Assembly (NCBI GenBank): GCA_965262915.1
Contig: OZ253564.1
Location: 2,944,001 to 3,008,000, forward strand
Length of the DNA: 64,000 nt
Direction: 5' to 3'
Source of the DNA: Candidatus Spongiisociaceae bacterium
Lineage (GTDB): Bacteria > Actinomycetota > Acidimicrobiia > Spongiisociales > Spongiisociaceae
How positions within the stretch are numbered: position 1 is the first letter of the stretch; each line of letters starts with the position of its first letter. Under the pieces are notes generated by a model. The model did no database searches. It had not been told where the DNA came from and saw only the letters and a list, made by a program, of their open reading frames with translations. The position numbers and the translations under genes were made by a program. Below, piece by piece: positions 1 through 64,000 of the stretch.

Positions 1-731
1 GTGAACACCTCGATCGGGTCGGCGCCGTCGACCGGGAACCGTACCCTCGCCCCTACCGACCGGCCGATCCAGTTGGTCTGCATGGCCTTGATCGGCTCGG
101 GCCAGTCGAGCCCCTCGAAGACCAGCAGCTGCTCCGCGTAATTGGTGATGCGGAAGAACCACTGCTCCATCATCCGCTGGACCACGGGTTGGCCGGTGCG
201 TTCGTCCCTCCCGTCTATGACCTGCTCGTTGGCCAGTACGGTCTGGAGGGTGGGCGACCAGTTGACGAGCGCCTCTCCCCGGTAGGCCAGGCCGGCCTCG
301 TAGAGCCGGGAGAACAACCACTCGGTCCAGTGGTAGTACTCGGGCGTGCAGGACACCGCCTCCCGCCGCCAGTCGATCATCGTCCCCATGGACCGCAGCT
401 GCCGGCGCATCCGCTCTATGTTGGCGTAGGTCCACTTCCAGGGATGGATGTTGGCCTGCACGGCGGCGTTCTCGGCCGGCAGCCCGAAGGCGTCGAAACC
501 CATGGGGAAGAGCACGTTGTAGCCCCTCATGCGCATGTGCCGGGCCCGGGCATCGGAGGGTGTCATGGCGTACCAGTGCCCGATGTGCAGGTCCCCGCTG
601 GGATAGGGCAACATGGTCATGGCGTAGTGCTTGGGCCGGTCCCAGTCGACATCCGACCGGTAGAGACCGGTTTCCTCCCAGACCTTCTGCCAGTACGCCT
701 CGACCTTGCGGTGGTTGTATCGCCGGTTCAC
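1..731 (-). CDS. leuS: leucyl-tRNA ligase, N-terminal part (runs off the left edge)
   Basis: Manual translation from GTG 731: MNRRYNHRKVEAYWQKVW...MLPYPSGDLHIGHW (HIGH motif)...PMGFDAFGLPAENAA...TVLANEQV. Confidence 0.95.
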   Translation of the reverse strand, partial: MNRRYNHRKVEAYWQKVWEETGLYRSDVDWDRPKHYAMTMLPYPSGDLHIGHWYAMTPSDARARHMRMRGYNVLFPMGFDAFGLPAENAAVQANIHPWKWTYANIERMRRQLRSMGTMIDWRREAVSCTPEYYHWTEWLFSRLYEAGLAYRGEALVNWSPTLQTVLANEQVIDGRDERTGQPVVQRMMEQWFFRITNYAEQLLVFEGLDWPEPIKAMQTNWIGRSVGARVRFPVDGADPIEVF

Positions 732-855
732 GGCGTGATCCTATCGCAGACCGGGCCCTCTCCGATCCGCCTTCCGGGTAGCGGGCCTGCTCGCCACGCC
801 CGGGCCGGAGGCCAGGTACTGTTGCATCCTCGGAAAGCTTCTGCGGAGGACGGAA

Positions 856-1635
856 ATGCGACCGGTGGTGGCGGTCACGACCGCGATGAGGACCTTCGAG
901 ACCCCCCTGGGCCATGGTCTCGATTTCCACACCCTGGTCGAGACCTACGCCGTGGCGCTCGACCGGGCGGGGGCCACCCTGCTGATGGTGGGTCGTATGC
1001 GCGCCGGCGCGGCTTGCCAGGTGCTGGACAGGGTGGATGGTCTGGTGATCACCGGGGGGCGGGATCTCTCACCGGCCCTCTACGGGCAGGAGAACACGGC
1101 CAGCGTGCATATCTACGAGGGGGACGACACGCGGGACATGGCTCTGATCCGGGAGGCCCGCATGAGGAGGATGCCGGTACTGGCCATATGCCGGGGGCTC
1201 CAGGCGGTGAACGTGACGCTGGGCGGTGAACTCCACCAGCACGTGCTCTCGGACTCGGATCCCGAGCACCCCGGTCCGGCCGGAGAGCCCACGGATCGCA
1301 ATGCCCATCGGCACACCGTCGAGTTCGTGGAGGGATGCCGGCTGGCGTCGGTGTACGGAGTGGGCGAACGGCGGGTCAATTCGCTGCATCACCAGGCGAT
1401 CTCCCGCGCGGCGCCCGGATTGGCGGTGGTGGCGCGCACGCCGGGCGGCGCCGTAGAAGCTGTCGAGAGCACCGACCCCCGCTGGCCGCTGTTAGCCGTC
1501 CAATGGCACCCGGAGATGCTGGGTCACTCGGAGGAGTCGGCCCTGTTCGAGGCCTTCGTGGAGGATGCCCGCGCCTATCGCCGGGGTGACCTGCGCGCCA
1601 CTGTGGAGCACGGAGGTGGAGCTGACGGGATTTGA
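856..1635 (+). CDS. gamma-glutamyl-GABA hydrolase family / peptidase C26 (class I glutamine amidotransferase)
   Basis: GLVITGGRD, AICRGLQ (catalytic Cys), VNSLHHQA, VQWHPE. Confidence 0.9.
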   Translation: MRPVVAVTTAMRTFETPLGHGLDFHTLVETYAVALDRAGATLLMVGRMRAGAACQVLDRVDGLVITGGRDLSPALYGQENTASVHIYEGDDTRDMALIREARMRRMPVLAICRGLQAVNVTLGGELHQHVLSDSDPEHPGPAGEPTDRNAHRHTVEFVEGCRLASVYGVGERRVNSLHHQAISRAAPGLAVVARTPGGAVEAVESTDPRWPLLAVQWHPEMLGHSEESALFEAFVEDARAYRRGDLRATVEHGGGADGI

Positions 1636-1689
1636 ACCCGTGACCTCTTGCATGCCATGCAAGCGCTCTGCCAACTGAGCTACAGCCCC
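1617..1689 (-). tRNA. tRNA-Ala(GGC)
   Basis: Reverse complement GGGGCTGTAGCTCAGTTGGCAGAGCGCTTGCATGGCATGCAAGAGGTCACGGGTTCAAATCCCGTCAGCTCCA folds as a cloverleaf. Confidence 0.95.
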
Positions 1690-1778
1690 GAGAGGATGAT
1701 CGAACGGTCGGTCTCGATCGTCACCACGAGAGGGACCAGCTTACCAACATCCGGGTGGTCGGTGGCCGCGGGTCGTAA

Positions 1779-2030
1779 GAGGGTGCGCGGATAGGCGGAC
1801 GACCACCACACCCTGCCAGAAACACCAGCAGAAGTGGTGGACCCCCATTAGGAGGGTGGTGCAAAACCCCTTCACGGACCGTCGGTCGATGACATAATCT
1901 CTGTTCAGAAGAAGACGGGCCGTTGCTCCCCACCTACCCGGCAAAGATCGAAGAACACCTGGTCATCGCCGGGTACCCATCAACCGTCGCACTCAGTGTT
2001 TTCCAGGTCAGCACCTATCCGCGCACCCTC
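1779..2030. mobile_element. MITE family A copy containing a nested, truncated family B copy (~1851-1940)
   Basis: 17-bp terminal IR gagggtgcgcggatagg...cctatccgcgcaccctc; interior shared with 19593-19735; inner part is the reverse complement of 13816-13916 and 30509-30610. Confidence 0.8.
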
Positions 2031-2050
2031 TAGGTATGGAAACGTGCTGG

Positions 2051-2458
2051 TCAGGCTCCGGTCGGAAGAGCGGGAGCCCATGCGATCCGAGGGGCGTCAC
2101 CCCACAACCTCTCGAGGGAGTAGAAGTCACGCGCCTCGGGCTGGAAGAAATGGACCGCCAAGTCGCCGTAGTCGAGAAGCACCCATTCCGCGGTGTCCAT
2201 TCCCTCGGTCCGGAACGGTGAGCGGCCGTATCCCTCGAGTTGCCGGTCCACCTCTTCGACCAGGGTCCTGACCTGTCGCTTCGAAGTACCGGTGGCGATG
2301 ACGAAGATGTCGACTATTCCGAGAAGGTCGGCCACGTCGAGGATGACGATTTCACGTCCCTGCTTGCTGTCGATGGCACCCGCGGCAGTCGCGGCCAGTT
2401 GGGCCGTCGGGAGGTCGACACCTACTGCCCGTAATGCCTGACGATCCGTGATGCTCAC
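2051..2458 (-). CDS. rsfS: ribosome silencing factor
   Basis: DSKQGREIVILDV, FVIATGTSKRQV, WVLLDYGDLAVHFF, FYSLERLW; follows nadD. Confidence 0.95.
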   Translation of the reverse strand: MSITDRQALRAVGVDLPTAQLAATAAGAIDSKQGREIVILDVADLLGIVDIFVIATGTSKRQVRTLVEEVDRQLEGYGRSPFRTEGMDTAEWVLLDYGDLAVHFFQPEARDFYSLERLWGDAPRIAWAPALPTGA

Positions 2459-2494
2459 CTTTCCCGGTCGACGCCGAAGCGGCTTATTCCAGGA

Positions 2495-3115
2495 TCATAG
2501 CTCCGGATGCTGCTGTCGGGCGTCAAATCCGCTTCGGTTTCCCCTTCCGTACACGGAGTGGTTGTCGATGTACCGTCGCACCTCTTCCCGTACCAGGAAA
2601 CGCAGGCTGTGACCGGCAACGGCCCTGCGACGCAACTCGGTTCCCGATATCTCGAGGGGCGGGATGTCGAGCCATTCCACTTCGCGAGCCACGGCCCGCT
2701 CGACGGTCTCCCGAGTGGTTCCCGGACGGGGCGCCACCGCGATGCGGGCCCGGCGCAGGACCTCCTCTGCCCGGTGCCACGACGGCAGGCGGGCGGCGGC
2801 GTCGGCGCCGAGTATCAGGACGGGCGTGCCGGTGGCGAGGCTGGACAGAGTGTCGATCGTGTAGGTCAAACCGGCACGCACGACTTCCCGGTCGTCAGCC
2901 CGGAAGTACGGTATCCCCGAGGTGGTTGCCACCGTCATTCCCCAGCGGTGCCGGGCCGGCGTGACCGACGTGCCGAGCTTCTGCCACGGGGCGCCGGCCG
3001 GTATGAACCGCACGCTGTCGAGGTCGAGTTGGCGGAAGGCGGCCTCGGCCAGGACCATATGGGCAATATGGGGCGGATCGAACGTCCCTCCGACGATGCC
3101 TACGCTCACACCCAC
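2495..3115 (-). CDS. nadD: nicotinate-nucleotide adenylyltransferase
   Basis: GGTFDPPHIAH, TYTIDT, LILGAD, EISGTELR; start uncertain (3109, 3115 or 3142). Confidence 0.93.
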   Translation of the reverse strand: MGVSVGIVGGTFDPPHIAHMVLAEAAFRQLDLDSVRFIPAGAPWQKLGTSVTPARHRWGMTVATTSGIPYFRADDREVVRAGLTYTIDTLSSLATGTPVLILGADAAARLPSWHRAEEVLRRARIAVAPRPGTTRETVERAVAREVEWLDIPPLEISGTELRRRAVAGHSLRFLVREEVRRYIDNHSVYGRGNRSGFDARQQHPEL

Positions 3116-3203
3116 AGGGTAGGAGAGTGCCGGGAAATCCACCAGCGGCCGGCCCGCCCGACGCTGCGACCGGTCGGGCCGGCCGGCGACATGGGCGCGA
3201 TCG

Positions 3204-3722
3204 TCAGATGACCGACACCAGCCTCAAGCCTACCGCGGGGGTTCTCGGCAGGCACCCCAACAGAGGCTCCGGGTCGATATACAGCCCGTCGATCCGGACC
3301 GAGAAGTGAACATCGCCGTGCCCTGACACGGAGCCGGCCCGTCCTAGCACCGCTCCACGGGCCACGCGTTGCCCCCTCGTCACCGCGACACCGTCCAGAT
3401 AGGAGTAGCTCGTCTTGAGCCCTCCTCCATGGTCGACGGTCACCACCAGATTGCCCACCACCAATCCGGAGAAGGTCACCCGGCCGGAGGCCGCCGCCCG
3501 GACGTATCCGTCCGAGCCGCCGCGGTAGTCGATGCCCCAGTGACCCGAGTAGTTCTCGCCGGGCGCGAAACGGACGCTGACCTGCCCGTCGGCGGGCGGG
3601 TCCAAGCCGACGCACGACCGGTTGGCGTCGAAGAGCACCGAACGGGGCGCACCGGGATGGGCCGGGGCCGTGATCGACACGGACAGCAGGATTCCCAAGA
3701 CCAGCAGGCGGGTGACAAACAC
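3204..3722 (-). CDS. secreted M23 family metallopeptidase
   Basis: Signal peptide; HWGID, DHGGGLKTSYSYL and HFS M23 motifs. Confidence 0.85.
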   Translation of the reverse strand: MFVTRLLVLGILLSVSITAPAHPGAPRSVLFDANRSCVGLDPPADGQVSVRFAPGENYSGHWGIDYRGGSDGYVRAAASGRVTFSGLVVGNLVVTVDHGGGLKTSYSYLDGVAVTRGQRVARGAVLGRAGSVSGHGDVHFSVRIDGLYIDPEPLLGCLPRTPAVGLRLVSVI

Positions 3723-3885
3723 GGAACGCTCCCTGCCTCCCGCCGCGCATCGCTGCTCCGCGCCGCTGCGCGACTACCGTGGCCCGCTTCGCACCGACGG
3801 CACCCGCTCCGTCAAGGTACCCCATCGGTAAGGGCCGGACAAGGGGGTCGACGGCCGGCCGATCAGGTTCGGGGCCGACTAACCA

Positions 3886-4214
3886 GTGGTCTGTCTGCAG
3901 ACAACTTGCCGTGCTCTGGCAGCCATCGACGCCCCTCGCTTGGTTCCGGCTCCTCAACGTACCGCTGCGGGTACGCCTTCGTCGGAGGGCCTTTGCGAGG
4001 AACGCCGCTGCCGGCGCATACCACGCCACCGTTTCAAAGACAGACGTTGGGTGGTCTGCCTGCAAAACAACTTGCCGTGCTCTGCTTGCCATCGTCGCCC
4101 CTCGCTTGGTTCCGGCTCCTCAACGTACCGCTGCGGGTACGCCTTCGTCGGAGGGCCTTTGCGAGGAACGCCGCTGCCGGCGCATATCACGCCGCCGTTT
4201 CACAGACAGACCAC
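3886..4214. repeat. tandem pair of ~165-bp MITE-like units (family C): 3886-4045 and 4051-4214
   Basis: Near-identical direct repeat; imperfect terminal IR gtggtctg(t/c)ctgca...cagacagac(cac). Confidence 0.85.
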
Positions 4215-4287
4215 GTGTCGCGAAATGCGTGTTGTCTCAACTAACCTGGAAGTCCCGTAGTTCAGCGTCAGACGAGGTCGCCAAAGT

Positions 4288-5619
4288 ATGCACATCATCA
4301 TTGTTGGTGCCGGTGCTGTGGGCGGTTATATCGCCGAGCGGTTATCGCTCGAAGGCCAGGACGTGGTCGTCATCGAGAACAACCCGCGGCGAGCGGAGGA
4401 GATCAGGGAGCGACTCGACGCCTTGGTCATCACCGGGAACGGCGCCAGCGCTCCGATCCTCAAAGAAGCGCGGGCGGATCGCGCGGAGTTGCTTCTGGCG
4501 GTTACGACCAGCGACGGGGCCAATATCATCGCCTGCCACACGGCTACCAAGATGGGGGTCGGGAGGACCGTCGCCCGGGTGCAGGATCCGGGTCTCAAGG
4601 ACGGACTCGACGGTCTCGATGTCGACTTCGTGATCGACCCGGTGGTTTCGGCCGCCAAGGAGATCACCGACCTGGTGAGCGAGTCGGGCGTGTCCGAGTT
4701 GATCGAGTTCGGAGGGGGGAGGCTCTCCCTGGTGGGCGGAACCGCCACCAGTTCCTCGCCGCTCGTAGGGGTACCGCTGCGGGACATGGGTGGCCGGGTC
4801 CAGGAGTTCCGGTGGCTGGCGATCGCGGTGGTCCGGAACGGGATGACGATCGTGGCGCACGGCGATACGACGGTGCAGGAGGGCGACCATCTGCTGTTGA
4901 TGGTGAGGCGCAAGAACGTCGATCGGGCCAAGACGATGATAGGCATCCACGACCGCAAGATCCGGAGGGCGCTCATCATCGGAACGACGCGGGTGGCCCG
5001 TCTGACAACGGATCTGCTGGTGCGGGCCGGTCTGGCGGTCGTGGTCATCGACCCCGACATGGTCAGGTGCCGCGCCGTGGCCGAAACGCAGCCCTCGGCC
5101 CTGGTCATCGTCGGTGATCCCATGGATCCGGAGGTACTCGGAGATCTGGATATCGACCGCGAGGACGCGGTCGTGGCGCTCACCGGGGTCGATTCGATGA
5201 ACCTGATCGGATGCCTGGTCGGAAAGGCGCTCGGAGCTTCCACGACTATCAGCCGGGTGACGCGTATGAGCTACGTCGGGCTGCTGGCAGGCATCGGTGT
5301 CGACACCACCGTCTCGACCCGTCTGGCCGCCGCCGCCTCGATCCTGCGGTTCGTGCGGCGGGGTACCGTTCACTCGGTCGCCACATTCTCCGACACGGAT
5401 GCCGAGGTGATAGAACTCGAGGTCGCTCCGGGCTCGGAGGCCGTCGGACGCACCCTCCTGGAGCTACCGCTGCCGGAGGGTGCGGTGGTGGGAGGCATCC
5501 TGCGGGGCGACATGGCCTTCGTCCCCTCCGGAGACACTGCCATACAGGCGCGCGACCATCTGATCATCTTCACGCTGCCTCAGGCCATGGCGACGGTCGA
5601 ATCCATGTTCTCTTTGTGA
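4288..5619 (+). CDS. trkA: Trk potassium uptake NAD-binding subunit
   Basis: IIIVGAGAVG Rossmann motif; tandem RCK_N/RCK_C domains; 443 aa; next to trkH. Confidence 0.95.
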   Translation: MHIIIVGAGAVGGYIAERLSLEGQDVVVIENNPRRAEEIRERLDALVITGNGASAPILKEARADRAELLLAVTTSDGANIIACHTATKMGVGRTVARVQDPGLKDGLDGLDVDFVIDPVVSAAKEITDLVSESGVSELIEFGGGRLSLVGGTATSSSPLVGVPLRDMGGRVQEFRWLAIAVVRNGMTIVAHGDTTVQEGDHLLLMVRRKNVDRAKTMIGIHDRKIRRALIIGTTRVARLTTDLLVRAGLAVVVIDPDMVRCRAVAETQPSALVIVGDPMDPEVLGDLDIDREDAVVALTGVDSMNLIGCLVGKALGASTTISRVTRMSYVGLLAGIGVDTTVSTRLAAAASILRFVRRGTVHSVATFSDTDAEVIELEVAPGSEAVGRTLLELPLPEGAVVGGILRGDMAFVPSGDTAIQARDHLIIFTLPQAMATVESMFSL

Positions 5620-5709
5620 GGTATGCCGAGCTGCGTCGGGGAGCCGCCACCGGTGAGCCGTAGAGGGCCGAAGCCGGGGAACCGCTTATTCCTGCGCCGC
5701 CAGGGACCT

Positions 5710-7158
5710 ATGTTCCGCCGCCTCACCTATGTCATCGGCGCCGTGGTGGTGGCGGCGGGCGTGTCGATGGTGCCCGCTCTGATCGCCGCGCTCGTCTACA
5801 AGGAGTGGGCAACGGCCGGATGGATCTCGCTGTCGGCCGTCATCACCGTGGCGGTGGGTTTCGTCGGGTGGCGGGTGGTGGGCCGGTCGGGCACTCTCAC
5901 GACCAAGGAGGGATTCGCCACCGTGGGGTTGGCATGGTTCGCGATGGCGTTCTTCGGCGTCCTCCCCTACCTGCTCACGGGCTCGATCGGCAACCTGACC
6001 GATGCCTTCTTCGAGGCGACCTCGGGTTTCACGACGACGGGCGCATCGGTGGTACCCGATCCCGGCCTACTGTCCCACGGGATCCTCGTGTGGCGATCGA
6101 CCACTCAGTGGTTGGGCGGGATGGGGGTGATCATCCTGTCCCTGGCCATCCTGCCGCTGCTGGGTGTCGGGGGTGTGCAACTGGCCCGGGCCGAGTCCCC
6201 GGGGCCGGAGCCGGATCGCCTCACCCCCCGGTTCCGGGAGACCGCCAAGCGGCTGTGGTACGTCTACGCGCTCGTCACCGTGGCGGAGATGCTCCTTCTC
6301 TGGGCGGGCGACATGACCCTGTTCCAGGCGATCAACCACGCATTCACCACCATGTCAACCGGCGGGTTCGGGACCGAGGCCACCTCGATCGACGGGTTCA
6401 GCCCCTACGTGCAATGGGTGGTGATCGTGTTCATGTTCATCGCGGGAACCTCCTTCGCCCTCCACTTCCGGGCCGTCCGGGATCCGGGCCGGTACTGGAA
6501 GAACACCGAGTTCCGGCTCTTCGCGGGGGTGGTGCTGGCGGCTGCCGTGATCATTCTGGGAGGCATATGGGGGGAAGCATCTCTCTCGGACAGCATCCGG
6601 GACTCCTTGTTCACCGCGCTGGCGATCGTCACGACCACCGGGTTCGCCACCGCGGACTTCGCCAAGTGGGTTCCCGCCCTCCAGATACTGGTCGTCGGGC
6701 TGATGTTCGTGGGGGGCATGGCCGGATCGACCGCGGGTGGTATCAAGATTTATCGAATCGGGGTACTAATGAGAGCCGCCTCGGCCGATCTGCGGAGGCT
6801 GATCCACCCCAGGGGCGTGTTCATAACCACGTTCGGCGCCAAACGGGTGTCGGATCCGATCGTGGAGAGCGTGCAGTCCTTCTTCCTCTTCTTCATGTTC
6901 ATATTCATGACCGGTACCTTCCTTTTGGGCTTTATGGGATCCACTTTCGGACCCGAGATGGACATCGTGGCCGCCGTCTCGGCCACCGCCAGCGCCTTGG
7001 GCAACATCGGTCCCGCCCTCGGAGAGATGGGTCCGAGCGGCAACTACCTGGGACTCACCTGGCCCGGAAAGTGGCTGCTTTCCTTCCTGATGATCGCCGG
7101 CCGACTCGAACTATTTCCGGTTCTGCTGTTGTTCACGCGGTCGCTCTGGCGGCGATGA
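5710..7158 (+). CDS. trkH: Trk potassium uptake membrane subunit
   Basis: FEATSGFTTTG, WLGGMG, STGGF, GSTAGGIK, NIGP, GRLE; start may lie upstream (5623 or 5653). Confidence 0.95.
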   Translation: MFRRLTYVIGAVVVAAGVSMVPALIAALVYKEWATAGWISLSAVITVAVGFVGWRVVGRSGTLTTKEGFATVGLAWFAMAFFGVLPYLLTGSIGNLTDAFFEATSGFTTTGASVVPDPGLLSHGILVWRSTTQWLGGMGVIILSLAILPLLGVGGVQLARAESPGPEPDRLTPRFRETAKRLWYVYALVTVAEMLLLWAGDMTLFQAINHAFTTMSTGGFGTEATSIDGFSPYVQWVVIVFMFIAGTSFALHFRAVRDPGRYWKNTEFRLFAGVVLAAAVIILGGIWGEASLSDSIRDSLFTALAIVTTTGFATADFAKWVPALQILVVGLMFVGGMAGSTAGGIKIYRIGVLMRAASADLRRLIHPRGVFITTFGAKRVSDPIVESVQSFFLFFMFIFMTGTFLLGFMGSTFGPEMDIVAAVSATASALGNIGPALGEMGPSGNYLGLTWPGKWLLSFLMIAGRLELFPVLLLFTRSLWRR

Positions 7159-7182
7159 GGTTCGGAGGCCGCCGGTCACGGG

Positions 7183-8301
7183 TCACCGCACCAGGACTAC
7201 CAGCCGGTCACGGTGGATCAATTCGCCGTTCCAGCCGAGCTCGGTGGAGCGCTTGCCCATCCAGCGCCGGACATCGGAGGCCCCGACGCTTACCAGGCCC
7301 TTTCCCACCAGCGCGCCGTGCTGATCACGGACCTCCACCGCCGCGCCGGCCGGGAACTCGCCTTCCACTCCGGTGACGCCTACCAGGAGTAGGGAGCTGC
7401 CCCGCTTCACCAGGGCCTGCGCGGCGCCGTGGTCGATCCGCAGGGAGCCTTCCGCCTGCTGGCCGAAGGCCAGCCAGAGTTTCCTGGCCGACAGCTTGGC
7501 GTTTCCCGGCACCACGTAGGTTCCGGTTTCCTCCCCCCGGACGATGGTCTCGACCACGCCGAGCCGGTCTGATCTGGCGATGACGGTCGGTATACCGGAC
7601 CAGGCCGCCATACGGGCCGCCTCCACCTTGGTGCCCACGCCGCCCGATCCCATCGGACCGGCAGACCCCGCGGCCACCCGGTCGAGGAGCGGATCGCGGT
7701 GCTCGATCATGGATATGGGTTCCCCTTCGCCGGATCTGGGATCCGCGGAGTACAAGCCGTCCGTGTCGGTGAGGATTATCAGCATTCCGGCTCCCACCAG
7801 ATGGGAGACGATGGCGGCCAACCGATCGTTGTCGCCCATCTTCAGCTCGTCCACCGCCACGGTGTCGTTCTCGTTGACGATCGGAACGATGGAACTGTCG
7901 AGCATGCGGGTGAGCGCTCCGCGGGCGTGGAGGTACTGGGAACGCATCGACAGGATGTCGAGGGTTATCAGTACCTGACCCGTTGTGCGGCCCACGCGGG
8001 CGAAGACCCGGCTGTACTGGGCGATGAGCAGGCTCTGGCCTATCGCCGCCGCCACCTGTAGGCCGGTGGTATCGGTAGGGCGGCCTCCCAGGGTGGGCGA
8101 TCCGGCTGCGACTGCTCCGGAGGAGACCAGCACGGTCGGGTACCCGGCGTCCCAGAGCGTGACCACCTGGCTCGTGGCCCGACTCAAGGCGGCCTCGTCG
8201 ATCCCACCGTCCCGGCGGGTAAGGCTTGAGGAACCGATCTTGAGCACCATCGGGGTTCCCGGTGGCGGGATGAGCCGGCGGTAGCCCGAACTCTCACTCA
8301 T
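7183..8301 (-). CDS. proB: glutamate 5-kinase
   Basis: VLKIGSSSL, VSSGAVAAG, PIVNENDTV, GDNDRLAA, C-terminal PUA domain; ATG 8301 overlaps the obg stop. Confidence 0.95.
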   Translation of the reverse strand: MSESSGYRRLIPPPGTPMVLKIGSSSLTRRDGGIDEAALSRATSQVVTLWDAGYPTVLVSSGAVAAGSPTLGGRPTDTTGLQVAAAIGQSLLIAQYSRVFARVGRTTGQVLITLDILSMRSQYLHARGALTRMLDSSIVPIVNENDTVAVDELKMGDNDRLAAIVSHLVGAGMLIILTDTDGLYSADPRSGEGEPISMIEHRDPLLDRVAAGSAGPMGSGGVGTKVEAARMAAWSGIPTVIARSDRLGVVETIVRGEETGTYVVPGNAKLSARKLWLAFGQQAEGSLRIDHGAAQALVKRGSSLLLVGVTGVEGEFPAGAAVEVRDQHGALVGKGLVSVGASDVRRWMGKRSTELGWNGELIHRDRLVVLVR

Positions 8302-9553
8302 CGTCGGGCTCCGAGAACTCGAACAGGTGGTCCCCGATGCGGACTTCGTCACCTTGTCGCGCTCCGGCCCGACGGAGGGCGTCGTCCACACCCAGCCGGG
8401 TCAGCCGCCGGGCGGCGAGACCTGCCGCCTCAGCCAGGGTAAGGTCGTTGAACGCCACCGCCTGCTCGGCTGCTCGCCCTTCCACAACCCAGACATCGTC
8501 GATCCGGTCCACCGTGAAGACGTGCTGGAGCGGGCGGTGCAGGATATACCCCCCACTCCTCTCGAGATGCCGCTCCGACCTGTCGACCGCATCCGCTATT
8601 CGGTGCAGCAGGCCTTCGATACCCTCGCCGCTGACGGCGCTGATCTGGGTCACGCCGGGGGCTGCCCGGCGGAGCCCGGGCGAGACGGCATCCGGTATCC
8701 GCAGGTCGGCTTTGGTGACCGCCACCAGCCGGGGACGCTCCGCCAGTTCGGGGTCGTGGGCCCGCAGTTCCCCGCAGAGAATCCGGTACTGGCGCTCCGG
8801 GGACACCGTCTGGAGGGGCGAAGGATCCAGCAGGATCACCAGCGCCCGAGCTCGTTCGCAGTGGCGTAGGAAATCATGTCCCAGGCCCTTTCCCCGGGCG
8901 GCCCCCTCGATCAGGCCGGGGACGTCGGCCAGCACGAACTCCCGGTCGCCGATCGAGACCACCCCGAGGTTCGGTTCCAGGGTGGTGAACGGGTAGTCGG
9001 CTATCTTCGGACGCGCCGCCGACACCCGGGAGATCAAGGTCGACTTGCCGGCGTTGGGGAATCCTACGAGGGCCGCGTCGGCGACCAGCTTCATCTCGAG
9101 CGTGAACCACGCCTCGGACCCGTACTCGCCCTGCTCGCAGAACGCCGGAGCCCGGTTCCGGGGAGAGACGAGGGCCGCGTTACCCCGGCCGCCCCGGCCT
9201 CCTGCCAGAACCTCCACCTGCTGCCCGTGTTCCACCAGATCGGCCAGGAGCCTGCCCTGGTCGTCGATCACCACCGTTCCGGGGGGAACCGTGAGGCTAA
9301 GGTCATCTCCGCGCCGGCCGTGGCGCAGATCGGCTGCTCCGTGGGCTCCACTGCCGGCGGAGTGATGCGGGAGGCGTCGATAGATCTGGAGGGTCGACAT
9401 CCCCTGGTCAGCCACGATCACGACACGGCCGCCCCGGCCGCCGGATCCTCCCGCCGGCTTTCCACGAGGCCGGCGTCCCTCCTTGACGAACGACACCGCC
9501 CCAGCCCCTCCGTTGCCGGATCGGAGCTGTACTCGAACGTGGTCTACGAACAC
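8294..9553 (-). CDS. obgE: GTPase ObgE/CgtA
   Basis: Gly-rich N-terminus, GFPNAGKSTL, YPFTTL, DVPGLIEGA, TKAD. Confidence 0.97.
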   Translation of the reverse strand: MFVDHVRVQLRSGNGGAGAVSFVKEGRRPRGKPAGGSGGRGGRVVIVADQGMSTLQIYRRLPHHSAGSGAHGAADLRHGRRGDDLSLTVPPGTVVIDDQGRLLADLVEHGQQVEVLAGGRGGRGNAALVSPRNRAPAFCEQGEYGSEAWFTLEMKLVADAALVGFPNAGKSTLISRVSAARPKIADYPFTTLEPNLGVVSIGDREFVLADVPGLIEGAARGKGLGHDFLRHCERARALVILLDPSPLQTVSPERQYRILCGELRAHDPELAERPRLVAVTKADLRIPDAVSPGLRRAAPGVTQISAVSGEGIEGLLHRIADAVDRSERHLERSGGYILHRPLQHVFTVDRIDDVWVVEGRAAEQAVAFNDLTLAEAAGLAARRLTRLGVDDALRRAGARQGDEVRIGDHLFEFSEPDDE

Positions 9554-9820
9554 GGCTTTTCTCTCGTTAGGCGGCCGTTCGGCGGATTTCGGTGGTCAGT
9601 GTATTGCGGTGTGCGCATCCAGGAGAAGGCTACGGGGTCGATTGAGGGATCCGGGCTCTCCCCAGCGCTCGGGAAAACGGGCCGGTAAACGGTTGGCACG
9701 AGTCACCGGCTACCGGAGCATCTACAGACCACCGGGCGCGCCACCATCGGCCCTGTGACACGGGGATTGCAGCGGATACCCGGCGCCGGCCCCTGACCAC
9801 CGGCCACCGGTTCCCGGCCA

Positions 9821-10072
9821 TTAGTCCAGGATGACACTCACGCGGCGGCGACCGGCGCGTACGTGGTACTTGACCGTTCCGTGCCTGAGGGCGAACAGCG
9901 TGTCGTCGCCTCCCCGGCCCACGTTGTCGCCTGGGTGTATCGGAGTACCCCGCTGGCGCACGATGATGGTCCCGGCGTGGATCTGCTGGCCGTCGAATAC
10001 CTTCGGGCCGAGTCGCTTGGCCTGCGAGTCACGCCCGTTCCTAGTAGAGCCTCCACCTTTGGTCTTGGACAT
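9821..10072 (-). CDS. rpmA: 50S ribosomal protein L27
   Basis: [27 protein letters not shown]. Confidence 0.98.
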
Positions 10073-10399
10073 CTAGGCCTCCTCGGAATGTGCTGAACCG
10101 ATGTTCGTGATCTCGAGCCGCGTGTAGCGTTGGCGGTGACCCCGGCGGCGGCGGTAGCCGCTCTTGTTCTTGTACTTGAACACGTTGACCTTCTTGCCCT
10201 TCACCTCACCCAGCACCTTGGCTGTCACCTGCAACCGGGCCAGGTCCGGGCCGTCTGTGACCGCGCTTCCGCGGTCGTCGACCACCAGCAACGGCGTGAA
10301 GGTCACCTTGCCGGTGTCACTCCCCAGCAGTTCGACATCAATGATGTCGCCCGCCGCGACCTTTGCCTGCTTACCGCCCGAGCGGATGATTGCGTACAT
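10073..10399 (-). CDS. rplU: 50S ribosomal protein L21
   Basis: MYAIIRSGGKQ, KYKNKSGYRRRRGHRQ. Confidence 0.98.
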   Translation of the reverse strand: MYAIIRSGGKQAKVAAGDIIDVELLGSDTGKVTFTPLLVVDDRGSAVTDGPDLARLQVTAKVLGEVKGKKVNVFKYKNKSGYRRRRGHRQRYTRLEITNIGSAHSEEA

Positions 10400-10593
10400 G
10401 TCGGACCAGGATCCCTTCGCCTCGGGGGATATTAGGCGTGCGCCGGCGGGTAAACGAAACTCCGTAGCTCCGCCGGGTCGTCACAGACACACCGAGGAGA
10501 GTACGGAACAATCCGCAGGCGGCCAGTCGCCCGAACAACAGAATGCCGATGGATGAGCGACGGGCCCGGAGCAAACTTCATTGTTCAGCCCTC

Positions 10594-12132
10594 CTACGCG
10601 CTCACCCGGCTGATGGGCGTCCCTATCGTGGCCGCGGTCTCGTGCAGCACGAGACCCCGCCCATCACAGGTGTGGCATACGTCCGAGAAGGACTCCACCA
10701 GGCCGCTCGACACGTTCTTGCGGGTCATCTCCACGAGTCCGAGGCTGGAAACCGAATGCACCTGGGTGGTCGTCTTGTCCCAGGCGAGGGTCCCGCGCAG
10801 CTTCGACAGGACCGCCTCGCGGTTCTTCTTGGACTCCATGTCGATGAAGTCGATGACGATGATCCCGCCGATGTCCCGGAGCCTCAGTTGGCGCCCGATC
10901 TCCTCGGCGGATTCCAGATTGTTGTGGAGGACCGTGTCCTCGAGGTTGACCTTGCCGACGAACTTGCCGGTGTTGACATCGATCACCGTCAGAGCCTCGG
11001 TCCGGTCGATGACCAGGTGACCGCCCGAAGGCAGCCATACCTTCCTGTCCAGGGCTCGCCGGAGTTGATCCTCGACCCGGAAGCGCTCGAACAGGCTCTG
11101 CTGCCGGTCCTCGGTGAGGTGCACCCGCCCTACGAGGTTGGGGGCCACCTGCTCGAGGTACCTGACCAGCGCCTGATGGGAGATCTTGTCGTCGATCAGC
11201 AGGCGCCGGAAGTCCTGGGTGAAGTGCTCGCGTATCGCGCGGATCAGCAGGCTCGGCTCGCGGTGCACCATCCGGGGTGCAGAACCCCCCTCGCTCTTCT
11301 TGTCGATCTCGCGCCACGTCGCCACCAGCCGTTTGATGTCGGCCGCGATCTCCTCCCGTGAGGCGCCGGACGCAGCCGTGCGGACTATCACGCCGAACCC
11401 CTGCGGCTTCTCGGCTTCGATGATCTGGCGTAGACGGGCACGTTCCCGATCGGGCAGGCGTCTCGATATACCGGTCATCTTGTTGAGGGGCGAGAGCACC
11501 AGGTGGCGCCCCGCCAGGGTTACCCGGCTGGTGAGTCGCGGACCCTTCCCGCCCATCGGGTCCTTGTCCACCTGCACGACCAGATGCTGCCCCGGCTTGA
11601 GCAGGTGCTCGATACGCGGACCGCCCCCATGGGTGCGGCGACGCGAGTTGAGATCACCGGCGTAGATCACGCCGTTCTTCTCGGTCCCTATGTCGAGGAA
11701 CGCCGCCTCGAGCCCCGGCAGAACGCTTCTCACCTTGCCCACATAGATGTTGCCGACCAGCGACTCCTGATCGGACCGGTGAACGTAGTGCTCCACCAGG
11801 AGGGGCCCTTCGAGAACCACCACCTGGGTCTGGTGCGGCAACACCCGGACCAGCATCTGCTTGCGACCGGTCCCGGGTGCGGACGCTGCCTCTGCCGGCT
11901 TCTGGCGGGCGGGAGAGGCCTTCTTCACAGAAGGCTGCTGGGCAGACCTCCTCCTCCGCTTCTTCTTGTTCCTGGCGTGCGCTCCCACCGATGTGGGTCG
12001 GGTGGGGAGCTCGCGTACCCGCCGGACTTTTACGGTCCTACGGCCGATCTTCCTGGTTGTTCGTTCTTCGGTTGGTTCGTCGCCGACTCCGCGGCGAACT
12101 ACTTCGGCTGTGCTGCGCCGAGAAAAAAACAT
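10594..12132 (-). CDS. rne: ribonuclease E/G family protein with basic N-terminal extension
   Basis: GNIYVGKV, AAFLDIG, IDVNTG, RLRDIGGIIVIDFIDM, LVEMTRK, CxxC; AAGGAG ribosome-binding site before the ATG. Confidence 0.92.
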   Translation of the reverse strand: MFFSRRSTAEVVRRGVGDEPTEERTTRKIGRRTVKVRRVRELPTRPTSVGAHARNKKKRRRRSAQQPSVKKASPARQKPAEAASAPGTGRKQMLVRVLPHQTQVVVLEGPLLVEHYVHRSDQESLVGNIYVGKVRSVLPGLEAAFLDIGTEKNGVIYAGDLNSRRRTHGGGPRIEHLLKPGQHLVVQVDKDPMGGKGPRLTSRVTLAGRHLVLSPLNKMTGISRRLPDRERARLRQIIEAEKPQGFGVIVRTAASGASREEIAADIKRLVATWREIDKKSEGGSAPRMVHREPSLLIRAIREHFTQDFRRLLIDDKISHQALVRYLEQVAPNLVGRVHLTEDRQQSLFERFRVEDQLRRALDRKVWLPSGGHLVIDRTEALTVIDVNTGKFVGKVNLEDTVLHNNLESAEEIGRQLRLRDIGGIIVIDFIDMESKKNREAVLSKLRGTLAWDKTTTQVHSVSSLGLVEMTRKNVSSGLVESFSDVCHTCDGRGLVLHETAATIGTPISRVSA

Positions 12133-12623
12133 TGCAGGCGACTCCTTGAGTAAGTCTGGTTACCGCGCCGGTTGGGTACGGGGGCCGGGTCGGTTCGGGA
12201 GCAGGGCGGTCAGAGCGGTCAGGCATAGCTTCCTGTGCTCCCGCTGTGCGGTCCGGCGCCCCTTCTTCGGTTGCGCGGTGTTGTCTGGCAGTGGCCGGTG
12301 CCCCCGACTGGTGTCCGGCCGGATTCATGAGCCGCTGCTCGACTCTCCGACGCCGGGTCGGAACGTATCTGTTGAACTGCTTGCCGAATCTGTGGTCTGC
12401 GTACGTACGAATCTCACCCGGTCCGTCGTTCATCCCTCGGTCGGTCGGAGTGTTCACTGGTCCTCGTGTTCAAAGGTCCTCATGACGCCGCCCTGAGCGG
12501 ATTCACCGGGAAACGGAGAAGCTGCAGCGCTAAATCGAAGGCGGCATCGGGGGCCAGGCTCATGCCGGGCCGCTTGCGCGGTCCAACAAATACTCTAGCA
12601 GCTTCGAGGAGGGTGGTCGAGGA

Positions 12624-13805
12624 TCAGTGTGAAGCGCCACGGTCGTGGTACGAGTCGCTCATCGGAGAGCGGGAGCGCCACACCGAATTGACGATGCCCA
12701 GCCCTGCCGCCATGGAGATCATCGCGGAACCCCCGGCGCTCACGAACGGGAGCGGCAGCCCGGTGACCGGAACCAACCCGATGGTCATCCCGATGTTGAC
12801 GAAGATGTGGAATGACAGAAGGGATGCCATGCCGACCGCGATGAAAGCCCCGAAACGGTTGGGCGCCCCGGCGGCAACGATCAGGATCCTCCACACCAGC
12901 ACCGCGTACATGATGATGACGGCCGCCCCGCCCAAGAAGCCGAACTGCTCGCCGATCGCGGTGAAGATGAAGTCGGAGGTCTGCGCCGGTATGAAGTTGA
13001 GCCGGGTCTGGGTTCCCTGGAAGAGCCCCCGCCCGAGGAGTTGGCCCGAGCCGATGGCGATCTGCGACTGGTATAGGTGCCAGTTGACACCCTGCAGGTC
13101 TCTGGTCTGGTCGAAGAAGCCAGCCAGACGTTCCACCTGGTAAGAGCGAAGGACTTCGAGGCGGAAGACGGCCATGATCCCACCCACACTGATCGCCATG
13201 AGGACCGCCATCTGCTTTATTCCGGTGCCGGCTGCGAAGAGGATCCCGATGGCGATGAACCCGAACACCAGCATGGTCCCTAGATCGGGTTGCCTGAAGA
13301 TGAGCGAACCGGGTAAGGCCATAAGGGCCAGGGCCAGGGCCAGACGCCTCCAGCCGAGCTTCCGTTTGGATTCGCGCGCCAGGAATCCGCCAAGCACCAC
13401 GACCAGCGCCACCTTGGCGAATTCCGAGGGCTGGAACTGGAAGGATCCCAGCGGGATCCATCTGGAGGCGCCCTGATGAGGCGGGAAGAACAGAACCGCC
13501 ACCAGAACCGCCACCATGGTCCCGTATATGGGGACGAGCATGCGCCGGTAGATCCGGTAGTCGATCATCGATACGGCGACGAAGGCCACCAGGGCTACGC
13601 CGCCGAACACCAGCTGCCGTCGCATCGCGGCGGTCGGGTCGCCCGACTCGGCCTCCAGCCGTACATAGGTGGCCGAGTAGACCATGAGCGCTCCGAGGGC
13701 CACCAGACCGGCCATCAGCACGAACATGACGACATCCGGAGTCGGCTTGGAGCGGTCCCGGAAGAGCCCCCCCACCCCGTCGAGCGTGCGTCCGGCTACC
13801 GCCAT
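12624..13805 (-). CDS. rodA: rod shape-determining SEDS protein
   Basis: GASRWI, QPSEFAK, QPDLG, TSDFIF, PVTGLPLPFVSAGGS; follows mrdA. Confidence 0.93.
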   Translation of the reverse strand: MAVAGRTLDGVGGLFRDRSKPTPDVVMFVLMAGLVALGALMVYSATYVRLEAESGDPTAAMRRQLVFGGVALVAFVAVSMIDYRIYRRMLVPIYGTMVAVLVAVLFFPPHQGASRWIPLGSFQFQPSEFAKVALVVVLGGFLARESKRKLGWRRLALALALMALPGSLIFRQPDLGTMLVFGFIAIGILFAAGTGIKQMAVLMAISVGGIMAVFRLEVLRSYQVERLAGFFDQTRDLQGVNWHLYQSQIAIGSGQLLGRGLFQGTQTRLNFIPAQTSDFIFTAIGEQFGFLGGAAVIIMYAVLVWRILIVAAGAPNRFGAFIAVGMASLLSFHIFVNIGMTIGLVPVTGLPLPFVSAGGSAMISMAAGLGIVNSVWRSRSPMSDSYHDRGASH

Positions 13806-13815
13806 CGGTGCCCTA

Positions 13816-13916
13816 GGAGGGTGCTGTAGAACGGCGGGGAGCAACGGCCCGTCTTCCTCTGAACAGGCATCATGTCATCGGTCGACGGGCCGTGAAGGGG
13901 CCTCACACCATCCTCC
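13816..13916. mobile_element. MITE family B copy at the mrdA stop codon
   Basis: Imperfect IR ggagggtg...ccatcctcc, CTAG on both sides (13813-16 and 13916-19); homologous to 30509-30610. Confidence 0.8.
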
Positions 13917-15862
13917 TAGCGCTCCGTGTCCTCGCCGGCCACCAATGGGGTGACCACCTCCCCCAAGAGGTGTTGCATGACCGCTCGCACGGCGGGCGCG
14001 GCCACCGCGCCGCCCGATCCGCCCTCGTCCACCATCACCGCTACCACCCACTCGGGAGCGTCGATGGGCGCCACTCCCACGAACCATGCTGTGGCGTCGT
14101 GGAAGGTTCCGTCCTGATCCTCGAAGGCCTGGGCCGTGCCGGTCTTACCACCGACCAGTTCAGCCAGCCGACCCATGTCCTCGAATGCTCTGCGGGCGGT
14201 CCCCGACCGGACCACCGATGCCAGATCGGATCGCAGGGATGCCACTGTATCGGGGTGGATGTCGACCGTACGTAACACGCGGGGTTCGAGCGCGCGGATC
14301 CGCTCTCCGACCGGGGATTCGATACCCTCCGCCACCCGCGGCTGGTAGACGGTCCCACCGTTGAGGATCGAGGCGTACGCGACCGCCATCTGGAGCGGGG
14401 TGGCCAGGATGGGCCCCTGGCCGACTACCAGGTTCATCAGGTCGCCCCCCAGCCAACCCTCGGCTCGCACCCTCCACGGCTGGCTCTCCTGCCATTCCTC
14501 GAAGAGCTGCCGATCTCCGAGGATCCCCTCGTTCTCGAAGGGCAGGTCGACTTGCGTACCGCGCCCGAATCCCACATCGGCGGCCCAGTCCTGAACGATG
14601 CCCTCGCGGCCGGTGCGAGCGTAGTCACGCCATATGGACAGTGCGATCTCCCAAAAGTAGATGTTGCACGAGCGGCGGAGAGCGTCATGGAGGTTCTGGC
14701 GACCGTCGGAAGCCGGATATGTCCAGTTCCGCCACCTCAGCCGGGAGTCATCGCCGAGGTCGGCAGCGAGCTGGGGAGAGCACTCGATGTGCTCCTCGGG
14801 TGACGAGACCCCCCTCGGGAAGATGCCTTCCTCCAGAGCGGTCACGTAAGTGATGACCTTGAAGGTGGAGGCGGGAGGTTTGAGACCCTGGATGACCAGG
14901 TTGTTGAACGCCTGGCGGCTCGACAACTCCTCGAAGGTGTCCACATCGATCCCGCCCACGAAAGCCTGCGGTTCGAACGTGGGGTGGGAGGCCATCGCCA
15001 GGATCGCACCGGTGTCGACCTCCATCACCACGGCGGCGGCCCGCTCGGCCGGCTGGGGTATACGATTCGGATCCTGGTCGGTCCGCTCGCCCTTCAGGAC
15101 GTTGGACAACTCGATCGCCTCCTCGAGGATACGTTCGACGGTCTCCTGGGTGGCAACATCTAGGGTGAGACGCAGGGTCGAGCCCTGAACCGGTTCCTCC
15201 ACGCCTATCTCCTCCAGGATGTCCCCGTTCGGGTTGACGCGGTAGGCGACCTTGCCCGGACTACCTCGAAGGTACTCGTCGTACTCCCGTTCCACGCCCA
15301 GTTTCCCCACCGGTGTGTTGGTGTCCAACCACGGTCGGCGTTCGAGGTCGCCGCGCGAAGGGAGCCCGATGTGGCCGATGACATGCCCCATCAGCTGTCC
15401 ACGGAAGTATCCGCGCACCGGCAGCGTCCTGACGGTCACGCCCGGAAGGCTCGGCCGCCGCTCCATCACCAGGTAGGCCGTATCGGTGTCGATGGGGAAG
15501 CTGGTCAGGGCCGCGGTCCCTCCGGACGCGGTACGTTCGACCTCCCGGCGCACCTCGACCGGGGGGACATCCAGGATGGCGGCCAGCCTCTGGATGACGT
15601 CGTGCTCGACCTCGAGCGGTAGCACCGCCCTGTTGACCTCGAGGATCAGATGAGGCCGCGAGGTTGCCAGCGGGATCCCGTTCCGGTCGACGATGTTGCC
15701 TCGGGGAGCGGCGATGGACTCGATGCTGACGATGTTCTGGTCGGCCAACTCGAGGAAGTCGGCGCCGACCGCCAGCTGAACGAACCAGAGCCTGATGAAG
15801 AGGACGGCGAAACACCCCGTGAACACTAGGGCGAGCAGGCCCACCCTCCACCTGGGTCTCAT
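13916..15862 (-). CDS. mrdA: penicillin-binding protein 2
   Basis: N-terminal TM helix, APRGNIVDRNG, SxxK (STFK), SCN, KTG; in the mre cluster. Confidence 0.93.
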   Translation of the reverse strand: MRPRWRVGLLALVFTGCFAVLFIRLWFVQLAVGADFLELADQNIVSIESIAAPRGNIVDRNGIPLATSRPHLILEVNRAVLPLEVEHDVIQRLAAILDVPPVEVRREVERTASGGTAALTSFPIDTDTAYLVMERRPSLPGVTVRTLPVRGYFRGQLMGHVIGHIGLPSRGDLERRPWLDTNTPVGKLGVEREYDEYLRGSPGKVAYRVNPNGDILEEIGVEEPVQGSTLRLTLDVATQETVERILEEAIELSNVLKGERTDQDPNRIPQPAERAAAVVMEVDTGAILAMASHPTFEPQAFVGGIDVDTFEELSSRQAFNNLVIQGLKPPASTFKVITYVTALEEGIFPRGVSSPEEHIECSPQLAADLGDDSRLRWRNWTYPASDGRQNLHDALRRSCNIYFWEIALSIWRDYARTGREGIVQDWAADVGFGRGTQVDLPFENEGILGDRQLFEEWQESQPWRVRAEGWLGGDLMNLVVGQGPILATPLQMAVAYASILNGGTVYQPRVAEGIESPVGERIRALEPRVLRTVDIHPDTVASLRSDLASVVRSGTARRAFEDMGRLAELVGGKTGTAQAFEDQDGTFHDATAWFVGVAPIDAPEWVVAVMVDEGGSGGAVAAPAVRAVMQHLLGEVVTPLVAGEDTER

Positions 15863-15924
15863 CGGCTTATCGTCGCGTTCTCGCCGCCGGGATCCGGGTC
15901 GGGCGCGGCGCCGGGCCTGGTGCC

Positions 15925-16446
15925 TCACAGCAACCCTCCCGGCCGGCCGTACCGCGATGACGACCATGAGGTGAACAGCTTGGCGATCAATGGGAGCATG
16001 GCCAACGCCAGCACCATGTTGTACGCCGGAACCAGGAGAAACGTCTTGAGGATCCCGGGCGATCCGAGAGTTCCCTCACCGAACAGCGTACCGATCAGAG
16101 CCACCGTGGCCAGCCCTATGAAAGTTATCAGCCCGACCGCCGACACGGCGAAGTGGATACCGTAGTTGAAGCGGTCCCCGACCCGCACGGTCGCGTAGGC
16201 GGCCAGAGTGAAGGCCAGTCCGTGCAGCCCCAAAGGCGCGGTTCCCAACAGATCCAGCAGCAACCCCCCGATGAAGCCCAGTATGACCCCGGGCTCCGGT
16301 CTCAGCCATTGGACACAGGCGATCACGATCAGCAGGACCACATCCGGGCTCTCACCGAAGGGACGTACGCTGTGGAAGATGGTGGTCTGTGCCAGCACGG
16401 CCAGGACCACCAGCAGGAGCGACAGGAATACACGTCGGGCGGTCAC
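15925..16446 (-). CDS. mreD: rod shape-determining protein MreD
   Basis: Hydrophobic; PDVVLL, GGLLLDLL; lies between mreC and mrdA. Confidence 0.88.
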   Translation of the reverse strand: MTARRVFLSLLLVVLAVLAQTTIFHSVRPFGESPDVVLLIVIACVQWLRPEPGVILGFIGGLLLDLLGTAPLGLHGLAFTLAAYATVRVGDRFNYGIHFAVSAVGLITFIGLATVALIGTLFGEGTLGSPGILKTFLLVPAYNMVLALAMLPLIAKLFTSWSSSRYGRPGGLL

Positions 16447-17462
16447 CGGCTGGTTCCCTCCCCGCGGTCGTCCGCCGCTCCCGGCCTGCTCTCGCCGTCC
16501 GCCACCGTGGGGCCATCCAAGCCGGCCTCCTCGTCAGCCTCGATCTGGTCCGGGGCCGGAGGCCATGGGATCACGGCTACGTACTCGAGCCGGTCGACAT
16601 CGCCTATTGGGGTCACCTCCACGCGGACAACGCCGGACCGGGGTGACGCCGAGGCGACCACCGTACCCACGTCCAGGCCCTTGGGAAACGAGTTAGATTC
16701 TCCGAACGGGCCGTAGGTGGTCAGGAGCTCGCCAGGCCGCACGGGTGCGTCGGCATCGAGGATCGACAGCTCCAGGATTCCCGTACCGAGGCCCTCGACT
16801 ATCCCCCGGCGCCCGTCCGCCAGTCGCACGGTCACACCCGGGGCCCGCCGGGAGGTGATGGGTGTCACGGTCGCTACCCGTTGGGTGGCCTCGAAGACCA
16901 CCCCCACCAGCGCACCTTGGCTGTCTATCACCGGCTGGCCGGCGTGTACCCCGTCATCGGTTCCCCGATCGATGATGAGCGTCGGGTCGAGCGTACCGGC
17001 CCGGCCGGTCACTTCCGCGGTGACCGCCAGTTCGTGGATGTCGTCCACCAGGCGCAGGCCGAGAAGGGTGTTGAGTTCGTCGACGCGCGCCTCGAGGTGG
17101 TCGACGTGGATGACCTCGGCTTCCAGTTCGGCGATCCGGTCCCTTAGCCGTTGGTTCTCGTCCCGGAGACCGGCCAGATTGGCGAGCCCGTCGGTGAATT
17201 CGACTATCGGGGTGATCACCACGTTCACTCCCGCCTGGATGGGTGCCACCAGGAACTGCGCGACGTTGCGCAATGTGGCGCCGATGCCCTCGTCGGACGA
17301 GCGGACGTCGAAGGTCATCAACAACAGCGAGATGGCGAGCAGCATTATGGCAACGAAGGCGGATCGGTCGGTGCGGCGCTCGGAGCGGCGCTTCGCCGAG
17401 GGTGCCCGGGTCGGAGTGTCGGGGCCTATCGTCGGGCGGTCGATCGAGGACATGGTACTCAT
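16443..17462 (-). CDS. mreC: rod shape-determining protein MreC
   Basis: TM helix, coiled coil (LRDENQRLR), IDRGTDDGV, FPKGLDVG; start approximate. Confidence 0.9.
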   Translation of the reverse strand: MSTMSSIDRPTIGPDTPTRAPSAKRRSERRTDRSAFVAIMLLAISLLLMTFDVRSSDEGIGATLRNVAQFLVAPIQAGVNVVITPIVEFTDGLANLAGLRDENQRLRDRIAELEAEVIHVDHLEARVDELNTLLGLRLVDDIHELAVTAEVTGRAGTLDPTLIIDRGTDDGVHAGQPVIDSQGALVGVVFEATQRVATVTPITSRRAPGVTVRLADGRRGIVEGLGTGILELSILDADAPVRPGELLTTYGPFGESNSFPKGLDVGTVVASASPRSGVVRVEVTPIGDVDRLEYVAVIPWPPAPDQIEADEEAGLDGPTVADGESRPGAADDRGEGTSR

Positions 17463-17609
17463 CTGCGGGCCCGTATCCGGGACGGACGCGCCCGGCAAGC
17501 CAGCGCTCCCGATGAGCACCGGCAGCCGGCCCTCGACCGTGGAGCCTCATGGAAGATTCTCGGTAACGGATGCGAAACCCGTGGCATGATTGCCTGTTGG
17601 TACTTCTAA

Positions 17610-17753
17610 GAGGGTGCGCGGGTAGGCGGAGCGCGGTCGCCCGTGTAGTCACTTCCCATCCGCCTGCCGGCCAGGAAACCCCTGGTCATCTCTGTCTCCT
17701 CTTCGAATGTCGCAAGGCTATTCCCCCAGGCGAGCACCCGTCCGCACACCGTC
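17610..17753. mobile_element. MITE family A, diverged copy
   Basis: gagggtgcgcgggtagg...gagcacccgtccgcacaccgtc; close to 58616-58760. Confidence 0.7.
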
Positions 17754-17845
17754 TGGAGGGACTCGGGTAGGAAGGCGGCCCCGTCTCCGGTGACAGGGAG
17801 CCGGAGTGTCGTAGGGTAGCCGGGTGCCGCGTATTCGGTTCGCTC

Positions 17846-18886
17846 TCATCCCTTCCAAGGGCGGCCGGAGGAGTCGAGCACCGTGTGCAGCACCTCGTAC
17901 TCCTCGAGGCACTTACCCGACCCGATGACGACAGACTGCAGGGGTCGGTCGGCGATGCTGACCATCATCCCGGTTTCGAAGGAGATGCGGTGGTTGAGGG
18001 CCTTCAGCAGAGCACCGCCACCCGTGATGACGATACCCGTGTCCATGAGGTCGGCGGCCAACTCCGGTGGCGTGTTGTCCAGGGTGACCCGCACTGCGTC
18101 GACGATCGAGGAGACGGGTTCTTCGATCGCCGTCCGGACCTCGGAGGCCGATATGAGAATGGTCTTGGGAAGCCCGGACACCAGGTCCCGGCCTCGGACC
18201 TCGGCGCTCGGCTCGTCCTGGAACGGGTAGGCCGAACCGATGGTCATCTTGATCTGCTCGGAGGTACGCAGGCCCAGTAGCAGGTTGTGCTCCTTCTTGA
18301 TCCACTCGACGATGCGTTCGTCCATCTCGTCGCCACCCACCCGGATGCTCTTGGAGACTACGATGCCGCCCAGGGCGATCACGGCCACCTCGGTGGTGCC
18401 ACCACCGATGTCGACGACCATCGACCCGATCGGCTCGTTGACGGGGAGAGCGCAGCCGATGGCGGCCGCCATCGGCTCGTCGATGGTGAACGCCCGGCGG
18501 GCTCCGGCGTGGTAGGCCGCCTCCTCCACTGCCCGTCGCTCCACTCCGGTGATGCCCGACGGTACGCATATGACGATGCGGGGCTTGGCCCAGCGGCGCC
18601 GATGAACCCTCTGTATGAAGTAGCGCAGCATCCGCTCGGTTATGTCGAAGTCGGCGATCACCCCGTCGCGCAGAGGTCGGATGGCCTGGACGTACGAGGG
18701 GGTGCGGCCGATCATTCGCTTGGCGTCCATACCCACCGCCAACGCTTCGTTCGTGTGGGTGTTGATGGCGACTACCGAGGGCTCGTTGAGCACCACGCCA
18801 CGATTCCGCACGTACACGAGAGTGTTAGCGGTGCCGAGATCGACGGCCATGTCTTGGCCGGCGATCGTGAACAGGTTCTCGGCCAT
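17846..18886 (-). CDS. mreB: rod shape-determining protein MreB
   Basis: DLGTANT, RPLRDGVIADF, DIGGGTT, TGGGALL. Confidence 0.97.
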   Translation of the reverse strand: MAENLFTIAGQDMAVDLGTANTLVYVRNRGVVLNEPSVVAINTHTNEALAVGMDAKRMIGRTPSYVQAIRPLRDGVIADFDITERMLRYFIQRVHRRRWAKPRIVICVPSGITGVERRAVEEAAYHAGARRAFTIDEPMAAAIGCALPVNEPIGSMVVDIGGGTTEVAVIALGGIVVSKSIRVGGDEMDERIVEWIKKEHNLLLGLRTSEQIKMTIGSAYPFQDEPSAEVRGRDLVSGLPKTILISASEVRTAIEEPVSSIVDAVRVTLDNTPPELAADLMDTGIVITGGGALLKALNHRISFETGMMVSIADRPLQSVVIGSGKCLEEYEVLHTVLDSSGRPWKG

Positions 18887-19012
18887 TGGTACACCCCGAG
18901 TCGAAATCGTCCCCCGATTGTAGTCCCTACTGGAACGGGCGAGACCCTGGGAGCCCTACTAGTCCGGCCCGTTTCCCGGGAGGGCGGTACGAAACCGCCG
19001 ACCTTACCTCAC

Positions 19013-19423
19013 CTACCGCTCTCCGAACCAGATGTCCAGCTCGCGTTCGGCGCCCTCGGGGCTGTCGGATCCGTGGACGATGTTCTCAGCGATGTCCAAG
19101 CCGTAGTCACCCCTGATGGTTCCCGGAGGAGCCTCCACCGGGTTGGTACTCCCGATCATGGTTCGTGCGACCGATACGGCCGAGTTCCCCGACCACTGCA
19201 TGGCGACCACCGGTCCCGATGTTACGAACGCCAGCAGGTCGGAGTAGAACGCCTTGCTCCGATGTTCCGCGTAGTGGAGGGCGGCGGTGTCCTCGTCGGG
19301 GACCAGCATCTCAAGCCGATCGAGCGACAGGCCCTTGGCCTCGAAGCGGGCGATCACCTCGCCCACCAGCCGGCGGCGAACCCCATCGGGTTTGACCATT
19401 ATGAAGGTGTTCTGATGGCTCAT
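19013..19423 (-). CDS. ndk: nucleoside-diphosphate kinase
   Basis: MVKPDGV, PGTIRGD, NIVHGSDS. Confidence 0.97.
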   Translation of the reverse strand: MSHQNTFIMVKPDGVRRRLVGEVIARFEAKGLSLDRLEMLVPDEDTAALHYAEHRSKAFYSDLLAFVTSGPVVAMQWSGNSAVSVARTMIGSTNPVEAPPGTIRGDYGLDIAENIVHGSDSPEGAERELDIWFGER

Positions 19424-19592
19424 CGCCGGTTACCGGTGGTCGGTGGTCGGTGGTCGGTGGTGACCGGTTCCGTCAGCAGCATCGAGGGGGACCTCACGAT
19501 GGTGGGTGGTCGGTGGCGGTCCGGGCTGTTGCCGAGGCCGCGGACCCTCACTCTAGTTCCACTTTGCAGCAAGGTTGCCGACACGTGTCTGA

Positions 19593-19735
19593 GAGGGTGC
19601 GCGGATAGGCGGACCGCAAGCACCCTGTCGATAGACCATGCCCGGTTGAGGATCGAAGAACACCTGGTCATCGTCGTGTACTCATCAACGTCGCACCCAG
19701 TAGTTCTCCAGGTGAGCACCTATCCGCGCACCCTC
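19593..19735. mobile_element. MITE family A copy (143 bp)
   Basis: Perfect 17-bp terminal IR; TGA on both flanks (19590-92 and 19736-38). Confidence 0.85.
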
Positions 19736-19739
19736 TGAG

Positions 19740-19927
19740 CCTGAATCCACCGATGGGGAGCGCGCAGCGGACATGGAGATATGGTGGAAATGCCTCCTGA
19801 TCTGCGGCGATAGCTATTGGTAAGGATGGTTCGGTCCTGGGAAGAGGAGCAACTTCCTGTGAGTGGTGGATCCCGGAGATCGCCCTGGTCAGGATTGGTC
19901 TTCGGAACATGAATCGGTGGATTCAGG
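19740..19927. mobile_element. non-autonomous IS1380-derived MITE (188 bp)
   Basis: Ends cctgaatccaccg...cggtggattcagg match those of the IS1380 at 35484-37299; 5-bp CTGAG duplication. Confidence 0.88.
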
Positions 19928-19963
19928 CTGAGGGCCGGATCGGCGATGTCCTCCAGGCGGGTG

Positions 19964-21253
19964 CTACGGAAGGAAGCACGATCGGGCCTCGCCCGCCACG
20001 TAGAGGGACCCGGCCACCACGATGGCCTCCTCCGGGCAGGTCCACTCCATGGCGAGGTCGATCGCTCCGGCGACCCGGTCCACCGAGGAAACGGGGATGC
20101 CCGGGAGGACCCGGGTTATGACCCGCACCAAACCGGCCGGATCGGCGGCTCGTTCGTGGTCGACGGCCGTGGCGATGACCTTGGTGGCCAGACCGGCGAA
20201 GGGGCGCAACATGGCGTAGATGTCCTTGTCGCGGAAGGCCCCGACCACCAGCGTCCAGGCTACGGGTGCCAGCTCCTCACCCAGGGTCCGCACGAGGGCC
20301 TCGCAGGCCTGCGGGTTGTGGGCCCCGTCGATGACCACTAGGGGGGAACGGCTCACCACCTCCGTACGGGCCGGTACCCGCAGGCCTGCAAGACCCTCGC
20401 GTACCGCGTCTGCCGGCAGCGCCCGGCCGAGCAGTTCCTCCACGGCTGCCACTGCCACCGCCGCGTTGGCGGCCTGATGGCGACCGTGCAGGGGAACGTA
20501 TAGGTCCTCGTAGTACCGGTAGAGCCCGTCCAGGTCCATGGTCCAACCGCCGACGGACATGCGCAGGTCCTCGATCCGAAAGTCCCTTCCCAGGGTCCGG
20601 CGCACCGCTCCCATCCGGTCCACCCGGCGGTCGGTGACCGGTATCACCTCCTCTGGAAGGTACCCGGTGACCAGGACTGTTCCCGGTTCGAGGATCGCCA
20701 GCTTCTCCCCCGCGATCTCCGCCCGCGTGTGCCCGAGATACTCGGCGTGATCGATCGAGATTCCAGTGAGGACAGCCACCTCGCTCTCGACCACATTGGT
20801 GGCATCCAGGCGCCCGCCCATCCCTACTTCCACCGCAGCCACATCGACGGCTTCGTTGGCGAAGTAGGCGAAGGCGGCGGCGGTGCTGAGCTCGAAGTAG
20901 GTGGGACGCTCCCCGATCTCGCACTCCAGCAGGTCGGCGAAGGGAGCGATGTCCCCCACCGCCCGGGCGAACTGCTCGGGGGTGGCCACCTCCCCTGCCA
21001 CACCGAACCGCTCCTCGACCCGCTGGAGGTGCGGGGAGGTGTACGTACCGGCTTTGAGGCCCAAGCTGTCCACTATCGAGGCCGAGGCTCGGGTCACCGT
21101 GGTCTTGCCGTTGGTCCCTGCAACGTGGATCACCGGCAACCGGCGATGGGGCGATCCCATCATCTCGACCAGCCGGGCGATACGGTCCAGTCCCGGTTTC
21201 CATCCCAGGCCGATGTGGCTGTCGAGGTACGCTACGGCTTGGTCGTAGTTCAT
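19964..21253 (-). CDS. folC: folylpolyglutamate/dihydrofolate synthase
   Basis: HVAGTNGKTT, YTSPHL, EVGMGGRLDATN, DGAHNP, GSLYVAG. Confidence 0.96.
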   Translation of the reverse strand: MNYDQAVAYLDSHIGLGWKPGLDRIARLVEMMGSPHRRLPVIHVAGTNGKTTVTRASASIVDSLGLKAGTYTSPHLQRVEERFGVAGEVATPEQFARAVGDIAPFADLLECEIGERPTYFELSTAAAFAYFANEAVDVAAVEVGMGGRLDATNVVESEVAVLTGISIDHAEYLGHTRAEIAGEKLAILEPGTVLVTGYLPEEVIPVTDRRVDRMGAVRRTLGRDFRIEDLRMSVGGWTMDLDGLYRYYEDLYVPLHGRHQAANAAVAVAAVEELLGRALPADAVREGLAGLRVPARTEVVSRSPLVVIDGAHNPQACEALVRTLGEELAPVAWTLVVGAFRDKDIYAMLRPFAGLATKVIATAVDHERAADPAGLVRVITRVLPGIPVSSVDRVAGAIDLAMEWTCPEEAIVVAGSLYVAGEARSCFLP

Positions 21254-21341
21254 CGGGTGTGGGCGCCTCCCGTCGGGGCCGCTCGGATGAGCGACCGGGT
21301 ACCGGGTCGGCGACCGGCCGGCCGAGCATGATCTCCATGGT

Positions 21342-23987
21342 TCAGCAACTTCCGGCCCCCAGTGCGTCGAGTTGGGCGGTCAACGTCTGGAGGAGCTTGG
21401 AAGCGTCGGCAGCCCTCGCCTCCTCCTTGGAAACCACCTCGACGGGAGCCCGGCTGCGGAAAGCGGGGTTGGACAGTTTCCGCTCGGCCTTCTCGAACTC
21501 GGCCCTGGCGCGGCCGATGCGGCGGCCGAGACGTGCTCGCTCCGCTTCGAGGTCGATCACCCCTTCCACCGGAATGAAGGCCTCGAGGGCGCCGGCGTCC
21601 ACCCGGAGGTGTCCCGGAGCTGCCGGAGGATCGCCGACGTGGGCATCGGTAGCCGCCAGAGCGGTCAGTTGCGGGCCCCACCAGCCGGCCCACAGGCCTT
21701 CCGGGTCGTGGAGGACGGCGGTCAGTTCCAGGCGGGCAGGTATGCCGTGAGCAGCTCGCAGTCGCCTCACCCCGGCCACCAACTCCTGGAGGGTTCCGAT
21801 GCCTTGGGGCGGTATGTATCGCGGGACCCGGGGCCACGGAGACGTGATGAGCAGGCCGCCCGCCACGAGGTGGCTGTAGAGCTCCTCGGTCAGGAACGGT
21901 ATGGCAGGGTGGAAGAACTTGAGCAGGTCGCGCAGCACGACCCCGAGGGTTCGGCGGACGGCGGCAGCCTCCGGCCCCCCTGCCGAGAGGGCCGGTTTCG
22001 ACATTTCCAGGTACCAATCGAAGACCTCCGACCAGGCAAACGAATAGAGCAACGAGAAGGCATCGGAGAGCCGGTGGCGGTCGAGGAGGGAGTCCACCCG
22101 GGTGGCCACCTCGCCGAGGCGGGCCAGGATCCACCGATCGATCGGACCCGGCGCCTCCGGGTAGCCACCCTCGCGGGGTACGGCTCCGGGCTCCATGTGG
22201 ATGAGGGCGAACTTGGCGGCGTTCCACAGCTTGTTGCCGAAGCGCCGGGCGGCGTCCACCCACTTGACGTCGAAGGGGACGTCGTGGCCGGGCGATGCCG
22301 ACCGGAGCAGGCTGAGGCGCAGGGCGTCGGCCCCGTAGGTCTCGATCATCTCCATCGGGTCGACGATGTTGTTGAGCGACTTGGACATCTTGCGCCCGTC
22401 TGAGGCCCGTACCAATCCGTGGATCACTATCTCTCCGAAAGGCGCGTCCCCGACGAACTCCAGACCCATCTTCAACATGCGAGCTACCCAGAAGAAGATG
22501 ATGTCGTAGCCGGTAACCAGGACATCGGTCGGGTAGAAGCGTTGCAGATCCGGGGTGTCCTCAGGCCAGCCCAGGGTAGAGAAAGGCCAGAGGGCCGAAC
22601 TGAACCACGTATCCAACACATCTTCCTCGGCTCGCAGATCCTCCGAGCCGCACTCGCTGCAGTGTTGGGGCTCCGTCCTGGACACCATCGTCGTGCCGTC
22701 GACATCGCAATACCAGGCAGGAATGCGATGGCCCCACCACAGTTGGCGGCTGATGCACCAGTCATGGAGATTCTCCATCCAATGGAAGTAGTTCTTTTCC
22801 CAACGTTTGGGAACGAAGCGGCATGTGTCCTGCCGGACCGCATCCACAGCCGCTCCGACCAACGCGTCTACCCGGACGAACCACTGACGCGAGAGAAGGG
22901 GTTCGATCACCGCCCCGCTCCTTGAGCAATGCCCGACCGTGTGGTGATGGTCCTCGACACGGTCCAGGTACCCGTCGCGCCGGAGCGCTTCGATCACCCG
23001 CTCCCTGGCGTCGAAGCGGTCCAAACCTGCGAACCCTCCGGCGGCCTCCGTCATGCGGCCGTCCTCGCCGATCACCTCGACAGGCAGGAGTCCGGTTCTC
23101 ATCGCGATCTCGAAGTCCAGTGGATCATGAGCGGGCGTCACCTTGACCGCACCGGTGCCGAACATGGGATCGACGGCCTCATCGGCCACCACCGGGATAT
23201 CGCGATTCATGAGCGGTAGGCGAACGCTGCGCCCGACCAGATGCCGGTATCGTTCATCGTTGGGGTGTACTGCCACTCCGGTGTCGCCGAGCATCGTCTC
23301 GGGGCGCGTCGTCGCCACCGATATGCCATCCCGGGAATCGGGGTCGGCGCCTGAGAACGGATAGGTGATGTGGACCATCTGACCAAGCACCTCTTCGTAC
23401 TCCACCTCGATGTCGGAGATGGCGGTCATCAGTCCGGGCGACCAGTTGATGATGCGGTGCCCTCGGTATATGAGGCCCTTCTCGTAGAGGCTCACGAACG
23501 CTTCACGAACTGCGGCCGCGAGACCCTCGTCGAGCGTGAACCGCTCTCTGGTCCAATCACAGGAATCGCCGAGAGCCCGCATCTGCTGGGTGATTGCGCC
23601 GCCGGAGCGGCGCTTCCAGCCCCACACCTGTTCGACGAACCTCTCACGGCCCAAGTCGTGTCTCGTGAGACCCTCTTCGGCCAGTTCGCGTTCCACCACC
23701 ATCTGGGTGGCGATTCCGGCGTGGTCGGTTCCGGGGAGCCACAGGGCGGCGTATCCCTGCATGCGCTTGCGGCGGATGATGGCGTCCTGGATCGAATGGT
23801 CGAGGGCGTGCCCAATGTGGAGGACCCCGGTCACGTTGGGAGGAGGAATGACGATGGTGAACGGTCGTCCCTCCGGGTTGATCTCCGGCCTGAAGGCGCC
23901 GGCCTCCTCCCAGATCGGGTACCAGCGGGCCTCCACAGCCTTGGGGTCATAGCTTCCTTGCAGGATGCCGGTACGGGAAGTATCCAT
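21342..23987 (-). CDS. valS: valyl-tRNA ligase
   Basis: PPPNVTGVLHIGH, DWCISRQLWWGH, KMSKS. Confidence 0.98.
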   Translation of the reverse strand: MDTSRTGILQGSYDPKAVEARWYPIWEEAGAFRPEINPEGRPFTIVIPPPNVTGVLHIGHALDHSIQDAIIRRKRMQGYAALWLPGTDHAGIATQMVVERELAEEGLTRHDLGRERFVEQVWGWKRRSGGAITQQMRALGDSCDWTRERFTLDEGLAAAVREAFVSLYEKGLIYRGHRIINWSPGLMTAISDIEVEYEEVLGQMVHITYPFSGADPDSRDGISVATTRPETMLGDTGVAVHPNDERYRHLVGRSVRLPLMNRDIPVVADEAVDPMFGTGAVKVTPAHDPLDFEIAMRTGLLPVEVIGEDGRMTEAAGGFAGLDRFDARERVIEALRRDGYLDRVEDHHHTVGHCSRSGAVIEPLLSRQWFVRVDALVGAAVDAVRQDTCRFVPKRWEKNYFHWMENLHDWCISRQLWWGHRIPAWYCDVDGTTMVSRTEPQHCSECGSEDLRAEEDVLDTWFSSALWPFSTLGWPEDTPDLQRFYPTDVLVTGYDIIFFWVARMLKMGLEFVGDAPFGEIVIHGLVRASDGRKMSKSLNNIVDPMEMIETYGADALRLSLLRSASPGHDVPFDVKWVDAARRFGNKLWNAAKFALIHMEPGAVPREGGYPEAPGPIDRWILARLGEVATRVDSLLDRHRLSDAFSLLYSFAWSEVFDWYLEMSKPALSAGGPEAAAVRRTLGVVLRDLLKFFHPAIPFLTEELYSHLVAGGLLITSPWPRVPRYIPPQGIGTLQELVAGVRRLRAAHGIPARLELTAVLHDPEGLWAGWWGPQLTALAATDAHVGDPPAAPGHLRVDAGALEAFIPVEGVIDLEAERARLGRRIGRARAEFEKAERKLSNPAFRSRAPVEVVSKEEARAADASKLLQTLTAQLDALGAGSC

Positions 23988-24032
23988 GTTAGGTGTCGAG
24001 TCGGATCCGGTCGGCGGTTATGAACCGGTCGA

Positions 24033-25301
24033 CTACGCGCTCCTCTCGCGGCGTTTGTCCAATTCACGTAAGGGCTGGAGGGTCGGATTGACCTTCTCCT
24101 CGACCACTCGACGATCGATCACCACCCGCCCTATGTCGGGCCGGGAGGGCAGTTCATACATCGTGTCGAGGAGTACCTCCTCCATGATCGCCCGCAGCCC
24201 CCGGGCTCCGGTGCCCCGCAGCATGGCCTGGTCGGCGATCGCCTCGATGGCGGCCGGTTCGAAAACCAACTCGATACCGTCGAACTCGAAGATCTTGACG
24301 TACTGCTTGACGAGCGCGTTGCGCGGCTCCTGCACGATCCGGATGAGAGCCTCCCGGTCGAGCGAATCCACCGTGGCCACCATCGGTAGCCGACCGATGA
24401 ACTCGGGGATGAGGCCGTACTTAATGAGGTCATCGGGTAGTACTTCGGCGAGGAGGTCGTCTTTCGGTCGCTCGTGGCGAGACCGGACATCGGCCCCGAA
24501 CCCCACGATACGGTTACCCACCCGGCGCCCGATCACGTCTTCGAGGCCGGCGAAGGCTCCTCCGCATATGAACAGCACCTCCGTGGTATCGATCTGGATG
24601 AACTCCTGGTGGGGATGCTTGCGGCCACCTTGGGGAGGTACCGAGGCCACCGTGCCCTCAAGGATCTTCAGCAAGGCCTGCTGCACACCCTCCCCCGAGA
24701 CGTCGCGGGTGATGGAGGGGTTCTCGGCCTTGCGGGCGATCTTGTCGATCTCGTCTATGTAGATGATGCCCTGCTCGGCCCGCTTCACGTCGTAGTCGGC
24801 TGCCTGGATCAGCTTCAGCAGGATATTCTCGACATCCTCCCCGACGTAGCCCGCTTCGGTGAGGGCGGTGGCGTCGGCGATGGCGAACGGTACATTGAGC
24901 ATGCGCGCCAGCGTCTGGGCGAGCAGCGTCTTGCCGCATCCGGTAGGGCCGATCAGGAGGATGTTGGACTTGGACAACTCTACGTCGTCCTTGTGGGGAG
25001 TCCCGGCGCGTATCCGCTTGTAGTGGTTGTACACAGCTACCGCCAAGGCCTTCTTGGCCCGATCCTGGCCGATCACGTAGTCGTCGAGGAAGGCGAACAC
25101 CTCGGTCGGTTTGGGCAGTTCGTTGCTGCGGTCGGACTGGCCGAAGGAGAGTTCGTCGTCCAGGATCTCGGTGCACAGCACGACGCATTCGTCGCAGATG
25201 TAGACGCCGGGACCGGCGATTAGCTTCCTGACCTGTTTCTGCGAGTGCCCGCAGAAGCTGCATTTGAGCAGTTCGCTTCCCTCGCCGTACTTGATGGCCA
25301 C
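24033..25301 (-). CDS. clpX: Clp protease ATP-binding subunit ClpX
   Basis: C4 zinc finger, [20 protein letters not shown]. Confidence 0.98.
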
Positions 25302-25303
25302 TC

Positions 25304-25966
25304 TCAGAACCCCTCTGATACCGCGGCCAGATCCCTCCGGCAGAGGATATCGTCGACGATGCCGTAGTCGACCGCCTCATTGGCGCGCATCCAGAAGTCC
25401 CGGTCCGTGTCCTCGGCCACCTTCTCGTACTCCTGGCCCGTGTGCTTGGCCAGAATCCGGTTGAGTTGCTCGCGCATCTGCAAGATCAGTCGGGCCTGGA
25501 TCTCGATGTCCGCCGCCTGCCCGCTCGCTCCCCCCTGAGGTTGGTGCAGCATCACCCGTGCGTGTGGCAGGGCGAACCGCTTGCCCCGGGTGCCGCCGGC
25601 CAGGATGACCGCCGCGGCCGACGCTGCCATCCCCATGCAGACCGTGCTCACGTCGGGCTTTATGTACTGGATGGTGTCGTAGATGGCGAACAGGCTGGTG
25701 ATCTCGCCGCCCGGCGAGTTGATGTAGAGGTTCACGTCCCGGTCGGGATCTTCTGACTCGAGGTGGAGGAGTTGGGCCATGACTAGATTGGCCACCACGT
25801 CGTCGATCGCGGTACCGAGGAAGATGATCCGGTCCTTCAGGAGTCGGGAAAAGATGTCGAAGGCGCGTTCCCCCCGGCTGGTGGACTCCACCACCGTCGG
25901 GACCAGATAGCTACTCGGGCGAATGCCGAATCGGGTGCCGGTACCCGGGCCTGTACTTCCGGTCAT
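25304..25966 (-). CDS. clpP: Clp protease proteolytic subunit
   Basis: [28 protein letters not shown]. Confidence 0.97.
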
Positions 25967-27339
25967 TGATCCCCCTGTTCGATCTCGGCTTCCACGATCT
26001 CAAACCCTTCCGACGGGTCCGAACCAAAGTCGAGCACCTTACCGTCCCGGTCTGCTGCCACCGCGCCCTCCACCAGAGTGGTGAGCGCCTTGGATCGCAG
26101 GATATCACTCACGAGGTTCATTTCGTGCATACTGCCCGCCAACCGCTCCGACAACTCGTCGGCCGTCTCGTCGCTTCGGGATGCCACCTCCTCGTACGCC
26201 TGCCGTAGCTCGTGGTCCTCCACGTCGATAGCGGCCCGGGTAGCCACCGAATCCAGCAGCACGTTACGGCGTACCTGGGCGTCCGCCTGCTGGTGCAACT
26301 GCTCGAAGAAGGTCTCCCGATCCTGTCGCGCCGCCTCGAGATATTCGTCGAAGTCCATCCCGGCGGCTTCCAGCCTGCCGCGGAGCACGTCGAAGATCCG
26401 GGCTGCGGTCACCTCGATCACCGCTCCGGGAATGTCGATGTCGACTTCTCCGCTCAAATCGGAAACCACCTTGTTGCGGAGCTGGTACTGCAACGTCGAG
26501 CGCCGTCTCCCCTCCAGTTGCTCGACCACTTGGTCTCGCAACTCCTCCACGGTGTCGAACTCGGTGAAGTCCGAAACCCAGTCGTCGTCGAGTTCGGGCA
26601 GGCGCTTCTCCTTGACCTCCTTGACCAGCACCCGGACTTCGACCGGTGTCCCGGCGCCGAGACCGCCTACATCGAACCGCAGGGTGCTCATGAAGTCGGT
26701 TATGTCACCGGCAGAGCATCCGACCAGGTTGTCACCCAGACCGTCGAGGAGACCGTCGGATCCGACCTCGTAGAGGAAGTCGCCGACCGAGACCGGTTCC
26801 AAGCTCTGACCGTCGGGAGAGGCGTGCAGATCTATCGCTACGTAGTCCCCGGCCACGGAGGGACGGTCGACGGTCTCCAACTCGGCGAACTGTTCCCGGT
26901 GCATGTCCAGGTGCTGGGCGATGATGTCGTCGTCGATCTGCACTGGCGGGTCATCCAGCTCGAAGCGGCGACCCTCGTAGTGCGGCGGGTCCTCGACTGT
27001 CGGCCACAGGCTTACGCGGATGTCCACCTCGACCCCCGGTCCCAGGTCACGTATCTCGTCCACCGAGGGGGCAACCGCCGGGGCGAGGCCGGTATCCACC
27101 AAGACGTCGGGCAATATCGTCTCGATCATCTCTTCGATGGCCTCGCCCCGGATCCGGTCCTTCCCGACAATGTTCTCAACCATCCGGCGAGGGGCCCTGC
27201 CCCGGCGGAAACCGCTGATGTCGATCTGGCGGGAGATCCGGCGCGCCGCCAGGGTCTCCGCATTGTCGAGGGGTTTACCTTCCAACCGAAGGGTGAGCCG
27301 ACGCTCGAACGGACTCAACTCGGTGACGGTGACGGACAC
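25963..27339 (-). CDS. tig: trigger factor
   Basis: [10 protein letters not shown] signature, FKBP-like domain, LPELDDDW; GTG 27339 start avoids overlap with tRNA-His. Confidence 0.93.
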
Positions 27340-27392
27340 GGGACTCCTCTGGTTGCGGGTAGACGGGGTGGCGTCGTCCGACGCGGCACCGG

Positions 27393-27468
27393 GGTGACCG
27401 AGGGGACTTGAACCCCCGACCTCCTGGACCACAACCAGGCGCTCTAACCAAGCTGAGCTACGGTCACC
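27393..27468 (-). tRNA. tRNA-His(GTG)
   Basis: GGTGACCGTAGCTCAGCTTGGTTAGAGCGCCTGGTTGTGGTCCAGGAGGTCGGGGGTTCAAGTCCCCTCGGTCACC. Confidence 0.95.
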
Positions 27469-27531
27469 ATGTTCGATATCTGGGCGGGAGAGCCTGCACG
27501 GCTCCGTTCGTACCGGACGATCAGCGAGCCG

Positions 27532-27604
27532 CGCCCCCGGAAGGATTCGAACCTCCGACCAAGAGCTTAGAAGGCTCCTGCTCTGTCCTCTGAGCTACGG
27601 GGGC
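27532..27604 (-). tRNA. tRNA-Arg(TCT)
   Basis: GCCCCCGTAGCTCAGAGGACAGAGCAGGAGCCTTCTAAGCTCTTGGTCGGAGGTTCGAATCCTTCCGGGGGCG. Confidence 0.93.
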
Positions 27605-27653
27605 TCACCGCCACCAGGCGCAGACTCGGCGGTCGGTCCGGGCTTCTCCGCGG

Positions 27654-27724
<71 letters not shown>

Positions 27725-27922
27725 CGGTCGGCCTCATACTACATCCGAACGCCGGATGGTCGAAGCCCTCCGATTGTCGACGACCGGCCCCCCTGCTGAC
27801 AGCGCATATCCCGCTGTCGATTTATGGACCAGGCCGGCGGCAGGCTCGAGCTTCGGGCTACTGAAAATAACCTACGGGAGGGCGCGGTCTGTCTAGTGTG
27901 GAGCATTGACGCATGGAGGTGA

Positions 27923-27999
27923 TGGTCGGGCTGGTCGGATTTGAACCGACGACCTCCTGCTCCCAAAGCAGGCGCGCTGCCAAGCTGCGCCACAGCCCG
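27923..27999 (-). tRNA. tRNA-Pro(TGG)
   Basis: CGGGCTGTGGCGCAGCTTGGCAGCGCGCCTGCTTTGGGAGCAGGAGGTCGTCGGTTCAAATCCGACCAGCCCGACCA. Confidence 0.95.
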
Positions 28000-28261
28000 A
28001 TTGGGACACATTCTAAGCCAGCACGCACGGGCCGACGGTATGCCTCCGGCCCGTCGATCTCGGTGTGGAGAGGGGTGGCCGACTCGTGGTACAAGATAAT
28101 GTCGCGCTTCCCCGGAGCCTCATCCTCACGGCTTTCTGCCCTGGGTGCGACGGCCTTCAGACCGTGGGTGGCCCATGAGCAATCCTCTTGATGCATCCGG
28201 TCCGGCTGGTTCCAGCACCGGCGGCGGAGGGAACCGGAGTAACCGATCCGAGACGCCGATC

Positions 28262-29863
28262 ATGAGGCGCTTGGCGGTGGTACCGAGTTCCGTCCTGGTT
28301 CTGATGATGTCGTGCTCGGGCGCCGCCGTCTCGGAGAAAACTACCTCCTCCGTTGCTACCACGGCCATCTCGACTACCGCCGACGTGTCCCGATCCATGG
28401 CCCTCGTACCCTCGACGACGACCACTACGACGACGACCACGATCCCCACCATTTCGACGACCTCGACAACCATGGCGACGACCACCACCGACCCGCCCCG
28501 GAACTGCACGCCCGTGGAGCCGCCCACCCTGCATCTGCCTGATGCGGATCCCGCTCCCGCCACGGTCGAACTGTCGGAGATGGTTTACACGTGCGCTGTC
28601 GAAGTCGGAGTGGCTCCGGCCGACGATCCGGCTGCGGCGGCCACCCTGGCAGCGACCGGGATCGACGGTCCGCTCCTACTGGTCGGAGAGGAGTTCGACA
28701 GCGGCGTGATGGGCGAAATCGGGCGCTTGGCCCCCGAGAAGGTCGTCGCAGCCGGCTTCGATGAAGACGAGTTGGCCCCCCTCGCCGACTTCGAGGTGAC
28801 CGTTCTCGAGGTCGATGCCGATGCGTCCCCGTTGCCCGATCCCGGTGCCTACCAGCGCATCTGGATGGTCGCCCCTGGCGAACTGGTGGCGCCCCTGGCG
28901 GTCATCGCCGCCGATCTGGGCATCGGCCTGATCGTCGCCGAACCCGACTTTCGGGCCTTGCCGGCCAGCACGCGGAACCTGATCTCGGAAGCCGATCGGA
29001 TCGACCTGCTCACGGAATGGGACGAGGAGGTGGCTTGGCAGTTGGAGGTCGTGCGCAAGGGTGACGAGATCCCGGGTGGTGGGCAGGTGATGTTTGACGG
29101 CGATGTGATGCGACGTCTCGTGGCCTTCTATGGTCATCCCTCGACCTCCCGTCTCGGAGTGTTGGGGGAACAGAACCCGGAGCGCGGGATCCTTCGGCTG
29201 AGCGAGGTGGCGGCCGATTACGCGGCGGACGGGGCAACGATCCTGCCCACCTTCGAGATCATCGCCACGGTGGCCTCGGCCGGTCCCGGACGGGACGGCG
29301 ACTACTCGGCCGAGACCGACCGGGAGGTGATCCGGCCTTGGATCGAATCTGCCTCCGAGAACGACATCTACGTGGTACTGGACCTGCAGCCGGGCCGCAC
29401 CGACTTTCTCACCCAGGCCAAGATCTACGAGGAATTCCTCCGCCTGCCTCATGTCGGTCTGGCACTGGATCCCGAGTGGAGGCTCAAGCCGAACCAGGTC
29501 CATCTGCAACAGATCGGCACCGTCGATGCGTCCGAGGTCAACCAGGTGGTCCGCTGGCTGGCGGGAGTCGTCAGGGAGGAGGCGCTGCCCCAGAAGCTTC
29601 TGATAGTGCACCAGTTCAGGTTCTCGATGATCACCAACCGCGAACTGATTGAGACGCCACCCGAGTTGGCGGTTGTGATCCAGATGGACGGGCAGGGTGG
29701 CCTCGGGGCCAAGTACAACACCTGGGGAACCCTCACCAGAGGTACGGAGGACCTGGGTTTCCGGTGGGGTTGGAAGAACTTCTACGACGAGGACTTCCCG
29801 ACCCCCACCCCGGCACAGGTGCTGGATCTCACGCCGGTACCGGTGTTCGTGTCCTACCAGTGA
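28262..29863 (+). CDS. putative lipoprotein with Thr-rich linker and a conserved actinobacterial C-terminal domain
   Basis: Lipobox-like LMMSC, poly-T linker, VAFYGHP...LGVLGEQ, VLDLQPGR, VGLALDPEW, GWKNFY. Confidence 0.75.
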   Translation: MRRLAVVPSSVLVLMMSCSGAAVSEKTTSSVATTAISTTADVSRSMALVPSTTTTTTTTTIPTISTTSTTMATTTTDPPRNCTPVEPPTLHLPDADPAPATVELSEMVYTCAVEVGVAPADDPAAAATLAATGIDGPLLLVGEEFDSGVMGEIGRLAPEKVVAAGFDEDELAPLADFEVTVLEVDADASPLPDPGAYQRIWMVAPGELVAPLAVIAADLGIGLIVAEPDFRALPASTRNLISEADRIDLLTEWDEEVAWQLEVVRKGDEIPGGGQVMFDGDVMRRLVAFYGHPSTSRLGVLGEQNPERGILRLSEVAADYAADGATILPTFEIIATVASAGPGRDGDYSAETDREVIRPWIESASENDIYVVLDLQPGRTDFLTQAKIYEEFLRLPHVGLALDPEWRLKPNQVHLQQIGTVDASEVNQVVRWLAGVVREEALPQKLLIVHQFRFSMITNRELIETPPELAVVIQMDGQGGLGAKYNTWGTLTRGTEDLGFRWGWKNFYDEDFPTPTPAQVLDLTPVPVFVSYQ

Positions 29864-29913
29864 ACCCCTCGGTGGCATGATGGCGGCGTACAGCGTGGTG
29901 GATGGCGTCGGGG

Positions 29914-29995
29914 TGCGGGTGGAGGGACTCGAACCCCCACGGGCATTGCCCACCAGGACCTAAACCTGGCGCGTCTACCTTTCCGCCACACCCGC
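29914..29995 (-). tRNA. tRNA-Leu(TAG)
   Basis: Cloverleaf with long variable arm; anticodon loop TTTAGGT. Confidence 0.95.
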
Positions 29996-30035
29996 CGACC
30001 GGGACGGTCTGGCCGGAAGGTAGCCGTCCCGAAGG

Positions 30036-30072
30036 GTGGGTTGCCCGGGACTCGAACCCGGAACCTGCGGAT
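30036..30072 (-). repeat. att site: duplicated 3' half of tRNA-Lys
   Basis: gtgggttgcccgggactcgaacccggaacctgcggat vs gtgggtcgcccgggactcgaacccggaacctgcggat. Confidence 0.9.
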
Positions 30073-30508
30073 AGAAGTCCGGATACCGGCGTAACGGCCT
30101 CTTCTGGTTATACGTCCCACAGTTCAGCCTACAGTAGGCACGGGATGGTCCTCGGGCGCCCGCCACCAGGCTACCAGCCCGAAGACGGTCAAGTAGGTCC
30201 AGGGTTGTGCTTCCGAGGTGATCACCGACCGCGGCGCCCACAGCCTCGCCGGCGGCTCCGAACTGCAGCCCGCGGCGGACACCACCTACTACGTGGTCGT
30301 GCGCGGAATGCCCGACCTGGCATCGGGCACCTACGGCATTCTCGTCAGCGACACGACACCGGCCGCCGAGAATGATCGTCAACGCCCCAAGCGTACCCAC
30401 AACGCCCATCTCGCTCGTCACCCAGTATGAGCCAAATGACGATTACGACTGGAAGTCCGATGCCAGTGCCTACTTCTTCTATAGCTCTGAATATTGAGTG
30501 AGGGTTTA

Positions 30509-30610
30509 GGAGGGTGCTCCAAAAACGGTGGGAAGTAATGGCCCGTCTTCCTCTGAACAGGCATTATGTCATCGGTCGACGGGCCGTGAAGGGGTTTTAC
30601 ACCACCCTCC
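30509..30610. mobile_element. MITE family B copy
   Basis: IR ggagggtg...caccctcc with TA flanks; homologous to 13816-13916. Confidence 0.8.
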
Positions 30611-30612
30611 TA

Positions 30613-31782
30613 GTGTCCTGATTCCTTAGTTTCTTTGCCATATGCTGCTAGAATATGCAGGTCAGTAGCAGTCAGTAGTGGGAGCAGCGTATGGAGAAGC
30701 AGCGGGGTCGTAAAGCAGTGGTTATCGAGCTGGATGAAGAGGAACGCCAGACGCTCGAGCGGTGGATACGGCGGCGTAGCACCGCACAAGGGTTAGCGAT
30801 GCGGTCTCGTATCGTGCTGGGAGCGGCCGAAGGCCGCACCAATGTGGACATCGCAGCGGAGGTGGGCTGCAGCGGGGTTACGGTCTCGAAGTGGCGGAAC
30901 CGTTTCGCCCGGCGCCGTCTCGACGGCCTCTACGACAATCCCCGCCCCGGGCCGCCCCGCCGCATCGACGACGCCAAGGTAGAAGAAGTGGTGGTCAAGA
31001 CGCTGGAGGAAACACCGAGAGACGCGACGCACTGGTCGACCCGGTCCATGGCGAGGGCCGTCGGCCTGTCCCAGTCGTCGATCCTAAGAATATGGCGGGC
31101 GTTCGGTCTCAAGCCGCACCGGACCGAGCATTTCAAGATATCTCCCGACCCCCAGTTCGTGGAAAAGGTCCGCGACCTGGCGGGTTTGTACCTGAACCCG
31201 CCCGACGCGGCGGTGGTGCTGTGTGTGGACCACAAATCCCAGATACAGGCCCTCGACCGCACCGCGCCGATCCTGCCCCTGTTGCCCGGAACCCCCCAGC
31301 GGCGCACCCACGACTACCGCCGGTACGGCACCACCAACCTCCACGCCGCGCTCGACACGGCCACCGGCCGGGTCATCACCTCCATGACACGACGCAACCG
31401 CACCCAAGAATTCCAGACGTTCCTAAACCTCATCAACCGCGAAGTCCCACCAGAACTCGACGTCCATGTCGTGTTGGACAACGCGTCGCCCCACAAAACA
31501 GAGCCCATAGGGCGCTGGCTGCAACGCCATCCACGGTTCACGTTCCATTTCACACCCACCTACGCGTCGTGGATGAACCTCGTCGAGCGATGGTTCTCCG
31601 AACTCACCACCAAACAGATACGCCGAGGCACCCACCGATCCGTAGCCGAACTCACCGACGCCATCAACCAATGGACCCAACACTGGAACCAAAACCCCAA
31701 ACCCTTCATCTGGCACAAAACCGCCGACCAAATCTTCGACAACCTCACCAACTATCTACAACGAATCCCCGAATCAGGACAC
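30613..31782 (+). mobile_element. IS630-family insertion sequence
   Basis: IR gtgtcctgattc...gaatcaggacac; TA duplication at 30611-12 and 31783-84. Confidence 0.93.
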
Positions 31783-31785
31783 TAG
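30691..31785 (+). CDS. IS630-family transposase
   Basis: THWSTR, CVDHKSQIQA, VLDN, SWMNLVERWF. Confidence 0.93.
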   Translation: MEKQRGRKAVVIELDEEERQTLERWIRRRSTAQGLAMRSRIVLGAAEGRTNVDIAAEVGCSGVTVSKWRNRFARRRLDGLYDNPRPGPPRRIDDAKVEEVVVKTLEETPRDATHWSTRSMARAVGLSQSSILRIWRAFGLKPHRTEHFKISPDPQFVEKVRDLAGLYLNPPDAAVVLCVDHKSQIQALDRTAPILPLLPGTPQRRTHDYRRYGTTNLHAALDTATGRVITSMTRRNRTQEFQTFLNLINREVPPELDVHVVLDNASPHKTEPIGRWLQRHPRFTFHFTPTYASWMNLVERWFSELTTKQIRRGTHRSVAELTDAINQWTQHWNQNPKPFIWHKTADQIFDNLTNYLQRIPESGH

Positions 31786-32090
31786 GTACCTGAATCGTTG
31801 TATATGGCGCTGGTGACCAACAGCGGGCTCGCGCCAACCTATCACCGGGGAACACCGTCCTTCGCCACTTGATTTTGAGGCTACATAGCGACAGAATCGG
31901 CTGTCAACTGGGTTTGCCCCTTCATTTCCTGACCGGTTAGAGAGTTCAGCAGCGGCCGATACGACCGAGTGGGGATCAGCCAACAGCGGTAGTGAGCCGC
32001 GCCGGGTCTATCGGAGACACCGGGAAACCCGGGGCGATTCAAACTCAGGTTGAACTCCAAAGTACGGAGTTGCCGGTCTGGACAGGCCGC

Positions 32091-32350
32091 TTACACGGCC
32101 AAGGACTGTGCCCAATCGTTCATCACTTGACGTTGCGGTTCGAGTACGTCACCACGGCTATCGGCTTGTTCAGCCGCGGACCCGATCCGATGTTCCAGGC
32201 ACAACTCGGCGATCTCTCTCGGTACCGACTCATCAGCGGCCCAGGTTCTCAATGTGCTTTTGAACCCATGTAGCGTTCCTCCGAGGTCGAGACCGGCTAC
32301 CAGCTTCGACCACTGCGACGGCCCAACCTCGCCGCCCTTCGCCTTTGGAG
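32091..32350 (-). pseudogene. C-terminal fragment of a P4-type tyrosine integrase
   Basis: GTLHGFKSTLRTWAA...AELCLEHRIGSAAEQAD; closely similar to 39423-39686; catalytic Tyr replaced by Asp. Confidence 0.85.
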
Positions 32351-32639
32351 ACACAGAGCCCGATGGGTCGGGTCGGATCGCCATACTCCGTGGTCTCTTA
32401 TCGGGGCTGGTCGCTCACAGCGGCGGGTAGCACCTAATTGCCCTGTCAGCGAGATGGCCTCCGGTGAGATCCACCTGCCGTGGTTGCCTTCGTTGCAGCG
32501 CCAAGGCGACGGCGTTTCCGGAAGCCGCTATCGAAGGTAGTCGCCGGGAACGTCGTACGCAGAGTGGGACGTCACCACCCCGCCGCGTCCTGATCCAGCC
32601 GGGAACCTGGCTGTTCGGTGGCTCTGGCAATGGTGCACG

Positions 32640-33239
32640 TCCTCCTCGCTAAAACCTGCTGCTGCTCACACTCTGCCGCCCTTCCCCATCCGACCCGGCC
32701 CTTTCGGATCCCGGAGTCCTACGCCGGCTCCGCCACGACCCGGCGTCAACAGCGGACGTTGCGCCTGCCCGTCTCCGTGCTGGTAGCACGGCGGGGAGGG
32801 CAACACCGAGTCCCATCCCACGTTCACTGATGTTCGCTATGACAGAGAAGGTGCCCAGCTATACCCCGACGGCGTCGCCCGTCCCCCACATCGCAGTCTC
32901 GGCACGAGCCCCTGCCTGGCCATCGGATACGGCCAGGCCGAGAGGAGGGACCATCGGAGAGGGCACCCTCCACTACCGCAGTGCAACCCATCCACCAGGT
33001 TCGACAGGTCGCTGACGACTCACGAGACTTCTGACACCGATTCAGTTTCCTTACACCTTTCTGTCCTTGCTAGCGGGCACGAGCCGTCTGGTGGTACCGA
33101 CCCGCCCGTACATTGTCAGGGCTGCTCCCAGCCTCACCCCCAACCCGGGGATCGGCCTGCCCTCAGCTTCAACCGGTCGCTGCGACAACCGGCGGCGGGC
33201 TTCTCAACCCGCACGATCCAACAGCGCCTCGTGGCGCAC
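32640..33239 (-). mobile_element. 5' half of a group II intron (about domains I-III); no RT ORF or domain V/VI seen
   Basis: Starts GTGCGCCACGAGGCGC at 33239 (GUGYG consensus); ~600 nt non-coding with intron-like motifs; left boundary approximate. Confidence 0.75.
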
Positions 33240-33300
33240 AGCCGAGCTCATCCACTACGAGCACTGCCGGGCCGGAGAAGAACCGCATGGTGGCGGCCCG
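33240..33300 (-). pseudogene. IS21-family istB remnant (5' exon of the intron)
   Basis: Translates RAATMRFFSGPAVLVVDELG (Walker B) right up to the intron 5' end. Confidence 0.65.
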
Positions 33301-33410
33301 TCTTAAGCAAGCCGTGGCACACGTCGAAGCGGTCGCCTTTCGGTACTCGTATCAAGTTACAACTCGTCTACAAGTGGGGCTTCCGGCCAGACAGCGGCCT
33401 GTATCGGGCT

Positions 33411-34778
33411 TCAGTCGGGCGGAGGTCTCGACGCCACGAGCCCGGTCCGTTCCAAGAACTCCCCGACATCGAGCAGCAATTCCTCCTCCCACCAGGGAGC
33501 GATCAACTGCACCGCCGGAGGGGGCGTCCCGCCGTTGGCGAGGGGCAGGGAGATCGCCGTGCAGCCCAACACGTTGACCAGGGACGTGTAGCCACCCAGT
33601 ACGTCGCCGGTCCAGTGGGGTTTTCCGCCGACCACGATGTCGTCGACCCCGATCGTCTTGCGGCTGTGACCGACCGTCGGCGTCAGGATCAGGTCGTATT
33701 CGGAGAATATCCTCCGGGCCGCCTGGACTATTCCGGCCCTCCATCGCAGCGCCCGCGTGTACTCGTCGGTCGTGGTGCGCATCGCCGCCTCCACGCGCTC
33801 CCGGACTTCAGGTCCGTATGGCTTGTCGGCGTCGTCGATCCATTGCCGATGGACGGCGGCTGCCTCGGCGGCGGACAGCGAGACGCGGATCGGATCCGGG
33901 ACCAAAGCCTGGTTCCGCAGCGGCTCGACCCTCGGACCGGCCTCCCGAAGCCGGTCACAGAAAGTTTCGAACGAGGTTCGGGCCTCGTCAGATGTCGGCA
34001 CCCACTCGAGCCAGGCTAGAGGCACGGCGACCCGGACCCGGTCGAGCGAGCGGAGCCGACGGCCTTGTTGATCCCTGGGGTCGGACCAGGGGTCGCTCCG
34101 GTCGAACCCCTTCATGGCCCTGTACATGAGGCGGGCGTCGGCGCAGGTGGTGGTCATCGGTCCGACCGTGTCCATCGATGCGGCCAGCGGGAAGATCCCG
34201 GTGAGGGGGATCCGTCCGTGGGTAACCTTGAGGCCGACGATGCCGCACAGGGCGGCTGGTACCCGTACCGAACCTCCGGTGTCTGTGCCGATGGCGGCCG
34301 GGGCCATCCCCGCCGAGACCGCGACGGCCGACCCCCCGGACGATCCGCCCGGCGACAGGTTGCGGTCCCAAGGGTTGCGAACTACCCCGAACCAGGGATT
34401 CTCGGAGGAGCCCCCGTACGCGAACTCGTCCAGCCCGGTCCGGCCCATGATGATCGCCCCCGCGGCCTCCAGGCGTTCGACCACCGGGGCCGACACCGCG
34501 GCTTCGTTCCGATAGAAGGCCGACCCGGCGGTCGTCACATGCCCGGCATGATCGATCAGGTTCTTGAGGGCGATCGGGACGCCCGCCAGCGAGCCGGCGC
34601 GGGACCCGGCGTCGACCAAGTCGGCCCGACACAGCGCACCCTCGGGGTCGAGTTCGGTGAAGGCGTTTAGATCCGGGTTTCGCGCTTCAGCTGTCTCCAG
34701 GTAGCACTCGACCACTTGGCGGGCGGTCCGTTTCCCGTCGCGGACAGACCTGACGATGGACTCGACCGGGCCTACCAC
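33411..34778 (-). CDS. amidase signature family protein
   Basis: GVPIALK, PGGSSGGSA, GTDTGGSVRVPAALCG. Confidence 0.92.
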   Translation of the reverse strand: MVGPVESIVRSVRDGKRTARQVVECYLETAEARNPDLNAFTELDPEGALCRADLVDAGSRAGSLAGVPIALKNLIDHAGHVTTAGSAFYRNEAAVSAPVVERLEAAGAIIMGRTGLDEFAYGGSSENPWFGVVRNPWDRNLSPGGSSGGSAVAVSAGMAPAAIGTDTGGSVRVPAALCGIVGLKVTHGRIPLTGIFPLAASMDTVGPMTTTCADARLMYRAMKGFDRSDPWSDPRDQQGRRLRSLDRVRVAVPLAWLEWVPTSDEARTSFETFCDRLREAGPRVEPLRNQALVPDPIRVSLSAAEAAAVHRQWIDDADKPYGPEVRERVEAAMRTTTDEYTRALRWRAGIVQAARRIFSEYDLILTPTVGHSRKTIGVDDIVVGGKPHWTGDVLGGYTSLVNVLGCTAISLPLANGGTPPPAVQLIAPWWEEELLLDVGEFLERTGLVASRPPPD

Positions 34779-34799
34779 GGTTGCACGGCTACCAGACAG

Positions 34800-35110
34800 G
34801 GCCGGATGTCTCCGGGCAGGTCATCATCCAGAGTCTTCCCGGAGGCACCCTGATCGGATCGCCGCCGGGACCCGCGATCCTGAACCAGTCGCTGGCGCTC
34901 TCCCAGCGCCACCGGCCCTACGCGAACCGTCCCTGCCCGACCACGATGGCACGGTTCTCACCCACTGTGTTCCAGGCCGGCACGCAGGAGTCTCCCCCGG
35001 TGGGCAGTCCGTGTATCGCTTTGTCATGAGCACGATCAGCACGTCCGCCTCTATCTGCCCGGTCTCGTCACCGTCGCGGCTCCTCCAGAGCTGGGGTTCG
35101 CCGCCGCCGA
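34800..35110 (-). pseudogene. frameshifted C-terminal remnant, possibly DUF3048-like
   Basis: Fragments QIEADVLIVL and TVGENRAIVVGQGRFA*GRW...GDPIRVPPGRLW in different frames; family recalled from memory. Confidence 0.3.
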
Positions 35111-35149
35111 GCGGAGATATCGGGTCCCTTCCCACCGCCACACGATGAT

Positions 35150-35286
35150 GACGAAGACCAGGTTCTCCCGCTTGATGTCGAGTCCGGCGAAGAACTTCTG
35201 GACTGCGGCGAGGATCGTATAGTCGCCGCATCCGGGGCACCAGCGAACTTCGTGGTCGGTTTGGATTCAACCCGCGTGTAGCTCAT
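35150..35286 (-). pseudogene. korB: 2-oxoacid:ferredoxin oxidoreductase beta subunit, frameshifted N-terminal fragment
   Basis: After a frameshift reads TDHEVRWCPGCGDYTILAAVQKFFAGLDIKRENLVFV. Confidence 0.85.
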
Positions 35287-35483
35287 TGCCCTGCTATCTC
35301 CATGCTCTTGGAGTCTATCTCGCCGAACTTGAACGGAAACCCCTCCACCTTGCTGTACGAGATCACTGGTCGGACGAACTCGGCCTTCACCATCCGGGAT
35401 AGCTGGCCGTTGTTCATCTCGGGGATCAGCGCTGTGTCGTAGCTTCCCAGCACGGTGGGCATGTTGCGCGCGAAGGGACTTAG

Positions 35484-37299
35484 CCTGAATCCACCGACGG
35501 CCTCCCCGGGGGGTGGTCCGGGGTGCGGTTGGTGGGGGGTTGAGGGGTTGGGGCTGGTTGGATTCGGGGGGTTTCGGGGGTGTGGTGGGTGTGGTTTGGT
35601 GGGTTAGGTAGTGTTGGAGGCTGGTTGGGATGGTTTCGGGCGTGTGTGGTCGGGGTTTGGGTGGTTGGTTATGGTTGCGGCGGGTCCGTCGGGCCGGGTC
35701 AGCAGAGCTGTGGCAGCGCCCGGAGGTTAGTGAGGGTGGTTAGGTAGGCGCCGGCCCAGGGCCATCGGGCGGGTAGACGCAGGAGGCGGCGTCCGCCGTG
35801 GTTGACGAGGCGTCCAGGGAGTCCGAACAGTCGGGTACGGATGGTACGTCCACAGACCAGCCGCCCGGGCGGCTGCGTACCCCCGAGGAGGGCTATCTGC
35901 CGGTAGAGGTTATGGGCTAGGGCGGCGCAGATCAGCCAGGCGGCGTTAGCTGCGAAGACGCCGGAGGGTAGGTGGGCGAGACCCCCGGAGTCTTTGAGGT
36001 CGCGGATGGCGAGTTCGCATGTGGCGTGGCGGCGGTGGTACCGGTCGATTTCGACCGCGGGCAGCGGGCTGTGCGCTTCCCCAGGGTTGTCACCGATCTC
36101 TACCACCGGCAGTTCGGCCGGTTCGGTGTCTTGTTCTCCGCGGCGGGGTTGGTGGCCGGTGTCGTCTTGTCCGGCCCGGGGTTGGTGGCGCCGGTCGGCT
36201 TCTGCCGCGGGCAGGTCCAGGTTGGTGACGAACGCGTGGTATCGCCAGTCGGGCCACAGCTCGGCTTGGGAACCGAGCAGGCGGGTGCGGCGCACTACCA
36301 GGCGAACCCGGCGTTTCTGCGACCGTTTCTTGGGGTTGGTCATCTCCAGGACTGTTTCCCCCACTTGTGCCAGCCCGCCTTCGGGATAGGCAATGGGGGT
36401 CCACGCGTCTTTGTCGATATTGCTGATCAGTGTCCTAATCTTGGCATTCAGCGGGCAGGTGATCGACCAGCCCACCCCGAGGCGGTCGAGGGCGGCCAAG
36501 AGGGTATAGGACCAGAACCCCGAATCGGCCCGCACGCTCACCGGGCCCCTGGCCCCGGCCCGTCGCACACGCCGCACTGTCTCCCCAACGAAATGGACCA
36601 CACCCCTCTGCGATGCTCCTTCCCGCAGACGGGCGCCGACCACTTCCCCCGTATCGGCTCGGAACGCCAACAGCGGGTGATAACCCAACTCTTTGGTGTA
36701 GCCATAGGCGGCCCCTTGTTTGGTCTTGGCAGACACCTCACAGATCGTCGAGTCCACATCGAGGGTCACCGCTCCCTTACCGGGACCGGCGCCCGCCCCC
36801 CACGCACGGCCCAGCGCTACGGTCACCACCTTCTCCAACTGGCGTACATGACCCCAGGTGAACGAACGCAGGAAGGTTCCCACAGTGGACGGGGCCATCA
36901 CCGCATGGGGCAACACCCGATCAGTGGAACCCGCCCGGAGCCGACCCACATGGTCAATATGGGAGGCGCCCACCAGCATCGCAGCTACCAACGTGCACAC
37001 CTTACGACCCGGATGCGCGCCACCCACCCGGCCGCCCAACCGCACCGTCCGATCCACCAAACCTTCCAAACCCAAACGGTCCATCAACGTCCCGGCCGCC
37101 AACAACCCAGCGTCGGCCACCAGCCCCTCATCATCGAAAACCGCCCCATACCGGTCGATATTCTGCAATACTCCACTCACAGGAAGTGCCTCCAGACTCC
37201 GAGCCAATACACATGTTTCGTATGGCTATTGTCCCAGATCAGAGGCACTTTCCGCGTCTATCCACCCCCAACCACAGGATATCTACCGGTGGATTCAGG
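35484..37299 (-). mobile_element. IS1380-family insertion sequence
   Basis: IR cctgaatccaccg...cggtggattcagg; CTTAG duplication at 35479-83 and 37300-04. Confidence 0.95.
35699..37207 (-). CDS. IS1380-family transposase
   Basis: LDVDST, GYHPLL, VRADSGF, YHAFVTN, ELAIRDLK, HLPSGVFAANAAW. Confidence 0.93.
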   Translation of the reverse strand: MARSLEALPVSGVLQNIDRYGAVFDDEGLVADAGLLAAGTLMDRLGLEGLVDRTVRLGGRVGGAHPGRKVCTLVAAMLVGASHIDHVGRLRAGSTDRVLPHAVMAPSTVGTFLRSFTWGHVRQLEKVVTVALGRAWGAGAGPGKGAVTLDVDSTICEVSAKTKQGAAYGYTKELGYHPLLAFRADTGEVVGARLREGASQRGVVHFVGETVRRVRRAGARGPVSVRADSGFWSYTLLAALDRLGVGWSITCPLNAKIRTLISNIDKDAWTPIAYPEGGLAQVGETVLEMTNPKKRSQKRRVRLVVRRTRLLGSQAELWPDWRYHAFVTNLDLPAAEADRRHQPRAGQDDTGHQPRRGEQDTEPAELPVVEIGDNPGEAHSPLPAVEIDRYHRRHATCELAIRDLKDSGGLAHLPSGVFAANAAWLICAALAHNLYRQIALLGGTQPPGRLVCGRTIRTRLFGLPGRLVNHGGRRLLRLPARWPWAGAYLTTLTNLRALPQLC

Positions 37300-37336
37300 C
37301 TTAGGTAGCGGCTCCTGGCATGGGCGAGGTTTGACC

Positions 37337-38916
<1,580 letters not shown>

Positions 38917-39422
38917 TCACCCAGACCTCTGATCCTCGAGATCGCCCAACTCCGCAACAGGCCTTGCCTGCTCGAACCGGCCCGGTCGTTCTACTAAGAC
39001 CCTGGGCAGATGAATGGGAGGAGTTCCGTAGTGTCGAGTACGGGGCGCCTGCCGTTGCTCGCCCAGGCCCCGGGGCAATCAGAGGCGAATATCACCCACC
39101 TGTGCCCTGCCAGGACGTAGCCGACGGAAGATGCGAACCCGACTGGAACCGGCATCGCAGTCAACCTGGACAGCTATCAGACCTCGATGGCCGCAGTAGG
39201 AGACCGGCCGCTCACCGACTGTACCAACCCCCGCGAACCCTTCTCCAACCAGACCCAAACATCATGATATGGAGTCGATCGGCAACCAGTTCCGCCCCTG
39301 TCTAGGATCTGGTTCAGGAGCCACACGAGTGCATTCAAGGATCACCAGAAGAGCGGATGCATCTGAGCTAGGATCCGCTCCTAGCACCAACAGAAGCAAC
39401 GCACGAGGCGCTGTCTAAGTGG

Positions 39423-40590
39423 TTAGCGGGTGAGGTATTGAGCCCAGGCCTCCATCACGTCACGGCGCCGGTCGAGTACGGCGCCTCTTGCGTAGGCTTG
39501 CTCAGCCGCCGACCCGATCCGATGAGCCAAGCACAACTCGGCGATCTCTCGGGATACGGACTGGTCCGCGGCCCAGTCTCGGAACGTACTGCGGAATCCG
39601 TGCAACGTTCCTCCGAGGTCAAGGCCGGATACCAGCTTGGTAAGTTGCCACGGTCCAAGCTCATCGCCCTTGGCGTTGGGGAACACGTACGCGGCAGGGT
39701 CGGACGGGTCCCTGTACTCCGCCGCCTCGGAAAGGATCCTGAGAACCGTGGGGGCAAGCGGAACACGGTGTTCACGGCCTTGCCTTCATCCGTTCGGCTG
39801 GGATAGTTCAGACGGCCGTTTGCTGGTCTATCTCCCCCCAGCGGGCACCCCGTACCTCCCCCGAGCGGGCTGCGGTGAGGATCGCAAACTGCGTCGCCAT
39901 GCGGGCTGGCTTATGCCCGCTTGCTGCGCTGATCTTCCGAAACGCTTCCGCCGCCTCACGGTGAGGAACAGATGCGAGGTTCTTCCGCGCCCCCATTGGT
40001 CATAGGTAGGGCTTTGGTAATCGCGGACCCTGCCGGATCGTCTGACCGGTGGCCCTCCACCACGGCCCACGCCATCACCGCTGAGATGCGTTACCGCACC
40101 CGCTTCGCCGTAGTTGGTTTGGTTGCCCATATCGGTGTGAGGATCGCCATCACGTCAGCGGTGGTGATTCTGTCGACTCGCTTCGATCCGATCACCGGAT
40201 ACACGTAGTCAGCGGGTGACTGGCGCCACTGGTCGGCCGACCGACTGCCGGGCTTCCACTTGACCGAGTAGAGGCCGATCACCACCTCGGCGGCTGCCTC
40301 GAATGTAGGAACATGGTGGAGGGTCCGCTCTTCTCTTGGGTCGCCTCCCTGCCTGGCGATCTTACGATACTCGAACGCGGTCCGTCGGGCTTCAGCGAGA
40401 CTCGTGTAGCGGACGGCACCTAGCCCATAGTCACGCCCCCGGCCCTTGACGGTGCTACGCCATAGCCACTGTTTCGATCCTCCTGGCGCGACCCGGAGCA
40501 CGAGACGGTCTCCGCATCCGTCTTGGTACTTACCCGGTTTCGTGACGGACCTAACGAACGTTGCCGTAATTCCCTTCTTGGTGCTCAGGC
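39423..40590 (-). pseudogene. P4-type tyrosine integrase, disrupted by stops and frameshifts
   Basis: Arm-binding N-terminus (KPGKYQDG...GLGAVRYTSLAEAR), TAA at 40091, AARSGEVRGARW, HGFRSTFRDW...LAH...QAY split over three ORFs. Confidence 0.9.
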
Positions 40591-40900
40591 TGGTCTCCGA
40601 TTCTGTCCCTCAGTCCGTCCCCGGACCCGTCCAGCAACGGACCGGGGTCCGCGCATCGGTGCATTCGGCAACGGACCGCTGTCCGCGGGCCGAAAGTTGC
40701 CCGATTCGCTGTGATTCCCCGCCGTCTTCCTCCCCAATCTATCCCCTTGTTAACCCTCGTAGCAGATAGACGACCGGGAACCGTATGAAACCTCGCGTAA
40801 CGGACATCGGCTGACTTAGTTCCCTTGGCACCTGTCGTAAAGTGCCCCTGACCTGGGAGTTTACAACGACATATGGCAGAGAGAAACGAGGAGAAACTAG

Positions 40901-40974
40901 TGGGTCGCCCGGGACTCGAACCCGGAACCTGCGGATTAAGAGTCCGTTGCTCTGCCGGATTGAGCTAGCGACCC
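40901..40974 (-). tRNA. tRNA-Lys(CTT)
   Basis: GGGTCGCTAGCTCAATCCGGCAGAGCAACGGACTCTTAATCCGCAGGTTCCGGGTTCGAGTCCCGGGCGACCCA. Confidence 0.95.
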
Positions 40975-41027
40975 GCAACCAGTGTAATCCGGCTCCCGGG
41001 GCTGCGAGAAGCGCCTGCGCCGTTCCG

Positions 41028-41618
41028 CTAGAGGGCTCTCAATGCATCGGCAAGAGCTCGGATGGCCCTGGCTCGGTGGCTGATCCGGTTCTTGTAGCTC
41101 TCACCCATCTGGGCGAGAGTTCTTCCGCCGACCGCGAACACCGGGTCGTAACCGAATCCGGCCGAGCCGACGGGGCGGGTAGTGATCGCACCGTTCAGCA
41201 CGCCCTCTGCTACCACTTCCCTGCCGTCTTCCAGGACGGCCACGACCACTGTCCGGAATCGCGCACTGCGTTCTCCAACCCCCTCGAGGGCCGCTAGGAG
41301 GGCAACCACGTTGGATTCGTAGGTGGCGTCGGGTCCCGAGAAGCGGGCCGTGTGAACGCCCGGGGCGCCTCCGAGGGCCGCCACTTCCAAGCCGGTGTCG
41401 TCTGCTACAGAAGCCAGTCCGGTTGCTGCCGCCACCTCGCGAGCCTTGAGGCGAGCGTTTCCTTGGAGAGTGGGGGCGTCCTCGACCACGTCAGGCCAGT
41501 CGAGACCCCTCACGATCTCCTTCACCACCCCCGATCCCACCAGTAGGGACTCCATCTCCCTGATCTTGTCGGCGTTCTTCGACGCTACGACTACCCGACC
41601 GATCGCCGGCCCGCTCAT
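41028..41618 (-). CDS. rdgB: non-canonical purine NTP pyrophosphatase
   Basis: ASKNADK, ADDTGL, GFGYDPVF, KNRISHR; ATG overlaps the rph stop. Confidence 0.95.
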   Translation of the reverse strand: MSGPAIGRVVVASKNADKIREMESLLVGSGVVKEIVRGLDWPDVVEDAPTLQGNARLKAREVAAATGLASVADDTGLEVAALGGAPGVHTARFSGPDATYESNVVALLAALEGVGERSARFRTVVVAVLEDGREVVAEGVLNGAITTRPVGSAGFGYDPVFAVGGRTLAQMGESYKNRISHRARAIRALADALRAL

Positions 41619-42325
41619 CCTGCGACCAGTGCGTCCTGCAGAGCTCCGATCTGATCGATCCCCACTTCGGCCAGATCGAGGAGCCCGTCGAGTTCCTCCC
41701 GGCTGAAGGGAAGTCCCTCGGCCGTCCCCTGGACCTCGACCAGCAGACCACGGCCGGTCATCACCACGTTCAGGTCGACCGACGCCGCCACATCGTCGCG
41801 GTAGTCCAGGTCCAGCAGGGACGTTCCGTGGACGATCCCCACCGAGATCGCGGTGACCTGGTCCAGGATGGGACTCGACTCCATAATCCGCTGTTCGACA
41901 GCCCACTCGAAGGCGTCGTGCAAAGCGACCCATGCCGCGTTGACCGCCGCTGTGCGGGTACCTCCGTCGGCCTGGATCACGTCGCAATCCACGTTCACCA
42001 TGACCTCCCCCATCTTCCGGAGGTCGACGACCGAGCGCAGCGAGCGACCGATCAGCCGGGAGATCTCCTTCGATCGTCCCCCGGTGTACTGGTCGCGGCG
42101 GATCCGGCGATCCGACGATCCCGGCATCATGGCGTACTCGGCGGTGACCCAGCCGGTCCCCGTCCTCTGCATCCATCTCGGTACCCGGTCCCCGAAGGAC
42201 GCGGTCGCCAGCACGATCGTCCGGCCCATCTCGATCAGTACCGACCCGGGAGTCATCTCGGTGTACCCCTGCGTGAATCTCACGGGTCTCAACTCGTCCC
42301 GTTGCCGTACCCGTTCCGAACTCAT
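41615..42325 (-). CDS. rph: ribonuclease PH
   Basis: GWVTAEY, EISRLIGRSLR, QADGGTRTA, VEVQGTAE. Confidence 0.97.
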   Translation of the reverse strand: MSSERVRQRDELRPVRFTQGYTEMTPGSVLIEMGRTIVLATASFGDRVPRWMQRTGTGWVTAEYAMMPGSSDRRIRRDQYTGGRSKEISRLIGRSLRSVVDLRKMGEVMVNVDCDVIQADGGTRTAAVNAAWVALHDAFEWAVEQRIMESSPILDQVTAISVGIVHGTSLLDLDYRDDVAASVDLNVVMTGRGLLVEVQGTAEGLPFSREELDGLLDLAEVGIDQIGALQDALVAG

Positions 42326-42346
42326 GGGTCTCCCTTCCGAAGCTCC

Positions 42347-43090
42347 TCAGATCCTGATCCGGGCCCCGGGGACCGCAAGGGAGACCTCTCCTTCGAATAC
42401 GGATTCGGCGTCCATGAGCGACTTCTCCGGATCCAGATAAGGTGCGATATGGGTCAGTACGAGGCGCCCCACCCCGGCGCGGCTCGCCATCGACCCGGCC
42501 TCCAAACCGGTCATGTGATACCCGACGGAACCGCTGTCACGCGGTTCGGGGAGGGTCGCCTCAGCCAGCAGGACGTCCGATCCGGCGGCGTGACGTTCGA
42601 GCACCCGGCTCGGTCCCGTGTCGGCGGTATAGGTGAGGGAACGACCGTTGGCAGCGATTCGGGGTGAGAGCGTGGGAGGGGGGTGATTGGTACGCGCCAC
42701 CGAGATCCCCATCGACCCCAAGCTGAACGAGTCCCCGTCGGAAAGGGTGACGAAATCGAACGCAGACCACCACGCCGACGAAGCCCCGGCCAGTTCCCCG
42801 AGTTCGTGGGCGAGCCGCTCGGGACAGAGAACCGGAATTGGCTCAATGGCGCGGTCACCGTAGGCGACGGCATGGTATAGAGCGAAGATGTCGGTGCAGT
42901 GGTCGGGGTGGCGGTGCGACAGGAAGACGCCGGAGAGGTCGCGCGGATCCATCTCGCTACAGAGGGCCACGTAGGTCCCGGGTCCGGCGTCCATCCACAG
43001 CCGGGTGTCCCCGTTGGACATCAGATACCCGGAGGCGGGACGCCCGGCGGTCGGGTAGGTGCCGTTGGAACCGAGAACGGTGACCTGCAT
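42347..43090 (-). CDS. metallo-beta-lactamase fold hydrolase (RNase Z-like)
   Basis: VLGSNGTYP, SHRHPDH, YTADT, LTHI; usual neighbour of rph. Confidence 0.88.
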   Translation of the reverse strand: MQVTVLGSNGTYPTAGRPASGYLMSNGDTRLWMDAGPGTYVALCSEMDPRDLSGVFLSHRHPDHCTDIFALYHAVAYGDRAIEPIPVLCPERLAHELGELAGASSAWWSAFDFVTLSDGDSFSLGSMGISVARTNHPPPTLSPRIAANGRSLTYTADTGPSRVLERHAAGSDVLLAEATLPEPRDSGSVGYHMTGLEAGSMASRAGVGRLVLTHIAPYLDPEKSLMDAESVFEGEVSLAVPGARIRI

Positions 43091-43213
43091 GAGATCAGCG
43101 TAGCCAGGGCCACCGGGAAGGTTCGGCCTGGTCGACCGCTCGTCCTCGAGGCCAGCCTGAGCGGAGCTGTCTCGGGAGGAGCGCGAGCGCCGACGGGCAA
43201 CCCGATATCCGGC

Positions 43214-44272
43214 TCACGCATCGGGCGCACCGGGAGCGGACGGTCCGCCAACGACCAGACCCCTGGCATCGATGACCACCTTGCCGTGCGCCACGAGGCG
43301 TCCGAGTTCCGCCATGGCCGCCACGGGATCGGCTCCGAGCGTGGACAGGAACTCGGCAACCGGCAGGCCGGTGTTGGCGACCGGGATGGCGGCCGGAGCG
43401 TCGGAGGGGGTGCTCGGTGGTTCTCCGATCACCAACTCCAGACACGCCATCAGGTCCTCGGCGTCCAGAACCGGGAAGGCTCCGTCCCGGATCAGCAGGT
43501 TGCAACCTATCGAACTCGGCCTTCCCACGTCACCCGGCGTAGCGAAGATGTCACGACCCTGATCGAGCGCGATCCGGGCGGTGACCAGCGCGCCTCCTTT
43601 GACGCCGGCCTCGACCACTACCACCGCGTGGGCGATGCCCGAGATGATCCGGTTGCGGGGAGGGAACCGCCAACCGAACGGTCGGCCGCCCGGGGGCGCC
43701 TCGCTCCACACGGTGCCACCGGCTTCGAGCAGGCTCGCACCGAGTTCCCGGTGCCGGCGGGGGTACCAGACATCCACCCCGGAGCCGAGTACCGCCACTC
43801 CCGGAGCAGGGCCGAGCAGGGAGCCACGGTGGGCGGCGCCGTCGATGCCCTTGGCGAGACCGCTCACCACCGACCAGCCGGCTCGGGAGACCGCCTCGCC
43901 GTATTGCTCCGCGAGCCGCCTGCCGTAGGTCGTGCAAGCCCTGGTACCCACGATGGCAACCGCTGTCCCTGTGAAGGAACGCCCTCGCTGGAAGAGGAAC
44001 AGGGGCGAGTCGGGTAGCTCTCGGAGATGTTCGGGGAACCTCTCATCGTCCCGGAGGAGAAAGTCGATCCTCGCGTTGCGCAGGCTTTCCCGCCGCTCGG
44101 AGGCCGGTATGGCGGCAGCTTGCCGGGCCCCGGCGGGTACGGTGAGCCTTCCCCGCTCGATATCCCGCAGCACCTTCGCAGGGGAGCCGGTCTTGGATGC
44201 CAGGCCCCGCAACCGATCGGGGTGCATCCCGACATGGGCCAGCCTGATCCAAGCATCTGCGGCGCTGGTCAT
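43214..44272 (-). CDS. dprA: DNA-processing protein DprA
   Basis: AIVGTR, VSGLAKGID, FPPRNRIISG, VVEA, GCNLLIRDGA. Confidence 0.96.
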   Translation of the reverse strand: MTSAADAWIRLAHVGMHPDRLRGLASKTGSPAKVLRDIERGRLTVPAGARQAAAIPASERRESLRNARIDFLLRDDERFPEHLRELPDSPLFLFQRGRSFTGTAVAIVGTRACTTYGRRLAEQYGEAVSRAGWSVVSGLAKGIDGAAHRGSLLGPAPGVAVLGSGVDVWYPRRHRELGASLLEAGGTVWSEAPPGGRPFGWRFPPRNRIISGIAHAVVVVEAGVKGGALVTARIALDQGRDIFATPGDVGRPSSIGCNLLIRDGAFPVLDAEDLMACLELVIGEPPSTPSDAPAAIPVANTGLPVAEFLSTLGADPVAAMAELGRLVAHGKVVIDARGLVVGGPSAPGAPDA

Positions 44273-45688
44273 AGCACCCCCCTCAGGATCAGGGCCTCGG
44301 ACGCGTGGGGCTCCTCCACACGGTCCGATCCGGCCAGATCAGCAATGGTCCTGGCCAACCGCCGTACCCTGTCGAACCCTCTTCCGGTCAGTGAGCCATG
44401 CCTGAGGGCCCCTTCGATCAGCTTCTGGGCGGAGACGGCCATGTCCACGGCATCGAGGTCGCTCCGACCGAGATCCCGGTTGCGGCGTCCCCGCCTCCGC
44501 TGGGCTTCCCGGGCGATCGACACCCGCCCGGCCACGTCGTGGCTGGGCTCCTCGGGCGGACCGATCATTGCATCCGGGTCTACCCCCTGGACCCGGACCC
44601 GTATGTCGAACCGGTCCATCAGGGGACCCGACAGGCGCCGCCGGTAACGCTGGATCATCCTGTCGGTGCAGGTGCATCCTTGGCGGTAGTCGTTGTTGTA
44701 GCCGCACGGGCACGGGTTGGTGGCGGCTACCAGCTGCACCTTGGCCGGGAACGTCATCGAGACGCCCTTCCTGGCGATGGTCACCTGCCCTTCTTCGAGC
44801 GGCTGCCGCAGGGCGTCCAGCAACTTGGGCGGGAACTCTCCGAGTTCATCCAGGAAGAGGACTCCCTGGTGGGCCATGCTTATCTCGCCCGGTACAGGGA
44901 CGCCCGATCCGCCTCCGATGACCGCCGCGGTGGTGGCTGTGTGATGAGGCGAACGGATCGGTGGCCGGAACAGGGAGGTCCTGGGCCGTCCCGCCGATGA
45001 CCACACCTGGGCGACCTCCAAGGCGGTTTCCTCGTCGAGGCCGGGCAATACACCCGGCAGGCACCGGGCCACCATCGTCTTCCCTGCGCCGGGGGGACCG
45101 GTGAGCAGCATGTGGTGACCACCCGCGGCCGCGACCTCGAGAGCCCGCTTGGCGAGGGGCTGGCCCCGGACCTCGGCGAGATCGGGGAGATCCGGTTCGG
45201 GCTGCCGGGGACGGGGCGGGGCTGGGAAGTCTCCCTCCCCCAACGCAGCCGAGACGGCCATGGCCAGTGATCTCACGGCTTGAACGTCCGCAGAGGACAC
45301 GAGGCTCGCTTCGGCGGCTGCATCGGGGGGTAGCAGGCACGTCATCCCGAGCTTCGAGGCGACGATGGCTGCTCCCAGGCCCCCTCGGGCGGGCCGCAGC
45401 CTACCGTCCAGCGCCAGTTCTCCCAGAGCCACGACGTTGCACGCCGCATCGGGGATCTCCCCCGCGGCAGCCAGAAGAGCCAGGGCTATGGGTAGGTCGT
45501 ACGCGCTGCCCGACTTGGGTAGGTCGGCGGGCGCAAGATTGACGGTCACCGAGCGCGGCGGGAAGCGGTATCCCGACACCGCCATGGCCGCCAACACCCG
45601 GTCCTTGGCTTCCCGGACTGCGGTGTCGGGCAGCCCCACCACGTTCAATCGGCCTTTCTCTCCTCCACCTACATGGGCTTCCACGCTG
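44269..45688 (-). pseudogene. comM: ComM/YifB Mg-chelatase-like AAA+ ATPase, 3' part (interrupted, frame otherwise intact)
   Basis: VVGLPDTAVREA, VNLAPADLPKSGSAYDL, GPPGAGKT, RSPHHT, LFLDE, ATNPCPCG; first ~20 codons are at 56202-56265. Confidence 0.93.
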
Positions 45689-45856
45689 GAAGCCAAAGTT
45701 ACTAGTTCAGGACGTAGCAGAAGCCATCATGAAACCCCTGTTCACCTGGGATTATAAGGTTATTCTGTAAGGGGCTGAGGTTCAGCGTATCACTTGATAA
45801 CGCTAAGAATCACCCGTTAAAGTGGTAACCAAACCGGTCACCACTTGGAAACGGAT

Positions 45857-47023
45857 ATGGCGAAACGATCAGGCGCAGCGATGACGGCAGCATTCTGCCG
45901 GACAGTGACACGGCCCGGACGGTACGGCGACGGTCGAGGCGGCCACGGTCTCTCATTACTCGTGAAACCGATGACCAGCACCGGGCGGATATCCCGCAGC
46001 TGGTCCCAACGGCTCCGCATCGACGGCCGGGTACGTTCTGTCGGCCTCGGGGCTTATCCCGCGGTCACTCTGGCCGAAGCCCGGCGGCGTGCCCTGCGCA
46101 ACGCACGGGAAGTCGCCGAAGGGCGCGACCCGTTAAAGCCGAAAACACCAACCTTCGAGCAAGCCGTTGAACGAGTCATCGGGATTCACGCGCGAAGCTG
46201 GAAGCAAGGGACGAAAACGGAAAAGGACTGGCGGCGCACACTCGCCACCTACGCGTTCCCAGTGATCGGACCGAAACGGGTAGACAAGATCGTCACCGCC
46301 GACGTGCTGCGCGTGATCCAACCGATCTGGAACGAGAAACCGGCCACAGCGCAACGGCTACGCCGCCGCATATCGGCGATCATGTCTTGGACGATAGCCG
46401 AGGGTCACCGAGCGGACGACCCGGCCGGTGCAGCTGTCCTAGCTGCGTTACCCAAGACCAACGGACCCCGAAACCATCACCGGGCGCTACCACACGCCGA
46501 AGTAGCCGACGCCGTGGCGCGGATACGACGGGTCCGAGCGCGGCCCATAACCCGACTGGTGGCCGAATTTGTCGTGCTCACGGCTTGCCGGTCCGGTGAA
46601 GCACGGGCTGCCCGCTGGAGCGAAGTAGACATGGACTCCCGGATGTGGACCGTTCCGGCCTCAAGGATGAAGAACGGCCGGGAGCATCGAGTACCGCTCA
46701 GCCGAGCCTCGTTGGCCGTCCTGGGCGAGGCGGGCGAACTCTCCGCCTGGTCTGGGTACGTGTTCCCCAACCGCTCCGGGCGTCCGCTAACCACCGAAGC
46801 CCTTCGCATGGTCTTCAGACACGCCAACCTTCAGACAACGGTTCACGGCTTCAGAACCAGCTTCAGAACATGGGCCGCCGAAGCCGGAGCGGACCGTACC
46901 GTTTCCGAGTTGTGCCTAGCCCATCGGGTCGGGTCAGCTACCGAACTCGCCTATCAACGGTCCGACCTGTTCCAGATACGGGCCGACCTGATGGAGGCCT
47001 GGGGTCAATACGTTGCCATATAG
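45857..47023 (+). CDS. P4-type tyrosine integrase, apparently intact
   Basis: PGRYGDG...GLGAYPAVTLAEAR arm domain; catalytic R (ACRSGE), HGFR, LAH, Y (AYQRSDL). Confidence 0.95.
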   Translation: MAKRSGAAMTAAFCRTVTRPGRYGDGRGGHGLSLLVKPMTSTGRISRSWSQRLRIDGRVRSVGLGAYPAVTLAEARRRALRNAREVAEGRDPLKPKTPTFEQAVERVIGIHARSWKQGTKTEKDWRRTLATYAFPVIGPKRVDKIVTADVLRVIQPIWNEKPATAQRLRRRISAIMSWTIAEGHRADDPAGAAVLAALPKTNGPRNHHRALPHAEVADAVARIRRVRARPITRLVAEFVVLTACRSGEARAARWSEVDMDSRMWTVPASRMKNGREHRVPLSRASLAVLGEAGELSAWSGYVFPNRSGRPLTTEALRMVFRHANLQTTVHGFRTSFRTWAAEAGADRTVSELCLAHRVGSATELAYQRSDLFQIRADLMEAWGQYVAI

Positions 47024-47121
47024 ACCTATATTAAAGGCCTTACCTAAATAGCTGTTCACTTTGATATAAGGTTATTCTTTAGTGGTTGCGGATAGAGAAA
47101 AGGGACACTACAGTAGCGTCC

Positions 47122-47322
47122 ATGACCGAACCTGATAGAAAACTCGACCGTATCATCCGACCCCGTGAACTAGGCGAGACCATCGGCATATCTCAGGCCA
47201 CGCTCCGGAGATGGTCGTCATCTGGCCGACTGCCCAAGCCGCTCAAATTTTCCGAGCGTTTTGTCGGTTGGCGAGCCAGCGTCATCCAGGAGTGGCTGGA
47301 CTCGCGGCCTCCAACCGCCTGA
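47122..47322 (+). CDS. AlpA-family regulator / excisionase
   Basis: RIIRPRELGETIGISQATLRRW...PKPLKFSERFVGW...IQEWL. Confidence 0.9.
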   Translation: MTEPDRKLDRIIRPRELGETIGISQATLRRWSSSGRLPKPLKFSERFVGWRASVIQEWLDSRPPTA

Positions 47323-47386
47323 TACTTCGGCAACCTTTCACGCACCAACCAGGGAGAAGAACGTGATGAGCAGGACCAGATAAAGC

Positions 47387-47417
47387 GAGCCCGCCGGGAC
47401 GAGATTCCGGCGGGCTC
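47387..47417. terminator. GC-rich hairpin between alpA and the helicase gene
   Basis: gagcccgccgg-N9-ccggcgggctc, 11-bp stem; weak U-tract. Confidence 0.5.
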
Positions 47418-47432
47418 TTGGAGGGGACAAGC

Positions 47433-48842
47433 ATGACCATGTCCAGACCGAATGCTAGCACACGGAAACCGGTCACGGCCGACCCCACTTCTTGGGCGCT
47501 CACCCAGCACAACCTGGCCGAAGTCTTCGCAGAACTCAACTCGATGAATCACACCCTTACCCACCGGTACACTCCGCGGGTCGGCTGGTACCAGTACCGC
47601 GCCGAGTATGGCTGGTCCCGCGACGAACTCAACCACACCCTTTCCGAGATACGCGGCCTTATGGCCCGCGCCGCCCAGTACTCGACGAAAAGCGCCGGGG
47701 CGAAGGCCCATACAATTGGGTTCGTGCGAGGCGTCGAACAGTTGGCCCGCCTCGACCCGGTTCACATAACCGCCGCCGACTGGTGGAACAGCGACCCCGA
47801 TTGGGCTGGGACACCCTACGGCAACGTCGAGTTGACCAGCGGCGAACTGTTCGCCCCCAGCCCGGCGAGGCTCATATCGCTGAGACTCGGCGCGGTTCCC
47901 GACGATGGGAAACGGCCGCACGCCTGGCTGCGGTTCCTGAACCAGGCGACCGGCTTCGATGTGGAACTGATCGACTTCCTGCAGAAGTGGATCGGCTACT
48001 GCCTGACCGGCCACACGTCCGAACACGTCCTCGCGTTCATCTACGGGCCAGGCGGAACAGGCAAATCGACGTTCGCAAATGTGGTGCGTGAACTGCTCGG
48101 ACAGTACGCCCGCCACTCGCCTATGGACACGTTCCTCGTAGCCCGCGGTGAACGGCATCCTACCGACCTGGCCGGCTTCGCCGGAGCCCGCCTCGTAACA
48201 GCCGTAGAAACCGACGAAGGCCGCCCCTGGGACGAAGCCAAACTCAAAGCCCTCACCGGAGACGACCCCATAACCGCCCGATACATGCGTAGGGATTTTT
48301 TCACCTACCGGCCCCGCTTCAAGCTACTCGTAGCAGGCAACGAGCTGCCGACCCTCAAGAGTCCCGACGAAGCGATGCGCCGACGGTTCCGCGTGGTCCC
48401 CTTCATCAACCGACCACCGAAACCCGACCGGAACCTCGCCGCCAAGCTCCGCTACGAACTCCCCGACATCCTCACCTGGGCTCTCGAAGGTACTCGCCTC
48501 TGGTACGACAACGGACTCGGCGGCGCCGCCATCGTCGAACAGGCAACCGCCGCATACTTCACCGACTCCGACCTCATAGGCCAGTGGCTCGGCGAAACCT
48601 GCACCTACACCCCCGGCGCCCAGCACCCACGCGAATCAGCCGCGACCCTCTGGCAAACGTGGACAGCATGGTCCAAGACCAACGGTATCGACCCCGGAAC
48701 ACGCCACCGATTCGGGCGGCAACTCGGCAGCCACGGCATCCACCCCGCAAAGATCGGTGGCAAAATCTACCGGCTCGGCATCCAACTACGCAGCCGCACC
48801 ACCCATCCCCCAACAGCCGACCAGGACCAGGCCCACCGATGA
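47433..48842 (+). CDS. P4/D5-family replication protein (SF3 helicase)
   Basis: FLQKWIGYCLTG, GPGGTGKST, LKALTGDDPITARYM, AGNELP, RRFRVVPF. Confidence 0.9.
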   Translation: MTMSRPNASTRKPVTADPTSWALTQHNLAEVFAELNSMNHTLTHRYTPRVGWYQYRAEYGWSRDELNHTLSEIRGLMARAAQYSTKSAGAKAHTIGFVRGVEQLARLDPVHITAADWWNSDPDWAGTPYGNVELTSGELFAPSPARLISLRLGAVPDDGKRPHAWLRFLNQATGFDVELIDFLQKWIGYCLTGHTSEHVLAFIYGPGGTGKSTFANVVRELLGQYARHSPMDTFLVARGERHPTDLAGFAGARLVTAVETDEGRPWDEAKLKALTGDDPITARYMRRDFFTYRPRFKLLVAGNELPTLKSPDEAMRRRFRVVPFINRPPKPDRNLAAKLRYELPDILTWALEGTRLWYDNGLGGAAIVEQATAAYFTDSDLIGQWLGETCTYTPGAQHPRESAATLWQTWTAWSKTNGIDPGTRHRFGRQLGSHGIHPAKIGGKIYRLGIQLRSRTTHPPTADQDQAHR

Positions 48843-48850
48843 CCACGCAA

Positions 48851-48982
48851 AGGACCTTCAGGACGATTAGGACCTTTCTCCCGTTTGGTCCCGCCCGCGC
48901 GTATGCGCGCGCGTCATGCGTATGCGCGCGTGCACACGTGAAGGCGATACCATGAAAAGGTCCTAATCGTCCTGATGGTCCT
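48851..48982. promoter_or_regulatory. putative replication origin with inverted iteron arrays
   Basis: 27-bp IR (1 mismatch) at 48851-77 and 48956-82, each with three AGGAC at 9-bp spacing, just downstream of the helicase gene. Confidence 0.7.
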
Positions 48983-49141
48983 GATTCCGAGAACGATTCC
49001 CAAACACCTACCCTCCGCCCGTCACAACAGAAAGGACCAACCAGTGTCAGTACAAGACAGCTACTCAATCAACCCACCACCAAGCCCCACCCCGACGACC
49101 CACCTCCAAGGCAGACTCACCGAGTACGACCGCCAACAGCA

Positions 49142-49435
49142 TTGACGACTACGACGACCTCGGCGCCTCCCGAGGAAGTGTGCGGGGGCGAGCTGTGTGT
49201 GGAGGACAACTACTACTTCGAGCGTTTCGGCAACGACTATTGGGCGTTCCGATTCCGGGTGGATAAGTCGTGCAGCGGGTTCTACGTCGAGGTTCATCTG
49301 CTCGATGACAACGGTCGTCGCACAGGCGACTGGGGAAACGACTTCGTGGGTTCGGTGACTGAGGGTGGCCAAGTGACTGTCGAGGTGCGGTACACCAAGG
49401 ACTGGTCCCAGTACGAGTTCGAGTGGTCCTGTTAG
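49142..49435 (+). CDS. hypothetical protein or fragment: Thr tract plus Cys/aromatic-rich domain
   Basis: Protein-like composition, weak TTG start; ends 16 bp before terL. Confidence 0.45.
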   Translation: MTTTTTSAPPEEVCGGELCVEDNYYFERFGNDYWAFRFRVDKSCSGFYVEVHLLDDNGRRTGDWGNDFVGSVTEGGQVTVEVRYTKDWSQYEFEWSC

Positions 49436-49451
49436 TAGCCGCATTGAGAGC

Positions 49452-50978
49452 ATGCTTTCCCGGTCGATAGTTGACTATCTCGAAGGGCTGACTGTTTCTC
49501 AGGGACGGCTGGCCGGTGAGCCGTTTCGGGTGTTGCCGTGGGAGGGTCGTTTCATTCGGGGGGCGTTCCGGACGGACGTGACGACGGCGGCGCTATCGGT
49601 CGCTAGGGCGAACGGTAAGACCTCGTTGACGGCTGGGATCTCCGCGGCGACGTTGGACGGTCCGCTGGTGGTGCCGCGGGGTGAGACGGTGATCGTGGCG
49701 TCGAGTTTCGAGCAGGCTCGGATAGCGTTTGAGCATGTTCGGGCGTTCATGGAACCGACCTTGGCCGAGGATCGGAAGCGGCGTTTTTCGGATCGCCGGT
49801 GGCGGGTTTGGGACACGGCGCAGCAGGCGCGGATTGAGGACCGGCAGACGGGTGCTCGGGTGCGTTGTGTTGGTTCTGATCCGCGTCGGGCGCATGGTTT
49901 GGCGCCGGTACTTGTTCTTGCTGACGAACCGGCTCAGTGGCCGCCTACTACCGGGGAGCGGATGGTGGCGGCGTTGAGGACGGCGGCGGGTAAGCAGCCT
50001 CACTCCCGGTTTGTGGCTTTGGGTACTCGTCCGGATGATCCGGAGCATTGGTTCGCGAAGATGCTGTCGGGTGGTGCGGACTATTCGCAGTGTCACGCGG
50101 CCCGGCCTGGCGATCCACCGTTTCAGAAGCGGACTTGGACGCGGGCAAATCCGTCGATGCGGTTCATGCCTGATCTTGAGGCGGCGATCCGGGCTGAGGC
50201 GCAGCAGTCGAAACGTGACCCGTCGTTGCTGGCATCGTTCGAGGCGTTGCGGCTGAATCTTGGGACTCCGGACACTGAGACTGCGGTGCTGTTAGACGCC
50301 GGGTTGTGGGCGTCGATTGAGGGCGAAGCGCCGATGGTCGGCCCGGCCGTCTGGGGTGTTGATTTGGGTACGTCGGCGGCTCAGTCGGCGGTTGCGTGTT
50401 TCTGGCCGGAGTCGGGTGCGTTGGCGGTGTTGGCAGCCTTCCCGGAGATTCCGTCGCTTGAGGAACGCGGCCGCCGTGACGGTGTGGCCGGCCTTTATCG
50501 GGAATGCCACCGTCGGGGCGAACTGTTGACCCTGGAACGGCGGGCTGTGGACGTGGAGCAGCTGCTGCAGATGGCGTTGGACCGTTTCGGCCGCCCCAGC
50601 GTGGTTGTTGCGGACCGTTGGCGGGAAGCCGAACTCCGTGACGGTCTGGACCGGGCGAGGGTTCCGGCGGCGGCGTTCGAGACTAGGGGTATGGGTTTCA
50701 AGGACGGTGGGGAGGATGTTCGCCAGTTTCGTCGGGCTTGCGCTGACGGCATCGTTACACCGGTCCGGAGTCTGCTGTTGCGGTCTGCGATGGCTGAGGC
50801 TCGTACCGTGAGCGATCCGGCTGGTAACTCGAAGTTGGGGAAGGGTTCGCAGGGCGGCCGTCGGTTGCGGGCTCGGGATGACGCGGCCGCAGCGGCGATC
50901 CTGGCGGTGGCTGCAGGGATGCGACGGCGGTCACGCGGCCCGGCCCGTCGGAGGCTGCGGACAGCTCTGGTCGGCTGA
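49452..50978 (+). CDS. terminase large subunit
   Basis: PFRVLPWE, ARANGKT (Walker A), VLADE (Walker B), GVDLG and RDDAAAA nuclease motifs. Confidence 0.9.
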   Translation: MLSRSIVDYLEGLTVSQGRLAGEPFRVLPWEGRFIRGAFRTDVTTAALSVARANGKTSLTAGISAATLDGPLVVPRGETVIVASSFEQARIAFEHVRAFMEPTLAEDRKRRFSDRRWRVWDTAQQARIEDRQTGARVRCVGSDPRRAHGLAPVLVLADEPAQWPPTTGERMVAALRTAAGKQPHSRFVALGTRPDDPEHWFAKMLSGGADYSQCHAARPGDPPFQKRTWTRANPSMRFMPDLEAAIRAEAQQSKRDPSLLASFEALRLNLGTPDTETAVLLDAGLWASIEGEAPMVGPAVWGVDLGTSAAQSAVACFWPESGALAVLAAFPEIPSLEERGRRDGVAGLYRECHRRGELLTLERRAVDVEQLLQMALDRFGRPSVVVADRWREAELRDGLDRARVPAAAFETRGMGFKDGGEDVRQFRRACADGIVTPVRSLLLRSAMAEARTVSDPAGNSKLGKGSQGGRRLRARDDAAAAAILAVAAGMRRRSRGPARRRLRTALVG

Positions 50979-51005
50979 TCGCCCTCCAGATCAGCACGCC
51001 ACTGG

Positions 51006-51158
51006 CTACCGCAACTTTAACGCAGCTAGCAAAGCAATCACCCCAAGGCCCACGCCCAACGCCTGTCGCCACGGGGGGTCGAAGAACCAACTGAGGTTTG
51101 TCCCAACCACAAGGACAACGACGACGATCACGACGATTGCTATAGCCTTCTCCATCAT
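51006..51158 (-). CDS. small protein with two predicted TM helices
   Basis: MMEKAIAIVVIVVVVLVVG...ALGVGLGVIALLAALKLR; fills an intergenic gap. Confidence 0.55.
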   Translation of the reverse strand: MMEKAIAIVVIVVVVLVVGTNLSWFFDPPWRQALGVGLGVIALLAALKLR

Positions 51159-51195
51159 GCTCGGAGCGTAACCGCCGCAACGGTAGGTTTGGGGA

Positions 51196-51480
51196 ATGTC
51201 CCGCCACCACCTGACCCTCAACCGCCGTAGGTGGGCGATTGTCCGTCGTGCCGCCCTGCATCGTGACGCCTGGCGGTGTCAGCAGTGTGGGCGGGCGGGC
51301 CGGCTGGAGGTCGATCACGTCCGGGCGCTTGAGGATGGCGGCGATCCGTGGGCGCCCGATAACCTGCAGGCCCTTTGCCGGCGGTGTCACATTCGCAAGA
51401 CAACGGTGGAGAATCGGGCTCGTCGCCCGGTGTTGCCGGAGGTTGAAGCGTGGATTCAGTTGGTGGACGAGTTGCTCTGA
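51196..51480 (+). CDS. HNH endonuclease (packaging-associated type)
   Basis: RDAWRCQQCG...EVDHV...GG...NLQALCRRCHIRKT. Confidence 0.92.
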   Translation: MSRHHLTLNRRRWAIVRRAALHRDAWRCQQCGRAGRLEVDHVRALEDGGDPWAPDNLQALCRRCHIRKTTVENRARRPVLPEVEAWIQLVDELL

Positions 51481-51528
51481 CCCGTCTCTCAAGTTAACCC
51501 CCGGGAAGCTTCCTGCCAGTCGTCACGC

Positions 51529-51894
51529 CTACCGCTCCGAATCGAGCCTCGGGACCCAGCCGTCCCAATCCCTTTCCGGATAGTGCTTTTTCACCACCCT
51601 GTATGTGGGTGATAGATCAAGAGCTTGGTTCCCCACTTGGGGATGGTCCAAGGTGACCATCTTCCCTTTGAGTTCCACGACCACGCCGGCGTAAAGCTTC
51701 GCGGACGCTAGACCCGGCACTGTCTGAATCTGAACCCAGCGTTTGGGATTCTGGGCTTTCTGGTTTTCCTTGAGCCTTGGGTAGTAAGGGAGAACGACCG
51801 ACGGTCTGCTTTTCCACCAGGTTAAGACCGCGATCGGTGCGCCTGCGATGACTACGACGCTCGCAACCAAGTTCACTACTTCAAGAACCGTCAT
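51529..51894 (-). CDS. membrane-anchored hypothetical protein (accessory)
   Basis: N-terminal TM helix; visibly more AT-rich than neighbours; antisense to the structural genes. Confidence 0.65.
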   Translation of the reverse strand: MTVLEVVNLVASVVVIAGAPIAVLTWWKSRPSVVLPYYPRLKENQKAQNPKRWVQIQTVPGLASAKLYAGVVVELKGKMVTLDHPQVGNQALDLSPTYRVVKKHYPERDWDGWVPRLDSER

Positions 51895-52047
51895 GTGCGA
51901 TCCTCACTAAATGACCCATAGACCGCAGGGTACATCTTGCCGCTGAGGATCTATGGGAAATGGCGGAGACCGGTTGTTGCACCAGGTCTCAGTTCGTATC
52001 AGATAGTATCATCTACTGATAACCATGGATAATGGTAAAATTATCTC

Positions 52048-53346
52048 ATGACTCCGAAGCAACGCCTCCAATTGGAACAGTCCGAGAAACGCCAGCGTCT
52101 CAATGACCTGCTCGCCGAAGACCAGCTATCAGACGAGCAGCGGTCCGAGATGGACGACTTCACCAAGCGAATGCAGCAGATCGAAGTCGAGATGCGGGCA
52201 GCGATCATCGCGGAACCCGATCCGGTCACGTCACCGGCAGCGGACAACACGGACCGGGACCGGCTCGAACTCCGGTCGAAGGCGTCTGTGGGCCGCTACC
52301 TGCTCGCTGCTATGCGGGGCCGTTCTGTTCAGGGTGCGGAGCGGGAACTGTTGGACGAGGCCGGACTCGATGATGGGACGATCCCCCTGGAGTTGTGGGA
52401 CACGAACCGGCCGGTGGAGCAGCGGGCCGATTCGGTGTCGGGTTCGCCCTCTACGGTTGGCGTGAACCTGGACCGGCTACGGCCTGCCGTGTTCGCACCG
52501 TCGATCCTGCCCCGGCTGGGTGTGGAAATGCCAAGGGTCGCCTCGGGTACTTACGCGTCCGGGACAATCACGACCTCGTTGACCGCCGCGGCTCAGGCGA
52601 AGGGTGACGCGGCTTCGGCGTCGGCGGCTGCGTTCACCGTCACGTCCGTCACCCCGAAGCGGATCTCCGCACGGCTTGCCATAGCAATTGAGGATGTGGC
52701 CGCGGTCGGTCAGGCCAACTTCGAGAGCATCCTACGAGAGAACCTCAGCCTGGCGCTGTCGAATGAGTTGGACAAGCAGGGTCTCAACGGAGCGGGCGGC
52801 AACTCGGGCAAAGACCTGGTGGGTGTTTTCCACCGGCTTGACAACCCGACCGCACCAACCGCCGCGGCCACCTTCGACGCGTTCGTAGCCGCGTTCGCCG
52901 GTGGGATAGACGGGCTGTGGGCGCGCACCGTGTCCGAGGTAGCGGTCGTGGCCGGTGTTACCACCTACGGGCTGTCCGCGAAGACGTTCCGGGACCGGGT
53001 GATCGACACCGGACAGCGGGGCGGGGTGTCGCTCGGTGACACATCGTTCGCTGACTATGCGATGGCGAACTATGGCGGATGGTGGACGAACAAGCGGATG
53101 CCCGCCGCTGACGCCACGTCGAAGGTTCAACAGGCCATCCTCTACCGGAAGGGCCGGTCGATGATGGGCGGCTCCGGTGGGATGCGCACCGCGGTGTGTC
53201 CCCATTGGAACATGATCAGCATTGACGACATCTACTCCGGCTCGGCGCAGGGTGAGCGGTACTTCACCATGCACGTCCTGTTGGGCGATGTGATCCTGGT
53301 CCAGCCCGACGCTTACGCGCAGGTCGCGTTCAAGACGGCGGCGTGA
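52048..53346 (+). CDS. major capsid protein (HK97-like, with N-terminal coiled-coil scaffold)
   Basis: Helical N-terminal ~100 aa, VTPKRISARL, NLSLALSNELDKQGLNG, QPDAYA at the C-terminus; next to the protease. Confidence 0.8.
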   Translation: MTPKQRLQLEQSEKRQRLNDLLAEDQLSDEQRSEMDDFTKRMQQIEVEMRAAIIAEPDPVTSPAADNTDRDRLELRSKASVGRYLLAAMRGRSVQGAERELLDEAGLDDGTIPLELWDTNRPVEQRADSVSGSPSTVGVNLDRLRPAVFAPSILPRLGVEMPRVASGTYASGTITTSLTAAAQAKGDAASASAAAFTVTSVTPKRISARLAIAIEDVAAVGQANFESILRENLSLALSNELDKQGLNGAGGNSGKDLVGVFHRLDNPTAPTAAATFDAFVAAFAGGIDGLWARTVSEVAVVAGVTTYGLSAKTFRDRVIDTGQRGGVSLGDTSFADYAMANYGGWWTNKRMPAADATSKVQQAILYRKGRSMMGGSGGMRTAVCPHWNMISIDDIYSGSAQGERYFTMHVLLGDVILVQPDAYAQVAFKTAA

Positions 53347-53347
53347 T

Positions 53348-54223
53348 GTGCCGGAGCGTGCTGCCGCGGTCGAGTTCCGCGTTTCGGGTCGCACCCTTGT
53401 AGGGGAGGCCATCCGTTACAACCAGCAGGCCCGTGACCGGGCGGAACTGTTCGAGTCGGGAGCGTTCCAACCCATAGGGGACGTGACCCTCAACTTACAG
53501 CACGACCCGGAACGGGTGATCGCTGACACCAGGGCCGGAACGTTGCGGATCGACGACAGTCCCGACGCTCTCCGACTCGAAGCCGATCTGCGGGAGAACT
53601 CGGCGGAACTGGCGCTCGTGAGACGCCGCGCTCTGCGTGGCCTGAGCGTCGAGTTCCGCTGCCGGTCCGAACGGCGAGACGACGGCCTGCGGGTAGTCGA
53701 GAAGGCCGACCTTCCCGCTATCGGGCTGGTCGACTCAGGTAGCTACCGGACCGGTGTCGAACTACGGGCCGCGTTCGGCGACGCCTGGTTGACTGCCGAG
53801 ATTCGGTTTGGTACCCGGATGCAATGCCAATGTCAGGGGCTGACCTGCACCGATGTCGAGTTCGAGCCCGGAGCGTTCACCGACCTGATGGAGCGCCGCG
53901 ATGTCCTAGCTGTCGGCGGTGGCGGATTTGCCAACGTGTTGGGCTCTACCCGCCGGGGAACGCTGCTGGTCGAGCAGACCGACAAGGGTCTCCGGGTTGG
54001 GTTGACCAACCAGCAGACGGACACGGCCCGGCGAGTGATCGAAGCCGCCGCGGTTGCTGACATCTTCGTGCGGCCGCTGATCGACGTTGAACAGTCCGAG
54101 TACCAGGATGAGGGCACCACCAGACGCTACACACGGGCTGTCACACGGGCGCTACTGGTCAAACCAACCCCCGACCAGCCGAGGCCACCGGGCAGCCCGT
54201 GTACGGGGCGTACAGACCCGTAG
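53348..54223 (+). CDS. HK97-family prohead protease with a duplicated second domain
   Basis: LVGEAIRYN, ELFESGAF, NLQHD (His), GLSVEF (Ser), GLVDSGSY. Confidence 0.8.
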   Translation: MPERAAAVEFRVSGRTLVGEAIRYNQQARDRAELFESGAFQPIGDVTLNLQHDPERVIADTRAGTLRIDDSPDALRLEADLRENSAELALVRRRALRGLSVEFRCRSERRDDGLRVVEKADLPAIGLVDSGSYRTGVELRAAFGDAWLTAEIRFGTRMQCQCQGLTCTDVEFEPGAFTDLMERRDVLAVGGGGFANVLGSTRRGTLLVEQTDKGLRVGLTNQQTDTARRVIEAAAVADIFVRPLIDVEQSEYQDEGTTRRYTRAVTRALLVKPTPDQPRPPGSPCTGRTDP

Positions 54224-54232
54224 GAGGCGGCT

Positions 54233-54547
54233 GTGGCTGTAACCCTCACCGCGCAGCAGCTCGCGGACGAGACCAGCGCAGACCTCGACCGGGCTACTCG
54301 TGTGCTCGCCGTTGCCCGCCGGATGGTCGAGGACTACGCGCCGCTCGCACCGTCTGAGATACAGGACGAAGCCGCAATCCGGTTCGGCGGCTATCTGCTC
54401 AGCAGTGACTACGGCGCGGTTCGTGACGAGTCGATAGGGCCTATGTCGGTGTCCTATGTGGTCAACCATTCCAGCGCTTTCAGAAACTCCGGTGCGGCCA
54501 TGTTGCTGACCAGGTACAAGCAGCGAAGAGCCGGGACTGTCGGATGA
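54233..54547 (+). CDS. putative head-tail connector / head completion protein
   Basis: ~100 aa helical; APSEIQDEAAIR, ESIGPMSVSY, AMLLTRYK; lies between protease and portal. Confidence 0.6.
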   Translation: MAVTLTAQQLADETSADLDRATRVLAVARRMVEDYAPLAPSEIQDEAAIRFGGYLLSSDYGAVRDESIGPMSVSYVVNHSSAFRNSGAAMLLTRYKQRRAGTVG

Positions 54548-55608
54548 GATGGCCGTGGACCCGTACCGAGAAGCGCGACTCGGGTGGCGACTTCTCCGAC
54601 GCAGTGGTACGTCTCATCGAGGCGCAGGCCGCAGGCACAGCAGCCGACGCCAGCAGCACTGCCGGTGTGGAAGCAGCAGCCGGTGCCCTCTCCCGATCCT
54701 TCGCCGCCGCCACCGTAGAAGCCGAACCCTGGGCACGGGAAGCCGTCACCCCGGTTGTGCTGGCTCAGATCGGCCGTGACCTCGTAAGGTCCGGCGATTC
54801 ACTGCACGTCATCCAGGTGGTCGGCGGCCGGGCGAAACTGATTCCGTGTTCCTCGTGGCATTGGGAAGGTAGCCATGATCCGGACACCTGGACCGTGCGG
54901 GCAACCGCCTACGGGCCTTCCACGTCCACCACCTGGAACCTTCCCGCGTCTGGTGTCGTGTTCGTCCGTTGGGGATCAACACCCGGCCAGCCGTATGTTG
55001 GGGTAGGGCCTACATCGTGGGCGCAGACCACCGCCCGCCTCCAATCCCAAGCCGAGAAGGCGCTGGCCGACGAGTCCGGCGGGCCTATCACCAACCTGCT
55101 GCCCGTTCCCCAAGACGGTGGCGACGGGTCCGACACGGACCCTCTCGCACCGCTCAAGGCCGACATAGCAGCAGCCCGCGGCCGGGCGGTACTCGTCGAA
55201 ACCACATCGGCCGGATGGGGCGAGGGGAAGATGGCAGCACCACAAGCCGACTGGCAGGTACGACGCCTCGGCCCGAACCCCACCCAAGTACAAGCCACCG
55301 TCGCGCAGCAAGCCTTCGAGCGCACCCTCGCCGCCTGCGGCGTGCCACCGTCACTGTTCATTAGCGACGACGGCACCGCACAGCGTGAAGCCGTCCGACG
55401 CTGGCACCTGGGAACCGTCATCCCCCTCGCCGACCTGGCGGCCTGGGAACTGGCCGCCAAGCTCGAAACGCCGGTCACGCTCCGCTTCGACAGCTACCCG
55501 CTCGACCTCGCGGGAAGGGCGCAGGCGTTCCAGAAACTCGTCGCCGGGGGCATGGACACCGACCGTGCATTGCAGATATCCGGGCTGATGGTTGACGATG
55601 CCGCGTAG
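54544..55608 (+). CDS. phage portal protein
   Basis: MRWPW...EKR N-terminus, DLVRSGDS, AACGVPPSL, TVIPLA...ELAAKL. Confidence 0.75.
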   Translation: MRWPWTRTEKRDSGGDFSDAVVRLIEAQAAGTAADASSTAGVEAAAGALSRSFAAATVEAEPWAREAVTPVVLAQIGRDLVRSGDSLHVIQVVGGRAKLIPCSSWHWEGSHDPDTWTVRATAYGPSTSTTWNLPASGVVFVRWGSTPGQPYVGVGPTSWAQTTARLQSQAEKALADESGGPITNLLPVPQDGGDGSDTDPLAPLKADIAAARGRAVLVETTSAGWGEGKMAAPQADWQVRRLGPNPTQVQATVAQQAFERTLAACGVPPSLFISDDGTAQREAVRRWHLGTVIPLADLAAWELAAKLETPVTLRFDSYPLDLAGRAQAFQKLVAGGMDTDRALQISGLMVDDAA

Positions 55609-56059
55609 ATGCGAACTCGACGGCTGCGACAACCCCTACCTGGCCCGGGGCATGTGCAACAAGCACTACCTACGATGGAAAACCCGCGGTGGCAAGACCA
55701 GGCCACGACCCGCGCTGTGGTCACCCGAGGAAGACAGGTTGCTGCTCGCTGCCGGGTTGACACCCCACACCGAACGATGGTCTGGCGAGTCCCGCTTGCG
55801 TGATGTTGCCCGCGAGCTTGGCCGCACCGAGACGGCATGCTGCACCCGTCTCAACCGGCTGATGAAGCGGGCCGGACATGCAGGCGGCCAGTGGACCGTC
55901 GAAGGTCTCTGGACCCCGGAGGAAGACGCAGTGATCCTCGAACAGGCAGCCTCAGGACAGCCCGACTGGATCGCTACCGGCCGCTTGCTGGGTCGAACCC
56001 GTGCGGCGTGCGCGGTCCGGGCCTACAACCTCCGCAAGCAGGAGCGTCTCGCTAGCTGA
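55598..56059 (+). CDS. zinc-finger plus two Myb/SANT-like repeat protein
   Basis: C-x4-C-x9-C-x2-H, then WSPEEDRLL...VARELGRTETAC and WTPEEDAVIL...W...LGRTRAAC. Confidence 0.75.
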   Translation: MPRRCELDGCDNPYLARGMCNKHYLRWKTRGGKTRPRPALWSPEEDRLLLAAGLTPHTERWSGESRLRDVARELGRTETACCTRLNRLMKRAGHAGGQWTVEGLWTPEEDAVILEQAASGQPDWIATGRLLGRTRAACAVRAYNLRKQERLAS

Positions 56060-56201
56060 TGTCCGCGGGCGCGATCTCCGGGCTGGTGGCCGATGGGTTA
56101 GCAACTCCGCTGGCGCTCATCCGAAAACACGTTGGCATAGCGGAAGTGGTAATCGGAACTTCCGAAAACGCCGTGACCTGGGGAAACACTCCCTTGCTGG
56201 A

Positions 56202-56265
56202 CTTCCACGCTGACGGCACGCGCCTTCACTCCGACCAGCGCTACAGAATTGGTTGATGCAAACAT
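56202..56265 (-). pseudogene. comM: comM 5' fragment
   Basis: MFASTNSVALVGVKARAVSVE, in frame with SVEAHVGGG at the other junction. Confidence 0.88.
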
Positions 56266-56459
56266 GTCGATAAGGATAGAGAGAGGGTGTGACACACAGT
56301 TGGCTGGCGATAGTTAGTTGCTGTTAAATGTCCGTAGAGGATGGCCGACCGGCCGGGTGGAGCGTGCCGGGGGGTCTTGGAGAGGTGGGTACACGGCGCC
56401 GGTAGGTATGGGGATCGCCGGTAGGCATGGAAATCGACGGTTAGGAGTCAGGAACCCGG

Positions 56460-56654
56460 CTACGGGTACGGGGGCCTGCCGGTCAGCCGGCGCTGCTCCT
56501 TGTGCCAGCATCCGTGATGCCAGTGCCTGCGCAGGTCGGGTGCGTCCTCTGGGACGACCACCAGATGGAATCTGCCAACGGCGATCACGCCTTCGCATCC
56601 CGGACAGCGGTAGGCCTTGGTAGCCGATCCGGGTTGCACGTGACGAACGCTCAA
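56460..56654 (-). CDS. small Cys/His-containing protein of a type common in actinobacteria
   Basis: KAYRCPGCEGVI...HLVVVP...RRHWHHGCW. Confidence 0.75.
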   Translation of the reverse strand: MSVRHVQPGSATKAYRCPGCEGVIAVGRFHLVVVPEDAPDLRRHWHHGCWHKEQRRLTGRPPYP

Positions 56655-56764
56655 CCGCCCAGAAATGCCCATGCGACCAAGGCTGCGGTCAGAACCAGTG
56701 CTCCCACCACCATGGCTATGTCGGCGGCGCGGTGCTGCTGCTTTCGAAACGGATTGAACCCCAT
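56651..56764 (-). CDS. 37-aa single-TM protein (below the ORF-track cutoff)
   Basis: MGFNPFRKQQHRAADIAMVVGALVLTAALVAWAFLGG; its stop overlaps the next TTG start. Confidence 0.6.
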   Translation of the reverse strand: MGFNPFRKQQHRAADIAMVVGALVLTAALVAWAFLGG

Positions 56765-56877
56765 GCTCCGATGCTATCGCAGAAAGGCAGGCTTACCGAG
56801 ACACGGAAAGACGCCCGACCGCGACGAGCCTACGCAACCAAGACCCGACCTCATCCCACCGACCACCGACCATCTAC

Positions 56878-57225
56878 TCAGGCCACCCGACGGTGCCACT
56901 CGATCCCGACTCCGTCGGCGCCGACCACGACCGTGACGAGATCCACCCTGCGGACCCCTATGGAACGGGCCATCCGAGCCACCCGGCTCGCCTTGCGGTC
57001 CGTGAAGTTCCATCGCGGGTGATCCCTGACCGGGTGGCTTCCTGACTTGACCTCCACGACGAACCTTCCGTCGTCGTCCTCGGCGATCAGATCGATCTCG
57101 CCGCGGCCGACGGTCACGTTGTGCCGGACGATCCTCACGCCGTTGCGAACCAGGAACGAGGCGGCGGCCCACTCCCCGAACGCGCCCAGGCGTCGACGAT
57201 GGGCGGCGAGTGCGTCATCCGGCAT
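56878..57225 (-). CDS. yraN: YraN family PD-(D/E)xK protein
   Basis: LGAFGEWAA, GEIDLIA, VEVK; usual neighbour of comM-dprA. Confidence 0.88.
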   Translation of the reverse strand: MPDDALAAHRRRLGAFGEWAAASFLVRNGVRIVRHNVTVGRGEIDLIAEDDDGRFVVEVKSGSHPVRDHPRWNFTDRKASRVARMARSIGVRRVDLVTVVVGADGVGIEWHRRVA

Positions 57226-57399
57226 ATCGGCGGTCCTCCAGGGTGTAGGTGCTCCTGCAGAGCGATGCTACGGCGGCCCTGTGACAGACCCGATCGCATG
57301 CCTCGTCCGCGTGGTCGGTGGATGATCGTCAGGAAGGTGTGTCCAGGAGTGCGGACCCGAGAGAACGGCCGGTTGGAGCCTCGGCCGGTGGAATGAGGG

Positions 57400-58095
57400 T
57401 CACAGGCCCTCCCAGCGCGAGAGTGGCCAGATCCGGACGAATGCCCTGCCGACCACCTCGTCTATGGGAACCGGCCCGAAACGGCGGCTGTCCTGGCTGT
57501 TGTTGCGGTTGTCACCCATCACCCACACGTGGTCGGTCGGTATGTAGACGGGCGCCCTGTCCCGCATCTTGAATCCGGGTGCCAGGTAGGGCTCGTCGAG
57601 CGGAACACCGTTCAAGAGCACCTGGTTGTTCCGTATCTCCAGCCGGTCCCCCCCGACCGCGATCACCCGCTTTATGAGGTCCTCCACGTAGGTGGTCCTG
57701 ATCCCGACCGCCTCGAGGACGTTGCGCGTCACCTTCTGCGGGAAGGATTCCTGCAGATCATCCGTGATCAGGGGGGAATCGAAGACGATGACATCCCCTT
57801 GTTCCGGACCGTTGAACCTGTAGGCGATCTTGCTGACCAGTACCCGGTCGTCGATCTCCAAGGTCGGAATCATCGATGGTGAGGGGATGAAGAAGGCCTG
57901 AAGGAGGAAGGTCTTTATCAGCACGGCCAGGAGGAGGGCCATCAGAAGCACGCCGGGCAAGTCGCGCAGGAACCTGGTCCATCCCCCGGGCCGCGTCCGG
58001 CGACCGGAATGGGTGTCCGGAGCATGGGGCGGACCGTCTGGCCGGTCGGTGTCCGTGGGCCCGCCCAAAGACAGGTGCTCGATTCGCCCGTTCAT
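57400..58095 (-). CDS. lepB: signal peptidase I
   Basis: IPSPSMIPTL, LIKRVIA, MGDNRNNSQDSR. Confidence 0.95.
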   Translation of the reverse strand: MNGRIEHLSLGGPTDTDRPDGPPHAPDTHSGRRTRPGGWTRFLRDLPGVLLMALLLAVLIKTFLLQAFFIPSPSMIPTLEIDDRVLVSKIAYRFNGPEQGDVIVFDSPLITDDLQESFPQKVTRNVLEAVGIRTTYVEDLIKRVIAVGGDRLEIRNNQVLLNGVPLDEPYLAPGFKMRDRAPVYIPTDHVWVMGDNRNNSQDSRRFGPVPIDEVVGRAFVRIWPLSRWEGL

Positions 58096-58143
58096 CGAGA
58101 TCCGACCATGGCCCCGCGTCCGGCGCCCGGCCTCGTGGGCCGG

Positions 58144-58485
58144 CTAGCGCCTCTCCTTGATACGGGCTGCTTTGCCTACCCGGCCCCGCAGGTAGTACAG
58201 CTTGGCCCTGCGCACGCGGCCCCGGCGCGCCACCTCGATCTTCTGGATGATCGGGGCGTGGACCGGGAAGACCCGCTCCACACCGATGCCGAAACTGATC
58301 TTGCGCACGGTGAAGGTCTCCGAGAGGCCGGCGCCGTCGCGGGCGATGACCACCCCTACGAACAACTGGATGCGTTCCCGGCCGCCTTCGACCACGCGGA
58401 CGTTGATCCGGACGGTATCGCCGGGACGGAAATCCGGAACGTCGTCGCGCAGGTGGGCGCGCTCAACATACTGGAGGTCGTTCAT
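58144..58485 (-). CDS. rplS: 50S ribosomal protein L19
   Basis: [31 protein letters not shown]. Confidence 0.98.
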
Positions 58486-58615
58486 CCAGGTCTCCTCACG
58501 ATCGCGATCCTGGTGGTCCCGCGACCCGGCTGGTTAGAGGGCTCGTGGGGTCTGCTGCGGAACGTGTCCGCGCCAGCACTGTAGTCTACCGCAGTTTCCC
58601 CCGCCTTACGAATAA

Positions 58616-58760
58616 GAGGGTACGCGGGTAGGCGGAGCGCGATCGCCCTTGAAGTCACTCCCCTTTCGGCTGCCGACCGGGAAACCCCCTGGTCATCGTG
58701 GTCGTCGCATCAACTGTCGCAAGCCGTGTCCCCTCCGGTGAGCAACTATCCACCCACCTC
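58616..58760. mobile_element. MITE family A, diverged copy
   Basis: gagggtacgcgggtaggcggagcgcg...; aligns by eye with 17610-17753. Confidence 0.7.
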
Positions 58761-58786
58761 GTGGCCACCCGATACCTCGGCGGTGG

Positions 58787-59449
58787 TCACTCCAACAGGT
58801 CGGGCCGCCGGGCCCGGGTACGTTCGAGACGCTGTTCGGCTCGCCATGCGGCTATCCGGCCGTGATCCCCCGAGAGCAACACCTCGGGTACCGGATGGTC
58901 ACCGAAGACGGCCGGTCTCGTGTACTGGGGTTCCTCGAGGAGCCCGTCGCGGAAGGACTCCATCTCGGTGGAGCGGGGATTACCCAGCACTCCTGGCAGC
59001 AGCCGGGCGACTCCCTCGATCACCGCCAGGGCCGCCGCCTCACCCCCGGCCAGGACGAAATCACCCAGGGAGACCTCTTCGTCGATGAAGTGTCGGGCGA
59101 AGCGGTCGTCGACCCCCTCGTACCGCCCGCATACGAGGGTCAGGGAGTCCAGGTTCGCCCACCGATCGAGCGTGGCCTGGTCGAGAGGACTCCCCACCGG
59201 GGTGAGCAGGACCCTGATCGAGTCGTCACGGCCCTCGATGGCGTCTGCCAATGGTCCGGCCATCAGCACCATTCCGGCGCCGCCACCGAACGGGGCATCG
59301 TCCACCTGGCGGTAGCTACCGACTCCGAAGTCGCGGAGGGGTACGATTTCCATGTGGAGGGCGCCGGTCTCGACTGCCTTGGCCACCACCCCGATACCGA
59401 GCGGACCGTCGAAAAAGTCCGGAAAGAGGGTGATAACGGCTATGTGCAT
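58787..59449 (-). CDS. trmD: tRNA (guanine-N1)-methyltransferase
   Basis: ITLFP, VDDAPFGGGAGMV, CGRYEGVD, SLGDFVLAGGE, PQYTRP. Confidence 0.97.
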   Translation of the reverse strand: MHIAVITLFPDFFDGPLGIGVVAKAVETGALHMEIVPLRDFGVGSYRQVDDAPFGGGAGMVLMAGPLADAIEGRDDSIRVLLTPVGSPLDQATLDRWANLDSLTLVCGRYEGVDDRFARHFIDEEVSLGDFVLAGGEAAALAVIEGVARLLPGVLGNPRSTEMESFRDGLLEEPQYTRPAVFGDHPVPEVLLSGDHGRIAAWRAEQRLERTRARRPDLLE

Positions 59450-59505
59450 CTCGTATCCACCTTAGGTCCGTGGTCGGTGGTCACCGGCCACCGGGCTACC
59501 GGTAG

Positions 59506-61395
59506 CTACCGCACAGGCTGGGGTACCTCGTCGAGGTATTCGTAGAGGGTGGATCGCCGCCTGGGGATGCGGCCTATCCGGGTGATGAGCTCCTCGAAGT
59601 CGTCCGCCAGCACCTCCTGGCCGTGGGATGCCCCCGCCGCCCGAGAGATAGTCTCGTTCATCAGCGTGCCCCCGAGGTCGTTGCACCCGACGTCCAGCAA
59701 CCTCGCGCCGCCCTCGAGCCCCAGCTTCACCCAGGAAGCCTGGATGTTGGGAACCAGTCCGTCGAGGGCCAACCGGGCCACCGCGTGCACCAGCACCACC
59801 TCGTCCCACGTGGGACCCGGTCGGGCCTTCCCCCGCAGGTAGATCGGGGCCCCCATATGCACGAAGGGAAGCGGCACCAACTCCGTGAAGCCACCGGTCC
59901 GTCGCTGGATCCGGCGGATGACCTCCAGGTGGTTGGCCCATGAGGTGGGGTCGTCGATATGCCCGAACATGATGGTGGAGGTCGACCTGAGGCCCAGTTC
60001 GTGGGCGATCAGCATCACCTCGGCCCACTGAGCGGTTCTGATCTTGTCCGGGCACAGGTGCTTGCGCACCCGATCGTCGAGGATCTCGGCCGCGGTACCC
60101 GGCAGCGTTCCGAGGCCGGCATCTTTGAGCATCTCCAGGAACGCCCTGACCGTCATACCGAGCGTCTCGGCTCCCTGCCACACCTCGAGCGGCGTGAACC
60201 CGTGCACGTGCATCTCGGGAACCGCCTCCTTGATGGACGACAGCACATCCACGTAGAAGGCGCCCGTGAAGCGCGGATGGATACCCCCTTGGAGACACAC
60301 CTCGGTGGCGCCCCGCGCGGCGGCCTCGGTGGTGCGGTCGACGACCTCCTCGACGGTCATCAGGTAGGGGTCGCCGCGCAGGTTGAGGCTGCGGGGGCCC
60401 TTGGAGAAGGCGCAGAAGCCGCACCGGAAGTAGCACACGTTGGTGTAGTTGATGTTGCGGTTCACCACGTAGGTGACGGTGTCCCCCACCCGCTCCTTCC
60501 GGAGCACATCGGCGGCCGCGGCGACAGCATCCACGTCGTCGCCGCGCGACGAGAGTAATTCCGCCGTCTCCGCCACCGTCGGAGGGGTTCCCGCCAGCGA
60601 TGCCTCGATGATGGTCCGCACCCGGGGTGAGGCGCCTGCCAGGCCGGGTGACGTCCCCCCCGTCCACAGCGCATCGGGCCACGCCACCGAGATCCGATGG
60701 GGGTTGAGGGGAGGCTCGATCGGCATCCCCGGCGCCCACGAGTAACGAGGCCGGGCGTGGCCGCAGGCGTCGACCAGGTCGAGGTAGACCTTGAAGAGTT
60801 TCCGGGAGAAAGACTTCCGCGCCTCGTCGACCGAGACCCCTCCGGGAACCGCCACCCGTTCCACCAACCGGCCGGAGAGAGCATCGCGCAGGTCGCCGAT
60901 ACGCTCGGTATCCCAGTCGCGCAGCAGCAGGTCACCGGCTCCCGCCTCGACCGCGGCGGCGGCGTCGGCCACCGAGTCGACGAAGACCGAGACACGAGCG
61001 TCCATGGCAGGCAGGCCGCAGATGTCGGCCGCTTCGGCCACCCTGCTACGGCCTGTGCGGAGGAAGGCGGCCTCGGTACGGGCCAGGGCGTCGACCACCG
61101 CGGCCCGATCGGGAGTGTGGGCGACCGTGAGTCGCCAGCCGGGAATCCCGGCGTCGGACAGTTCCAGCGCCTCCCCCGGCTCCACGACCCAGGCCATCAC
61201 CCCCTCGCCGCTATGCCCGGCCGCCACCGGCAGGACGCCGCCTGCCAAGCAGGCCGCCACCGATTCCGGGTCGGGCCGGTCCAGTTCCAGCGCCGTGGTG
61301 CCCTCTGCGCGGCGGGTCGCTGCGGTCGGCTCGGTCACCCCGGCGGCCGGCCGCAGCCTCAAGAAAGTGATGTTCCCGATCACGTCTTCGGTCAT
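59506..61395 (-). CDS. cofH: FO synthase subunit 2 with a long N-terminal extension
   Basis: VTYVVNRNINYTNVCYFRCGFCAFSK, CLQGGIHP, PGTAAEIL, NIQASWVK, GGTLMNETISR. Confidence 0.9.
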   Translation of the reverse strand: MTEDVIGNITFLRLRPAAGVTEPTAATRRAEGTTALELDRPDPESVAACLAGGVLPVAAGHSGEGVMAWVVEPGEALELSDAGIPGWRLTVAHTPDRAAVVDALARTEAAFLRTGRSRVAEAADICGLPAMDARVSVFVDSVADAAAAVEAGAGDLLLRDWDTERIGDLRDALSGRLVERVAVPGGVSVDEARKSFSRKLFKVYLDLVDACGHARPRYSWAPGMPIEPPLNPHRISVAWPDALWTGGTSPGLAGASPRVRTIIEASLAGTPPTVAETAELLSSRGDDVDAVAAAADVLRKERVGDTVTYVVNRNINYTNVCYFRCGFCAFSKGPRSLNLRGDPYLMTVEEVVDRTTEAAARGATEVCLQGGIHPRFTGAFYVDVLSSIKEAVPEMHVHGFTPLEVWQGAETLGMTVRAFLEMLKDAGLGTLPGTAAEILDDRVRKHLCPDKIRTAQWAEVMLIAHELGLRSTSTIMFGHIDDPTSWANHLEVIRRIQRRTGGFTELVPLPFVHMGAPIYLRGKARPGPTWDEVVLVHAVARLALDGLVPNIQASWVKLGLEGGARLLDVGCNDLGGTLMNETISRAAGASHGQEVLADDFEELITRIGRIPRRRSTLYEYLDEVPQPVR

Positions 61396-62531
61396 CGAAT
61401 GCCCTCCCGCTGAACGGGTACAGCGTACCCGCGCTCGTCGGATGCGTCGCGGACCCGTCCGATCAGGCCCGGATCGATCCATCTGTCGTCGATGTACTCC
61501 GGGTAGACCGGAAGTCGCGGAACCAACTCGAAGCCGCGGGTCTCGGTACGGGCTCGCAGTTCGTTCAAGTGAGGCCAGGGCGCCTCCGGGTTCACCCAGT
61601 CGATCGTGAGCGGGGAGACGCCGCCCCAGTCGTTGATCCCCGCGTCGAGATAGATCTCGTACGCCTCGGTGAGGTTCGGAGGTACCTGGAGGTTCATCTC
61701 CGGTCCGAGAAACCAGCGAGCCACCGCCACCACTCGAGCGAACCATGCAGGGATCGGCTCCGCAGAGCGGCGCATCCGTGTGTCAGCCTTGGCCCGGAAG
61801 TTCTGGACTATCACCTCCTGGATGTGGCCCAGCCGGGCTTGTACCTCGGCCAACGCCGCCAGGCTGTCCACGATCTCCGTGTTGGTCTCGCCGATGCCCA
61901 CCAGGATACCGGTGGTGAACGGGATCCGCAGCGCTCCGGCCGCCTCGATGGTGGCCATCCTGAGTCGGGGGTCCTTGTCGGGGCAGTTGTAGTGGGGCAT
62001 TCCGGGTTCCATCAGGCGCGGCGATATGTTCTCCAGCATCATCCCCATCGACACGTTGGTCGGACGGAGGGACTCCATCTCCCGAGCGGTCATGTAGCCG
62101 GGGTTGGCATGGGGGAAGAGCCCGGTGCCGACAACTATCTGCTCGCTCATGGCCGCCACGTATCCGATGGTGGTGACGTGACCCTGCGAGGCCAGGAAGT
62201 CCCTCGCCTGCGGCCACCGTTCCTCCGGCCGGTCCCCGAGAGTCAGCAGCGCCTCCCTGCACCCGACCTCATCACCTGCCCTGGCGATGGCCATGACGTC
62301 TTCGGGCGTGAGGTACTCGCCTCCGGCGCCGGGCGGTTTGGCGAACGTGCAGTAGGTGCAGACATCCCGGCACAGGGTGGTGAGCGGGATGAACACCTTG
62401 GGGCTGAACGTGACGGTTCGGCCCCGCCCCTCGTCTCGCAGGCGGCGGGCATGCTCGAACAGGGGCGAAAGATCGCGGGTGCCGTCTAGGTAGGCAACCG
62501 CCAGTTGTCGATCAGGGAGCGGGTGACCCAT
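61392..62531 (-). CDS. cofG: FO synthase subunit 1
   Basis: VTFSPKVFIPLTTLCRDVCTYCTF, FTTGILVGIGE, QVPPNL, DWGGVSPLTIDWVNPEAPWP. Confidence 0.93.
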   Translation of the reverse strand: MGHPLPDRQLAVAYLDGTRDLSPLFEHARRLRDEGRGRTVTFSPKVFIPLTTLCRDVCTYCTFAKPPGAGGEYLTPEDVMAIARAGDEVGCREALLTLGDRPEERWPQARDFLASQGHVTTIGYVAAMSEQIVVGTGLFPHANPGYMTAREMESLRPTNVSMGMMLENISPRLMEPGMPHYNCPDKDPRLRMATIEAAGALRIPFTTGILVGIGETNTEIVDSLAALAEVQARLGHIQEVIVQNFRAKADTRMRRSAEPIPAWFARVVAVARWFLGPEMNLQVPPNLTEAYEIYLDAGINDWGGVSPLTIDWVNPEAPWPHLNELRARTETRGFELVPRLPVYPEYIDDRWIDPGLIGRVRDASDERGYAVPVQREGIR

Positions 62532-62808
62532 TGGGCTTAGGAATCTAACAGTGCCCGGGCGTCGAGCGGAACATCGCCGAGCAGTTGTCGGCGGTCGAGC
62601 CGTAGGGGAGTGTCCCGGCGGCTCGGCGAGATCGGAGCACGGAGGGTGCTCCGAGACGGGCGGATGGTTGGCCTGTCGTCCGCTGACGGGGGCTCTTCTT
62701 GCCGACCGTCGGGCCAACCGGGGTTCTTGAGCACCCTCCCAGGAGATCCGGTTGCCGGGTGATTCGTCCGGTCGCCGTGGATGCTCCACGGTTAGAGTTC
62801 GATCCGGT

Positions 62809-64000
62809 GTGAAGTACGATCCCGAGACTCTTCGCGACGATGCCTTCGGCGGGATGACGGCAGCCGTCGTTGCGCTGCCCCTCTCGATGGCGTTCGGCGT
62901 AGCGTCCGGCCTCGGCGCCATCGCCGGTCTGTACGGCGCCATCGCGGTGGGGTTCTTCGCGGCCGTCTTCGGGGGGACCCGAACCCAGATATCGGGCCCC
63001 ACCGCACCGCTGGCGGTGGCGATGTCGGTGGTCGTCACCAGCTACGCCGACAGCATCGAGGAAGCGCTCACGATCGCCGCCCTGGCCGGGGTGATACAGA
63101 TCCTCCTGGGTACTCTGCGACTCGGGAGCTTCGTGGCCTACACCCCCTATTCGGTGATCTCGGGGTTTACATCCGGAGTCGGCGCCATCATCATCCTGGT
63201 ACAGAGCTTGCCGTTCCTGGGCGCTCCCGTGGCGCTGGGGGGCCCGCTGGAATCGGTCCGCCGGTGGCCGGAGGTCGTGACCGGCATCAACCCCAGCGCG
63301 TTGACCCTGGCCGCGGCCACGGTGGCGGTGGGTGTCTTCTGGCCGGCCCGGCTGAGGAAGTTGCTTCCCCCCACAGTGGCGGCGCTGATCGTCGGAACGC
63401 TGCTAGGTATGTTCTGGTTGCAGGGAGCGCCGGTCATCGGCGAAGTGCCCACCGGCCTCCCCGGGATCCGACTGCCGGACTACTCCATAGACACGGTGCT
63501 GGGCGCTCTGCTGCCGGCGGTCACCATCGCGCTGATCGGCTCGATCAATAGCCTGTTGACCGCACTGATCGGCGATTCGATGACCGGCCAGGACCACGAC
63601 CCGAACCGGGAGTTGGTGGGGGTGGGCCTCGGCAACGTTCTCGCCGGCCTCATCGGGGCCGTTCCCGGCGCCGGGGCCACGACCGGTACGGTGGCCAACA
63701 TCCGGGCCGGGGGTCGGTCCAGGGTTTCAGGTATCCTCTGCGCCACGATCCTGCTGGCACTCGTTCTTGGCCTGGGGAGGTATATCGGCTCGGTTCCCCA
63801 TGCGGTGCTGGCGGGCATCCTGATGAAGATCGGGTTCGAAATCGTCGACTGGCGGTTCCTGAGCCGCTTCCGTCATGTGCAGCGCGAACAGTTCGTGGTG
63901 ATGATGCTGACGCTCGGTTTCACGGTCTTCGTCGATCTGGTGATCGCGGTGGCCGTCGGCCTGATCGCCGCGGCCATGGCCAGCGCCCGGCAGTTCGAGC
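62809..64000 (+). CDS. SulP family anion transporter (runs off the right edge)
   Basis: GTG 62809: ...GGMTAAVVALPLSMAFGVASGLGAIAGLYGAI...FGGTRTQISGPTAP...PNRELVGVG. Confidence 0.92.
   Translation, partial: MKYDPETLRDDAFGGMTAAVVALPLSMAFGVASGLGAIAGLYGAIAVGFFAAVFGGTRTQISGPTAPLAVAMSVVVTSYADSIEEALTIAALAGVIQILLGTLRLGSFVAYTPYSVISGFTSGVGAIIILVQSLPFLGAPVALGGPLESVRRWPEVVTGINPSALTLAAATVAVGVFWPARLRKLLPPTVAALIVGTLLGMFWLQGAPVIGEVPTGLPGIRLPDYSIDTVLGALLPAVTIALIGSINSLLTALIGDSMTGQDHDPNRELVGVGLGNVLAGLIGAVPGAGATTGTVANIRAGGRSRVSGILCATILLALVLGLGRYIGSVPHAVLAGILMKIGFEIVDWRFLSRFRHVQREQFVVMMLTLGFTVFVDLVIAVAVGLIAAAMASARQFE

Follow-up and report, generated by a model that had tools for sequence, protein, structure and literature searches.

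A 10,524-bp element, with an 11-bp direct repeat at each end, interrupts the comM gene of this chromosome after approximately codon 21. The interpretation that we favor is that a capsid-forming, satellite-like island entered comM by means of its own P4-type integrase, in what is probably a selfish insertion that inactivates the gene. The features of the locus are given below in coordinates of the window, i.e., the whole 64-kb stretch of DNA that was analyzed.

43214–44272, minus strand: dprA (DNA_processg_A), its start overlapping the comM stop as ATGA
44269–45696, minus strand: comM 3′ fragment, 475 codons from TTG 45696, with ComM homology from 45688
45678–45688, no strand: attL copy of the 11-bp core (pattern match; same 15-mer at the junction of the congener G001)
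45689–56201, no strand: integrated element of approximately 10.5 kb (GC profile; bases skipped by an empty-site contig)
56202–56212, no strand: attR copy of the 11-bp core (pattern match; joint in the X14 contig)
56202–56265, minus strand: comM 5′ fragment, ATG 56265, 21 codons including the repeat, N-terminus as in intact orthologs
56460–56672, minus strand: 70-aa ORF between yraN and comM, no family match
56878–57225, minus strand: yraN (UPF0102), upstream member of the yraN-comM-dprA cluster

The repeat, CTTCCACGCTG, is absent from the 20 largest repeat families of a general repeat listing and was located by direct pattern search, which gave exactly two copies in the window (45678–45688 and 56202–56212), versus 0.02 expected by chance; two or more matches occurred in 0 of 100 shuffles. 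When extended by four bases on the left (TGGG and TGGA), the copies match at 14 of 15 positions. The attL core plus the next four element bases form a perfect dyad, CTTCCA-cgc-TGGAAG (45678–45692). On the minus strand, the sequence from ATG 56265 to the repeat is MFASTNSVALVGVKARAVSVE, and the 3′ part continues leftward from 45688 with ..SVEAHVGGGEKGRLNVVGLPD.., open from TTG 45696 to the stop at 44269 and with the Pfam domains ChlI, Mg_chelatase and Mg_chelatase_C all full-length. Excision in silico, leaving one repeat copy, produced a 1,473-nt frame of 490 codons whose sole stop is terminal and whose start agrees with intact orthologs. The site is uninterrupted (..CCGTCAGCGTGGAAGcacatg..) in 10 of 11 relatives' loci, where the gene starts with MFASTNSVALVGVEARAVSVEAHVGGG.. 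or a near variant; in the eleventh, G001, the comM site is itself occupied. The GC content is 0.55–0.69 in the element versus 0.66–0.71 in the flanks, and a recombinase adjoins one junction, as the integrase gene begins 157 nt from the core. The first-pass annotation had described comM as split with a shared core in the same frame, with a 3′ part free of stops and frameshifts that overlaps the start of dprA, and had proposed that excision would rebuild the gene in frame; these points are borne out, the last one by the single frame obtained in silico and by a natural empty site.

This empty site was found in X14, a public metagenome of another study, where a 9,006-nt contig joins 45677 to 56202 and skips 10,524 bases. 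Eleven letters at the joint fit both sides, and just two letters differ per flank. That is, a near-identical chromosome with an exactly empty comM site exists in X14. The insertion is precise and, in nature, polymorphic; it is also recent, as had been supposed in the first-pass annotation, because the strain with the empty site is near-identical. In two studies, contigs contain the attR junction (X1, record 7; X5, record 30); contig depths are lower over the element than over the flanks (48–96 versus 113–122 in X1, 2.5–4.3 versus 18–24 in X5), and contigs break at 45688 and 56202/56231. The low depth of the element fits a mixture of occupied and empty populations. Concerning the two junctions expected upon excision, the empty attB was thus found joined in X14, while no attP or back-joint form was seen among the contigs of X1, X5, X14 and X17, material of a kind that cannot show absence; 28 nt of the attL junction, searched exactly against a viral contig collection, gave 0 matches.

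The genes recognized in the element are the following.

45845–47023, plus strand: tyrosine integrase, divergent from the comM 3′ part (Pfam Arm-DNA-bind_3, Phage_int_M, Phage_integrase)
47086–47322, plus strand: AlpA-type regulator or excisionase-like HTH protein (Pfam)
47418–48842, plus strand: primase/helicase (D5_N, DUF5906; PHROG DNA primase, 2.9e-94)
49452–50978, plus strand: large terminase (PHROG 9, 1.2e-50; Pfam TerL_ATPase 23.1 bits, just below the 23.7 cut-off)
51196–51480, plus strand: HNH endonuclease (Pfam)
52048–53346, plus strand: major capsid protein (Phage_capsid; PHROG 10)
53348–54223, plus strand: prohead serine protease (Peptidase_S78; PHROG)
54233–54547, plus strand: 104-aa ORF, candidate head-tail connector by position only, no family match
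54544–55608, plus strand: portal-like protein by protein-atlas neighbors, no Pfam or PHROG match
55592–56059, plus strand: 155-aa Myb-like DNA-binding protein with an HNH-like zinc-finger start

The integrase is a P4-type tyrosine integrase, in which Pfam gives only the three domains listed and no serine recombinase domain (Resolvase/Recombinase). A circular 9.4-kb contig, L180, encodes homologs of the capsid protein (51% identical), of the 104-aa ORF at the same position (41%) and of the portal-like protein (37%), whose protein-atlas neighbors are all Phage_portal clusters (score 0.98, taken as a lead). The 155-aa protein is possibly a small terminase or a regulator. No tail, holin or lysis genes were recognized by Pfam or PHROG among the 14 element ORFs, some of which are small and without a family.

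Judged by its gene content, this layout appears to be that of a capsid-forming satellite, similar to the cf-PICIs as presented in the relevant parts of de Sousa et al. 2023 (PMC10085698). Like these, the element has integrase, AlpA and primase first, contains HNH, TerL, capsid and protease genes as well as a portal-like candidate, and is devoid of recognizable tail or lysis genes; it measures approximately 10 kb, the cf-PICI median being 14 kb. It differs in the order of the head genes, with TerL and HNH first and portal-like last; compared to the cf-PICI set, TerS and head-tail adaptors were not recognized here, and the portal-like assignment comes from atlas neighbors and synteny with L180. 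In the same parts of that paper, satellites are mostly from Proteobacteria and Firmicutes, and so are the cfPICI hosts, unlike the host lineage studied here, which is outside both.

As to the probable course of events, the integrase would have recombined the island of approximately 10.5 kb at the 11-bp core, in comM codons 18–22, and ComM would be inactivated by the loss of its native upstream region and of residues 1–17. The genes recognized in the element all run antisense to comM, on the plus strand. The integrase gene faces away from the comM 3′ part, and none of these genes lies where its transcription would enter that part, which is therefore cut off from yraN and from its own upstream region. 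Since its translation is coupled to that of comM, dprA would probably be expressed less as well; the polarity on dprA put forward in the first-pass annotation is plausible, in view of the ATGA overlap and of the orientation of the element genes. An AF2 model of an intact ComM ortholog, built from a 20-row alignment in replacement of an unusable single-sequence model (pLDDT 36.7), has strands at residues 2–11 and 14–24 (pLDDT 87.5), so the residues lost would make up the first strand of the Lon-like hexamerization domain and the beginning of its second. These residues seem as conserved as the rest of ComM (8 of 17 positions at least 90% conserved, versus 205 of 477 elsewhere, in rows chosen by an N-terminal motif and hence biased towards conservation), and the solved L. 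pneumophila ComM can be aligned from residue 4–5. According to the pertinent section of PMC11612176, it is the N-terminal Lon-like domain that forms the hexamer ring of ComM; in Bifidobacterium, single deletion of yraN, comM or dprA abolished transformation, as stated in the portion of PMC13660472 dealing with these genes.

The absence of decay of the split comM was confirmed. Pairwise dN/dS was 0.057–0.127 for the split copies versus 0.059–0.113 for intact pairs, and so no higher; this fits either retained function or very recent insertion, and the comparison is uninformative because dS was >1 for most pairs and a recent insertion cannot show in it. As to natural transformation, which is putative in this lineage, ComEC, ComEA and pilus-type ATPases are present, as they also are in non-transformable control genomes. 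Besides TTG 45696, the 3′ part contains an in-frame GTG (45684), and a truncated ComM could still be made from either codon.

The congener G001 has a 67–68% identical integrase and AlpA at the same comM codon, so homologous integrases do target it, in one congener. The comM junction of G001 has the same 15-bp dyad with a different cargo, and nothing except the dyad is common to the two element ends. The signature of an occupied comM site was found in 2 of 29 family genomes. Moreover, dprA is split at codons ~200–212 beside related integrases in G007, in G001 and in the metagenome contigs L028 and L042; in G017, contigs end at that same codon of dprA, an ambiguous case excluded from the count. 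In the integrase tree, the dprA integrase of G007 joins the comM pair (support 93/94), and the L028 type is in another clade. Of the eight species representatives of one genus, three have comM or dprA split, and one of the three has both; at least two integrase clades are involved. The target sites in the module are comM codons 18–22 and dprA codons ~200–212. Among metagenome integrase loci (n = 80), two are at comM (both of the G001 type) and two at dprA; among paralog loci from the order, 0 of 28 are at either gene, and the neighbors of other paralog integrases include an oxidoreductase, a sulfatase, ZnuA, a methylase and an AAA protein. The motif ATGAAACA, source of the G001 ATG, looks like an integrase-binding repeat because it recurs twice at each of two dprA-side element ends (that of G007, and that of G001, which is identical in L028). 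A broader proposal, which we hold only tentatively, is that the P4-type tyrosine integrases of this high-GC genus repeatedly specialized on the yraN-comM-dprA transformation module, on satellite-like and other small islands, as an evolved defense against deletion by transformation.

Mobile elements in comM are well known (large serine recombinases, gammaproteobacterial tyrosine integrases, and AbaR, to which the first-pass annotation had pointed); what is new here is the type of element and the sister elements in the neighboring dprA. Elements with tyrosine integrases lie in comM of Aggregatibacter, Mannheimia, Francisella, Pseudomonas syringae and Acinetobacter, and are read as blocking transformation to escape deletion, in the sections on comM of Croucher et al. 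2016 (PMC4774983). They share with the present case an integrase-bearing island in comM and the reuse of an orthologous site across species, and differ in that the host here is of another lineage with 65% GC, probably Actinomycetota, the site is at codons 18–22 and the cargo is a phage-head module. In the corresponding part of Durrant et al. 2022 (PMC10083194), Mg-chelatase/ComM genes are targeted by 12.4% of predicted site-specific LSRs, with competence genes enriched. The landing site and the clean in-gene insertion are the same, and the LSR cases span many phyla, but the present element encodes a tyrosine integrase, which has an arm-binding domain, rather than a serine recombinase. AbaR or Tn7-like islands in Acinetobacter baumannii comM lower transformation, which is argued to favor island persistence in the relevant passages of PMC11472951 and PMC11441513; comM is likewise disrupted by an island, although, in those of PMC11472951, by Tns-type transposons in the Mg-chelatase domain, without integrase or att-core recombination. 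The sections of these published accounts that deal with comM insertions present no phage satellite, and no case outside Proteobacteria/Firmicutes, as escaping deletion by this route, nor is dprA shown there as a targeted attB; actinobacterial cases or dprA may figure in the supplements to Durrant 2022 and Croucher 2016. Finally, the Listeria comK prophage appears under 'active lysogeny' in the part of PMC12378983 on that subject. There too, the element is inside a competence-related gene that precise excision restores. Regulated, non-lytic excision with benefit for the host was reportedly demonstrated by experiment there (Rabinovich et al., 2012), while the element here is known from sequence alone.

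With regard to the choice of site, it seems most likely selfish: crippled transformation-type recombination would shield integrated elements from deletion by incoming DNA ('chromosomal curing'), a reading with precedent in parts of PMC4774983, PMC12378983, PMC11472951 and PMC10083194. It could be, instead, that a conserved dyad-like stretch of comM was chosen for its invariance across hosts, as tRNA genes are, the effect on recombination being incidental. The attB segment is indeed highly conserved (V18, V20, E21 and H23 invariant in 20 orthologs), and integrase relatives from other phyla were beside comM in 0 of 8 genome-contig loci and 0 of 13 viral loci. A tRNA gene adjoins the integrase in 6 of 25 paralog loci scanned (L121–L140, L144–L148) with unrelated protein genes at others, so that comM and dprA may have been hit simply as two of many targets, with no special selection for them. 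This neutral choice is nevertheless rather unlikely, in view of at least two integrase clades having reached two genes of one three-gene module in those three species representatives, and of the statistical enrichment of competence genes as targets of other recombinase families (in the part cited of PMC10083194).

The first-pass annotation had suggested a reversible switch of competence, i.e., that cue-driven, non-lethal excision turns comM and dprA back on as in the Listeria comK prophage. Restoration of comM upon excision would be exact, both an integrase and an AlpA-type factor are encoded, and the depths and contig breaks suggest that samples contain both occupied and empty forms. However, scarless excision is no evidence of a switch, because any conservative site-specific recombination yields it; strain mixtures account equally for the coexistence, the depth of the element is lower than that of the flanks rather than higher, and neither the contigs of the four metagenomes nor the viral collection contained an attP or circular form. 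Satellites of the PICI type normally excise while the cell is being killed by a helper phage. Excision would thus be expected mainly during helper-phage growth, and a restored comM would rarely profit the host. The suggestion is not supported and appears quite improbable; selfish disruption is likelier than an on/off switch serving the host, since a congener uses the same codon and related integrases hit dprA. It is very improbable, too, that the insertion is silent, with the element end providing a promoter and a start codon for a slightly shortened, working ComM (and DprA). TTG 45696 is in frame, a perfect TATAAT lies on the comM (minus) strand at 45756–45751, the element-borne ATG of G001 opens a 488-codon fusion frame, and split copies show no excess dN/dS. 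But no Shine-Dalgarno-like run precedes TTG 45696, the element ends here and in G001 share only the dyad, the motif behind the G001 ATG recurs at dprA-side ends as an integrase-binding repeat would, and the lost residues are predicted to form a confidently modeled, conserved beta-hairpin. Consensus scans for promoters and terminators, which have no bearing on the question, gave one integrase-side match and none facing outward or lying upstream of comM.

If the insertion were silent or merely opportunistic, it would be one more case of a very common landing site. If such insertions do disable ComM and DprA, the lineage would offer a natural, polymorphic test of 'chromosomal curing' outside the Gram-negative and streptococcal models: near-identical strains occur with and without the island, and sister integrases have switched between two genes of a single pathway. 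Capsid-forming satellites would then also be known from a new host group, and satellites would be linked to interference with transformation.

The comM gene is single-copy in this genome and lies on the minus strand of the window, in the gene order rplS, lepB, yraN (UPF0102), a 70-codon ORF, comM and dprA, the stop of comM overlapping the start of dprA as ATGA. It occurs in two pieces:

56265 to 56202, minus strand: comM 5′ piece, from ATG 56265, 21 codons
45696 to 44269, minus strand: comM 3′ piece, TTG 45696 through stop codon 44269, an open frame of 475 codons in which the ChlI, Mg_chelatase and Mg_chelatase_C domains are all complete

By pattern search, the 11-mer CTTCCACGCTG has just two copies in the window, at 45678-45688 and 56202-56212, a two-copy count for which 0.02 was expected by chance (at least two matches in 0 of 100 shuffles). 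When the core is extended by the preceding bases, the copies are identical at 14 of 15 positions. Removal in silico of 45689-56212 leaves a comM frame of 1,473 nt with a terminal stop only, and the rejoined start agrees with intact orthologs. Among 11 loci of relatives, comM is uninterrupted at the site in 10, which start with a MFASTNSVALVGVEARAVSVEAHVGGG-type N-terminus; the remaining locus is itself occupied. The genomes flagged as unpublished (G022, G043, G196, G249, G279) enter tallies only and carry none of the conclusions.

Twenty-four public metagenome runs were found, all as contigs and none recorded as RNA; four of them were examined over 43500-57500. In X14, a run from a study other than that of the best-matching ones, a single contig of 9,006 nt (depth 61.5) connects 45677 to 56202, omitting 10,524 bases; eleven letters at the joint could belong to either side, and the flanks differ at two letters each. 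It represents the empty attB as predicted: comM is intact here, and the chromosome is nearly identical to that of the window. The first-pass annotation had held that comM is split by the element and would be rebuilt in frame by excision, and this is borne out by the core pair, the frame, the ortholog-like start and the natural empty site; as a structural claim, the split of comM by a precise insertion is confirmed and strengthened.

In two other runs, of which X1 is probably the source sample, the depths differed between flank and element contigs (113–122 and 48–96, respectively, in X1; 18–24 and 2.5–4.3 in X5), and the attR junction was spanned by contigs in both. Contig ends or starts fell exactly at 45688, 56202 and 56231, as would be expected of a 31-mer assembly graph with occupied and empty forms both present. 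Neither a circular nor an attP form appeared among the contigs of the four runs, a kind of data unable to prove absence, and the further proposal of a reversible competence switch is not supported. As a separate observation, 56397-56434 holds two tandem 19-nt units, some 130–170 nt upstream of the comM start, and the X5 strain lacks 19 nt there, a variation in unit number within the presumed upstream region of comM.

Concerning the effect on comM, the insertion probably inactivates the gene. Every recognised element gene is on the plus strand, antisense to comM, and the 3′ piece of comM has the integrase running divergently beside it; no gene of the element therefore leads into that piece. No Shine-Dalgarno-like run precedes TTG 45696; a TATAAT hexamer lies on the comM strand at 45756-45751 and may act as a promoter. 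Positions conserved at 90% or more make up 8 of 17 (47%) in the lost residues 1–17 versus 205 of 477 (43%) in the rest of ComM. These values come from 20 orthologs of 54–79% identity out of 22 candidates, with four near-duplicate close relatives omitted; the two candidates dropped by the N-terminal motif filter were lost although they visibly carry the S-x-A-L-V-G segment. An AlphaFold model from the 20-ortholog alignment (pLDDT 87.5, pTM 0.83) predicts beta strands at residues 2–11 and 14–24. The alignment with the solved Legionella ComM begins at residue 4–5, and the N-terminal Lon-like domain of that protein has been described as a hexameric ring contacting DNA (PMC11612176). Pairwise dN/dS, with dS saturated, fails to separate split from intact comM copies.

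Turning to transformation itself, yraN, comM and dprA of the same cluster are each reported as needed for it in Bifidobacterium pseudocatenulatum (PMC13660472), and their order there is the same as in this 65% GC host. ComEC, ComEA and three T2SSE-type ATPases are encoded in the genome, and likewise in non-transformable control genomes. The comEC and comEA homologs (G000:C1:2937523-2939231) lie about 5–6 kb before the window start, less than about 50 kb from comM-dprA. In the congener G004, comM matches as two adjacent pieces (G004:C1:2274608-2276025; fragment residues 3–79 and 84–475) whose starts are 242 nt apart and therefore in different frames, possibly a frameshift or an assembly error.

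The genes recognised between the repeats are the following:

tyrosine integrase with arm-binding domain
AlpA-type HTH protein
D5_N/DUF5906 primase-helicase
large terminase
HNH nuclease
major capsid protein
S78 prohead protease
104-codon ORF
354-codon ORF, candidate portal (a lead only, from protein-atlas neighbours that are without exception portal clusters, score 0.98)
Myb-like/zinc-finger protein

Among the 14 element ORFs submitted, none was recognised as a tail or lysis gene. The set matches that of capsid-forming PICIs as described in PMC10085698, except that TerS and head-tail adaptors are not among the recognised genes. An IMG/VR contig of 9,490 nt (L180), presumably circular given its 99-nt terminal overlap, shows TerL-HNH-capsid-protease-small ORF-portal in the same order, with identities of 32–51%; no homolog of the integrase, primase or AlpA of the element was found on it. 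From its genes, the element is best read as a predicted satellite-like island. Between the primase and the next element ORFs, a 27-nt inverted repeat (48851-48982; 96% complementary, arms 78 nt apart) could be a replication origin or packaging site.

The element side of the attL junction completes a perfect dyad, CTTCCA-cgc-TGGAAG. Whether homologous integrases use the same codon had been raised as a check, and they do in the congener G001, where a 67–68% identical integrase and an AlpA-like gene sit at the same comM codon with the same 15-mer dyad. Apart from the 15-mer, that junction region is unrelated to the one in the window, and the cargo of the G001 comM element has no recognisable phage head genes. 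Of 29 genomes of the family, two matched the occupied-site pattern, G001 and the genome studied here. Close to the ends of the elements, motifs such as CCAGGTCAC/GTGACCTGG and a repeated ATGAAACA are found again and again and look like integrase-binding sites; because of this, an ATG-led comM fusion frame of 488 codons in G001 is a probable by-product.

The integrase family is expanded: of 401 genomes sampled across the order, 25 have a match at E ≤ 1e-40, and this genome has at least four copies; three besides that of the window are:

C1:238860-239996: integrase of the same family, 53–54% identity, adjoining tRNA-Ser and tRNA-Arg (L147)
C1:1239153-1240292: the same family and identity range
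C1:347259-348398: the same family and identity range

Of the 28 paralog loci examined from the order, not one adjoins comM or dprA; tRNA genes lie beside 6 of the 25 scanned (L121-L140, L144-L148), and ten sampled neighbours include unrelated enzymes. The two nearest named relatives come from an Acidimicrobiales and a Gemmatimonadetes MAG; the former, the 65% GC and the gene order in common with Bifidobacterium make the host a probable member of the Actinomycetota. In a tree of 31 rows, omitting partial or stop-containing rows, the frameshifted L155 and L042 and duplicates of G001, the integrases of the two comM insertions group as sisters (100/99), and a dprA-associated integrase from the congener G007 is attached to them by a long branch, with support of 93/94.

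The dprA gene is itself split in two congeners, at codons ~200–212, with associated tyrosine integrases 51–54% identical to that of the window:

G007, contigs C75/C85 (L151, L154): dprA residues 3–212 on one; residues 200–343 on the other, with a 51% identical integrase 193 nt away
G001, contigs C68/C242 (L152, L155): dprA residues 4–211 after the comM 3′ piece; residues 200–351 on another contig beside a frameshifted integrase

The dprA halves lie on separate contigs of fragmented MAGs (G001, 270 contigs, 8% contamination; G007, 100 contigs, 6%). The same junction is present in the metagenome contigs L028 and L042, the L028-type integrase falling in another clade of the tree. Around the FPPRNRI codons, about 8–19 bases are shared between the junction sequences and uninterrupted dprA. 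Thus, comM or dprA is interrupted in 3 of the 8 species representatives of the genus, and both genes in G001. In the genome G017, dprA breaks at contig ends (C30 end, C73 start; L153, L156) at codon ~198–202, the same codon as the dprA insertions, possibly a further site that is occupied or polymorphic.

Islands with tyrosine integrases have been described in comM of several Gammaproteobacteria, at an orthologous site, and interpreted as an escape of the elements from deletion by transformation (PMC4774983; PMC12378983; PMC11472951). For large serine recombinases, Mg-chelatase/ComM genes are reported as the target in 12.4% of the cases predicted to be site-specific, with an enrichment of competence genes among targets (PMC10083194). 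In the passages covered of a 2025 review, dprA does not figure among the disrupted genes; the terms Actinobacteria, Actinomycetota and PICI do not occur in that review, and satellite appears in its reference list alone. Among the matching papers listed, no title or abstract start mentions dprA as an integrase or prophage attB; supplementary tables may contain some cases.

Mobile elements in comM are of a well-known kind, and the present insertion is a new member of it. What is added here is that sister integrases also strike dprA, the transformation gene next to comM. The best reading of the insertion in comM is a selfish, probably inactivating one by a satellite-like island.
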